From the IMG/VR virus record IMGVR_UViG_3300011335_000526, positions 1 to 41,438 of that record: DNA of 41,438 bases. One strand, 5' to 3'. Of this stretch, positions 1 through 41,438 are shown one piece after another. The position numbers were made by a program, and so were the translations under genes. The DNA is from a virus (lineage: Duplodnaviria > Caudoviricetes). The notes under the pieces were generated by a model that saw only the letters and a program-made list of their open reading frames with translations, made no database searches and was not told the DNA's origin. Numbering within the stretch: position 1 is the first letter of the stretch; every line of letters starts with the position of its first letter.

Positions 1-41
1 GCGAACCGGCGCGCCCCCTCCGGGGGGTGCTGGGAGTACCT
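1..41 (-). other. Putative lambda-like cos packaging site (cosQ-like AGGTACT plus cosN-like end)
   Basis: Window starts and ends with GCGAACC. Joined, the minus strand reads AGGTACT(41-35)-N22-GCGCCGGTTCGC-TGCGGG, similar in layout to lambda GGGTCCT...GGGCGGCGACCT-CGCGGG, and it lies just upstream of Nu1/gpA-type terminase genes. Confidence 0.7.
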
Positions 42-62
42 TTTGATTTGAAAACCCCAATG

Positions 63-186
63 TTTTTGATGCGTTTTGTGGCATTCCGTCGCGTTTTCCC
101 AGTGTTTTTGGCATGTTTCTGCCTCGTTTTGGGCCATTTTAAGCCCATTTTAGGGCGGTTTTTAGGCCGATTTTGACCCCGTTTTT
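63..186. repeat. Helically phased T-tract array (probable intrinsically bent DNA)
   Basis: T runs start at 63, 74, 84, 94, 105, 116, 127, 137, 148, 159, 171 and 182; mean spacing about 10.8 bp; non-coding. Confidence 0.85.
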
Positions 187-190
187 ACCC

Positions 191-547
191 TCAATTTGAC
201 ACCCTCAACCGTGCCGTTCTGACCGCCACTTTCCCCGTACTGAGCGTCGCCGAGATCTTCATTCGGATTGGCTCCGCTGTCTCTAAAATTGCTGTCCCTG
301 CAGCCAAGGCAAATGAGATCCCCTTGTTCGCTGAGATCAATCGTGATCCCTGCCGTGTCGGCACCGATGTGTCAGTGCTGATCACCGTCACCGCTGTAAT
401 TGTTAGGGCGGTATCGTCCGCGCATGTCACCGTTGCTGAACTGATAGTTTCAGCACTCGTAAGCATTGGCCCAAAGTCTGCATAACGTACCAGCGTATCG
501 TCTACGTGCTTGCAAATAGTGCCATCGAAATCGACGCATGTTGTCAT
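191..547 (-). CDS. Small beta-rich phage structural protein (Ig-like; head/tail-fibre associated)
   Basis: 118 aa, Thr/Ser/Val rich; HVDDTLVRYADF..ETISSATVT resembles the KDPxxxLDYxxDW..ETI type of small phage proteins; start overlaps the upstream stop. Confidence 0.55.
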   Translation of the reverse strand: MTTCVDFDGTICKHVDDTLVRYADFGPMLTSAETISSATVTCADDTALTITAVTVISTDTSVPTRQGSRLISANKGISFALAAGTAILETAEPIRMKISATLSTGKVAVRTARLRVSN

Positions 548-762
548 CTGATTCGCTCCGGTAATGCCACAACAACACGGCTGAATTGTGACGCATCAAC
601 ACATCGATCTGGCCTTGCAAACACAGATCGGCTCAACTGACTTGCGACCACACCGCCAGACGGGACGCCAGAATCTGTAGTCGCACCCCCAGCCAAACCC
701 CACGTCCGAAACGCAAAGCCCTGAAAGGCAAACCCCCGTTGTGAGTATCGTCCTTGGCTCAT
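544..762 (-). CDS. Hypothetical protein
   Basis: 72 aa ORF coupled by 4-nt overlaps to both neighbours. Confidence 0.6.
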   Translation of the reverse strand: MSQGRYSQRGFAFQGFAFRTWGLAGGATTDSGVPSGGVVASQLSRSVFARPDRCVDASQFSRVVVALPERIR

Positions 763-1559
763 GCTTTCGTCAGCGTCGGTGCTGTCCTTGTTCCAGTGGA
801 AGTCAACCCTGCCATCGCAACTCGATAGTTAACACCAAACTGTGTGATGTCGTATTGCTCCGTCGACGTTTGCGGATTCGCGACGGCCCCAGAGCCGATT
901 GCCAAAAGCCAACCGGCAGAGTCTTGGATGTTGGCAATCTCCGTACTACCACTCAACCCATCCGCCTGGCAGTCGTGGACATCGGCGGCAATATGATTAG
1001 CCCCGGTGACCTTGACCGCTCTGCCGTTTGTGCCATCGCTAATCAACAGCAACTCACCGAATGAATCTGCTGTAAATGTTTCTGTGGTGAGAGTATTCCA
1101 GATCGCGAGACGACTAGAGGAGTCCAGTTCCGATGCTACTTTGTGCGTCGATGGATCGTATCCGGTATCGGCAAAGTCCTTCAGGTCTGTTGCCGATTGA
1201 GCATCGCCCCCAATCTGAGTCACGTCCGCCGCCAGGACATCAGTTCCAAGCACGATCGCATCATACACAGCCGCGGGAACAACCTGCCGCTCTTTCACTG
1301 GCATCTGGTACGTGGCTTTATTGCACGAAATCTGAATCACTCCGAGCGTGTTGGTGTCAGTTGTCGTTAGCGTCAGTGAGTAGTGCCCATTGCCAGCATG
1401 AGTGAACGTGTTTCCTGACATTGCTGCCCGGCTACCGTTCTTTGTGATGGTTAGATCCGCAATCACTGCGGACGCATATTCTGCCCCGGTCGAATCCAGA
1501 ATCGGACCAACATCAAGAATCACGGATGTTGATTGTCTCGCCATCACGCCCGTTGACAT
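759..1559 (-). CDS. Putative virion structural protein (fibre/baseplate-like)
   Basis: 266 aa, Thr/Ala/Gly rich; beta-sandwich-like N-terminus (GNGHYSLTLTTTDTNTLG); in an operon with the LamG protein. Confidence 0.55.
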   Translation of the reverse strand: MSTGVMARQSTSVILDVGPILDSTGAEYASAVIADLTITKNGSRAAMSGNTFTHAGNGHYSLTLTTTDTNTLGVIQISCNKATYQMPVKERQVVPAAVYDAIVLGTDVLAADVTQIGGDAQSATDLKDFADTGYDPSTHKVASELDSSSRLAIWNTLTTETFTADSFGELLLISDGTNGRAVKVTGANHIAADVHDCQADGLSGSTEIANIQDSAGWLLAIGSGAVANPQTSTEQYDITQFGVNYRVAMAGLTSTGTRTAPTLTKA

Positions 1560-1560
1560 T

Positions 1561-2394
1561 TCACGCTCCTACCAGCAAACGACGACGACGATTGAACGCA
1601 ACTGCTGACGAAGCCCTGCGACGCGGCGCAAGCTCGTAAGCAATTCCCGGACGCAACGCCAATGACCGAATCTCAGACGGAGACAGGATGCGTCGATAGA
1701 GTCTCACATCACTAATTTGCCCATTTAGATGTGTTCCAACATATTCAGACCCTATCGTAAGCGGAAGACTAGCGGATTTAATGGATGCGAACGCTCCGGA
1801 TGAATCGACGTTATTCTGAGCGTCAATCTTCCCATCCACCCAGAACGTGACTGACGTGTATGTCGTTCCGCCGCTCCAGGTCATCACCATGTGGTGCCAG
1901 GTGTTAGCCACCAACCGCCCTGCCGTCCCGCCTGTCCCAAGTCGGGTGCCATACGACACACCGTCAAGCAGGTAAGCAAACGGAGTACCGCTGCCTCCCG
2001 CAAACAATGCCCACTCCGATGGATCTAATGGTGACGCTCCCCGTCTCGCCACCAGCACCCGCCCAAACGATGTAGCCCGAAACCACACACTCACTGAAAA
2101 CGGCTGATTGCCAAGGAATTGACCGGCTGTTCTTGACGCCGTCTCAACACGATCATTCGACCCGTCGAAATCAAGAGCGTATCGCCCTTGGCTTGTTGTG
2201 ACCCAGTCAGTGGCTGGATCCATATTTGTGAGCACGCTGTGTTGTGAGGATCCGCTCCAGTCTCGGAGCGTTAATCCAGTCGGGCCGAGGCATGGAGCCG
2301 CCGCAAAACAGCAACCACGCCACAGCGACGGAAACGCAGGTTCCCCCCCTCTCGATGGTGCATAGAAGCCAGAATTGTAAGTCGGCGTTGCCAT
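1561..2394 (-). CDS. LamG/concanavalin A-like lectin domain protein (putative receptor-binding or decoration protein)
   Basis: Motifs ALDFDGSNDRV, FSVSVWF, WHHMVMTW, LNGQISDVRLYRRILSPSEI typical of Laminin_G_3. Confidence 0.88.
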   Translation of the reverse strand: MATPTYNSGFYAPSRGGEPAFPSLWRGCCFAAAPCLGPTGLTLRDWSGSSQHSVLTNMDPATDWVTTSQGRYALDFDGSNDRVETASRTAGQFLGNQPFSVSVWFRATSFGRVLVARRGASPLDPSEWALFAGGSGTPFAYLLDGVSYGTRLGTGGTAGRLVANTWHHMVMTWSGGTTYTSVTFWVDGKIDAQNNVDSSGAFASIKSASLPLTIGSEYVGTHLNGQISDVRLYRRILSPSEIRSLALRPGIAYELAPRRRASSAVAFNRRRRLLVGA

Positions 2395-2879
2395 TACTGG
2401 ATTTGGTCCGGATTCGGAGTGATGATGATGCAGGTCACGTTTGCAGTGTTCTGCAGATTCTTCGTCGCGGATGCGTTCCAGAGTGCTGGGGACACGTATC
2501 GCTGAGTCAATGGATAGTCGCGAAATCGTGCAATGAAATTCGTTGCCCCGCTGGCGGATTTAGCGATCACAGAACCAACAAATCCGGACACCGGCTGCAC
2601 CGTCAACGCTGCGTCTGACGCTCCAACATTGTCGTCGATGAATGTGCCGTCAGACTCAAGCAGGAACAGATTCAGAGCGTCGCCAACCGCTGGCGATGCT
2701 GTCCACTGGCACACCAGCAGAATCTCGTGCAGCTTCGCTTTTGCACCTGCCCCTCGGTCATGCTGTGCCCCAACTCGGCCAGCCCCGAATGCGAGATTCT
2801 GTGCGGTGATCACTTTATCGCCGCCGGAATCCTTCCAAGTGATCGGAGTGCCCGGCAGCATGTAAATCAGATTGGCCAT
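2394..2879 (-). CDS. Hypothetical structural protein (beta-rich)
   Basis: Track ORF 2394-2906; ATG at 2879 overlapping the upstream stop preferred (MANLIY...). Confidence 0.6.
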   Translation of the reverse strand: MANLIYMLPGTPITWKDSGGDKVITAQNLAFGAGRVGAQHDRGAGAKAKLHEILLVCQWTASPAVGDALNLFLLESDGTFIDDNVGASDAALTVQPVSGFVGSVIAKSASGATNFIARFRDYPLTQRYVSPALWNASATKNLQNTANVTCIIITPNPDQIQ

Positions 2880-3304
2880 CAGTTCCCTCTCATCGCAATG
2901 CGGCATTCAATCGGTGTAAATGTCTGCGGCATATCAGCCATCGCGGCCAGTTCATCCGCCTGCTCTTGCGTCACCAGTTGAGCCTGAATCAATCCGCCAA
3001 CCATCTGCCTCACTTTGGGAAGGTCAAAGTCAATCGCCCGGCCTTTGTTAAGCCAATAAAGGAACGTTATGCACATACCCTTGACGATGTTCGGCGTTTC
3101 CGCAGATTCACGAGCAATTGTTATCGCTGCTAATGTGCCGTTTTCTGCCGCGTGCAATTCAACCTCTTCAGCCGTCACGAGTCTACGAGCCATCGGAGCG
3201 ACCATCGAGCATCGCTCAGAGCACTCAACCCACTGGTCCGCCGCTGCAAACCCGGACGCCTCACTGTCAGCTTCGATCAGTTTTTTTAACTGTTCTTTTT
3301 CCAC
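2879..3304 (-). CDS. Hypothetical helical protein
   Basis: 141 aa ORF, GTG start with AGGGG upstream, first gene of the second structural block. Confidence 0.65.
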   Translation of the reverse strand: MEKEQLKKLIEADSEASGFAAADQWVECSERCSMVAPMARRLVTAEEVELHAAENGTLAAITIARESAETPNIVKGMCITFLYWLNKGRAIDFDLPKVRQMVGGLIQAQLVTQEQADELAAMADMPQTFTPIECRIAMRGN

Positions 3305-3321
3305 CGATCGACCCCTAAAAG

Positions 3322-3349
3322 CTCCGCTGCTGATTGACCAACAGCGGAG
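3322..3349 (-). terminator. Probable intrinsic terminator (possibly bidirectional)
   Basis: Minus strand CTCCGCTGTTG-gtcaat-CAGCAGCGGAG then cTTTT; T run also follows on the plus strand. The stem arms match the cassette-site arm CAGCGGA. Confidence 0.6.
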
Positions 3350-3407
3350 TCGTTTTTTCTCAATAACCCGTGCAAATTCTTCACTTCGTTCAGACTCACC
3401 AAATCAA

Positions 3408-3429
3408 ACGCGGATCAACAGATCCCCTG
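3408..3429. repeat. Degenerate copy of the 7-N7/8-7 inverted-arm site
   Basis: ACGCGGA-tcaacaga-TCCCCTG, 4 bp beyond the stop codon of 3434-3820. Confidence 0.45.
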
Positions 3430-3433
3430 TTAC

Positions 3434-3820
3434 CTACAAACACAACATTCCAAATATAAATAGGCTTCCGATCAGTGCCGCAACACTCAGTTCAGCCACA
3501 CTATCAATACCGGCACGCCTTGCGGCTTCCAAGTGGCAAACCGCCGCTGCGAGCTTCATTGAGTGCCGAAAAAAAATGTTCGCCACCGGACCATGATCGA
3601 ACCACCATTGCGTTGTGTCCCATTGCTTCAGTTTTGAGTACCAAGTGATGCCCCAATAGACGTTATCAGCAAACGCCCCGGCAAACCCTCTTACGATACC
3701 CGCAAGCAGTAATGTGTGACAGCCACCAGTTATTCGCGGCATCCACCCGCGCACAACGGCGAGACACATCAAGGCCGTCAATGCTGATAGCCATGTGTTT
3801 ACCATCAGGATGACGGGCAT
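3434..3820 (-). CDS. Multi-pass membrane protein
   Basis: 128 aa with three or more hydrophobic segments. Confidence 0.65.
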   Translation of the reverse strand: MPVILMVNTWLSALTALMCLAVVRGWMPRITGGCHTLLLAGIVRGFAGAFADNVYWGITWYSKLKQWDTTQWWFDHGPVANIFFRHSMKLAAAVCHLEAARRAGIDSVAELSVAALIGSLFIFGMLCL

Positions 3821-4167
3821 TTCAATCTCTCCAGTAACTGCCGCGTTGCACGCTGCTCAACTGACACATTTTCCATCACGCCGGTAGACCTCAAGATTAA
3901 CGCCTCGAATCTTTCGTCTCTCTCCCTGTGTTCTTCTCGCCGTTGTTGTCTGTCAGCTTCACGCTCCGCCCTGTGTGCAGACATCAAATCGTCAAGAAAC
4001 TTTTGCTGGCGATTGTCCTGTTGTTCGGAACGCGAAAACACCCATCGCAGGATGAAAAACACACCCACGAACATTGCGAAGACAATAAGTCCCAAAATGC
4101 CACCAAGCTGACCCCACAACTCCGGGCCGCCGATCATTGTTGTTGATTGTGCGAGTGTAATGCTCAT
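3805..4167 (-). CDS. Single-TM protein with charged coiled-coil tail (holin-like)
   Basis: LGGILGLIVFAMFVGVFFILRWVF followed by a Glu/Arg-rich helix; RBS AAGGGAG. Confidence 0.55.
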   Translation of the reverse strand: MSITLAQSTTMIGGPELWGQLGGILGLIVFAMFVGVFFILRWVFSRSEQQDNRQQKFLDDLMSAHRAEREADRQQRREEHRERDERFEALILRSTGVMENVSVEQRATRQLLERLKCPSS

Positions 4168-4183
4168 CTCCCTTTCAAAGAAG

Positions 4184-4210
4184 GGGCTGGCCGGTTGTTC
4201 CGGCCAGCCC
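4184..4210 (-). terminator. Intrinsic terminator
   Basis: Perfect 11-bp stem GGGCTGGCCGG/CCGGCCAGCCC with a 5-nt loop, followed by CTTCTTT on the minus strand. Confidence 0.7.
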
Positions 4211-4358
4211 TGCGAAACTATCAGAGCGCGTCAGGGACGACTGCTGTCTGCACTGCACCAAGATTGGTGTAGCCGGTCATGATCCACATCTTGGATTCCA
4301 TTTCCTGAGCAAAAAGCCACCATTGCCATCGCCCTGGACGTCCCTAAACGTCGCAGGG
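4208..4358 (-). ncRNA. Candidate structured RNA in the lysis block
   Basis: Closing stems CCCTGCGA(4208-15)/TCGCAGGG(4351-58) and CGTCAGGGACG(4229-39)/CGTCCCTAAACG(4339-50) enclose hairpins at 4253-4272 and 4282-4296; no convincing ORF. Confidence 0.4.
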
Positions 4359-4363
4359 TTTAT

Positions 4364-4711
4364 TTATTCGCACTCGCTACTTTGTGTGTTTCGCCGTGAT
4401 TCAATCCAAAGCTTTGCCAATTCAATGAGTAGTGGGAATGCCCAATTCCAGAGAAACCAACCGAAGATACCGGCTCCGATCCCGGCTGCCTTGCAATCCG
4501 CCTTCCACCATTCGGCTGTGCTTCTGATCGTCGCGCCAGGCGCAGGATTGATGGCCGCAACAATCCTATTCCATTGGCCTCGTTGTTTCGCGCTCATCGC
4601 TTTCCGCGACTTCCGGCCAGCAGCAACTGGCGACGCGACCTGATCCGCCAGTGCGCGAAAACTCGCCGATTGCTTCTGCCGTTCAGATCGCTCATCAAAT
4701 GCCGCCGTCAT
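4364..4711 (-). CDS. Hypothetical membrane-anchored protein
   Basis: 115 aa with a C-terminal hydrophobic stretch (GIGAGIFGWFLWNWAFPLLI). Confidence 0.65.
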   Translation of the reverse strand: MTAAFDERSERQKQSASFRALADQVASPVAAGRKSRKAMSAKQRGQWNRIVAAINPAPGATIRSTAEWWKADCKAAGIGAGIFGWFLWNWAFPLLIELAKLWIESRRNTQSSECE

Positions 4712-4983
4712 CAGTAATCGATCCTTACCTGACTCAACCTCAGATCCACCAGAGCATGATCCTCGTAAGCTGTCACCCGCAACACATCCGGACTTATCGG
4801 CCCCGGAATATCAATCTCAACGGTCCCGTCTGTCACTGTCAACACTGCCTGTTCGCCATCATGCTTCAGCCTCAAATTGACCGTCTCCGACCATTCAATC
4901 CGCTCGATACGTCCGCTGATTACCGCTTGGATTGCCTCGCGGATGTTTAGATGCCGCAGATCGACCGGCTTAATAAAGCTCAT
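4711..4983 (-). CDS. Hypothetical protein
   Basis: Track ORF 4711-5049; ATG at 4983 overlapping the upstream stop (ATGA) preferred. Confidence 0.6.
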   Translation of the reverse strand: MSFIKPVDLRHLNIREAIQAVISGRIERIEWSETVNLRLKHDGEQAVLTVTDGTVEIDIPGPISPDVLRVTAYEDHALVDLRLSQVRIDY

Positions 4984-5588
4984 CGAAACAAGCCTCCGAA
5001 CAATCCACGCCGCTGCCGCGTGTTCGTTGGGCAGACTCCGCCAGGGCAATTCGATCCTCGATTGATCATCTGCACTGGCTTTGATTTCATCGCGACTGGC
5101 TTGCCGTCATGCAGTTCAGCATGAAGATCCGCCATCTGCTGATGCGTCATGCCGTTCGTGTTTATGCCGTGATCGCTTGTCAGATGTGCTGATGTCTCAA
5201 GGATTGTTGGGTTCCAATCCCCGGCGACACTCCAACGAAGCACGGTCCCGTCTGATGCGGTGCGAGAAGAAGCCGCCGGCGTAGCGACTTGAGAGGAGTT
5301 AGGGGTGTTGTTCGCTGTTGCCGGCGGCTCACTAGACTGGATCACCTCCTGACCTTTGGGGGTTTCGGATTTGACCTGTAGTGCTTCGATGTTGGCCTGT
5401 ATCGCGGCCAGTGCGGTTGTATTTGATTCGACGACTTTCAGGATTTCATCTGATTTTGTCTCGACCGTCTTGGTCGATGTCAGCAGTGCAGACAACTCAG
5501 CAGCACGAGCTGAAACTTCTGGCGATGGCAGTTCGGTTGCTCCGCATCCAAGTGCGAACAGCAGGCAAATAATCAAAGCGATTCTCAT
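4980..5588 (-). CDS. Lipoprotein with coiled coil (possible spanin-like lysis accessory)
   Basis: Signal peptide with lipobox-like LALGC; coiled coil; His-rich motif HLTSDHG..H..MADLH..LH; C-terminal CPGGVCP..RRGLFG. Confidence 0.65.
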   Translation of the reverse strand: MRIALIICLLFALGCGATELPSPEVSARAAELSALLTSTKTVETKSDEILKVVESNTTALAAIQANIEALQVKSETPKGQEVIQSSEPPATANNTPNSSQVATPAASSRTASDGTVLRWSVAGDWNPTILETSAHLTSDHGINTNGMTHQQMADLHAELHDGKPVAMKSKPVQMINRGSNCPGGVCPTNTRQRRGLFGGLFR

Positions 5589-6466
5589 TACGCGATCCCC
5601 CTGCTTGGGCTAAAGTATCCACCACCGCTCACAATTCGATTGTGATACCGCTCAACTGGCTTGTCTGGCATGATCAGATAGCCGCCGAACGGCTGCCATT
5701 GCTTGTTCTGGAGCTGCTCATAGGCTCGCTGGCTCATCAGATACGCTCCGTATCCGTGAGAGTTCCAGACAGTCAGATACCACTTCCCGCCAATCCGAAT
5801 GGCCCCGATGATCTCTGTGGCATGACCGCCGCCTCCAGTCGGGGCTGAATCCATGCACTTATATCCGCCCACGTCGGACACCTTAAACGGCCAGTATGTT
5901 CCGATGTGACCAACTCCGCCGGCTGCGAGGCTTAGCAGTAACTGGCTAAACTCTGGGAGTGCCCCGGACTCGGCGACGAATGTATTCTGGATTCGTGCAG
6001 TCTTCGCCCGTGTTTCGAATCGGCCTACATCTCGTTCGTATGGCTCATAAGCCCAATCAGACTCCAACGGCAGCCCCGGAGGAACGGCCAGAGCTTTGAT
6101 GCCATCAACGCGAAGCATCACCCCTGATTCCATCGACGCGCCGGAGTCTCGACCGACATTTGTGCGGCCCATGATTCGCTCAGACCCTTGGTATCCGTAG
6201 CTATCGGAGTATTGAACGATCGTCCCATTGACCCACTGATGCTGAGCCTCCGCCCCGTTTGCCGTCGCGTTGCCTTCGCAGTCGCTACGCTTCTGATTCT
6301 GCTTCCTCATGATCGACATCAGGAGTTTCGTGCGGGTCTCCAGTCGATCTTCCCAGCCGGGGAGATTATCTTCCGCCATTGCTTTGACGCGGAACGTCGA
6401 CAGAACCTCTCGGATGCCTTCCGGAGTCGATGGCAGCAGCCCGTAGAATTGCAGTGGCTCACTCAT
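5588..6466 (-). CDS. Papain-like (C1-type) cysteine peptidase, candidate lysin
   Basis: QNQKRSDCEGNA (oxyanion Gln and catalytic Cys), GGGHA (His), WNSHG (Asn) in papain order. Confidence 0.8.
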   Translation of the reverse strand: MSEPLQFYGLLPSTPEGIREVLSTFRVKAMAEDNLPGWEDRLETRTKLLMSIMRKQNQKRSDCEGNATANGAEAQHQWVNGTIVQYSDSYGYQGSERIMGRTNVGRDSGASMESGVMLRVDGIKALAVPPGLPLESDWAYEPYERDVGRFETRAKTARIQNTFVAESGALPEFSQLLLSLAAGGVGHIGTYWPFKVSDVGGYKCMDSAPTGGGGHATEIIGAIRIGGKWYLTVWNSHGYGAYLMSQRAYEQLQNKQWQPFGGYLIMPDKPVERYHNRIVSGGGYFSPSRGIA

Positions 6467-6924
6467 CGCGAGTACCTCTCAATCCACGCCGCTTCTTTTT
6501 CTGCGGTCCATTGCTCGCCGCCAAACGCTTTCGCCTCTTCGGTCAGCAGAACAATCCACGCCGCTTCAGCTTTGGGAATGAATCGCGACGACATCCAGGC
6601 GGCTGAATCTGCCTCACTCTTGATTTCACCGGCTTGGAGTGCTTTGGATCGCTCTCCTGATAGGCTGCGGAATGCTGATTCCTGCGCGTCGAAGACGGCA
6701 GAGACTGAATCCGCAGGGACCGGCTCCGGCCCAACCTCAATGCCGCCAGCCGCATAAACGCCAGCCACGGCACCGCAAACAATCCACGCGGCAGCCTTAG
6801 CCCCACCTACAAGCCAAGACCGCCACGCGATTGACTTCGGGGGCGAGACAACGGCAGCAGGGGCTTTCTTAGCCGCTGGCTTTCGCTTCGCTGGTGCCTT
6901 CTTTGCAGGGGCTTTTTTGGCCAT
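6463..6924 (-). CDS. Membrane-anchored protein with Lys/Ala/Pro-rich N-terminus
   Basis: MAKKAPAKKAPAKRKPAAKKAPA, then a hydrophobic segment and a helical domain. Confidence 0.7.
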   Translation of the reverse strand: MAKKAPAKKAPAKRKPAAKKAPAAVVSPPKSIAWRSWLVGGAKAAAWIVCGAVAGVYAAGGIEVGPEPVPADSVSAVFDAQESAFRSLSGERSKALQAGEIKSEADSAAWMSSRFIPKAEAAWIVLLTEEAKAFGGEQWTAEKEAAWIERYSR

Positions 6925-7112
6925 TACTTGGCCGCCTTGCCAAAGTCAGCAAGACCTTGGCTCACAACATAGGCCGCAATCGCACCGATGATCTGCGTAA
7001 TGGCCTCTTCGGGAAGTTGCAGGCCAATTCTGTTACTGGCCACAATCAACACGCCCGCAATCGTCGCGATGGCTTTTTTGCTGGTCAGGACTTCGCCAAT
7101 CAGCTTCCACAT
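6924..7112 (-). CDS. Putative holin
   Basis: 62 aa, two hydrophobic helices, ends QGLADFGKAAK; heads the peptidase block. Confidence 0.65.
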   Translation of the reverse strand: MWKLIGEVLTSKKAIATIAGVLIVASNRIGLQLPEEAITQIIGAIAAYVVSQGLADFGKAAK

Positions 7113-7201
7113 CTTGACACCCCACGACGCGATAAGTCCGCCACATTTTCTGAGGGCGGTCAGCAGTCACAGTGTAGTTATAAGAGCCTAGCGGTTCCGT
7201 T

Positions 7202-7229
7202 AGTGTACCAGGGTTTGAAACGCTGTCAA
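7202..7229 (-). promoter_or_regulatory. Sigma70-like promoter for the lysis block
   Basis: TTGACA(7229-24)-16 bp-TACACT(7207-02). Confidence 0.6.
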
Positions 7230-7242
7230 TGGCTTAGGGCAA

Positions 7243-7263
7243 CACCGGAGTTCCGATCCGCTG
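7243..7263. repeat. Cassette-boundary site 1
   Basis: CACCGGA-gttccga-TCCGCTG, 4 bp beyond the stop of 7268-7564. Confidence 0.8.
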
Positions 7264-7267
7264 TTGA

Positions 7268-7564
7268 TCAGGCCTCAAATCTCGTTTTGATTTGCTCAAC
7301 TGCCCGATCAACATTGTCGCACAGTATTTCGTACGCCTCATCCCAATTCGCCATTAGTTTACGATCGTTAATCGCACTGGCGTCGTTTTCAGGCGGGTCA
7401 ATGTAAATGTCTGAATCAGATGACAATGCCCTCACGATCAACGTCAACCACGCACGCTTTTTGCTGTCAGACGGCATTCGTCGATTCAAAATCTCTTCGA
7501 TATGCTCGTACACCACAGAGTCTTCTGTTGTGTTATCAAATTCAAAAATTGTCTTGAGTGCCAT
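7268..7564 (-). CDS. Hypothetical protein (single-gene cassette)
   Basis: 98 aa; RBS GGGGAG; bounded by sites 1 and 2. Confidence 0.75.
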   Translation of the reverse strand: MALKTIFEFDNTTEDSVVYEHIEEILNRRMPSDSKKRAWLTLIVRALSSDSDIYIDPPENDASAINDRKLMANWDEAYEILCDNVDRAVEQIKTRFEA

Positions 7565-7583
7565 TTTTTATTCTCCCCGCGCC

Positions 7584-7604
7584 TATCGGACGTGCTGACC
7601 TCTG
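7584..7604. repeat. Cassette-boundary site 2
   Basis: TATCGGA-cgtgctg-ACCTCTG. Confidence 0.75.
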
Positions 7605-7623
7605 TTGATTTCCGGATAAATTT

Positions 7624-7710
7624 TCATAAGTGCTGTGAAATGAAAACCAAAGTTACGGCCACCCACACAAGGAACATAAACACAACATTTCGTTTCATGT
7701 CTTTCGTCAT
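7624..7710 (-). CDS. 28-aa hydrophobic peptide (not in the ORF track)
   Basis: MTKDMKRNVVFMFLVWVAVTLVFISQHL; GAGG upstream; only plausible content between sites 2 and 3. Confidence 0.5.
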   Translation of the reverse strand: MTKDMKRNVVFMFLVWVAVTLVFISQHL

Positions 7711-7752
7711 CTCTGCCGCCTCATTCTGAATGGTACTGTTTCTTGTGTTACA

Positions 7753-7773
7753 CAGAGGTATGGTTATCCGCTG
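7753..7773. repeat. Cassette-boundary site 3
   Basis: CAGAGGT-atggtta-TCCGCTG, directly abutting the stop at 7774-7776. Confidence 0.85.
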
Positions 7774-7971
7774 CTATTGTTTCTTGAAACATGGGCAGTT
7801 CGGCGAATGCAAAACGTTCCCGTGACCAGATTCCGTTGCCCTGACATAGTCATGGCCGTCAAATGTGACAATCGACCAAGACCAATGATCCGCGGAACCG
7901 TCTTTCAGTTTCGCGTTTTGATCTCCGTAGCACCCAGACAGCAACACGACGCACAACAAATACTTTCTCAC
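7774..7971 (-). CDS. Small lipoprotein (single-gene cassette)
   Basis: GTG at 7971 with RBS GGAGG gives MRKYLLCVVLLSGC (lipobox LSGC); ends HSPNCPC. Confidence 0.75.
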   Translation of the reverse strand: MRKYLLCVVLLSGCYGDQNAKLKDGSADHWSWSIVTFDGHDYVRATESGHGNVLHSPNCPCFKKQ

Positions 7972-8010
7972 AATGCCTCCTTTGACTATCAGAACTTTCT
8001 GCCACAGGGA

Positions 8011-8031
8011 CAGAGGACAGTTATTCCGCTG
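8011..8031. repeat. Cassette-boundary site 4
   Basis: CAGAGGA-cagttat-TCCGCTG; the stop of 8021-8293 lies inside the spacer. Confidence 0.85.
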
Positions 8032-8293
8032 CTTCGTCGCAGCACTCGACACAAAAATTCGCCGGAGCGTCATCATCATCCAAATCGGCCTCACAGTCCG
8101 GGCAAATCTCTTTCCCGCATCTATCGCACGAAGTGTACTCGTGCCCTTCGCCGTGCCCGCAGCCACGACACCAAAGCATCACTTCACCGCACGCCAGGCA
8201 ATTATCACCGCGAGTGATCTCGCCCCGGAACTGAGCGCCGCAGCAAGGCGTAAAGTCGGCTCGTTCGGAGTCACTGGTTCTTGTGTTGTTCAT
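8021..8293 (-). CDS. Cys-rich zinc-finger-like protein (single-gene cassette)
   Basis: Several CxxC pairs (CLAC, CRGC, CDRC, CPDC, CVEC). Confidence 0.7.
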   Translation of the reverse strand: MNNTRTSDSERADFTPCCGAQFRGEITRGDNCLACGEVMLWCRGCGHGEGHEYTSCDRCGKEICPDCEADLDDDDAPANFCVECCDEAAE

Positions 8294-8306
8294 GTTCCAT
8301 CCTGAC

Positions 8307-8327
8307 TATCGGATACAAGTTCCGCTG
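8307..8327. repeat. Cassette-boundary site 5
   Basis: TATCGGA-tacaagt-TCCGCTG, 1 bp beyond the stop at 8329-8331. Confidence 0.8.
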
Positions 8328-8328
8328 C

Positions 8329-8535
8329 TCATTCCACCTTAAACTCTGCGTCTGACTGCTCTTCCTGATCATCAATACTGGTGACTGAAGAGAACTCATA
8401 AACACCGTACGGCGTGTTGAAACAGATTTGCACCATCTCATCACGAGTAGGCGAAATATCAACGTCGTATCGATCAAGAAGAACCCGAAGCTCAAAGAAG
8501 AAATCAATCTCGTTTTGTGTCTGCCTCTTTGTCAC
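8329..8535 (-). CDS. Hypothetical protein
   Basis: 68 aa, GTGA-coupled to the upstream gene. Confidence 0.65.
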   Translation of the reverse strand: MTKRQTQNEIDFFFELRVLLDRYDVDISPTRDEMVQICFNTPYGVYEFSSVTSIDDQEEQSDAEFKVE

Positions 8536-8855
8536 TTTTCACCAGTCGCTTTCTTTATTGCAGCCTCGATTTTGTCACAAGCTGAATCACTTTCCTCGAA
8601 AATGACCGTGTCGCCTTCCACAATCTGACGCATCAACATCTGGCACGCCTCCAGCAGATCTGGCGCTGCCGCAATCAGCCGAGCGTTCGCAAACAATTCC
8701 TGCCGATGCTGCTCATTGACAATCGTCGCTGGCCAGCATTCCGCGACCACTTTAACATTGGCAGCACTTCGGTTCTGCGTGCAGACTGAAAAGCCTGAAT
8801 CTGTCGGCATTCCGCCGAACTGAACCACCCACGGGCCTAATGTTGGCACACTCAT
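8532..8855 (-). CDS. Conserved phage hypothetical protein (TPGPW...ANARLIAAAPDLL type)
   Basis: TLGPW near the N-terminus and ANARLIAAAPDLLEAC. Confidence 0.8.
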   Translation of the reverse strand: MSVPTLGPWVVQFGGMPTDSGFSVCTQNRSAANVKVVAECWPATIVNEQHRQELFANARLIAAAPDLLEACQMLMRQIVEGDTVIFEESDSACDKIEAAIKKATGEK

Positions 8856-9115
8856 GATTCATTCCCAAACTGCACGACCGTAAACGTAGACTTTGGTTTT
8901 TGTAGGCGACTCGTCCACACATTGCTTGGCTGCAAAACGTGGCCTTTGCCGTATTCCTTGAACCAGATGCGGTCCTCATGGACAGCGACGACTCGCAACA
9001 TAGATTCATGTTGAAACTCTCCGCCTGTCACCTCGTCAATGATCCATTCTTTGATGTCGACTACATCGCCACGGATTGGCGTTATCTCAACATCTGTTTT
9101 TGTTCGGAAACCCAT
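8852..9115 (-). CDS. Hypothetical protein
   Basis: Track ORF 8852-9343; ATG at 9115 overlapping the upstream stop (TGATG) preferred. Confidence 0.6.
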   Translation of the reverse strand: MGFRTKTDVEITPIRGDVVDIKEWIIDEVTGGEFQHESMLRVVAVHEDRIWFKEYGKGHVLQPSNVWTSRLQKPKSTFTVVQFGNES

Positions 9116-9438
9116 CACGTTCTTCCCAGTTGTTGTTTGGCCAATTCCAACCCCGTAGTCTTCGGATGAACGAACTGGGCCGCCATGCTGTCCATCGCCT
9201 CTTTGTAAATCAGCAGTTCGCGATAGTGCGACAGCAATACCTCGTACCCAGCCACTGTACGCTCGCTGACTTTCTGAGCCTGAATCAGGTCGCTCCGTGT
9301 CGGCATGGCCTGCAACATCTGGCCAGTACCGATCGGCAACCATCCAATCAGCCGAACGCCGTACACTGGGCCTGAATCTGCTGTGATTGCGTCCATGTGT
9401 TTTTGTGCCACCCTTCGTTTTTCTGCCTGCGTTACCAT
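9115..9438 (-). CDS. Hypothetical protein
   Basis: 107 aa ORF in the coupled run. Confidence 0.65.
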   Translation of the reverse strand: MVTQAEKRRVAQKHMDAITADSGPVYGVRLIGWLPIGTGQMLQAMPTRSDLIQAQKVSERTVAGYEVLLSHYRELLIYKEAMDSMAAQFVHPKTTGLELAKQQLGRT

Positions 9439-9444
9439 TGTCGC

Positions 9445-9804
9445 TTACCCGTCGTATCGATGAATGTAAAAATCCAGTCCTGCACTGGCCGCCGTCTCAA
9501 TCATGTTCCTTGTCCCACGACTCTTGCCATCCCAGACAGCTATCAGGGCGTCCGCCATTCCTGCCATCTGCCTGTTTCGGATTGGCCCCGCAGCCCTTCC
9601 GTAAGCCTTCCAGTCAGCAGGAACAGGCTTGACCGGCCAAAGACCCTCGCAAACCCTGTGTGCGGCTGAATCGACGCCTGACGCTGCTCCGTGAATGATC
9701 TCGGTAATCTTGCCAGCCCAGCCGCTTTTCGAGATTGCTTCTCTGACCAGTTCGTCGGCCTTTTCCCCAGCTACTTCGCGACCGCCTGCGATGATTACCC
9801 GCAT
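9445..9804 (-). CDS. SLOG family protein (YspA/DUF2493-like)
   Basis: MRVIIAGGR, IIHGAASGVD, PADWKAYGRAAGPIRNRQM, WDGKSRGTRNMI; ATG 9804 with RBS GGAG. Confidence 0.88.
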   Translation of the reverse strand: MRVIIAGGREVAGEKADELVREAISKSGWAGKITEIIHGAASGVDSAAHRVCEGLWPVKPVPADWKAYGRAAGPIRNRQMAGMADALIAVWDGKSRGTRNMIETAASAGLDFYIHRYDG

Positions 9805-9828
9805 TGAAAACTCCAATGTTTTTAAGAA

Positions 9829-9849
9829 CAGCGGATGCAATTACCTCTG
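9829..9849. repeat. Cassette-boundary site 6
   Basis: CAGCGGA-tgcaatt-ACCTCTG (extends GAA../..TTC), 1 bp beyond the stop at 9851-9853. Confidence 0.85.
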
Positions 9850-9850
9850 T

Positions 9851-10279
9851 TCAAAACGACCCGACATCCGTAGCCCAATCCGCCGCAACATCAAGCTCGC
9901 GGCGAATCCCCTCCAGGCTGACCCACAAATCATGCTCAGTCTTGCAGATTCCGCCATCCGCCATTCCGGCCTGTACGATGGCTTCCAGTTTCTTTTCCGC
10001 TTGCTGCACGGCATTCAGCAAATGTGGGGCACACGCGATCAACACCACGTTACGCCACCGATCGCCATCCTCGCCATCGCGAATGATATTGTTCTCGCCG
10101 TACTCATCTGGACCGCACGGAATGCAGTCGATTTCGCAGACCTGCACTACCATGTGCGGACTACCTGCGATCGGAATATGAATCACCGCCGTCGCCTCGT
10201 CAGCCTCGGGATGGTCCCTGTCAATCCTGCATTCCCAGGACATCATTCCATTTTCCAATAGCCTGCTTTTCATGATCAA
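9851..10279 (-). CDS. Hypothetical protein (single-gene cassette)
   Basis: 142 aa; NVVLIACAPHLLNA resembles the LIAAAP motif; bounded by sites 6 and 7. Confidence 0.7.
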   Translation of the reverse strand: MIMKSRLLENGMMSWECRIDRDHPEADEATAVIHIPIAGSPHMVVQVCEIDCIPCGPDEYGENNIIRDGEDGDRWRNVVLIACAPHLLNAVQQAEKKLEAIVQAGMADGGICKTEHDLWVSLEGIRRELDVAADWATDVGSF

Positions 10280-10298
10280 TCCCCTTTGTTTTTGTGAA

Positions 10299-10320
10299 CA
10301 GCGGATGTTCTAATTCGCTA
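10299..10320. repeat. Cassette-boundary site 7 (8-bp spacer)
   Basis: CAGCGGA-tgttctaa-TTCGCTA; overlaps the stop at 10318-10320. Confidence 0.65.
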
Positions 10321-10491
10321 GCCTTCAGCGTCATCAATCAGCAATCCAATCGCCTCCGACACGCTGACGCCTTGCCGCTTCGCAAGTCGCTTGATCTTCT
10401 TGCGTCGTTTCGGATTGATCCACAGTGACATGACCTTGGCTCGCATTCCTGCGGGATGTTTCGGGCGACCTTTTGAGGCTTTCTTTTTCAT
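10318..10491 (-). CDS. Ribbon-helix-helix (CopG-like) DNA-binding protein (not in the ORF track)
   Basis: 57 aa MKKKASKGRPKHPAGMRAKVMSLWINPKRRKKIKRLAKRQGVSVSEAIGLLIDDAEG: GRP, beta strand, helix-G-x-S-x-S-helix. Confidence 0.8.
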   Translation of the reverse strand: MKKKASKGRPKHPAGMRAKVMSLWINPKRRKKIKRLAKRQGVSVSEAIGLLIDDAEG

Positions 10492-10497
10492 AGACAA

Positions 10498-10526
10498 AAG
10501 CTATTAGGTTTATTGTGGGAAGTCAA
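10498..10526 (-). promoter_or_regulatory. Sigma70-like promoter heading the accessory array (likely leaderless)
   Basis: TTGACT(10526-21)-17 bp-TAGCTT(10503-498), 6 nt before the ATG at 10491; no SD. Confidence 0.65.
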
Positions 10527-10559
10527 CAGTTATCTTTTCAATTGCGATCCTCTGTACAG

Positions 10560-10850
10560 TATTCGCCGACCCTTCTTTCTTCTTTCAATACGAGGGCAGG
10601 AAAGAGACATATTGAAAACACTGGGGTTTTCGATGTAGTAAAACCCAACAGGGTGCCCCCCCCTTGAAACGTAGAAAGAAGTCTCTTAAAGAGTGTCTTT
10701 TATAAGCGCTAAAAGAATTTTCCCCCTATTTTATAGGGTTTTGCGTAGTGTACATTTGTTATGACTTAATTATTACTACGCCTTGAACTCTCAAGAAAGA
10801 AGTTTAAAGAAGTCACTTTTTGCACAGACTTCATTCAACTTCGTGCTTAA
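10560..10850. other. Putative replication origin
   Basis: About 300 bp, AT-rich and non-coding, downstream of the primase-helicase; repeats CCTTGAA..AGAAAGAAGT (10662-82, 10781-803) and inverted CTTCTTTCT copies near 10572. Confidence 0.5.
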
Positions 10851-10854
10851 ACGA

Positions 10855-10888
10855 AAAGAGCCGTTTCGGGTGTCCGAAACGGCTCTTT
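10855..10888. terminator. Bidirectional intrinsic terminator
   Basis: 15-bp perfect inverted repeat AAAGAGCCGTTTCGG-gtgt-CCGAAACGGCTCTTT. Confidence 0.85.
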
Positions 10889-10903
10889 GTACACTATTGA
10901 AAT

Positions 10904-11200
10904 TCACGAGACTCGCCACACAGTGATCTCATTGTCTGCGGTTTTCCTGACCGTAACTTTGAAGCCTCCAGTCCTCGCCGCGTTTCTTGCGGATGCGTTC
11001 ACCCTCCAAAAAAACTTCCTTTCCTCCATGCTGGCAATGTTTTTACAAACAATTGATTCGCCGCATTTCATTTGCTCGACTTGATATCTCAGCAGCTCTT
11101 TCGGCCTTCCTGCTGTCTCTTCCCTGAAGTCCCCATAGGCTCCTGATTTGTTTCCTGCAACAGGAACATCGCGCCGGATCTCACTGACTTCAATTTGCAT
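10904..11200 (-). CDS. Hypothetical (probable small DNA-binding) protein
   Basis: 98 aa; RBS GGAGG; GRP motif and C-terminal FKVTVRK..ITVWRV. Confidence 0.7.
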   Translation of the reverse strand: MQIEVSEIRRDVPVAGNKSGAYGDFREETAGRPKELLRYQVEQMKCGESIVCKNIASMEERKFFWRVNASARNAARTGGFKVTVRKTADNEITVWRVS

Positions 11201-11262
11201 AGAAACCTCCTTTCAAAAGGTTCCCCTATGTTATTTCAATTGTTTCTATTTTTCAATTATTT

Positions 11263-13428
11263 TTACTCAATCGCAGCAAATGTTATTGCCATCCTCCCAC
11301 CGCTTGATTCTCTTTCTCCCTGCTGGACACATCCACCTTGAATCAGAGTCGCTAAGATGTCTCCCCTGTCTCTTGGCTTGAGCTTCTGAGTCTTCCTGGT
11401 GATCTCTGTCATCGTCCATTCCCCTGGACGCGATCTGAGCAGCGTTCTCATCTCATTGACCATTTGACCAAACGGACTGCCTGACACATGCCTATCGGCC
11501 TGCTGGAGGATTTTTCGAGTGATCCAATTGTTGAGCCGGATTGCCAGTTCAGCGTCTTCAGCCTGAATCACTGGGACATACTGACCCGACGCGCGGGAGC
11601 AGGCGAACAGCATCGCGAGCTTAACCGTCTTTTCCGCAGCCCTCGACCAAATTGCCGCCGTGATTGGTTCCTCTGTCATTCTCCGCTTGGAGATCTTTAC
11701 AGCATGTTCGTGCAGCCTTGCGTGAGCCGCTTCGTCTCTCTGAATGCAGATTGGAGACGATCCATCTGCATTGTCCGCAAGATTGCCCGCCGATGTCCTC
11801 AGTTGCAGCCACCATGCCGCCTGATCGATTATTGACTGGGGGATCGGTTCGTTGGATGGATCTTGATAATCCACATACTTCGAGGACTCAAAGATCAGGC
11901 AGCGGCCTATCAGCCCGCCAGTCAGGTTCTTTTCCGTCATCGACTCCCAGAAATCTTGAGGAACTGCAGTTCCATGCAAGACCAGATGAGGGTATTGCAG
12001 CGTTTTGACCTTCGCCCGATCGCCGTAAGCGTCGCCGGTCCAGATGTCATCAGCAGACGAAAACACCTGCATCAGCACGCTTGCGATCTGAACTAGATGC
12101 GGACTCGATCGGTCCTGCATTGCCATCGCCAGATGATGGATTTCATCAACTTGGAACAGCATGTTCCACTGTTCGGCCAACGCCGACAAAATCCCAGCGT
12201 GACTCCCAATTCGTTCCGGGCCAATCATCCGATCGCCACCGCACAATCTCAGGATCTTGCGGTTGAGCTTTCGGCCATGATCCTTGCCAGCTCCGGAAAG
12301 GGCTAGGCTGATAATCATCAGATTGGTTCTTGCTCCGCGATCCGATACCTTGCCGCCAGTCAGCGTCGATAGGAGCGATAACGCCGCGCCCATCGCGACT
12401 TCTGGCAATGGGTAGTGAGCAGTCGATAAATTGTATCGGATCAAATCCCCGAGGAATCCCGGCAATGATTGGCAGTCAATCGGAAATGGCTCCAATGTCG
12501 TCTTCGCGGCCTCCCGAGTGTTCAGGATCAAACTTAGATCGACGTGAGAATGTGACTGCTGAATCAAAGCCATTGGCGGCTTGTCTTCGCGTGGAGTCCC
12601 GTTCTTGCGACCGTTGACGGAAGCCTCTCTCAGTTCGCTGTCTCGAAGTGGTGGATTGTTTTTCTGATTCCAATCGCAGAGCAACTGGTAGACTTCGTCA
12701 TCTGTCAGCCGAGCGTGAAAATCATCCTTGAGCGAATGCAGGTGACCAGCCAGGGAAAACGCCGCGTTCCTGAGATTACCCTTGGCTTCACCCGGAACAT
12801 TTTCAACATATTTCGCCCCGCGTTGCATGAGCGATTCGGCTTCAATCCGTGGCGGTGCTGGCTCGTGCTTAACGGTCCCTTTCTTCTCCTGCTCTCCGCT
12901 CAGGTAAGTTTTGCACAGCCAGTCAATAACGGCCTGCCCATCACCAATCTCATCATTGCCGTTGTAGACATCGCCCGTGATCGTCCAGAATCGATCATGG
13001 TCGTAGCATTCAATCTGCTGCTTGTCGGCCTTGCCGGGATTGATTTTGTGAAGACAGCGGAACCCTTCAGGCTTGCGAGCCTTCGTGATAAACTTGACGC
13101 CTGTTTTGCTTGGCGAAATTTCCGCGTAAGCAATCCCGTCAAGCCTTGCGATGATCGGCAAAGCCCAGTCGCGGAAGTCCCCGTCTTCTGTTAAGCAGTT
13201 GTCGAGATCAATGCCCGTATATGGCTCAGCAATTACGGTGGCAATGCCTTGATAATAGATCGAAGAATCGACAGCGATATCGAAAGCGCACCACGCAGAC
13301 GGGTCAGTTGAGCTTCCAGCATCACCGCCGAGCCTAATCGGAATTTTCGTTCCCTTGCTGTTGTAGTTCCACAGCATCCATCGCTTCAGGTCTTTCAGTT
13401 CTTGCGGAACGCGGTCGTAGTCATTCAT
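11263..13428 (-). CDS. Primase-polymerase (AEP) + PriCT + helicase-like (DUF3987-type) replication protein
   Basis: GIDLD, AEISPSKTG, IECYDHDRFWTITG; WNQKNNPPL..ELRE; Walker A-like ALSGAGKD and DEI; ATG 13428 preferred over 13443. Confidence 0.88.
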   Translation of the reverse strand: MNDYDRVPQELKDLKRWMLWNYNSKGTKIPIRLGGDAGSSTDPSAWCAFDIAVDSSIYYQGIATVIAEPYTGIDLDNCLTEDGDFRDWALPIIARLDGIAYAEISPSKTGVKFITKARKPEGFRCLHKINPGKADKQQIECYDHDRFWTITGDVYNGNDEIGDGQAVIDWLCKTYLSGEQEKKGTVKHEPAPPRIEAESLMQRGAKYVENVPGEAKGNLRNAAFSLAGHLHSLKDDFHARLTDDEVYQLLCDWNQKNNPPLRDSELREASVNGRKNGTPREDKPPMALIQQSHSHVDLSLILNTREAAKTTLEPFPIDCQSLPGFLGDLIRYNLSTAHYPLPEVAMGAALSLLSTLTGGKVSDRGARTNLMIISLALSGAGKDHGRKLNRKILRLCGGDRMIGPERIGSHAGILSALAEQWNMLFQVDEIHHLAMAMQDRSSPHLVQIASVLMQVFSSADDIWTGDAYGDRAKVKTLQYPHLVLHGTAVPQDFWESMTEKNLTGGLIGRCLIFESSKYVDYQDPSNEPIPQSIIDQAAWWLQLRTSAGNLADNADGSSPICIQRDEAAHARLHEHAVKISKRRMTEEPITAAIWSRAAEKTVKLAMLFACSRASGQYVPVIQAEDAELAIRLNNWITRKILQQADRHVSGSPFGQMVNEMRTLLRSRPGEWTMTEITRKTQKLKPRDRGDILATLIQGGCVQQGERESSGGRMAITFAAIE

Positions 13429-13966
13429 CTGACTGGCCCTCATAGCCTGTGGGCCTCTTGCCGATGTCGCAATTGATATAACCGAGAATTGATTCTTGCT
13501 CTTTGCGAGCTTTCACGGCTTGACCAAAGCAATGAAAGTAACCAAGAGAAGTTCGCCCGATGTACGCCTGCCACTTTCCAGATTTGCGGATCACTCCGCG
13601 AACCCCCGATGCGTTTGGCTTTTTTCTGAGGATTTGATTTCTGTGATTTATAGTTGCTGACACGTCACGAAGATTCAAAATCTTGTTGTCGAGCCCGTCG
13701 CCGTTTATGTGGTCAACTTCACCAGTCGGCCAGTGACCATAATGAATTGCAAAGCAGACTCGATGCGCCATGTACTGGCGTTTCTGATAATTGAATCTGT
13801 AATACTTCCTTTCTTTCTTTCGCCCACAGTTTGCAATTGATGAAACTAGACTTCCTGCTCCTGCGCGTGGGCTTGCAAACGATCTCCAACGAAGTTCTCC
13901 GGTTGCTGAGTCGTATGTAAACAGATCGCAAAGTTGCTCAACAGATACTTCAGAACGGTGTGTCAT
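13421..13966 (-). CDS. HNH homing endonuclease with AP2-like C-terminal domain
   Basis: YMAHRV...VDHINGDGLDNKILNLR; SGVRGV..KWQAYI..LGYF; ATG 13966 with RBS AGGAG. Confidence 0.9.
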   Translation of the reverse strand: MTHRSEVSVEQLCDLFTYDSATGELRWRSFASPRAGAGSLVSSIANCGRKKERKYYRFNYQKRQYMAHRVCFAIHYGHWPTGEVDHINGDGLDNKILNLRDVSATINHRNQILRKKPNASGVRGVIRKSGKWQAYIGRTSLGYFHCFGQAVKARKEQESILGYINCDIGKRPTGYEGQSDE

Positions 13967-15635
13967 CGAGATCTCCTGAATAGACTCTAGTTTCCTGTAC
14001 TTCAGCCAACTCCGTCGGCTTCTCCGACTCAAAAAAGCACTCTGTAATCCGATGCCAGCGGCCATCTTTTTTCGTCGTGATCCTGACCGGCCTCCGGCAG
14101 ACGCCCATGTTGATCAGGGCCACAGCGTCCGTTGCGTTGTCCGGTGGATCACAGAGCGAGCGAGCGTCCCACCATGCCAAGAACTTCAGGCGTGCAAAGC
14201 CTTGATGCCCAGGGCAGGTCCATTCGGGAATGGTGATCGTTGCGAGGTTTCCGGATTCGCCCTCTTTGGTGCAAACGTAATCAACGCGAACTGTCTGCGG
14301 GGCTTCTGGTTCGTCTTTCTTCGTGTGGACCCGAACGACAACGTCTTTAACTTCCCATTCCTCCGGTGGCATTGAGCCCGTCAATTGGCTGCTCTCATCC
14401 GCTGTCGTGTCGTGCTTCAGTTCCCGCTCACGAGGGAAGATGAAATTGCACTCAGGGCAGACGACTGTTGCCGGAGACACATCCAGCTCACAGGACGGGC
14501 ATTTCTTCCCGCGTCCGTTTTCGGCAGCAACCCCCGCTCGCCCTTTGCCTTCCGACCGCCCGAAGTTTTCGTCATCGATTGAGCCATGCCGAGCGATGTT
14601 CCCGCCAAAGTCTAAGAGTAGGCAGTTGGTTTTCGACTCATGCAAACGCAACCCGCGACCGACCATCTGACAGAAAAGACCTGGCGACATGGTTGCGCGA
14701 AGGATGGCAATCGCGTCGACGCACTTGGCGTTGAAGCCGGTGGTGAGAACATCGACGTTGACGAGAAACCTCAATTCCCCCGCGACAAATCTCCGCAGCG
14801 TTTCCGCTCGTTCGATTGGCAGCGTCTCGCCAGTGACGACAGCAGAGTCAGGAAGCAACTCCGCGATCTGCTCCGCATGATGAACACCAGAGGCGAACAC
14901 CAACACGCTGTGCCTGCCCTGTGTCTTTTCAATGATCTCCGCACAAGCGGCCTGAACTTTTTCGTCGACATCGAATGCCGCCTGCATTTCTGATTCAACA
15001 AACTCGCCACCGCGAAGTCCGACCTTGTCCGTGTTCACTTCCGCGTCTGCAACCTTGTTTGTGATCGGACAAAGAAAACCTTCAGCAATTAGCTGAGCGG
15101 TCTTTGCCTCAAAAACGATCCGCTGAAACTGTCGGTCAGGTCCGCAGATTGGACCGGCCCCGGTTCTAAACGGCGTCGCCGTCAGGCCCACAATGCGGAG
15201 CCCTTCGTTGGCCTTCATGGTCGTAAGGAACTGACCATACATCGACTCTTCGAGATCGCTAATGAGGTGAGCCTCATCAACAATCACAAGATGCCGCCGA
15301 CCAAGATCTTCAGCCTTGCGGAACACCGACTGAATGCCAGCGACAACCACAGCGTTATGGATCTCTTTTGACTTCAGGCCCGCTGAATAGATCCCGACAT
15401 CAACGCCCGGAATCAATCCCCTGATCTCGTCGGCGTTTTGCTGAAGCAACTCTTTCCGGTGAGCCAAGACAACCACTCGCCCACCGAACTCAAGAGCCTG
15501 CTGAATCAGCAGGGCAATCAGCAGGCTCTTCCCGGCTCCGGTCGGCAGGACCACAACGCAGTTTCCGGACTTCTGATTGAGATACTTCCAGACGGCTTCG
15601 TTGGCTTGTGACTGATACCATCGAGGGGACAGCAT
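13950..15635 (-). CDS. Superfamily II DNA helicase (YejH/RadD-like) with zinc finger
   Basis: LPTGAGKS, DEAH, GLTATP, LTTGFN, QMVGRGLR, CPSC..CPEC. Confidence 0.93.
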   Translation of the reverse strand: MLSPRWYQSQANEAVWKYLNQKSGNCVVVLPTGAGKSLLIALLIQQALEFGGRVVVLAHRKELLQQNADEIRGLIPGVDVGIYSAGLKSKEIHNAVVVAGIQSVFRKAEDLGRRHLVIVDEAHLISDLEESMYGQFLTTMKANEGLRIVGLTATPFRTGAGPICGPDRQFQRIVFEAKTAQLIAEGFLCPITNKVADAEVNTDKVGLRGGEFVESEMQAAFDVDEKVQAACAEIIEKTQGRHSVLVFASGVHHAEQIAELLPDSAVVTGETLPIERAETLRRFVAGELRFLVNVDVLTTGFNAKCVDAIAILRATMSPGLFCQMVGRGLRLHESKTNCLLLDFGGNIARHGSIDDENFGRSEGKGRAGVAAENGRGKKCPSCELDVSPATVVCPECNFIFPRERELKHDTTADESSQLTGSMPPEEWEVKDVVVRVHTKKDEPEAPQTVRVDYVCTKEGESGNLATITIPEWTCPGHQGFARLKFLAWWDARSLCDPPDNATDAVALINMGVCRRPVRITTKKDGRWHRITECFFESEKPTELAEVQETRVYSGDLDDTPF

Positions 15636-15842
15636 TCAAAACTCCTTATGCGAGTCCCACTCAGTGATTGAATCAACGCCATCGCTGACGACTGGCGTCA
15701 GTTCTTTCGGAACCACAACCGTTACGCCAGCCTCAACCAGCAACACGGCTTTGCAGATCTTTTTGAGCGGTAGACGCAAGATTGCCTCCGGCATCGGCTC
15801 CCCGGTCTTCTTCAGCCATCTGGCCTTTAGTTCGCTGAACAT
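15636..15842 (-). CDS. Hypothetical protein
   Basis: 68 aa abutting the helicase start. Confidence 0.55.
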   Translation of the reverse strand: MFSELKARWLKKTGEPMPEAILRLPLKKICKAVLLVEAGVTVVVPKELTPVVSDGVDSITEWDSHKEF

Positions 15843-15920
15843 TCCTAATTGACTCCTGAAGTATTTGAAGAGACTGGCGCAGCCAATTGCCGTCGCCAGT
15901 CTGTTTGTCGTAGGCTTCGA

Positions 15921-16916
15921 TCATCGCGAAGAAACCATTGAGATAATTGCCGCGGCACAATTTCGAACAGCGGTTAATGCGTCCTGCGACCACGCAGGAT
16001 GACCAAGTCTTTCGAGCGAATCTTTTGCGTCAGTCTCCATGCACTCTGCAAAACTCTTAGCCTTTTCAATCTCTGGCTTCAGTGCTTCGAGGCGTGCGGC
16101 CTGAGCGGCTTCGCGTTCGGCTTTGGCTTTCGCTTCAGCAGCCTTGCGAAGTTCTTCCTGCTGTCGGAATAACTCCGCCTTCTCTAATTCCATCGCCTTG
16201 CGTTGCTCAGCCAAGGCGGCTTCGTCAGCCAGTCGCTGCTTCTCCATTTCTCCGGCCCGGATGCGGAGTTCTTCGGCCTGTCGCTTCGACTCTTCAGCCA
16301 GCTTTGCAGCGAGTTCTTCGCGTTCCTTGCGTTGCTTCGCCTCAAATTCTTCAGCGATGCGTTTCTCTTCAGCAATGACAGCGGCCTGCTCCTCAGCGGC
16401 TTTCTTTGCCTTGGAGAACCACCACATCCATTCATCGTCGGGAAGCTCTACAGCGACCCAATCAATGGCGATGCCATTGGCCACAATGTCATTGACGCGG
16501 CTTTGCTTCTTTGCGACTTTCTCCGCTTCCTTTGCAGCCTTCTCGGCTTTCTCAACAGCGTCAAAAGCGTCGCGTTCAGCCTTCAATTTTGCTTCGACTC
16601 CGTCGACTTTTTCAGTCAACTGTTTCGCGATGCTGTCGACCGTCCGCCCGTATTCCAAAGCATCGGCCTTGAGTTCTTTTCGCTTCTTCTCGATGTTCGC
16701 GTTTAGTTTCTTGACGAACTTGTGAGCCTCTTCAACCTGTCCGATTCCGGCCTCTGCCACGGTCAAAAGACCATAGGGCAAAACCTGTTCAATCATTGCG
16801 TTGAATGTCGACAGCTCCTGAACGGCCCTGTCTGTCATCGTGAGTTCTTGTGTTTGCACTTGTTCCTCCTGTTCGTAAATTCCGCTGTGGTCAATTGTCG
16901 TCCTGCCCATCTGCAT
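15921..16916 (-). CDS. Coiled-coil phage protein (DUF1351-like)
   Basis: IEKKRKELKADALEYGRTVD motif and a long Glu/Ala/Lys helix; next to the recombination genes. Confidence 0.65.
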   Translation of the reverse strand: MQMGRTTIDHSGIYEQEEQVQTQELTMTDRAVQELSTFNAMIEQVLPYGLLTVAEAGIGQVEEAHKFVKKLNANIEKKRKELKADALEYGRTVDSIAKQLTEKVDGVEAKLKAERDAFDAVEKAEKAAKEAEKVAKKQSRVNDIVANGIAIDWVAVELPDDEWMWWFSKAKKAAEEQAAVIAEEKRIAEEFEAKQRKEREELAAKLAEESKRQAEELRIRAGEMEKQRLADEAALAEQRKAMELEKAELFRQQEELRKAAEAKAKAEREAAQAARLEALKPEIEKAKSFAECMETDAKDSLERLGHPAWSQDALTAVRNCAAAIISMVSSR

Positions 16917-16930
16917 TCCCTCCGTCGACG

Positions 16931-16958
16931 AAAAAGGCGCGGAGGTTGCCCCGCGCCT
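16931..16958 (-). terminator. Intrinsic terminator after the SSB gene
   Basis: AGGCGCGG/CCGCGCCT stem followed by TTTT on the minus strand. Confidence 0.7.
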
Positions 16959-16970
16959 ATGTTGTTGAGA

Positions 16971-17420
16971 CTACCAGCCAGCAGGCTTGCCAGCGGTTGC
17001 TGTCTTTTCCGCAGGAGCAGATGACGACGCGGGAAGGCAGGCTTTGTAACCCTTGACTTCGTTCTGGTTGTTGCCGTTGTATTCCTTCACGGCCAGCTTG
17101 ATCATCAGCGGTTTCATGTGCAGGGCTGAAGAGTCGGGAGGCTTCGGAATGTTCAGTGCCTCGCAAACCTTCTTGAACTGCTGCTGAGCAATCGTCGTTG
17201 CCTCCGGATTCTTGTTCCAAAGGTTAAACCGATCGATCACGGTTCGATTCTTAAACGGCCCGTCGACGATCTGCAGCTTGACCTGCAACAACTCGCTCGC
17301 CCCGTCCTTCGTTTTCTTGCGTTCGCTCTCGGTCATGACAGCGCGATACTCGCCCGCAGGCAGAGCCTCAAACTCGCTGTCCTTCACTTGCGATGCGTCA
17401 TATCCACCTAAATCAGCCAT
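16971..17420 (-). CDS. DUF669-like single-stranded DNA-binding protein
   Basis: FEALPAGEY, GPFKNRTVIDRFNL, NEVKGY, C-terminal PAGW; adjacent to the Sak4-like ATPase. Confidence 0.85.
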   Translation of the reverse strand: MADLGGYDASQVKDSEFEALPAGEYRAVMTESERKKTKDGASELLQVKLQIVDGPFKNRTVIDRFNLWNKNPEATTIAQQQFKKVCEALNIPKPPDSSALHMKPLMIKLAVKEYNGNNQNEVKGYKACLPASSSAPAEKTATAGKPAGW

Positions 17421-17421
17421 C

Positions 17422-18189
17422 TCAATTACCTTTCAAAACTTCACTCGGGACAAAAAACTCTGCATACTTCTCGAACGAAAACTCAACCATTTCTTCCGGC
17501 ATGTTCAAACGGTTCTTGGCACGGACTCCCGCCGTTGGCTGCGTCCTGACGAAACGCTCGCTGCCACCCGCCGCGATGTTTCGAGTGCGATTAAATCCGG
17601 TGTCTTCTTTGACTGCGTAAGTCCGGAATGATCCGAAGAAAACTTCCTGGCACCAGTCGCAAAGGAGATCACGAGCGAACTCACAAACGGACGGCTCCCA
17701 GCGTTCGTACGATGGCGCATCTGGCGGCGTAATCTTCACGGCCTCGCTGTGAGCAAGCAGGATGATTCCCAGCCCGCGTTCTGTGTGCAGCCAGTCCAGT
17801 TGGAACTTAATTTTGTCCCACATCGCCTCGATGAACTTGTTGCCCTTGCCGTACGAGAACTTGTCGTCAGCCATGTTCTCGACGTTCTTCTCTTTGCAGA
17901 TCTGCTTTTCGATGATCCGCTGCAAAGCGTCGATTGTGTCGATGGCAATCCAGCGATAAGGAAACTCACCTTTTGCGGCTGCTGTGTCGCAATGCAACCA
18001 GAATTCCTGCCACTCATCCCACGTTCGAATCGGTGGCGTCTTATCCATGTCAACGTCTCGATCGTCTTCGAGATTGGCTAACAGTGCCCCGCCGAATGCC
18101 TGCGAAGCAAACGTTGTCTTTCCGATAAAGTTCGTCCCATGAAACAGGACACGACGTGGTCCGCCCTGTTTTCCTTTCAAGATCTTCAC
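17422..18189 (-). CDS. Sak4-like AAA ATPase (phage recombination protein)
   Basis: Walker A HGTNFIGKTT, Walker B IAIDTID, YGKG, LLAH, AKNR; GTG 18189 preferred. Confidence 0.85.
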   Translation of the reverse strand: MKILKGKQGGPRRVLFHGTNFIGKTTFASQAFGGALLANLEDDRDVDMDKTPPIRTWDEWQEFWLHCDTAAAKGEFPYRWIAIDTIDALQRIIEKQICKEKNVENMADDKFSYGKGNKFIEAMWDKIKFQLDWLHTERGLGIILLAHSEAVKITPPDAPSYERWEPSVCEFARDLLCDWCQEVFFGSFRTYAVKEDTGFNRTRNIAAGGSERFVRTQPTAGVRAKNRLNMPEEMVEFSFEKYAEFFVPSEVLKGN

Positions 18190-18563
18190 TGCTCTTTTCT
18201 CCGCTCTAAATGACACTCAGAACACAACACTCTCAAACCATCCGATTCGCAGAACAGCCGATCGGCGAACACGCTCAGATCGGCAAATGATTTCAATGAG
18301 CCACATGGCTCGATGTGGTCAACCTCAACCTCTTTGCGTGCAAACCATTGGTCGCAACGTTCGCATAAAAACTCCCACTTCAGCCTCTTGTTGTCGCTCT
18401 GGCTTTTGCGTTTCACTCGCTCCAGTGCATGACGAACAAGCGGAGGCCATCGACGTGACAACTGACGAAGACCGGAGCGGATGAATCCCCAGAACGCAGC
18501 TTCAGTCCACTCACCCCCGGCGCGAGTTCTCTCGACTCTGTTTGTCTTCGCTTTGCGGCTCAT
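18186..18563 (-). CDS. HNH endonuclease
   Basis: CERC..EVDHIEP..LRVLCSECH; ATG 18563 preferred. Confidence 0.85.
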   Translation of the reverse strand: MSRKAKTNRVERTRAGGEWTEAAFWGFIRSGLRQLSRRWPPLVRHALERVKRKSQSDNKRLKWEFLCERCDQWFARKEVEVDHIEPCGSLKSFADLSVFADRLFCESDGLRVLCSECHLERRKEQ

Positions 18564-18811
18564 CCCTGCCCCCTCAATACGCCCATGCCGCCCGGCAGCA
18601 TCTTTGTGCTGCATTCCCTAATCATCGGGGCTCGATACACGCCTTTGTTCTCCGGATGATCAGGCCGTTCCATGCGAATCATTTCCGCCAGCCCGATTGT
18701 TGTCTCCGTGCCCCAGATCTCTTCCAAGGAAGGATCTCTGGTCATTGGCTTGTGGCCTGTCGGAGCGTGTAATCTGTTGGATTTCTTTCCGGCTTTCTTG
18801 CGTCGTGTCAT
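18560..18811 (-). CDS. Hypothetical protein
   Basis: 83 aa, coupled to csrA; DPSLEEI motif. Confidence 0.65.
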   Translation of the reverse strand: MTRRKKAGKKSNRLHAPTGHKPMTRDPSLEEIWGTETTIGLAEMIRMERPDHPENKGVYRAPMIRECSTKMLPGGMGVLRGQG

Positions 18812-19080
18812 TACACTTTCCTCCGCATCAGTTCGCCGGGAAGTCGTTCACCAATTCGAATCACTGGCACAAGCGGAGCGATTGGAAACGCCTCTGGATT
18901 GAAGCCAGTTTCCTGAATCGCGTCGTGAATCTCTTTGCGATCAATCCTCACGCTTTTCGATGCTGTGAAGCCGAGCCGTGCGTGGTTAGTTCCAATCGTG
19001 TCGACCAGCTTGACCACGATTGTTTCTTCGCCGACCGTGATAATGATTTCTTCGCTGACTGATCTTCGAAGCACTAGCAT
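18811..19080 (-). CDS. csrA: Carbon storage regulator CsrA/RsmA homolog
   Basis: MLVLRR..EEIII....RLGFTASKSVRIDRKEI matches the CsrA pattern MLVLTR..E.I.I..V.LGI.AP..V.I.R.E; RBS AAGGA. Confidence 0.9.
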   Translation of the reverse strand: MLVLRRSVSEEIIITVGEETIVVKLVDTIGTNHARLGFTASKSVRIDRKEIHDAIQETGFNPEAFPIAPLVPVIRIGERLPGELMRRKV

Positions 19081-19107
19081 TTGAAGTCCTTTCGTTAAGA
19101 ATAAAAA

Positions 19108-19340
19108 CCTGCGAACAGTCTCGACGTGACTGCTAAGAACGTCGAACCCTTGGTGACTGTTCGCAGGAGTACAAAATCAGAGCCTGCCACGCCTTCATTG
19201 GCTTGCGGGGGCCAGCCGTTGAAAATCATTTTCCAATGCAGCAGGCTCTGAGGGAGATTCGCCCGCCGCCGTTGACAGCGGGCCGGACAGAAACGATCTG
19301 CCCGTTCCGATTTAATCTGGTGAACCCTTGCTCTCGCCGG
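19108..19340 (-). ncRNA. Structured leader/ncRNA upstream of csrA
   Basis: 13-bp IR CCTGCGAACAGTC(19108-20)/GACTGTTCGCAGG(19155-67) with inner TCGACGT/ACGTCGA; 10-bp IR CAGAGCCTGC(19178-87)/GCAGGCTCTG(19241-50) enclosing two hairpins; further hairpins at 19261-19300. Confidence 0.5.
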
Positions 19341-19481
19341 TTAGTACGTTGGCGGGTAGTTGTCTCTCGCCCACTTGTTCCCACGCTTGATCTGGTTTCG
19401 CTCGTCAGCGAGTTGCGATGATCCGGCCGCGAACCACGCCAAGACGATCAGCAGAGCAGTTGCGATGATTTCATTGAGCAT
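19341..19481 (-). CDS. 46-aa protein with N-terminal hydrophobic helix (not in the ORF track)
   Basis: MLNEIIATALLIVLAWFAAGSSQLADERNQIKRGNKWARDNYPPTY; RBS GGAGG. Confidence 0.6.
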   Translation of the reverse strand: MLNEIIATALLIVLAWFAAGSSQLADERNQIKRGNKWARDNYPPTY

Positions 19482-19755
19482 TTACCAGCCTCCTTTGCTT
19501 CACATACACACTACGAGCGAACTCAATCTTTGACTTTGCGACTTCTCTCCGAAGACATCCGCACGATTTGCAATTACCGCTGACGATTCGATGTCTAAGC
19601 GTCACGACGTATTGGCCGCATTCACACCGGCACTTGTAAACGTGTTTACCGCCGCTTGTTTTTGTTGCTCCGACTGTGCCGAGCTTTTTCAGGACGGTTA
19701 GCCGTGAGCCTGCTGCGGGGATTGGTGGCGTTTCAATTTTTGGACGTCCTGTCAT
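19471..19755 (-). CDS. Stand-alone Cys-rich DNA-binding domain of the type found in HNH/AP2 endonucleases
   Basis: GSRLTVL..YKCRCECG..GNCKSCGCLRRE; no nuclease domain follows. Confidence 0.75.
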   Translation of the reverse strand: MTGRPKIETPPIPAAGSRLTVLKKLGTVGATKTSGGKHVYKCRCECGQYVVTLRHRIVSGNCKSCGCLRREVAKSKIEFARSVYVKQRRLVNAQ

Positions 19756-20108
19756 GCCTGCTCCTTTGCTTCAAACAACTGCCCGCCATCTCGCTCCGCA
19801 TCCAGCCGAATGCACAGGTCTTCGTTTCGCTTAATCTCGTCAGCCCGCTTTCGGAAGTTGTCAAGCTTCTTCGCGTACTGAACAGGATCGACCTTTAAGT
19901 CTGAGCAGAACCGATTGCAGCAGGCTTCGGCCAACTCGCTCGATGTCATTGGCTGCCCGTGTTCTCGAAGCACTTCCAAGCATTGCAGTTGACGGGCTGT
20001 CACTGTTGGCTGGATTCGTTCGGCTGCTTTGTGCGATGTGATCGGGTCGCTGTGGCGTGCGATTGGGGCTGTTGCTTCGGGGCAGTCGAAGAGAGTTAGT
20101 TGGCTCAC
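19752..20108 (-). CDS. Winged-helix-like phage protein
   Basis: QLTLFD, ARHSDPITSHKAA, then MTSSELA..RKRADE. Confidence 0.7.
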   Translation of the reverse strand: MSQLTLFDCPEATAPIARHSDPITSHKAAERIQPTVTARQLQCLEVLREHGQPMTSSELAEACCNRFCSDLKVDPVQYAKKLDNFRKRADEIKRNEDLCIRLDAERDGGQLFEAKEQA

Positions 20109-20263
20109 GCTTTCCGCCCCTTAAAATACTTCGCCGCGATCCGCCACAACACGCCCTGCCGACTTTCGCCGGTCTTCGTTGCTTCATCCGCCAACGGCTT
20201 TTGCAGTTCCGGCGGAACACGCAGCAGCAGTTGAGGATTGCCTTTGGGTTTTTGTTTTCTCAC
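20105..20263 (-). CDS. Arc/Mnt-like ribbon-helix-helix repressor (not in the ORF track)
   Basis: 52 aa MRKQKPKGNPQLLLRVPPELQKPLADEATKTGESRQGVLWRIAAKYLRGGKA; parallels Arc PQFNLRWP..GRSVN; GTGA-coupled on both sides. Confidence 0.8.
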   Translation of the reverse strand: MRKQKPKGNPQLLLRVPPELQKPLADEATKTGESRQGVLWRIAAKYFKGRKA

Positions 20264-20415
20264 TTGATTGCCTTTACTTCCCGCACCTCAAACACTTGCT
20301 CGCGTCCTGGCGTTTCGTCCAGAATCACAATCGCGACGCGATCACCGTTTTTGCTGTCGAATTCAATAAACGTCCCGACATCGCCGTTTACTGATACTCG
20401 CGTTCCTCGTGTCAT
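20260..20415 (-). CDS. Small hypothetical protein, first gene of the early operon
   Basis: ATG 20415 with RBS AAGGA preferred; the track start at 20457 overlaps the predicted -10 box. Confidence 0.6.
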   Translation of the reverse strand: MTRGTRVSVNGDVGTFIEFDSKNGDRVAIVILDETPGREQVFEVREVKAIK

Positions 20416-20455
20416 CGTTCTTTTCCTTGCTGGTGTTTTGCGTCTCGGTGCGGGC

Positions 20456-20498
20456 ATGATATCACTATCGACAAGGGCGTCAATGCGGGTGATATCAT
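20456..20498 (-). promoter_or_regulatory. Early promoter flanked by inverted operator-like boxes
   Basis: TTGACG(20483-78)-16 bp-TATCAT(20461-56); ATGATATCAC(20456-65) and GTGATATCAT(20489-98) form a perfect inverted pair, each holding the palindrome TGATATCA. Confidence 0.7.
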
Positions 20499-20593
20499 TT
20501 TGTGAAATTGTGCAAAAGATTTTGTTTTGCCCGTGTTTTTATTAGGTCTTCTGATCAGCTTGACTGCCGAACGGCTTGCGGCGGGCTAGTCAT

Positions 20594-20622
20594 TTGACAT
20601 TTTGCCCGCCCGCGTCAATCCT
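20594..20622 (+). promoter_or_regulatory. Promoter of the plus-strand operon
   Basis: TTGACA(20594-99)-17 bp-AATCCT, 7 nt before the ATG at 20630; the -10 is weak. Confidence 0.45.
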
Positions 20623-20629
20623 GTCCCGC

Positions 20630-20725
20630 ATGGACCCGTCCCGCCGAATCGCCCGTGATCTCAAGGCCTGCCTTGTCGCAGGCCCGATTCTGCTGCTGAT
20701 GTGGTTTGCCAGAGGGTGTGCGTGA
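20630..20725 (+). CDS. 31-aa membrane peptide (not in the ORF track)
   Basis: MDPSRRIARDLKACLVAGPILLLMWFARGCA; TGATG-coupled to the next gene. Confidence 0.5.
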   Translation: MDPSRRIARDLKACLVAGPILLLMWFARGCA

Positions 20726-20976
20726 TGGCTGGGCTTTGCGCGTTTTTGTTTCCCGGCCTCGGACATCTGATCTTAGGCAAGCCCGGCCAAGCTTTGCTTT
20801 GGTGTGTTGGCATCTTCGTTGGCTATCTGATGTTTATCCTGCCTGGCATTTTTCTGCACATTGGCTCAATCGTCCACGCTGCAAAACTGGACCGAAAGCA
20901 ACAGGCGGACATGATGGCAAGGGCCATGCGTGGGGCTCGTGCTGAGCGGCCTGAGACGTGGCAGCAACGCCGCTAA
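20725..20976 (+). CDS. Small membrane protein (TM2-like; candidate superinfection exclusion)
   Basis: AGLCAFLFPGLGHLILGKPGQALLW, the PGLGH.Y.G-type membrane motif; ATG 20725 preferred. Confidence 0.7.
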   Translation: MAGLCAFLFPGLGHLILGKPGQALLWCVGIFVGYLMFILPGIFLHIGSIVHAAKLDRKQQADMMARAMRGARAERPETWQQRR

Positions 20977-21059
20977 ACGCAGCGAGCTTCGACCGATCGG
21001 CTGAAGCCCTTCCCAGACTGCGTTTTTGCGGGTCATGACGCCGCTGCCGTAACTATGAG

Positions 21060-21563
21060 TCAATCGAATTCTGCATCAGGCTTCCACGCAATCGCCTGTA
21101 TGTCTTCGCCCACTTGCTCCGAATCAATCCATCCGAGCCCAGCGTCTCTCATTGCCTGGCTGACCTCACTGGCTGACAGGTTCCGGTAATGTTCTCCATC
21201 CAGCAATCGGTGCTCGCCGTCAATCGCGGAGTGCTCTTCGCGCCCCGGACCAGCGCAGGTCACAATTAGCCGCCCGTCTGGCTTGAGCCAAGAGGACGCA
21301 ACCGCGATGAGTTCCTTCCAGTTGGCCGCGTGCTCAAGAACCTCGCAGCACACGACAAGATCGACTGGTTCTGCCGGTGAATAGGTCGCAGCATCGCACA
21401 CAACGTCGACGGCAGGACCGGGATGCAAGTCGAGCCCGATCCATTGAGCGTTAGGCCAGAACGCACGGGCGCTGCCGTTAATATCACGACTGCCGATCTC
21501 GATGACGGACAACGAATCCATCGAACCGAATTGTTTCAGGAATGTGAGGCATTCAGGATGCAC
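21060..21563 (-). CDS. Class I SAM-dependent methyltransferase
   Basis: VIEIGSRDING, WIGLD, VDVVCD, DLVVCCEVLEH, LKPDGRLIVT. Confidence 0.92.
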   Translation of the reverse strand: MHPECLTFLKQFGSMDSLSVIEIGSRDINGSARAFWPNAQWIGLDLHPGPAVDVVCDAATYSPAEPVDLVVCCEVLEHAANWKELIAVASSWLKPDGRLIVTCAGPGREEHSAIDGEHRLLDGEHYRNLSASEVSQAMRDAGLGWIDSEQVGEDIQAIAWKPDAEFD

Positions 21564-22146
21564 TGGTCAGCCCTCCAGAAAAGTCGGCATGTGATTTGGC
21601 CGCGTGGTCATATCGCAGATCCCACGCAAAGAGAGCGAGCGTCTTCCGGAACTGATTCGCATTGGCTGACACCGGCTTGACCTCGTGCCATTGGTTCGCG
21701 GTCTCAAAGATGATCGCCTGCCCTGGCTCCGGGAAGATCTCCACATTCCCGGCCGGACCTTCAATCATCAGCTGTCCACCGTGCTCAGGATTCCATGATG
21801 AGTTCACGCCCATCACGATTGAGTGCGTGCGCCGCCATGTGCGGATCGGATGACACTCTGCGTCTAGATGCCGGGCAAGGAATCCGCCAGGTGGCATTTG
21901 ATGGCAGCCCGCTGCATGTAGATCGTAATCAATGAACGATTCGCCGATGTGCGGGATGACAGCCAGCGCCAACGCATCCAGAGCGGCGAGACATGCCGGC
22001 GGAAGTCGGTCGCGGTCCATCGAGCCGTACTTATTCCCAGTCTTGCCGTTGTATCGGTGCCAGTATGGCCAGTCCGGTGATGGCCATGCAGCTTCAGCAG
22101 CTCGCACGAGTGAAGCAGGGATTGCGTTCTTGATGATTTCAACCAC
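21553..22146 (-). CDS. 2OG-Fe(II) oxygenase (prolyl-4-hydroxylase-like)
   Basis: GGFLARHLD (HxD), WNPEHGGQL, WHEV, RKTLALF; GTG 22146 preferred. Confidence 0.88.
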   Translation of the reverse strand: MVEIIKNAIPASLVRAAEAAWPSPDWPYWHRYNGKTGNKYGSMDRDRLPPACLAALDALALAVIPHIGESFIDYDLHAAGCHQMPPGGFLARHLDAECHPIRTWRRTHSIVMGVNSSWNPEHGGQLMIEGPAGNVEIFPEPGQAIIFETANQWHEVKPVSANANQFRKTLALFAWDLRYDHAAKSHADFSGGLTSAS

Positions 22147-22993
22147 GTAACTTCTCCTGATACTTGGCCCACTCCGGCCACACCGTCGATTCCCAGTATG
22201 GCAGGTCATACATGCGGCGAGAGTCATTCAAAAACAGGCATGCAGTCTCTCTCGGATCGCACATTTTCCCGAACCATGATTCTGTGCCCGCAAACCACTG
22301 GTCAACATCGCGCCAGTTTCGCTTGCCGATTTCAGCTAATCTCCACCATGCGAACGTCCCTGAGTACGCCCAATCGTGCCACTTTCCGAGCAGCCCATAT
22401 TCCTTGAAACTGCCAGCCATCAGCGATGTTCGGAGTGCGTTGTAAACGGACGGCCAATCGTCCAGACATGACTGATACATCAGGTCCGTCCAGTCTCTCG
22501 TGTGCTTCGGGTCTTCGTACTTCTGTCCTTTTGCGTGGGCGGAAAACACGACTTCATTTGCACCGGCCGACTGTGGTTTCAGAATCTCCAGCATCGGCAA
22601 CCAGGTGACAACCTCGCGGAGTCTTGGAATGTTCTGCCTGATAATCACATGATCGAATTTCAGCCCGAGCGATTCCGCGAACGCCAGAACGACATCCGCT
22701 GGTTTCGCATCTTTGTCTTCCACAATGCCGATGATCTTCTTTCCGTTGAACAGCTTCCACCGCTTTGCCAGTTGTTCCATATTCCATTGCCATGAGTCGC
22801 CTTTGTTTGATGCCCAAACGTGATACGTCAAATGCCGGACGCTGGAAACGAACGGCCCAACTTCAATCCGTGGCCCATCGGCTTCAGATCGCCATCCGGT
22901 GTATGGTCTTCGGCCCGGTCGAGGCTTAGCCACAGCAGCGGCTGGTGATCGCTTTGCCGGGCGTTTGGTTCTTTTTTTTTTGACGGCGGACAC
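22139..22993 (-). CDS. Glycosyltransferase-like domain, probably the C-terminal part of a frameshift fusion
   Basis: TYHV, LREVVT, FSAHAKG, YSGTFAWW, ESWFG resemble HxKG/YSGNFWW-type GT-like phage proteins; no clear SD; entered from the upstream ORF by -1 slip at A10. Confidence 0.55.
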   Translation of the reverse strand: MSAVKKKRTKRPAKRSPAAAVAKPRPGRRPYTGWRSEADGPRIEVGPFVSSVRHLTYHVWASNKGDSWQWNMEQLAKRWKLFNGKKIIGIVEDKDAKPADVVLAFAESLGLKFDHVIIRQNIPRLREVVTWLPMLEILKPQSAGANEVVFSAHAKGQKYEDPKHTRDWTDLMYQSCLDDWPSVYNALRTSLMAGSFKEYGLLGKWHDWAYSGTFAWWRLAEIGKRNWRDVDQWFAGTESWFGKMCDPRETACLFLNDSRRMYDLPYWESTVWPEWAKYQEKLRG

Positions 22994-23487
22994 TCACCGC
23001 CGGTGATAATCGCTTCTGAAAGCCAGTCGTTTAGTTTTGCTTCTGTTCGCCCCAGGTGAAGCACGTCGTCAACAAACGCCAACGCCTTCCATATCACCGG
23101 AGCCTGCTCGGGAATTCGCCCCTTGATATCTGCGATGATTGCCACACGATCAGCTTCGACCTGATCAGGAGTCATTGAGTTGAGCCGCAGGATTGCCCGC
23201 TGACAATCCGGGCACTCAATCTTCAGGCCGGTCACTCGCACAAAGATTGCCTCCAGTGCTGTACCAATAGTTGACAGGTCATCAGCCGGATCGCCATCGC
23301 CAAACTGACTGCGGTCAAGCATCGGAGTTTCTGGAGCCGTCGCGCCGAGTTTGCCTTGTTCCCACGCTTCCCAGTACTTCCAGGCGTTGTCGCCGATGCC
23401 CTGGCAGTATTTGTGCGAGCGGTCGCCCTTCTGGATCTGGTGCCGTTTGCAGTATCCCGCAAGGGGACATTCACACGCTGGGTTCAT
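22828..23487 (-). CDS. Cys-containing protein upstream of the A10 slippery run
   Basis: MNPACECPLAGYCKRH..C; IGTAL..CPDC..LN; ATGA-coupled to the Cys-rich tail protein. Confidence 0.7.
   Translation of the reverse strand: MNPACECPLAGYCKRHQIQKGDRSHKYCQGIGDNAWKYWEAWEQGKLGATAPETPMLDRSQFGDGDPADDLSTIGTALEAIFVRVTGLKIECPDCQRAILRLNSMTPDQVEADRVAIIADIKGRIPEQAPVIWKALAFVDDVLHLGRTEAKLNDWLSEAIITGGECPPSKKKEPNARQSDHQPLLWLSLDRAEDHTPDGDLKPMGHGLKLGRSFPASGI
22972..22981 (-). repeat. A10 homopolymer (candidate -1 frameshift/slippage site)
   Basis: Minus strand TCA AAA AAA AAA GAA; the -1 frame continues for about 280 codons. Confidence 0.65.
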
Positions 23488-25193
23488 TCGATCACCGTGA
23501 TTGTAATTCCAGGCATTGCTCCGAATCCGCCTGCAGGTCCGCAGCAATTGATGCCGAACTTGAGCGTCCCGCTAAACACGATTGAAAGCGGATCACAGCT
23601 TACTGATGTCGCTGAGACTAAAACGCCGTCGAGCGTACAAGCTCCCGGTGCCAGCGTGACCTGAGCCTTCCACGTTCCACTGGAGCATGAAATGTTCAAG
23701 CAAAACGCATCGGCGTCCACGTTGCAAAGATTCGTGCAACCAGACCAGATCGATCCGGTTGGTCCCGCGTCAAGCGGCACTGTGAATGGCACGCCCACAC
23801 AACCTGGACAACTGATTTGAACTTCCGCAAAAAGGAACCGAGGCAGTGGACGTGGGCAGCATGAAACAATTCGCGAGCCGCATGTTCCACCACACCATCG
23901 GCACTCTGCCGAAAATCTCCACTCAGTGCCCGCCGCGTCGAAGAACAGCCAGTACGGTGAAGGCGATGGGCACTCTTCTGAAATCTCGTAGAGAGGCAAT
24001 GTCGTTGTCGGTGTAACGCCATACGGTGGCGTCAAAGTCATCGCACAGCATTCTGATACTGTGACCTGAACCATGTCGGTCACAAGCTGATCGCCGGTTG
24101 TGGTGATCCGCATTTTCACCTTGCCAAGATCGACCCCTGTGCCAGTGTACTCTGAAGTGAGGGGACGGACTGACATCAGCTCGATTGTCTCCGCATCCGC
24201 CCTACCGTTCAGAATGACTTTGACAACCCACGCCGCTGCGACCCAGTCGTAAAGCTCAATAGTCAAGACGGACGTTTCATCGTGGGAGTTTCCAAGCCAC
24301 TTGTAACCGTCAGCAACACGGTGCTCCAGATTCCATTCATAGATAACCTGTGCCCCTACGCCGTCGATCGTGTGGCTGAACTCATCGGCTTTGCTTGTCG
24401 CATGCCGAACAGTACAGGTGCCAGAAATTGTTTCGGTGCCGACAACTACTGTGGATGCTGCAATCATCCATTCACGTCTGCCCGTCAGCGTCAAATTCCA
24501 GCCGTCCAGTTCCCATGACAAGACATTCGGGACTTTTTTGAACTCCGTAATTCCGCAGCCCTCTTCGTAGGCTTCTCCGAGAGTTGAACAAACAGTTGCA
24601 TTGCTCTGTTCAATAGACCAGATGCTTGTGGAAGTCCGGCTCCAGATACTGATGCACATGCAGTCGCAGACACATCCGCAGCCGCCGCATTCAATCAGGT
24701 CTTTAACGCTCTGACTGGGAGCTTCTGCAATCGTGATCGTGATATCGCCGCTTGTCCATTCTCCGCCGAACTCACTGCACTGTTTCGGTTCCATATTCAG
24801 GTTGCAGATGACCGACGGAATTGTGTCGTCAATCAAAACAAAGTCTTCAAGCTCCAAATCCGGAATATCCCAGCCGATGTGACACTGCTCGTCCTGTACG
24901 AACATGCGAATGCACATTGTTCGCGATGTGCCAGAGATTGACACTGACGCCGTGTACTGAATCGCATGGCCGTCATAAACGGTGTTATCACAGCCACGGT
25001 GGACAACAACGTTCTGATCTTCGTAGCCGTACTCTGAAACCGAAACGCAGATCGTGTTTGGAATGCACCGGCAGCAATAACTTTGAAGGATTCGATTGTC
25101 TTCTCGTCGCCCTTCCCGCTCGTCCATTGGTTTCTGAGCACAGCCGCCGCAGCAACATCCAGCACTCCCGATTCCCTTTGCTTTTCTGGTCAT
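23484..25193 (-). CDS. Cys-rich tail-distal protein (putative fibre/receptor-binding)
   Basis: 569 aa with about 40 Cys in clusters (GCCCGGC, YCCRC, CGGCGCVCDCMC, SCCP); follows the tail hub genes. Confidence 0.65.
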   Translation of the reverse strand: MTRKAKGIGSAGCCCGGCAQKPMDEREGRREDNRILQSYCCRCIPNTICVSVSEYGYEDQNVVVHRGCDNTVYDGHAIQYTASVSISGTSRTMCIRMFVQDEQCHIGWDIPDLELEDFVLIDDTIPSVICNLNMEPKQCSEFGGEWTSGDITITIAEAPSQSVKDLIECGGCGCVCDCMCISIWSRTSTSIWSIEQSNATVCSTLGEAYEEGCGITEFKKVPNVLSWELDGWNLTLTGRREWMIAASTVVVGTETISGTCTVRHATSKADEFSHTIDGVGAQVIYEWNLEHRVADGYKWLGNSHDETSVLTIELYDWVAAAWVVKVILNGRADAETIELMSVRPLTSEYTGTGVDLGKVKMRITTTGDQLVTDMVQVTVSECCAMTLTPPYGVTPTTTLPLYEISEECPSPSPYWLFFDAAGTEWRFSAECRWCGGTCGSRIVSCCPRPLPRFLFAEVQISCPGCVGVPFTVPLDAGPTGSIWSGCTNLCNVDADAFCLNISCSSGTWKAQVTLAPGACTLDGVLVSATSVSCDPLSIVFSGTLKFGINCCGPAGGFGAMPGITITVIE

Positions 25194-25570
25194 GCGTTAC
25201 AGTCCAGACTAGGGCAGCAAAGCCCAGTCACCATCCAATACCAGGTTGGTCCAGTGTACCCGCCAAAGTGCAGGTCAATTGCTTCATCGTCCGTCAACAT
25301 CAGCATCGCGAACCCAGACCGCCCCGTGAGTTCAACATTCGACTCGTTCAGATAGCAGCCTGCCGTGTCGTAGACGCTGTCAATGACCGTGTCGCTTAGG
25401 CTGCTGCCGTAGGCTGCGCCGGTGAAGGATCGCTGACGGATAAGAACAAGTGCTGACGCAGTTGTGGGATCGGATGAGACGATCTGGAAACGTATCCATT
25501 TGGCACCACCGGAGGAGCCGCCACCCGCATGCAGCATCTTGAACTCACGGCGTGGTTTTCGGGTGCTCAT
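25190..25570 (-). CDS. Tail tip-associated protein
   Basis: 126 aa between the hub and the Cys-rich protein; coupled starts and stops. Confidence 0.6.
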   Translation of the reverse strand: MSTRKPRREFKMLHAGGGSSGGAKWIRFQIVSSDPTTASALVLIRQRSFTGAAYGSSLSDTVIDSVYDTAGCYLNESNVELTGRSGFAMLMLTDDEAIDLHFGGYTGPTWYWMVTGLCCPSLDCNA

Positions 25571-27453
25571 GCTGGTGCAATTCCTCTATCGACAATCAGA
25601 ACAGTTGACGGGCCGCCAGTTCGCGACATTTCATAACGCCGCTCAACCACCTGAACATATCGCCGTGACGGTGCCGTTTCAGGCGATCCGTCAAGACTGA
25701 TTTCACGCCCCGCCACCTTCGTGATCAGATCACCGATCTTGTAATCGATATGCCATCCGGGCAATCTGAATTCACAATCAACATCTGCGTAATGGTTTTG
25801 ATCACGAATCTTTTCTGCGTAGTCTTCTGCTTCCGTGCGGTCGTCTCGCTCATCGGCCGCGCCGGTCAGTACTGACGCGAATTCACCAGACGCTTGCCGG
25901 AATCTGTATTGAAACTTTTCTTCAGCCAACAGCACGTGTTCGCTAACCCTGGCGTTTACCGCCCATGCTTGTTTTTCAGCGTAGCCACGGCAGCGATAAT
26001 CACCTTTGATCGTGCCGGTTACCCGAACACGAGCGAGTGATCCCGCTGCGTAAAGCTGGGATGGGATATTTTTGCCATCGAAGAAGATTCCGATTTGATC
26101 TGGACACAGTTTAATGGTCCACTCTGACTCTTCTGGGAGCCACGTATATCCACCGTCTTCCGAATACTCCACAACGATCGGCCTTCGTTGTGGCTTGCCG
26201 TCGCCATAATCTTCGTCAGTCTGGTACGTTAGTGGCTCGCCAAGCGGCCGTCGATGCGGCGTTGCGATTGCGAATATACTGCCGAAGTCAGGGACTGCCG
26301 GAGTCTGGCCAAGCCGTAGCACCGCCGGGTCGAGGTCACCAGCCTCGTTGGCAATCCATAGCCTCCACGCAGTGGTGTTTGTTGGGTAATATGCACCGTC
26401 TTTTGCCAAGTCATCCTCATCGATCACGTCCGCTGCTGCTGGCCATCCGGGGTACAGATTGATCGTGATCTCTGCTTCCTCAAAATCGCCGTACACAGTG
26501 ACCTGATTGAACGAATCGCCAATAGAATTGTTAACCACAAGCTGATTGACGTTTGCTTCCGTGAGATCGAGAACGCTGTTGATTGCAGGAAACAGCAGTT
26601 CCTTTTCTTCGCCTGAACCGATCTTGAAAAATACAAGCTGTGGCTTTGTCTGCGTGTAGTCGATCCAATGGTTGTAGCCCAACGGAATCAGGATTTTATC
26701 GAGTGCCTGGGGGAGGTACGTACCGATCTCTATCGTGACGTTTCGCAGCGGAGGCGCAGCAGCGAGGACATCGAGATCCACACTCACCGGCCGGTCAATA
26801 AATTCCTGATCAGGATTTAGTATTTCGCACAGGGCGTGCACCGCTTGCTGAAGTGTCCACTCATTGCGAGTCTGGCTTTGATAGGTTTCTCCGATAGCCG
26901 AATCTGCCAGCTCCGGATGCGTCCACAGGTATCCACTAAATCCATCTCCGGGAGTCTCAAGCCGCAATTTGTCCGAGCGATTAAAGACGGTCTTTTCGTC
27001 AATCGTCGGATTAAAAACAATATGGTCGGCAATCATTTGCTGTTCGGCATCGATCGCATCCCAAACACGATAGCCAGTAACCGGAATACCAAAATGATAC
27101 GGCCTCAACTGACTTGTCGCCGTGAGCGATTCGCCTTCCTGATCAACGCGGAATCCCTCGCTGATGTAGTCGCCAAGATGCAGCCGCGTGTCGTCCACGT
27201 CCGGTAATTCAACCTGCACCATCCGCGCAAATGACGCCGGCTGTTCGCGGTCTTCGAGCGACTCACTGAGAGCATACTGAAGCTCGGCGTAATCGATGCG
27301 GCTTCCGGCCGACTGAACAACAATTGAGCAATAGACGTTTTCGAACTCATCCACCGGGGCTGGTGTAGTTCCGTCTTCAGGCCCGAGCAGCACTGTGAGT
27401 TCTTCGTATTCCTGAAACAGTGAGTCAGTCGTGTTGATTGCGTCGAATGCCAC
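25567..27453 (-). CDS. Tail hub/baseplate (Tal-like) protein
   Basis: 628 aa after the tape measure; NQVTVYG and YKIGDLITKV..VVERRY patterns typical of hub proteins. Confidence 0.7.
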   Translation of the reverse strand: MAFDAINTTDSLFQEYEELTVLLGPEDGTTPAPVDEFENVYCSIVVQSAGSRIDYAELQYALSESLEDREQPASFARMVQVELPDVDDTRLHLGDYISEGFRVDQEGESLTATSQLRPYHFGIPVTGYRVWDAIDAEQQMIADHIVFNPTIDEKTVFNRSDKLRLETPGDGFSGYLWTHPELADSAIGETYQSQTRNEWTLQQAVHALCEILNPDQEFIDRPVSVDLDVLAAAPPLRNVTIEIGTYLPQALDKILIPLGYNHWIDYTQTKPQLVFFKIGSGEEKELLFPAINSVLDLTEANVNQLVVNNSIGDSFNQVTVYGDFEEAEITINLYPGWPAAADVIDEDDLAKDGAYYPTNTTAWRLWIANEAGDLDPAVLRLGQTPAVPDFGSIFAIATPHRRPLGEPLTYQTDEDYGDGKPQRRPIVVEYSEDGGYTWLPEESEWTIKLCPDQIGIFFDGKNIPSQLYAAGSLARVRVTGTIKGDYRCRGYAEKQAWAVNARVSEHVLLAEEKFQYRFRQASGEFASVLTGAADERDDRTEAEDYAEKIRDQNHYADVDCEFRLPGWHIDYKIGDLITKVAGREISLDGSPETAPSRRYVQVVERRYEMSRTGGPSTVLIVDRGIAPA

Positions 27454-27824
27454 TATGCCTCCAGAACGATGATACGAACCTTCGTTGCTGCTATGTTCGC
27501 CTTAAGATAGAGCGTGGTTTTGCCAGCATTCAGCGTGATGATATTTGGAATGCCAGTGCCTGTCGGAAACAACTTGATTGGATAGTCAGCGGTCGTGGTT
27601 CCGAGTTCACAGTAGTTCGTTGCGTCAAGGTTCCAGATGATCGCAACCTTGGGCGTTGTGATACCCGTTAGTGCGACCGTTGTTTCGGTTGTAGCGATTG
27701 ATCGCACACTATCAAACAACCCCGACGCTGCCTGCGTCGTCAGGATCTTTGCGGGCTTAAAGTCCAGACGCAGGAGTCCGTTGATTAGCTGGACCGAAAA
27801 CGAGCTGGTGATTTCATTTGCCAT
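27453..27824 (-). CDS. Small beta-rich structural protein
   Basis: 123 aa; IWNLDATNYCEL; tail operon. Confidence 0.65.
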   Translation of the reverse strand: MANEITSSFSVQLINGLLRLDFKPAKILTTQAASGLFDSVRSIATTETTVALTGITTPKVAIIWNLDATNYCELGTTTADYPIKLFPTGTGIPNIITLNAGKTTLYLKANIAATKVRIIVLEA

Positions 27825-28023
27825 TTGGAATTACCTTTCCGATGTCACCAAAGCCCGGCTGCTTCACCTTCGCAAATGCCCGTTGCCGGTGGTCATCGAG
27901 ACTGCCTTTGCCGTCCCATGACGCATCAATGTCGCTCACGTCGAAAGTCTCTTCTGCGGCTGGCGCGGACTCGATAGTGATACCATCACTGCCATCTTCG
28001 ATGTCTTTAAATTCGTCTGTCAT
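27814..28023 (-). CDS. Small acidic hypothetical protein
   Basis: 69 aa, overlapping both neighbours. Confidence 0.55.
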   Translation of the reverse strand: MTDEFKDIEDGSDGITIESAPAAEETFDVSDIDASWDGKGSLDDHRQRAFAKVKQPGFGDIGKVIPNGK

Positions 28024-28418
28024 GATCTCACCTGCCTAAATTTCAACATGCCTTTAATTTGCCACCCGTTGACGCCTGATCCATCCAGCCACGGGTCCTC
28101 GTCTGGCGTGAACCCGTCGAAGATCACGTTAAGAAATTCGAGGCCGCTTACATCAAGCGTTCCGGATTTGTTTGTTGCATCGCTGAGCGTCACGATGCCA
28201 GCGTGCAGCAGCCCGTGCGATGCGTAGCCAGTCAGCCAAAGCCAGCAGGTTAACTCTCGGCCGCTCATGCCGCCGGTGAATGTCATTTCACCAGTCGTTC
28301 CAAACCATCGCTGTGTTGTCCGTGCGTAGTCGTACGGCCCCGGCTTGACGCTACCGTGAAGGTGCGAGCCGGTGTTGATGACTTCAACGTCGTCTTTGTC
28401 CGTGAGCGTAATTGTCAT
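28020..28418 (-). CDS. Distal tail (Dit-like) protein
   Basis: 132 aa right after the tape measure; ends MLKFRQV. Confidence 0.6.
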   Translation of the reverse strand: MTITLTDKDDVEVINTGSHLHGSVKPGPYDYARTTQRWFGTTGEMTFTGGMSGRELTCWLWLTGYASHGLLHAGIVTLSDATNKSGTLDVSGLEFLNVIFDGFTPDEDPWLDGSGVNGWQIKGMLKFRQVRS

Positions 28419-30391
28419 GGTGCTGTGGCCGCTGGTAGTGGTGCAACTTGTGGCCGCTGTTTCTGTGGTTGGGCTGGCTGCTTGTTCGCCGGTGCCTGCC
28501 CTTTTAGGATCTCATTGTTTTCGCGTTGGAGTTGGATCAGTTCACTGAGACCGCCTGAATCAAGTAACACTTTCTGCAACTCGGCTTTTGAAACAAAGTC
28601 CTCTCCCACATTGGTCCTTATACCCCTAATTCCTTCGACGTTTTTGCCTGTGATACCTTCCGTGTTGATCAGGCTTTGCATTTCCTTTACGTCAATGTTG
28701 CCGTCTTTATTGGCGTCCTTCTGCTCAACAAACGTCGCCACTCGTTTCGCCTCAACTGCTTTGACGCTGCCCGCCAAGTCTTGAATGATCGCGATCTGCG
28801 TATCGAGCTTCGCTTGATCCTCACCGGACACGCTGCCACCGATGGGAATAAAGCCAAAGCCGGTTTCTCGGTTCTTGAGTTCTTCCAGTGTCGTCGTTGC
28901 TGCGGTCGCCGCATCTTGTCCGAGTCCCATTCTCGCCCTGAAGTCATCCTTTGCGTCAGCTCGCGTCCATCGATCCAGCCCGGAAGCGTTGGTCATTCCA
29001 TCAACGGCACGATTAAACGCCTCCGCAATGCTTCCTTCCAGTGCCAACTTTGGATCGGTGATCTGATCAGCCGCCTTTGATTTATTAGCCGCCTGCAGGT
29101 TCTTCGTATTCTCCGCGATGACCGTGACCAGTGCGTCGAAGTCTTTCCTTGCTCCCTCTTGCGAAGTGACGATTGCCGCCGCCGCTGTCTCAAGTTCCTT
29201 TGCCTTGTCCGTTCCAGTGACTATCTGACGGACTGCCGATTTCCCTTGATTCTCTTCAATCGTGCTTAGGAACTGCTTTGCGATTTCTGGATTCGCTCGC
29301 ATCGCCTGCACTCGATCGTCCATCGTGCCGAGCTTGCTGAATTCAGCAACCTGATCGGCAGACAGTTTTGACTTTGTTCCGTCGTCAAGCGTTGCTGATC
29401 TCTTTGGGATGAATGAATCCATTTTCGAAAACATCTGCCGCATTGTTGTGCCGGTGATCGACATGTCTTTGTCTTGCAGTAACTGCGACATTACGGACGC
29501 CATCTCAAGCGTTCGCTCCCCGCCAAGTGCGTCGATCCGTTCGCCCTTCGTATTGGCCGCCGCCATTGCTGTTGCCATGTTGTTAATGGAAACAGACAAA
29601 TCCTCTCCGCGTGCTGCCTCCTGAAACTGGCTTAACTGACCGAGTGTTGATTCAAAATCTCGATTGCCGGTTGTCGCTGCCATCGTCAGCATTCCGGACA
29701 TAATCGGAATGGCCTTTTGTGCGTCCCCTGCAGTTAGCTTGAGCGTGGCTGATGATAACTTCAAGGCTTCGTCAAGATCTTTGGCACCGCCAGAAATGCC
29801 AGCCGCCAACATGCTGGCCAGTCCTTCCTGAGTAACGCCCATTTGCGGTGCGTTTTCTTCAATCATTCCTCGGGCTTTGCCGACGTTGTCCGCCCCAATG
29901 TTCAGTGCCATTTCTGCAATGGCTCCTTCGACTGATTGCATTGTGGACGAAGCCCTGAGACGAACTTCCTCTGCCTTTTCAAATTCAGCTATCGCCGCTT
30001 CCAGAACACTTTTGAATGACGCCATACCTGCGGCCAGCCCGCCGAGCTTGGCAATTGCACTGTTGCCGAGAGAACTCAACGCCGATTGATTGGTGGCCAT
30101 CGCCTGCTTTGCGCCACTGAATGATGCTCGCAGTTCATCGACCTTCATTTTCTGATCAGCGAACGCTTTAGTCCCGATTTGTAAGCCAGCCAGTGCGGCC
30201 TCGTTTTGCTTTAGTTCTTGCTCGAGCTTATTGAACGAGCCAGCCGCCGCGTCAGCACCTTTCTTAGAGGTGTCCGTCAGCTTCTGCATCAGCTTTTCTT
30301 GACGCTCAATCTTGCCGTCAATCTTCTGAATCGTCGCCAGCATACTCTGAGCTGTCGCGATCCACTCCACTGTGATGATTTCATCAGCCAT
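28415..30391 (-). CDS. Tape measure protein
   Basis: 658 aa, helical Ala/Gln/Met rich; GSFNKLEQEL, GTTMRQMF; position after tube and chaperone. Confidence 0.85.
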   Translation of the reverse strand: MADEIITVEWIATAQSMLATIQKIDGKIERQEKLMQKLTDTSKKGADAAAGSFNKLEQELKQNEAALAGLQIGTKAFADQKMKVDELRASFSGAKQAMATNQSALSSLGNSAIAKLGGLAAGMASFKSVLEAAIAEFEKAEEVRLRASSTMQSVEGAIAEMALNIGADNVGKARGMIEENAPQMGVTQEGLASMLAAGISGGAKDLDEALKLSSATLKLTAGDAQKAIPIMSGMLTMAATTGNRDFESTLGQLSQFQEAARGEDLSVSINNMATAMAAANTKGERIDALGGERTLEMASVMSQLLQDKDMSITGTTMRQMFSKMDSFIPKRSATLDDGTKSKLSADQVAEFSKLGTMDDRVQAMRANPEIAKQFLSTIEENQGKSAVRQIVTGTDKAKELETAAAAIVTSQEGARKDFDALVTVIAENTKNLQAANKSKAADQITDPKLALEGSIAEAFNRAVDGMTNASGLDRWTRADAKDDFRARMGLGQDAATAATTTLEELKNRETGFGFIPIGGSVSGEDQAKLDTQIAIIQDLAGSVKAVEAKRVATFVEQKDANKDGNIDVKEMQSLINTEGITGKNVEGIRGIRTNVGEDFVSKAELQKVLLDSGGLSELIQLQRENNEILKGQAPANKQPAQPQKQRPQVAPLPAATAP

Positions 30392-31049
30392 CTGATTTGC
30401 CTCTCTGCAGTCCGAGCGTTGAGAGGAATGTGTCCATGATGTGATCCTTGCCGGTCCACATGTCGAGACGCACAGCTACTTCTGGCAGCAGTCTGTAATT
30501 GACTCGCAGCAGTTTTAGCAACCAGTTGATTTGAACGGACGGTTCAACGCGGAACACCATGTCACGAACGCCGAACTCCTGAAGATACTCATCGCGGATC
30601 AATTTGGCCTCATCACACATCCACGAGAATTGGCGGATCGTTTCCCACTTCATCGATCCGTCATCAGCGTAGACCGCCCGAGCGTCGACCGTGTCAGGTG
30701 TCGGCAGTTTCCACTTGGCGGCTCCGAATTCGGTCAGCGGCCCGGACTGCGTGTAATGCCTGCGAAGTTCGTTTTCCTTCGGCTCTTCCTTAGTCCAGAA
30801 CCCCACGTAATAAAGCGGCTTCCCGTCGATCTTCTGGACAGACGGAACCCACTCTTGCTCAGTTGGCGAGTAATCATGCCGAGAGCCGATTGTGTGCATG
30901 TGGGCGATCATCATTCCGGCCATTTCATTTGGCCCGCTCGTGCACCGCACGGCATTATGACCGCCGAGCAAATCGAGCAGCCCCGCAGCTTTTGCGCGGT
31001 CCTCGATCTCGGGTGGTGAGCAATCCGGAATGAATGTGAGGAAATGCAC
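30384..31049 (-). CDS. Putative tail assembly chaperone
   Basis: Position between tail tube and tape measure. Confidence 0.5.
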   Translation of the reverse strand: MHFLTFIPDCSPPEIEDRAKAAGLLDLLGGHNAVRCTSGPNEMAGMMIAHMHTIGSRHDYSPTEQEWVPSVQKIDGKPLYYVGFWTKEEPKENELRRHYTQSGPLTEFGAAKWKLPTPDTVDARAVYADDGSMKWETIRQFSWMCDEAKLIRDEYLQEFGVRDMVFRVEPSVQINWLLKLLRVNYRLLPEVAVRLDMWTGKDHIMDTFLSTLGLQRGKSDG

Positions 31050-31067
31050 TCAATAGCCTCTCGCAAA

Positions 31068-31967
31068 TTATGGCAGAGCAACGGCAGTCGCTGCGGTCAG
31101 CACTTTGCCGTGTAGCGTGATCGTCGCGGATCCATCGTCGTTATTGCTGACGGAAACGCTGTCTGTGTCAGCAAGTCCCGCAGCGAACGTGAATCGGATA
31201 TGCTCGGCTGTCGCACCGGCCGTGAACGTTCCAGAGTCGGCCCGCTTCTTCATATAGAAGTTGGCGGAAGTCATCGCCGTAAAGTCGCCGACAGTTCCGG
31301 CGATTGCGTCGAAGTCGTTTACGGTGAGCTGCATCGTCGGAACTGCTGCCTTGATCGATGCGAACAGCGGAAACAGTGAGCCGGATCCCAAAGGCGGCTT
31401 CACAACTTCGATGCCTGGCGTCACCCGGAACGATTGAACACCCGCGATTGCCGTCCCGTTAATGTAGCATGGCCCGAGCGTGTATTCTGCATTGAATGAC
31501 TGAGCCGCGATGGATGCGGAAACAGTGTCGTCGCAGCCCTTCACAAGACCGTCAGCGGACAACCAATGCACGTCCATGTTTGCCAAAGCGAAGTCGCCGT
31601 CCTGGCTGGCTTCGAATGACGTGGGAACGATCAGAGCATTCGCCCCGGTCAGGTTCACATTGTTCGATCCTGAGACGAACAACGCACCGGCAGAACGAAT
31701 CTTGAAAGGAATCGTGATTGTACTGGCAAGAAGAGACAGGCCAGCGCTGCAAAATGTGCTCGTGTTCAATGCGACCAAGGCGGCCAAGTCGCCTGAGACG
31801 ATCTGCGAAATCTCCCCGCCCGACTTGCCACTGATCTGAACGACGGCCGCACCGCCTGAATTCATGGCCTTGCGGTGTTCCTGATTTGTCGAATGATTCG
31901 CAGTTGTTACCTGCCGAATGTTTGTTGCACCGAACAGGGCATCCGCACATACAAAATATTTGGCCAT
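31068..31967 (-). CDS. Major tail (tube) protein
   Basis: 299 aa Ala/Thr/Ser-rich beta protein after the neck genes; no sheath gene present. Confidence 0.65.
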   Translation of the reverse strand: MAKYFVCADALFGATNIRQVTTANHSTNQEHRKAMNSGGAAVVQISGKSGGEISQIVSGDLAALVALNTSTFCSAGLSLLASTITIPFKIRSAGALFVSGSNNVNLTGANALIVPTSFEASQDGDFALANMDVHWLSADGLVKGCDDTVSASIAAQSFNAEYTLGPCYINGTAIAGVQSFRVTPGIEVVKPPLGSGSLFPLFASIKAAVPTMQLTVNDFDAIAGTVGDFTAMTSANFYMKKRADSGTFTAGATAEHIRFTFAAGLADTDSVSVSNNDDGSATITLHGKVLTAATAVALP

Positions 31968-32500
31968 TATTTCGTCCTTCGTTTTCGTTTGCGGCTGTTG
32001 GCCGGGTTCAGTGCTGCGATCCTGTAATCGATCGCCAGTCGTTTTCGTTCTTCAGCGATTTCCGCTTTGGACATGACCGCGATTTCTCGCTTCTGCCACG
32101 ATGCCATTCGCCTAGTGTTCTGTCGGGTCCATCTGGCCTTCTGCTGCGGGCTCATCGCCGCCCATTCTTCAGCCGGTAGTTTCGACCCTAGTGCCGCCCT
32201 GATCTGCAGCCTTGCTCCGTCTGGTGTCGCCGTGATCTTTGTCCTGATGGATTCCTTCATCTTTCCGCTGGCAACGTTCGGAAGATTCTTCGTCCGGTAC
32301 AGTCGAGCCTTTGTCTTCTCCCACTTTGCTGATCGTCGCCGGGCTCCGTATTCGGAGTAGGCCACCATCTTAAAATGCTTCGGCAGTCGACTTGCAACAT
32401 GTCGCTCCATGCACTCCAGATTCAGCCGACTCATAATCCTGTTATGAACTCGCGGAAGTAGCTGAGCACTCCGTATTTCAAGAACGATGTTAATCGTCAT
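31967..32500 (-). CDS. Tail completion/neck protein (basic)
   Basis: Arg/Lys rich; PNVASGKMKESI resembles the TG.L..SI motif of tail completion proteins. Confidence 0.6.
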   Translation of the reverse strand: MTINIVLEIRSAQLLPRVHNRIMSRLNLECMERHVASRLPKHFKMVAYSEYGARRRSAKWEKTKARLYRTKNLPNVASGKMKESIRTKITATPDGARLQIRAALGSKLPAEEWAAMSPQQKARWTRQNTRRMASWQKREIAVMSKAEIAEERKRLAIDYRIAALNPANSRKRKRRTK

Positions 32501-32982
32501 ATGAAATCAACCCCGAGCGACAACACAAAATTCCATTCACTCCCGCCGCCGTTGTTGTCCGGATCCAATCTCCCAGGCATCAGCGGAATGTCCACGGTCT
32601 TGACCATCTCACCACCATCGCGGCTCAGTGTGGTATTGATTGCATCGAGCATTGCCGAGAACTGTTGCCAAATCCAAATGTACTGAATTCCGTAAGTCGC
32701 TTTTTCGGCCTCTGGCATTTCCAAGTAAAAACGGATTTCAAAGACCGCCGTTCCGTGAAGCCTCGTGGCTTTCCAGATCGTTGACAAACTTGTGATATCC
32801 AACACGATGCAAGGATTTGAGCTTAATGTCGGTTCGTCCTGATCAAGCTCAACAGCCCCGTAATGGATTCTCTTTGCTGCTTCTGCCGATGTTGATACGC
32901 CGCAAATCGTCTGCCATGCGGGCAATGCTGAAAGCATCGTTCGCAGGCTTGTGAGTGCGGTGCCAACATCAAGAGCAGCCAT
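32497..32982 (-). CDS. Tail terminator-like protein
   Basis: 161 aa; synteny; RIHY..PCIVL pattern. Confidence 0.55.
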   Translation of the reverse strand: MAALDVGTALTSLRTMLSALPAWQTICGVSTSAEAAKRIHYGAVELDQDEPTLSSNPCIVLDITSLSTIWKATRLHGTAVFEIRFYLEMPEAEKATYGIQYIWIWQQFSAMLDAINTTLSRDGGEMVKTVDIPLMPGRLDPDNNGGGSEWNFVLSLGVDFI

Positions 32983-33344
32983 TACAAATCACCAGTGCGG
33001 AACACTCGCCCGCCTTTGACTTCCTGCTGAGTGCGTGCGAGCTTTGCCGTTTTCATTCCCTGCATTGGGTCTGAGACGTGAACCACTTCGTAGCGAACTG
33101 AACCGATCCGGATCGCATCGGCTTCCGTGAGCGTAGACGTTTCGGCGAAATCAAATGTCCGTGAATGTGTGTAGCCACGTCCGCGAACATCGTCCGTTGC
33201 CGTCATGTCGTCGCCGGGAATGCCGATGATCGTCCGGATGTCTCCCGCATCACCGCCGACGAAACGCTGGCATGTTTCTGCGAAGTCATCGACCTGCAGA
33301 AACACATCGGCTACGTCGGAAATGATTTGCGTTTTCAAAGACAT
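32982..33344 (-). CDS. Head-tail joining (FII-like) protein
   Basis: MSLKTQIISDVADVFL..DDFAE; D.I.I...RYEV..GM. Confidence 0.7.
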   Translation of the reverse strand: MSLKTQIISDVADVFLQVDDFAETCQRFVGGDAGDIRTIIGIPGDDMTATDDVRGRGYTHSRTFDFAETSTLTEADAIRIGSVRYEVVHVSDPMQGMKTAKLARTQQEVKGGRVFRTGDL

Positions 33345-34027
33345 TATGCACCGTAGGCGAATTTGAAGATCGGCCGAACTGCGGCAACCGTGATGGACGG
33401 AACGCCAGTTCCTGATGCCTTGGCAACTGCGATATACGGCTGCACGTTTAGGCCAGCCGCAAGTGCCGACATGTCAAACGTGGTATCCTGTGCGACTCGC
33501 TCGCCTTCGATAAAGAAGCGAACGTCTGTCAGCCCCCTTTCAAAGTCGATCTTGAACGTCTTGTAGACTGCCGCCAAAGTTTGGCCGGTCGCCTTGTCGT
33601 CGTTGTCGACTGTGTTGTCGTCGGTTTCAACAACCACGGCAGTCGTTGACGCAGACCCCTGCATTCTGAACCATGCGTTGGTTGCAACGCTGTCAAGAGT
33701 TGCGTTGTGTGCGGATGCCAACCCAAAGACGATTGTCGTCACTGCGTCGACGCCTGCGACCAATGCCACGAACTCGATGTACTTCAGTGTTCGCACATCG
33801 AACGCCAACACGTCGTTGTGGTATAGGACAGCCAGCTGTGCTTCGCTGGTGCTTGTCAAAGTCAGCTTGGCCGCACCGCCGTCAGCAGTAACGCACAAAG
33901 CCGTTGGAGTCGTTCCGGTCAAAACCGCCGTCCAACCGTTCTGGCCTGGCGTTGTCGTAAACGCCTGCGCCCGTGTGAAATGTTCTCCGCCGACAACTGG
34001 CCATTCGACTGTTCCAAGATTGATCAT
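33344..34027 (-). CDS. Putative capsid decoration/auxiliary protein (lectin-like fold)
   Basis: 227 aa beta-rich protein directly after the capsid gene; VRFFIEGERV. Confidence 0.55.
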   Translation of the reverse strand: MINLGTVEWPVVGGEHFTRAQAFTTTPGQNGWTAVLTGTTPTALCVTADGGAAKLTLTSTSEAQLAVLYHNDVLAFDVRTLKYIEFVALVAGVDAVTTIVFGLASAHNATLDSVATNAWFRMQGSASTTAVVVETDDNTVDNDDKATGQTLAAVYKTFKIDFERGLTDVRFFIEGERVAQDTTFDMSALAAGLNVQPYIAVAKASGTGVPSITVAAVRPIFKFAYGA

Positions 34028-34111
34028 CGCTATTCACCTTTCGAGATTGTTTGCCCCTCTCGGGGACTGAGCTATTCGCGGGAAACATTCCCGAACAGTA
34101 ACACCGCCGCA

Positions 34112-34135
34112 AGCCAGCCCTCAAAAGGGCTGGCT
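34112..34135. promoter_or_regulatory. Stem-loop after the capsid gene
   Basis: AGCCAGCCCT-caaa-AGGGCTGGCT; no U tail on the coding strand. Confidence 0.5.
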
Positions 34136-34160
34136 GTTGGCGAACGCAGGACGTGGCTGA

Positions 34161-36365
34161 TTATGCTCCGTCGTGTTTCTGAATGCCGCGATGGTCGAGA
34201 GCCTTGGCGGCTACCGACTGCAGCACGTAGTAAGTGCTTGCCAGAGTATGCTCGTCACGAACTTCGCGGACCTGTGGAGTTTCCTGACCAGCAAGGAACG
34301 TGACCTCGACGGTTTCAACCCGTGTCGGCTCAGCGAACAGATACCAAGCGGTTGTCGATGCGGCGTCGAGCAAAGGCTCAACAACCAACCGAAGCGAGCG
34401 TGTCGCGTTGAACGTGCCAGCCCCGGTCGATGCTGGATCGTAAATCGAATTGATGAGCACTTCTGCTGTCGTTTCGAGTGTGGCCGGAACAACCAAGTAG
34501 GACGGGGTCAGATTTAGAATGTCTGAGGACTCTGCTCCCTCTGGGGTGTTCTCGCCACGCATCAATCGCATCAAAGCTTTCAAAGCTCCAACGGTTGACG
34601 ATGACGGAGCCCCGGCACCGGTTGTCAGATTCTTTCGGAATCGCAGACCGGCCGCAGTTGCAAGAAACAACGCCTGAGCGTCTCGCATTGTTGGGTTGCT
34701 TGTGACCTGTGCCCAAGCGACCGTGTTGACAGTTCGTGCTGCCGCGTCACCCAACTTCATTGGGGTTGATGTCAACGCTGACATGTCGTCGTTGACAATC
34801 AGTTTGTAGCCGAAGTCAATCCCAATGGATCGGCATTCCACCGCGTAGGTCGCTTTGCCGTCTGCCATGCTTGCCATATCTGGACGAACTGAATCATTCC
34901 AGACTGGCAGATTTGGAATGGCCCCCAACTGCATCCGGTGAATGTTTTTGAAGTCGGTCGCCGACTGGCCTTGCTTCATCGGTCCGCGCCATGTGGCAGG
35001 AACTTCCTGATAGCCAATCATCATCGACTTGTTGACGGCGTCCAAAGTCAGGTTGCTGAATGAACCCGTTCCGTGATACGCCGCACCGCCCGGAGCCGCA
35101 CGAATGCCAGCCTTTTCAGGGCCGAACATTGCACAAATTGCAATCTGGTCACGAGTCAAACCAAGCGTCTGAACGCCACGTGAGCGGACATATTCCGTGG
35201 CCATGTCAAACAGTGTCGCATGGCGGAATGTGTCGGCCGCTTTGCTTCGCTGAGCTGATGGGTAATACTTTTCGAGCTTGGCTTCGTCACCATTCAAAGC
35301 GGATCGGCAAGCGGTCAGCGTCAATGCTGAGCGAAGATCGACCTCAAGTCGCTCCGTACCGCTGGAAACGTGGCGAACAGTCACGCCGTAGCCGATGTTT
35401 TCGGTCTGCTTGGCTTTCGCGTCTTTGATGTGTTTTCGCACGGCCGCAATGTCTTCCAGTCCTCGGCAAGCGTCGACTTCGCCGGGCATGTCGGACAGTT
35501 CGCAAAGTTCACGCACATCGACCTCAAAGGCCTTGCGAGTTGCGGCCTGATCGGCGATTGCTTGACGGGTTGCATCAGCAACCAACTTGGCAAGATCTGC
35601 AGCGGTTGGCAGAGTCTGCGTCTGCTGGCTGCGTTCTTCTTTCTTTTCTTCTTTCTTGACTTCGCCAAGCTTAGCGGCGTTGTCGATCAACCATCGCTGA
35701 GCCTGTTCGTCAGTGAGATCTGCTGACATGCCTTTTGACAGCAGCAAAGCGCGGAGTTCTGCGTTCATTGTGAAATCTTCCTGTTCTTCTGAGGACTTGA
35801 AACGGACCTTTGCGGGGTCCAGCCCACGCAACTTTGCCTGATCATCTGCCCCGATCGGAGTCAACGAGACTTCGCGGAGCCGCCACTTCGTTACAACATT
35901 TAACGGGCCTTCGTAGGTCCGATTTCCGATTGTCTTCTTCGCCCCGGCTTCGATGTATTGGCGTTTGAGAACGTCATAGCCGACTGAAACATCGGTGATA
36001 TGACCGTCCCGAACGCCGCCAAGTGCGTCGTCAGATTCTTTGCTTTTGCGGAATACCAGCGTCGCCGTGATCTCGTTCCCGTTGACTTTGATTTCACGAG
36101 CTGAGCCAAGCTGATCTTTGACGGATCGGCGTTGATGTGAGTCGAGAAACGGAACCTGCCGATTAGATGGAAACTCTGCGCCGGATGGCACTAAAACTTC
36201 CGGAACCATTGCCTGCCGACCCCAGTCGGGCATGTCTACCGGCTGCTCGGTGCTGATGACGGCTTCGACACTTCGGCCTTCTTCGTTGAACGTTGCGGCT
36301 CGAACGATTAAAGATCGATAGTTCGTGTCGGCCGCGGCCTGATCTCTCTGGCTGCGTTTACGCAT
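34161..36365 (-). CDS. Fused prohead protease-scaffold-major capsid protein (Mu gpT-like capsid domain)
   Basis: FLDSH, VSVGY, REVSLTPIGAD (protease); coiled coil; DFK, IVNDD, PSYLVVP, AWYLFA, LDHRG (capsid); ATG 36365 preferred. Confidence 0.9.
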   Translation of the reverse strand: MRKRSQRDQAAADTNYRSLIVRAATFNEEGRSVEAVISTEQPVDMPDWGRQAMVPEVLVPSGAEFPSNRQVPFLDSHQRRSVKDQLGSAREIKVNGNEITATLVFRKSKESDDALGGVRDGHITDVSVGYDVLKRQYIEAGAKKTIGNRTYEGPLNVVTKWRLREVSLTPIGADDQAKLRGLDPAKVRFKSSEEQEDFTMNAELRALLLSKGMSADLTDEQAQRWLIDNAAKLGEVKKEEKKEERSQQTQTLPTAADLAKLVADATRQAIADQAATRKAFEVDVRELCELSDMPGEVDACRGLEDIAAVRKHIKDAKAKQTENIGYGVTVRHVSSGTERLEVDLRSALTLTACRSALNGDEAKLEKYYPSAQRSKAADTFRHATLFDMATEYVRSRGVQTLGLTRDQIAICAMFGPEKAGIRAAPGGAAYHGTGSFSNLTLDAVNKSMMIGYQEVPATWRGPMKQGQSATDFKNIHRMQLGAIPNLPVWNDSVRPDMASMADGKATYAVECRSIGIDFGYKLIVNDDMSALTSTPMKLGDAAARTVNTVAWAQVTSNPTMRDAQALFLATAAGLRFRKNLTTGAGAPSSSTVGALKALMRLMRGENTPEGAESSDILNLTPSYLVVPATLETTAEVLINSIYDPASTGAGTFNATRSLRLVVEPLLDAASTTAWYLFAEPTRVETVEVTFLAGQETPQVREVRDEHTLASTYYVLQSVAAKALDHRGIQKHDGA

Positions 36366-38046
36366 CGAGAACTTCCTCCAGTAAATCATCTTCAACGGCA
36401 TCTACTGGCGATTGCTCTTCGCTCGAAGCCGCCATTTGCTGAACGGCCATTTGATCCTGAGCGTCAATGCCCATGATGTTATTGATGACTTCTGTCGGGA
36501 TACCCTTAGCTTCCGCTACTTCGTAAAGCTCAGCGACATCATTCAAAACATCTCGCCAGTTCACATTAATCTTGGCGCATTCCATTTGAAGTGATGAAAG
36601 CCCAGCGTGAATTCGTTCGCTGGCTGCTCTAACGTCGTCCTTCGGATTGATGGAAAGGGCAACCGGGCCTTGCCAGTTGGCTGCTGAGAACATTTCCGGA
36701 TTTGACTGGAACTCTTCAGCCGACACGATGCCATCGAAGTAGCCTTCAAAGACTGCGGTGCGAAGAATCGTTTCCCAAATTGGCTGGCAATAATGGGACG
36801 CAAACCATTCTTGAACGATCTGAATTTCAGGCCAACAATCATTATCTGCGGATCGCTCTGAACTGAATGAGCTGTTGCGGTAGTCGCCGGTGACAGTGCT
36901 GGCTTTCGTGCCTGGCAAAGCTGCCGCCGTGCCTCGCTGAAGATGCTGCACGAACGCTTCCGGGTTCATGTTTGGCTGATTAGGCGAAAGCAACTCGAAC
37001 GAGCCGTCTTTGCCTTTGTTGATCACCATTCCCGGCTGAATCTTATTGATCGTGTTGCCGTCGCTGTCGGTCAGATCAGATCCATCTGCAGAGTTTGAAT
37101 TGTATTCAGTTCCCTGATTCAGCCCGAGCTTGTTGGCTCCAGTCGGCTTGCTGTAGGCTGCAACCATGCACGATGCCATTGCTGAAGCAGTAAGCACGTT
37201 GTATTCAAGATCTTCTGTGCGTCGCGCACGAAGAATTGCAGACGCGAACCACGGTACTCCGCGAACTTCGTCGATGTCTTCTTCAAGATATAGATGCCCA
37301 ATCTTGTCGATTGGTACTCGCGTCGCTGTCGCTGGAGCTGCGGCTGCATCAGAAACCAGGTTATTCTTGACCCAATACGCAACCCGCTCCTCGTTTGCGT
37401 TAAATTCGATTCCGCGAAACAACCGATGCCCTTCCGGCAGTGTGGTTCGCAGGATTTCTGATTCGCTTGCAAGTCGGCACGTATCAACCAACTGGAGGAC
37501 CACCGCAATCGGCAGGTTCCGGCGTAATTGTTCAGCCTGACTGATCGGCTTCATCCTATAAAGCGTATCGCCTGACAAAATCGTTGACCGGAATGCCAAT
37601 CTTTGCTGGCATCCCATCGTCAAACCGCCTTTTCCGGGCAGTCCACGAGCATCAAATCCGCTCTGCAACTGCTCCCACAACTGCATTGCACGCTCGCGAA
37701 ACAGCACATTCGGAGTGCCATCGGCAAACATTGCCAGCGATTCAGGGTGCATTCCCTTGCCGATCACCTTGGCTTCCAAGGATCGGACGATTTTTCTACA
37801 GCTTGGATTGTCTCGGTACAGATCCCACGACTGAGCGCGGAGAAATTCGATTCGGCTTCCAGCAACTTCGTTTTCTTTTTGGACAACTCCGCGAAGTGCG
37901 TTGAGTCGGTTCAGGTTTGCGGCTGCGTACGGGCCTTTGGCAGTGCCCAGCAGTTTATTGACTTGCTGAATCGTCGCCCGTGCTTCAATGCGGCGAAGTT
38001 GTGCAGATGGCGAGAAGATGCCGACGATAGAATCAATGATACTCAT
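36358..38046 (-). CDS. Portal protein, lambda family
   Basis: LRAQSWDLYRDNP, RGVPWFA, VTGDYRNSSFSSER, INPKDD; ATG 38046 preferred. Confidence 0.93.
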   Translation of the reverse strand: MSIIDSIVGIFSPSAQLRRIEARATIQQVNKLLGTAKGPYAAANLNRLNALRGVVQKENEVAGSRIEFLRAQSWDLYRDNPSCRKIVRSLEAKVIGKGMHPESLAMFADGTPNVLFRERAMQLWEQLQSGFDARGLPGKGGLTMGCQQRLAFRSTILSGDTLYRMKPISQAEQLRRNLPIAVVLQLVDTCRLASESEILRTTLPEGHRLFRGIEFNANEERVAYWVKNNLVSDAAAAPATATRVPIDKIGHLYLEEDIDEVRGVPWFASAILRARRTEDLEYNVLTASAMASCMVAAYSKPTGANKLGLNQGTEYNSNSADGSDLTDSDGNTINKIQPGMVINKGKDGSFELLSPNQPNMNPEAFVQHLQRGTAAALPGTKASTVTGDYRNSSFSSERSADNDCWPEIQIVQEWFASHYCQPIWETILRTAVFEGYFDGIVSAEEFQSNPEMFSAANWQGPVALSINPKDDVRAASERIHAGLSSLQMECAKINVNWRDVLNDVAELYEVAEAKGIPTEVINNIMGIDAQDQMAVQQMAASSEEQSPVDAVEDDLLEEVLDA

Positions 38047-38255
38047 AGGCTCGCATCTCCCATCGAAAGGAGAGAGCACATCGAGCCGGTTGAGCCCATT
38101 GCGACTTCGTCCATTAACTCTTTTCGAGTCTGCCGAAGCTGAGCCAGATCCGCCATTCGTTGCCGACGACCGCCCGGACCCTGATATTCTTGCGATGTCA
38201 GAGCCTTCAAGATTGCGGCGTTAGTCGCGTCAAGAAGATCGGAGGCAGTTGTCAT
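38043..38255 (-). CDS. gpW-like head completion protein
   Basis: 70 aa; AILKAL.SQEY..GR....ADLAQLRQ between terminase and portal. Confidence 0.8.
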   Translation of the reverse strand: MTTASDLLDATNAAILKALTSQEYQGPGGRRQRMADLAQLRQTRKELMDEVAMGSTGSMCSLLSMGDASL

Positions 38256-38289
38256 GCTCGCAGTTTGCGAGACTCAATGACAAATGTCC

Positions 38290-38313
38290 TTACCAGTGTT
38301 GCTAGTGTGGCAA
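38290..38313. promoter_or_regulatory. Imperfect palindrome upstream of the head genes (candidate activator site)
   Basis: TTACCA-N12-TGGCAA centred about 46 bp upstream of the gpW ATG. Confidence 0.35.
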
Positions 38314-38318
38314 AAGAA

Positions 38319-38603
38319 TTATCGCTCACCGTCCAGTCTGACAATCCGATGCTCAACCTTGATCACCTCAAGCTTGACTTCGACCGTCCAAGTGTGACCG
38401 CACGGGCCGCAATCGCCCTTCGTGCATTTGTCACACTTGTAATACCGCGTCCGGCCATGTGTTGAATACGCCGTGCCGTAACCGCCGTTGCCACTCCAGC
38501 AAATGGGGCAATGGCGATACTCTTCAATGGTTCGCTGTTGCGGCTTTTCGACTGGCGTTTCCGCAATCTTTTGAACTGGCTTTTCTGGTCTCTGCTTACT
38601 CAT
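38319..38603 (-). CDS. Zinc-ribbon protein (Ogr/Delta-like candidate late activator)
   Basis: CPIC..TRYYKCDKC..CGPCGHTW; ATG 38603 overlapping the end of terL. Confidence 0.65.
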   Translation of the reverse strand: MSKQRPEKPVQKIAETPVEKPQQRTIEEYRHCPICWSGNGGYGTAYSTHGRTRYYKCDKCTKGDCGPCGHTWTVEVKLEVIKVEHRIVRLDGER

Positions 38604-40479
38604 TCCAGTTCCTTCCGTCCGGCCGCTGCGTTCCTGAGTTGACGACTGTTTTTGATTGCGTCCAGACGTTGCTGCGGGGCGGATAGCCTCCGTTTTCGTC
38701 GAGGTAAGCGTGTGCAAGGCAGAGCCCGTATCTAACCGCGTCGCGGTAGTCATTTGGAAGTGATTCGTCTTTTTTGACCCATAACAATTTCGCCTGATTT
38801 CGCCCGTCGACTCTGTCGGTCAGCGTGCCGTTGCACAGTTGCTCAAGGAATTCGAAATCCCCATCGGCACCGGCACAGAGCGACAGTGATTCATCTTCTC
38901 CCGGATCCCGCTCATCAAGCCTCGCCTGAAGATCCGTTTCCCAAAAGTCAGTGTTCACCGTAAACAATGACTGCCCTTTGTACTGGCCAGATTCGACCTC
39001 GGCGACTTTGTAAGGCAGTCCGCCGCTGATGTCGCCGGAACTGCCTTTCAATGGCAGCATTCCATTGTGGGCGTTGCAAAAGTCGTATGTCTTTTTGGTG
39101 TCCCATCCAGAGTCCGCTGCGGCTGCGTGTGGCATCATTGGATTGCCGCCGTCTTGGTGCTGATACGGTGATCGAATGTGCCGATCCCAAACCTCCTCAA
39201 GATGTTGGCAAAGTCCGTAATCAACAACGTGAGCAGCCCGATTGATTCCGTGAGCAAGACACACCCAAAGCCGATACCCGCCGTCTGATCTTTGTTGGTC
39301 GATCGTGACCGTCACTAGCCGCGCCCAGTCTGGCAGTAGTCGTCGCGGAATCTCCGTGCGAAGTTTGATTCCGACCTTTTCCGGGGTGCTCTTACTCTTC
39401 CGAATCGCCCATGTCTCGCCCTTGTAGGAGTTAACAACGTCCTGCAAATCCCTCGGCCGCTTCTGTGCCTGAATCCAAAGCCTTGCGAAGTTTCCCCACG
39501 TCTCGGTTAGTGCGTACCACGATGCCAGCGGGCCAAAGCCGACGACATCGGAACCCTCCTTGAGTGCTTTGCCGTGAATAGTTCCGTCCGGTGTGATCGT
39601 GCAGCCATTCGGAACCCAAACACCGGCGCGAAGCATCACAGTCCGGTGATGGTTCTCAATCTTTTTTTGGCAGAACTTGCAGACGTAGTGAGCGGTCTGC
39701 AGAGCAACGTCAGGATCAGACTTTCCGCTACTATCACGATCCCAGTCGAAGCCGCCCGGAACGCCTTCGACGCCCTGAATCAGCACTTGAAACTCTCCGC
39801 AGTGCGGGCATGGAACGTACCGGCGATGCTGATTGCTTTCCGCCATCTTCTTTTCGATGCGGCTTCGTCCGGCAATCGTCGGCGTCGATTCAAAGATGAT
39901 TTTGTGATCTGGGAAGCCTTTGAACCGATTTACAAATAGCTTCAGCGAGTCACCTTCCTTGCTGGCGGAATCATCCCATTTGTCGATCTCGGAGGCATGG
40001 CCGAAGAACGCCCCCACGTCTGCAAGGCTTGTTTCAGATCCTGACCATCCAACGAAAATCTGGCATGACTCCAGCTTGACGTGCAGCTTGCTTCGACGTG
40101 CCTCTGGCGGAAGCTGTTGGCGAACTCCCTCTGCCGAACTTAGGATCGGGTAAAGCCTTGAGCCGATGACTCGCCCGGCCGCGTCCTTCGTCGGGCCTGC
40201 GAACATCATGTTGCGTGGATTCGTGCCCGCGACCTTTGCCATGAGCGAAAGGCATGTCGTCGTTTTCCCTAGTCGGCTCGCCCACTGCAGAACAATCTGC
40301 CGAATCTTCGGATCGTCAAACGCATCCAGCACGGAGTCGACGTGAGGGAATGCAGCCAAGCTGAACGGCATTCCAGCCGTCTCAGTGCCGACTGGCATCT
40401 GAACGTGCTTAGGCAGCCATTCGCGGGCAGAATATTTTTGATGCGGTCGGAGGAATCGCGTCGCGTTTAGCTTGATCAT
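38596..40479 (-). CDS. terL: Terminase large subunit, lambda gpA family
   Basis: ASRLGKTT, SEIDKW, ESTPT, YVPCPHCGEFQ, TIDQQ, DSG, NDYRD. Confidence 0.95.
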   Translation of the reverse strand: MIKLNATRFLRPHQKYSAREWLPKHVQMPVGTETAGMPFSLAAFPHVDSVLDAFDDPKIRQIVLQWASRLGKTTTCLSLMAKVAGTNPRNMMFAGPTKDAAGRVIGSRLYPILSSAEGVRQQLPPEARRSKLHVKLESCQIFVGWSGSETSLADVGAFFGHASEIDKWDDSASKEGDSLKLFVNRFKGFPDHKIIFESTPTIAGRSRIEKKMAESNQHRRYVPCPHCGEFQVLIQGVEGVPGGFDWDRDSSGKSDPDVALQTAHYVCKFCQKKIENHHRTVMLRAGVWVPNGCTITPDGTIHGKALKEGSDVVGFGPLASWYALTETWGNFARLWIQAQKRPRDLQDVVNSYKGETWAIRKSKSTPEKVGIKLRTEIPRRLLPDWARLVTVTIDQQRSDGGYRLWVCLAHGINRAAHVVDYGLCQHLEEVWDRHIRSPYQHQDGGNPMMPHAAAADSGWDTKKTYDFCNAHNGMLPLKGSSGDISGGLPYKVAEVESGQYKGQSLFTVNTDFWETDLQARLDERDPGEDESLSLCAGADGDFEFLEQLCNGTLTDRVDGRNQAKLLWVKKDESLPNDYRDAVRYGLCLAHAYLDENGGYPPRSNVWTQSKTVVNSGTQRPDGRNWNE

Positions 40480-41069
40480 TCTTTCAATCCCTCCTTTCCG
40501 ATCTCTGCCATCTCAAGCCGTCGATGTGTCGCCGTGAGTAAGTCCCGGCAATGCCTGTCTGTTTCGCTGCGGGTGAAGTCCTTAAGTTCCTGCGGAGCCG
40601 ATGCAGCCAACATTTCCGGCAACTGCATGATTCCTTCCCTGAGTTCAATGAGAGCTGTCGATGCCCACAATTCAACGTCTTGCCTGTCGAGAATCAATCC
40701 CTTCTCGCGATCTAATTCCAACCGCTTCGTCTCAACCTGAATCTGTCCGAGTTCAAAATCCTGCTGTCTCTTCGCCGCCGCCAGATCCGTCTGCTGAATC
40801 CAGTTGCATCGCCATTGAACAATTGACTTGATAGGCCACTTGCCCGGCTCCCCTGGCATCGCTGGTGTCTTGAGTCTCCATGTTCGCACCGTCTGCTCAT
40901 CAAGCCCGAAGAACTCAGCGACTTCCGAAAGCGTTTTGAGGTCGAACCTGTCACGATCCTTGGTCGACTGCTCAATTTCAGCAACCAACTGCATGACCGC
41001 CTCAACGTCTTCAGGAGTCTCTGCCGAGTCGAGCAATTCTTTCAGCGAGTTTTCTTTTTGACTCTGCAA
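40476..41069 (-). CDS. terS: Terminase small subunit, Nu1-like
   Basis: wHTH LSEVAEFFGLDEQTVRTWR..MP, coiled coil, GLILDR..LP..LA. Confidence 0.85.
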   Translation of the reverse strand: MQSQKENSLKELLDSAETPEDVEAVMQLVAEIEQSTKDRDRFDLKTLSEVAEFFGLDEQTVRTWRLKTPAMPGEPGKWPIKSIVQWRCNWIQQTDLAAAKRQQDFELGQIQVETKRLELDREKGLILDRQDVELWASTALIELREGIMQLPEMLAASAPQELKDFTRSETDRHCRDLLTATHRRLEMAEIGKEGLKE

Positions 41070-41385
41070 AGTTGTCCGCCGTTACCGGGCCGAGTTCGTG
41101 GGTATGATGGTGTTCGATTTGTTGGGGGACGCCATCGGCTTCGATCTTCAAGTCCTGCGCGACCATCTGCCGAACTTCAGCAGCAGCATCCAGGGCAAGC
41201 TTGTCATCAGGGTTCGTCAGCGCGATTTTCACGACGCGGTCAGCAATCTTCTGCATCACGCTCGTATCGCTCAGCCAACCCTGTCGCCTTGCCCTGCCTA
41301 CCAGTTGCAAATCCCTCTGGATCACCCGAACTGGCTGATCCTCGCACAGCACGGCCCCTTCCCCGTTCACTGGCTGAAAATCCAT
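41011..41385 (-). CDS. Hypothetical protein, first gene after cos
   Basis: 124 aa, RBS GAGG; C-terminus QQIEHHHTHELG..KRKLAERIARL. Confidence 0.7.
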   Translation of the reverse strand: MDFQPVNGEGAVLCEDQPVRVIQRDLQLVGRARRQGWLSDTSVMQKIADRVVKIALTNPDDKLALDAAAEVRQMVAQDLKIEADGVPQQIEHHHTHELGPVTADNFAESKRKLAERIARLGRDS

Positions 41386-41438
41386 GTTGTTGATCGCCTC
41401 AAAAAATCCTTAGAGACACATTTAGCCCGCAGCGAACC

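Follow-up and report, generated by a model that had tools for sequence, protein, structure and literature searches.

Ordered, individually spaced sites as candidate crossover points for gene exchange between related phages

Introduction

The question of how unrelated genes come to be exchanged between phages at sharp boundaries is an old one, long discussed in terms of the modular theory and of linker sequences. The window (the whole stretch of 41,438 nucleotides analysed here, IMG/VR record IMGVR_UViG_3300011335_000526, Caudoviricetes) raises it anew at positions 7243 to 10554, where an earlier note, made from the sequence alone, had described an integron-like array of small genes separated by short inverted-arm sites. 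What are these sites, do genes turn over at them, and which enzyme could act there? We have addressed these questions by comparing the window with related phage records.

Results

Sites of the window and the genes between them

The seven sites listed in the earlier note all have the coordinates, arms and spacer lengths given there, and their spacers do all differ. Two further sites lie outside the array, at 3408-3429 and 1115-1135, which makes nine in all.

Site 1: 10299-10320, minus strand, spacer ttagaaca (8 bases), a variant form of gtggaaca, the first address; one arm contains the stop codon of the RHH gene (10318-10320)
Site 2: 9829-9849, minus strand, spacer aattgca; stop 9851-9853 is 1 base away
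Site 3: 8307-8327, minus strand, spacer acttgta; stop 8329-8331 is 1 base away
Site 4: 8011-8031, minus strand, spacer ataactg, which contains the stop (8021-8023) of ORF 8021-8293
Site 5: 7753-7773, minus strand, spacer taaccat; stop 7774-7776 directly adjoins
Site 6: 7584-7604, minus strand, spacer cagcacg; stop 7624-7626 is 19 bases away
Site 7: 7243-7263, minus strand, spacer tcggaac, last of the array; stop 7268-7270 is 4 bases away, and a promoter-like element follows 13 bases further on
Outlying site: 3408-3429, minus strand, weak arms, spacer tctgttga of the tcgttga class, also found in relatives; the stop of ORF 3434-3820 lies 4 bases before it
Outlying site: 1115-1135, minus strand, spacer actggac, in frame within ORF 759-1559

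Five 7-N7-7 sites with at most two mismatches to one arm consensus fall within 7243-9849, against 0.42 expected per 41 kb in 60 Markov simulations of the window. A weight matrix scanned over the whole window returned eight sites, the seven and 1115-1135, and its refined form matched twice in 497 kb of simulated sequence. The proposed tyrosine-recombinase core geometry is supported. The distances to stop codons are as first described (six overlapping or within 4 bp, one at 19 bp). The next gene, placed 15-45 bp on by the earlier note, indeed starts 13-42 bases after six of the sites, but after site 7243 the promoter-like element at 7229-7202 stands in its place. The half-site proposed at 10548-10554 has no partner arm and is absent in 5 of 13 aligned relatives, and is thus not supported as a part of the system.

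The units between the sites are mostly single co-oriented genes, as had been claimed: five of six hold one ORF, and 8329-9804 holds five.

Cassette 1: 9851-10273, minus strand, one ORF of 140 aa
Cassette 2: 8329-9804, minus strand, five ORFs, the first SLOG/YspA-like
Cassette 3: 8021-8293, minus strand, zinc-ribbon-like ORF of 90 aa
Cassette 4: 7774-7971, minus strand, ORF of 65 aa
Cassette 5: 7624-7710, minus strand, hydrophobic ORF of 28 codons, read from the sequence
Cassette 6: 7268-7564, minus strand, ORF of 98 aa
ORF 759-1559: minus strand, 266 aa, no assigned function; carries the in-frame site 1115-1135
RHH-type regulator gene: 10318-10491, minus strand, where eight relatives have a recombinase gene; dispensable for the array
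Promoter-like element: 10498-10526, minus strand, precedes the RHH gene; a separate palindrome covers its -10 region
Promoter-like element: 7202-7229, minus strand, 10/12 matches with an extended -10; precedes the holin-like gene 6924-7112

Among the cargo genes of these phages 13 of 137 have a Pfam match, including four DNA methyltransferases, an RNA ligase and an anti-Thoeris Tad4 domain; the cargo consists mostly of small genes without assigned function, plus likely counter-defence genes.

Operators of the adjacent RHH protein, or hairpins?

The earlier note offered two alternatives. In the first, the sites are operators of the adjacent RHH protein, an idea suggested by the symmetric arms, which suit a dimer, and by the position of the RHH gene, ahead of the first site in most of the loci retrieved with that gene. 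The gene does not consistently co-occur with the sites, however: G006, G008 and G009 (complete) have arrays but no such gene, the arrays of G007, G014 and L063 come with regulators of unrelated kinds, and neither ordered spacers nor an in-frame copy is needed by operators. In L019 and L050, moreover, a separate palindrome in the promoter changes along with the RHH strand, and the site is retained; this palindrome, over the -10 of 10498-10526, is the likely RHH operator. We therefore find this alternative scarcely credible. The promoter itself, proposed to drive the array, has -35 bases invariant in 14 aligned loci, but a consensus scan did not pick it.

In the second, the sites are RNA processing hairpins; we considered hairpins of single-stranded DNA with attC-like folding along with them. 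Inverted arms can pair, and a single one of the window's nine sites has a better fold than shuffled sequence (z -2.35); the other eight have z between -1.31 and +1.01, complementarity between the two arms of a site is below that of arms paired at random (4.67 vs 4.89 of 7), and it is perfect in only 5 of 124 distinct sites. On arm complementarity and folding alike, hairpins retain a negligible probability.

One spacer set in one order

The 213 sites found in 34 related phage records share a common spacer set of about 30 classes, and no class is repeated within a record. Both arms are drawn from one consensus and the spacers measure 7-8 bases. The order of the classes shows 0 conflicts in 822 ordered pairs. 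For this test G004, whose contig breaks off within the series, was excluded, the G006 sequence was rotated, and the two outlying sites that lead G014 were placed last. For the first 185 sites the count was 0 of 590, compared with a shuffled mean of 150, and in 13 records outside the order-building set 210 pairs agree, 1 disagrees and 4 are undetermined. Two exceptions were seen, a conflict of order in G014 and, in L180, a repeated spacer whose site has a damaged arm. More distant phages had no site in 37 loci.

Left out of the 34-record set were L002-L015, L017-L020, L024-L026, L032, L034, L036, L038, L041, L047, L049, L051, L056, L057, L059-L061 and L064-L067, as repeated or seemingly near-identical records, and L044, L046, L052, L053 and L055, which have no site.

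Within a class, conservation is 0.98 for the spacer, a figure inflated by defining classes through spacer similarity (one change allowed), 0.84 and 0.85 for the arms, and 0.58 and 0.49 for the flanks. The aattgca class of site 2, for example, has 20 copies with one spacer variant, five left-arm and three right-arm variants, and all 18 spacers of the acttgta class (site 3) are identical.

Genes turn over at the sites

That the sites bound mobile gene units is supported by the comparison: similarity between genomes mostly switches at them. The 126 between-site segments fall into 87 families, 7 of 133 slots are nearly empty, and none of 97 cassette matches is inverted. Sites with the same spacer form 1059 pairs, of which 17 have both flanks in common, 280 one and 682 neither, with 80 unclear; the spacers are identical in 641 of the 682 pairs without any common flank.

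The breakpoint check suggested for relatives gave the same picture, as contigs from other studies match the window in pieces ending at sites; among the runs with matching contigs, X1 and X11 possibly come from the window's own source studies. Some contig ends fall away from sites (e.g. 8649, 8687, 9286, 9360 and 9762). A contig of run X13 joins 8331 to 9826 with five letters between, an empty slot. Cassette 1 recurs with its flanking sites in the recombinase-bearing locus L164 (90% over 502 bases), cassette 3 is flanked differently in an X14 contig, cassette 4 matches L028 at 96% over 237 bases with different neighbours there, and unit 7579-7772 (cassette 5) recurs in contigs of runs X15, X16 and X20. 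The two halves of ORF 759-1559, divided by the 1115 site, have their matches in different relatives, residues 143-265 matching G004 at 95% and residues 7-163 matching G002 at 60%. The reading phase at this in-frame site is the same in 12 of 12 records, and the site marks swapped protein halves.

Crossover points do not map cleanly. The right arm follows the downstream gene (13/27 vs a background of 230/855), and the left arm shows no association with the upstream gene (14/39 vs 325/855). Slots can also change: of 30 whole-cassette pairs, 7 differ in the upstream spacer and 13 in the downstream one. In some slot-shifted pairs the arms and flanks differ, which shows that recombination of another kind is at work too.

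Could such recombination account for the whole pattern? The sites would then be protein-bound regulatory or linker elements, and genes would be swapped by homologous recombination over 21-30 near-identical bases, for instance through the Sak4-like annealing protein that the window encodes at 17422-18216. Swapping of this kind has been proposed for the PeSLs of T4 (PMC2839356). Consistent with it, arms are reshuffled relative to flanks, 55 of 213 right arms are followed by a leader motif, and for some shifted cassettes the start and end lie not at the spacer but at short common motifs of leader or tail. It leaves unexplained, however, why spacers are better conserved than arms and why in eight records the first site has a recombinase gene directly beside it; nor is any protein common to all array-bearing genomes, Sak4 being present in 3 of 9. 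We regard this explanation as unlikely.

The integron-like or Tn916-like cycle implied by the earlier note, in which circles are excised between unmatched sites and re-inserted elsewhere, order being an after-effect of selection, could explain the co-oriented single-gene units, the empty slots, the slot changes and the recombinase gene adjoining the first site. Yet re-insertion would move or duplicate spacers, and the order counts above (0/822, and 1/211 determined pairs) show almost no such movement. Excision and re-stacking are at odds with spacers that never repeat within a record of the 34-record set and keep one order, as is Tn916-like tolerance of unmatched spacers with their exact recurrence across phages. 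Re-ordering of the integron type at attI was not seen, slot changes being confined to a minority of cassette pairs. A hairpin signal is absent, and the sites are indeed not attC, as the earlier note held (0/213 with both boxes within 60 bases). All this makes the cycle decidedly improbable.

A candidate recombinase beside the first site

The search for a tyrosine recombinase linked to such arrays yielded a candidate that adjoins the first site in sister phages. This predicted tyrosine recombinase of about 405 residues occurs in 12 viral records, and the array is present in all 11 that can be judged, the twelfth being cut inside the gene. In 8 of the 12 its stop lies 0-4 bases from the first array site; in three divergent records (44-46% identity) the array starts about 4-6 kb downstream. 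The gene has the same orientation as the array. The L168 protein has R217, K262, R348, H370 and Y385, the usual histidine of the H-x-x-R motif being a serine (S346), and the catalytic R, K, R, H and Y are kept in 25 distant family members. These could not be placed in DNA, a broad alignment being too loose and a narrower one giving no new record. All 33 Foldseek matches listed are tyrosine recombinases, with structures of lambda Int and Tn916-type enzymes among them, at a best E of 0.0024 (none at 0.001) for a model of mean pLDDT 66. A SAM-like integrase domain matched in 5 of 22 homologues, two above the cut-off, and PHROG gave a general integrase match for one of three members. The linked protein had no match among PDB sequences, nor its C-terminal half in Pfam. 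The co-occurrence of enzyme and array could simply reflect a gene pool common to these phages.

As the earlier note stated, the window encodes no recombinase. The enzyme gene is missing from the majority of array-bearing records (found in 0 of 26, and in none of 80 other records searched), complete genomes included, and we therefore assume that the enzyme reaches enzyme-less genomes in trans. For the window, where the RHH gene sits in the place of the recombinase, action in trans would likewise follow. Of the proposal that an enzyme acts in trans from the host or another element, the action in trans is supported; the linked enzyme is on sister phages. A host search gave one unrelated genome match, no atlas match for a window protein, no plasmid match and, in one comparison, distant phages only; protein motifs give the impression that the host may be a planctomycete.

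Another enzyme might serve the sites: the 292-aa G010 tyrosine recombinase (L106:1180-2058), a phage integrase of the ordinary kind or a Xer-type protein of the host. The G010 protein, our first candidate, is predicted to fold as a tyrosine recombinase, and 4 of 11 records carrying its family have an array. It was demoted because the other seven show none (several are fragments; G012 is 84% complete); its gene also lies far from the array on the opposite strand, and L163 and L165 carry both enzyme families, which fits separate jobs. Its clusters are viral only. De novo searches for other arm sequences in carriers of the family gave nothing convincing, and the stop-anchored version shows little, since it also missed the window's own array. 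We consider service by another enzyme very unlikely. The 372-aa integrase of G007 is an ordinary arm-type phage integrase found in 1 of 9 genomes, and the G017 repeats are a coding tandem repeat, judged by spacing.

Discussion

Taken together, our results identify an ordered series of individually spaced boundaries of gene difference, which are probably crossover sites at which a phage-encoded tyrosine recombinase would swap genes between co-infecting genomes. Spacer matching is needed for strand exchange in enzymes of the lambda family. Here, four recombinase subunits would bind the arms of two sites, and strand exchange would require matching 7-8-base spacers. The spacers would thus serve as addresses: same-address sites of two genomes would cross over, and sites within one genome would not react together, which would block self-deletion. 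That spacers recur exactly, occur at most once per record within the 34-record set and follow a single order points to such spacer-matched exchange between genomes. A single crossover would exchange everything downstream, a pair of them either one slot or several in a row; rarely, an event between mismatched spacers would delete slots or shift a cassette with the order intact. Enzyme-less genomes such as the window would be served in trans. On balance, and with less assurance, we lean towards a wider reading, a population-wide allelic crossover system in which a new tyrosine-recombinase family reads some 30 address-coded sites and trades counter-defence genes, genome arms and protein halves in register between phages whose capsid and replication modules are unrelated.

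Boundaries, their code and a candidate enzyme for phage gene swapping are here identified together. If true, the proposal would give the modular theory of phage evolution a dedicated molecular basis and provide a naturally occurring collection of recombination sites that are orthogonal to one another. Should spacer matching prove strict, an enzyme with dozens of such sites would lend itself to ordered DNA assembly. Uncharacterised small genes make up most of the pool to which the slots point, and the recognisable ones are enriched in likely counter-defence functions.

Comparison with known systems

A literature search over mostly non-subscription papers found no description of such a system. 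Short inverted core arms around a 7-base overlap are familiar from lambda Int core sites and the ends of Tn916 and Tn1549. In lambda a single att pair, equipped with arm sites, is used. Enzymes of the Tn916 type tolerate spacers that do not match and randomise them, which is the reverse of the exact recurrence seen here. In engineered cassette exchange with heterospecific lox or FRT sites, common arms with different spacers allow exchange between molecules and block excision; that design uses two sites, whereas the phages have a natural series of spacer classes.

Integrons and CALINs have been reported in phages too (PMC9892861). Our arrays resemble them in the tyrosine recombinase gene beside the first site, in the co-oriented, mostly single-gene units and, as in CALINs, in occurring without the enzyme. 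They differ in lacking attC and hairpin, in their fixed site order, and in a linked enzyme that is not IntI by Pfam or profile and whose gene is co-oriented with the array. The PeSL cassettes of T4-type phages are promoter-terminator elements, and their abstract names no site-specific enzyme (PMC2839356). They too are repeated intergenic elements that mark gene swaps in a variable phage region; unlike them, the present sites are short and symmetric, with address-like spacers and a linked candidate recombinase. At the six inner sites no promoter-like or terminator-like matches were found, counts being equal to those in shuffles.

The closest known system is that of the pdif modules of Acinetobacter. 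There, accessory dif modules of Rep_3 plasmids are bounded by short arm-spacer-arm sites, recombination takes place between identical or nearly identical spacers, and single modules are replaced via a cointegrate (PMC13141974). The phage modules are bounded in the same way, and their comparative spacer pattern would fit an exchange of this type. However, pdif sites are served by host XerC and XerD, have two unlike 11-base arms around a 6-base spacer and bound alternating C and D modules, with spacers repeated within one plasmid and inversions seen (PMC13141974). Compared by eye with the pdif table, the phage sites have instead one symmetric arm and a longer spacer; their spacers are not repeated, their cassettes not inverted, and the system has its own phage-borne candidate enzyme family and one population-wide order.

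Site array in the window and its relatives

The window is the entire viral record (41,438 bases, completeness 88%). We took 64 ORFs as genes, every one of them on the minus strand. Their products include a lambda-like terminase, portal, capsid, Sak4-like annealing protein, SSB, helicase, primase and a holin-like protein, and the array is flanked by the end of the primase gene on one side and by the holin-like gene on the other. The seven sites that had been described earlier were recovered in our analysis in counts that far exceed chance, with the spacers and nearby stop codons as given, together with two additional sites; the conservation among relatives of a half-site at 10548 was not borne out. 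The features concerned are:

1115-1135 and 3408-3429, the two additional sites
6924-7112, minus strand, holin-like gene
7243-10320, seven sites (7-base inverted arms around a 7-8-base spacer), the first at 10299-10320
10318-10491, minus strand, RHH gene, a regulator ahead of the first site
10855-10888, perfect 15-base inverted repeat that resembles a terminator hairpin, upstream of the promoter of the array
18811-19080, minus strand, phage-encoded CsrA-like regulator
21060-22227, minus strand, a methyltransferase gene next to a 2OG-Fe(II) oxygenase gene, following the tail region

Using the RHH gene as query, we retrieved 19 loci from viruses and 19 from metagenomes; the holin as query gave 49 viral loci. 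The same arms were found in close relatives of the window, and 37 loci of distant holin relatives held no sites. Nine related records (31-43 kb, several incomplete) all carry sites, while their capsid, terminase and replication genes differ and no window protein is common to all nine; what the nine share is the site system. In several relatives further sites lie within the replication region, upstream of the array (L033:5203, L042:629, L164 and L166:5867), which suggests crossover points around the genome. Four records (G014, G015, G020 and L180) form a second lineage with some spacers of its own and a G just outside nearly every arm (28/30 and 18/20, as compared to 131/426).

Spacer order and conservation

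The 185 sites of 34 non-redundant records could be grouped by spacer into 33 classes, none of which occurred twice in one record. None of the 590 ordered pairs conflicted, whereas 200 shuffles gave a mean of 150 conflicts and a minimum of 122. Adding 28 weak-armed sites by spacer match (the same search on reversed sequence returned none) extended the set to 213 sites and 822 ordered pairs, again with 0 conflicts, and the spacer series of the window is a subset of this common order. In 13 records fetched later, the spacer was already known for 67 of 92 sites, and 210 order pairs agreed, 1 disagreed and 4 were undetermined; one of these records has a repeated spacer, with a damaged arm at the repeat. 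Within classes, similarity was 0.98 for the spacer (a value inflated by the way classes were drawn) as compared to 0.84 and 0.85 for the arms and 0.58 and 0.49 for the four flanking bases. One spacer present in 20 copies showed zero variants, with 5 and 3 variants in the arms of those copies. Judged from sequence, the spacers probably serve as addresses.

The site at 1115-1135 falls within an ORF (759-1559), and 12 of 12 records place it in one and the same phase of an open reading frame. This ORF matches record G004 at 95% from residue 143, the position of the site, and G002 mainly before it. Protein halves also seem to be exchanged by the system. At this site the need to encode protein may contribute to how well the spacer is kept. 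At L178:10734-10754 the in-frame site has its spacer reverse-complemented, possibly through an inversion there.

Gene content at the sites

A stop codon ends from -21 to +10 of the arm start at 170 of 213 sites, as compared to 12.6% of random positions. Among 1059 same-class site pairs, which are non-independent, both flanks were common to 17 and neither to 682, the upstream flank alone was shared in 250 (215 of them at the first site) and the downstream flank alone in 30, and 80 were unclear. The 126 segments of at least 40 bases formed 87 families, 72 of them singletons, and seven slots were nearly empty. Matches between segments were never inverted (0/97), and their ends lay no more than 25 bases from a site in each of the two records in 45/97 and 48/97 cases, as compared to about 31 by random placement.

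Contigs from sequencing runs of other studies were also compared with the window. One contig (X14) matches the window array only at 7752-7773, 8015-8331 and 10280-10320, another (X13, a run in which the population is deep) joins 8331 to 9826 with five letters between, and the unit 7579-7772 recurs in three runs (X15, X16 and X20); other contig ends in such runs lie away from sites. In 30 whole-cassette pairs the upstream spacer differs in 7 and the downstream spacer in 13, and a tendency of the arm to travel with its gene was seen in the right arm only. Based on these changed spacers and on the right arm alone following the gene, either other recombination also acts or arms are often converted. 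Gene swaps by homologous recombination at protein-bound linkers are a possible but less likely alternative to exchange at the sites.

A short A-rich leader motif precedes the ribosome site at many loci (window 9810-9820 and 10284-10296). It follows 55 of 213 right arms, and these make up more than half of the 101 copies counted in 613 kb; it could act as a second signal or provide micro-homology for gene capture.

Predicted recombinases and the array

The earlier note had stated that the window encodes no recombinase, and indeed no integrase was present among its 64 ORFs. With a Pfam integrase model, proteins were identified in 2 of 10 relatives, and one of these belongs to a 292-aa family. 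The gene ahead of the first site in locus L058 is a better candidate; its family of about 405 residues occurs in 12 viral records. In 8 of these, its stop codon is 0-4 bases from the first site and an ordered array follows (13 sites in L168, where the enzyme gene is at 9410-10627); in 3, whose members are at 44-46% identity, the array lies about 4-6 kb downstream, and the remaining record ends inside the gene. In L164, the enzyme gene is followed directly by the first cassette of the window with both of the cassette's sites (90% over 502 bases). The R, K, R, H and Y positions are kept across 25 family members with identity down to about 21%. The predicted model has only moderate confidence, with a best structural match at E 0.0024; all 33 structural matches listed are tyrosine recombinases. 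A profile search returned 121 clusters at E 0.001 and 15 at 1e-30. The family was absent from the window and 79 other scanned records, and positive controls were recovered in 12 of 12. We predict that this protein is a tyrosine recombinase linked to the array.

The 292-aa family (L106:1180-2058, G010) retains a complete active site and has the fold of a tyrosine recombinase. It accompanies an array in 4 of 11 records, and both enzyme families are present in L163 and L165. It comprises 138 clusters, lacks the arm-binding domain, is mostly without Pfam match, has viral clusters as nearest atlas neighbours and is encoded divergently from an HTH gene.

Cargo

From the relatives, 137 of 179 extracted cassette proteins were searched against Pfam, and 13 had a match: four DNA methyltransferases, an RNA ligase, a PAPS-reductase domain, Tad4, GNAT, a helicase, an HTH and three DUFs. 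The Tad4 anti-Thoeris domain (L020:9814-10551) is fused to an N-terminal part without assigned identity. The first gene of the largest window cassette is SLOG-like. The cargo could serve in counter-defence.

Proposed mechanism and known systems

It had been suggested as an alternative that the sites are operators of the RHH protein. This reading fails, as arrays also occur in the absence of the RHH gene, and RHH probably has an operator of its own, a palindrome at 10498-10512 over the -10 region of its promoter, which changes with the DNA-reading strand of RHH in L019 and L050. RNA hairpins fail as well, since the two arms of a site show no better pairing than arms matched at random.

Observed geometry, order, boundaries and linkage to a predicted recombinase are the basis of the exchange model. 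Strand exchange by lambda-family enzymes requires spacer identity. Unlike spacers would prevent a genome from deleting its own cassettes, shared spacers would allow in-register crossovers between two genomes that occupy the same cell, and two crossovers would replace one slot. Genomes without the enzyme would depend on co-infection. We propose that the fixed order is kept because crossing at out-of-order sites yields deletions or duplications.

Membership among integrons fails on IntI, attC and order. Searches of the open literature gave pdif modules, phage integrons and PeSLs, and no description of this system. The array is real, and its sequence suggests a previously undescribed form of module exchange by matching spacers, which would be served by an enzyme family of its own. 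Replacement of a slot by two crossovers would resemble that of single dif modules, for which a route through a cointegrate is proposed (PMC13141974).
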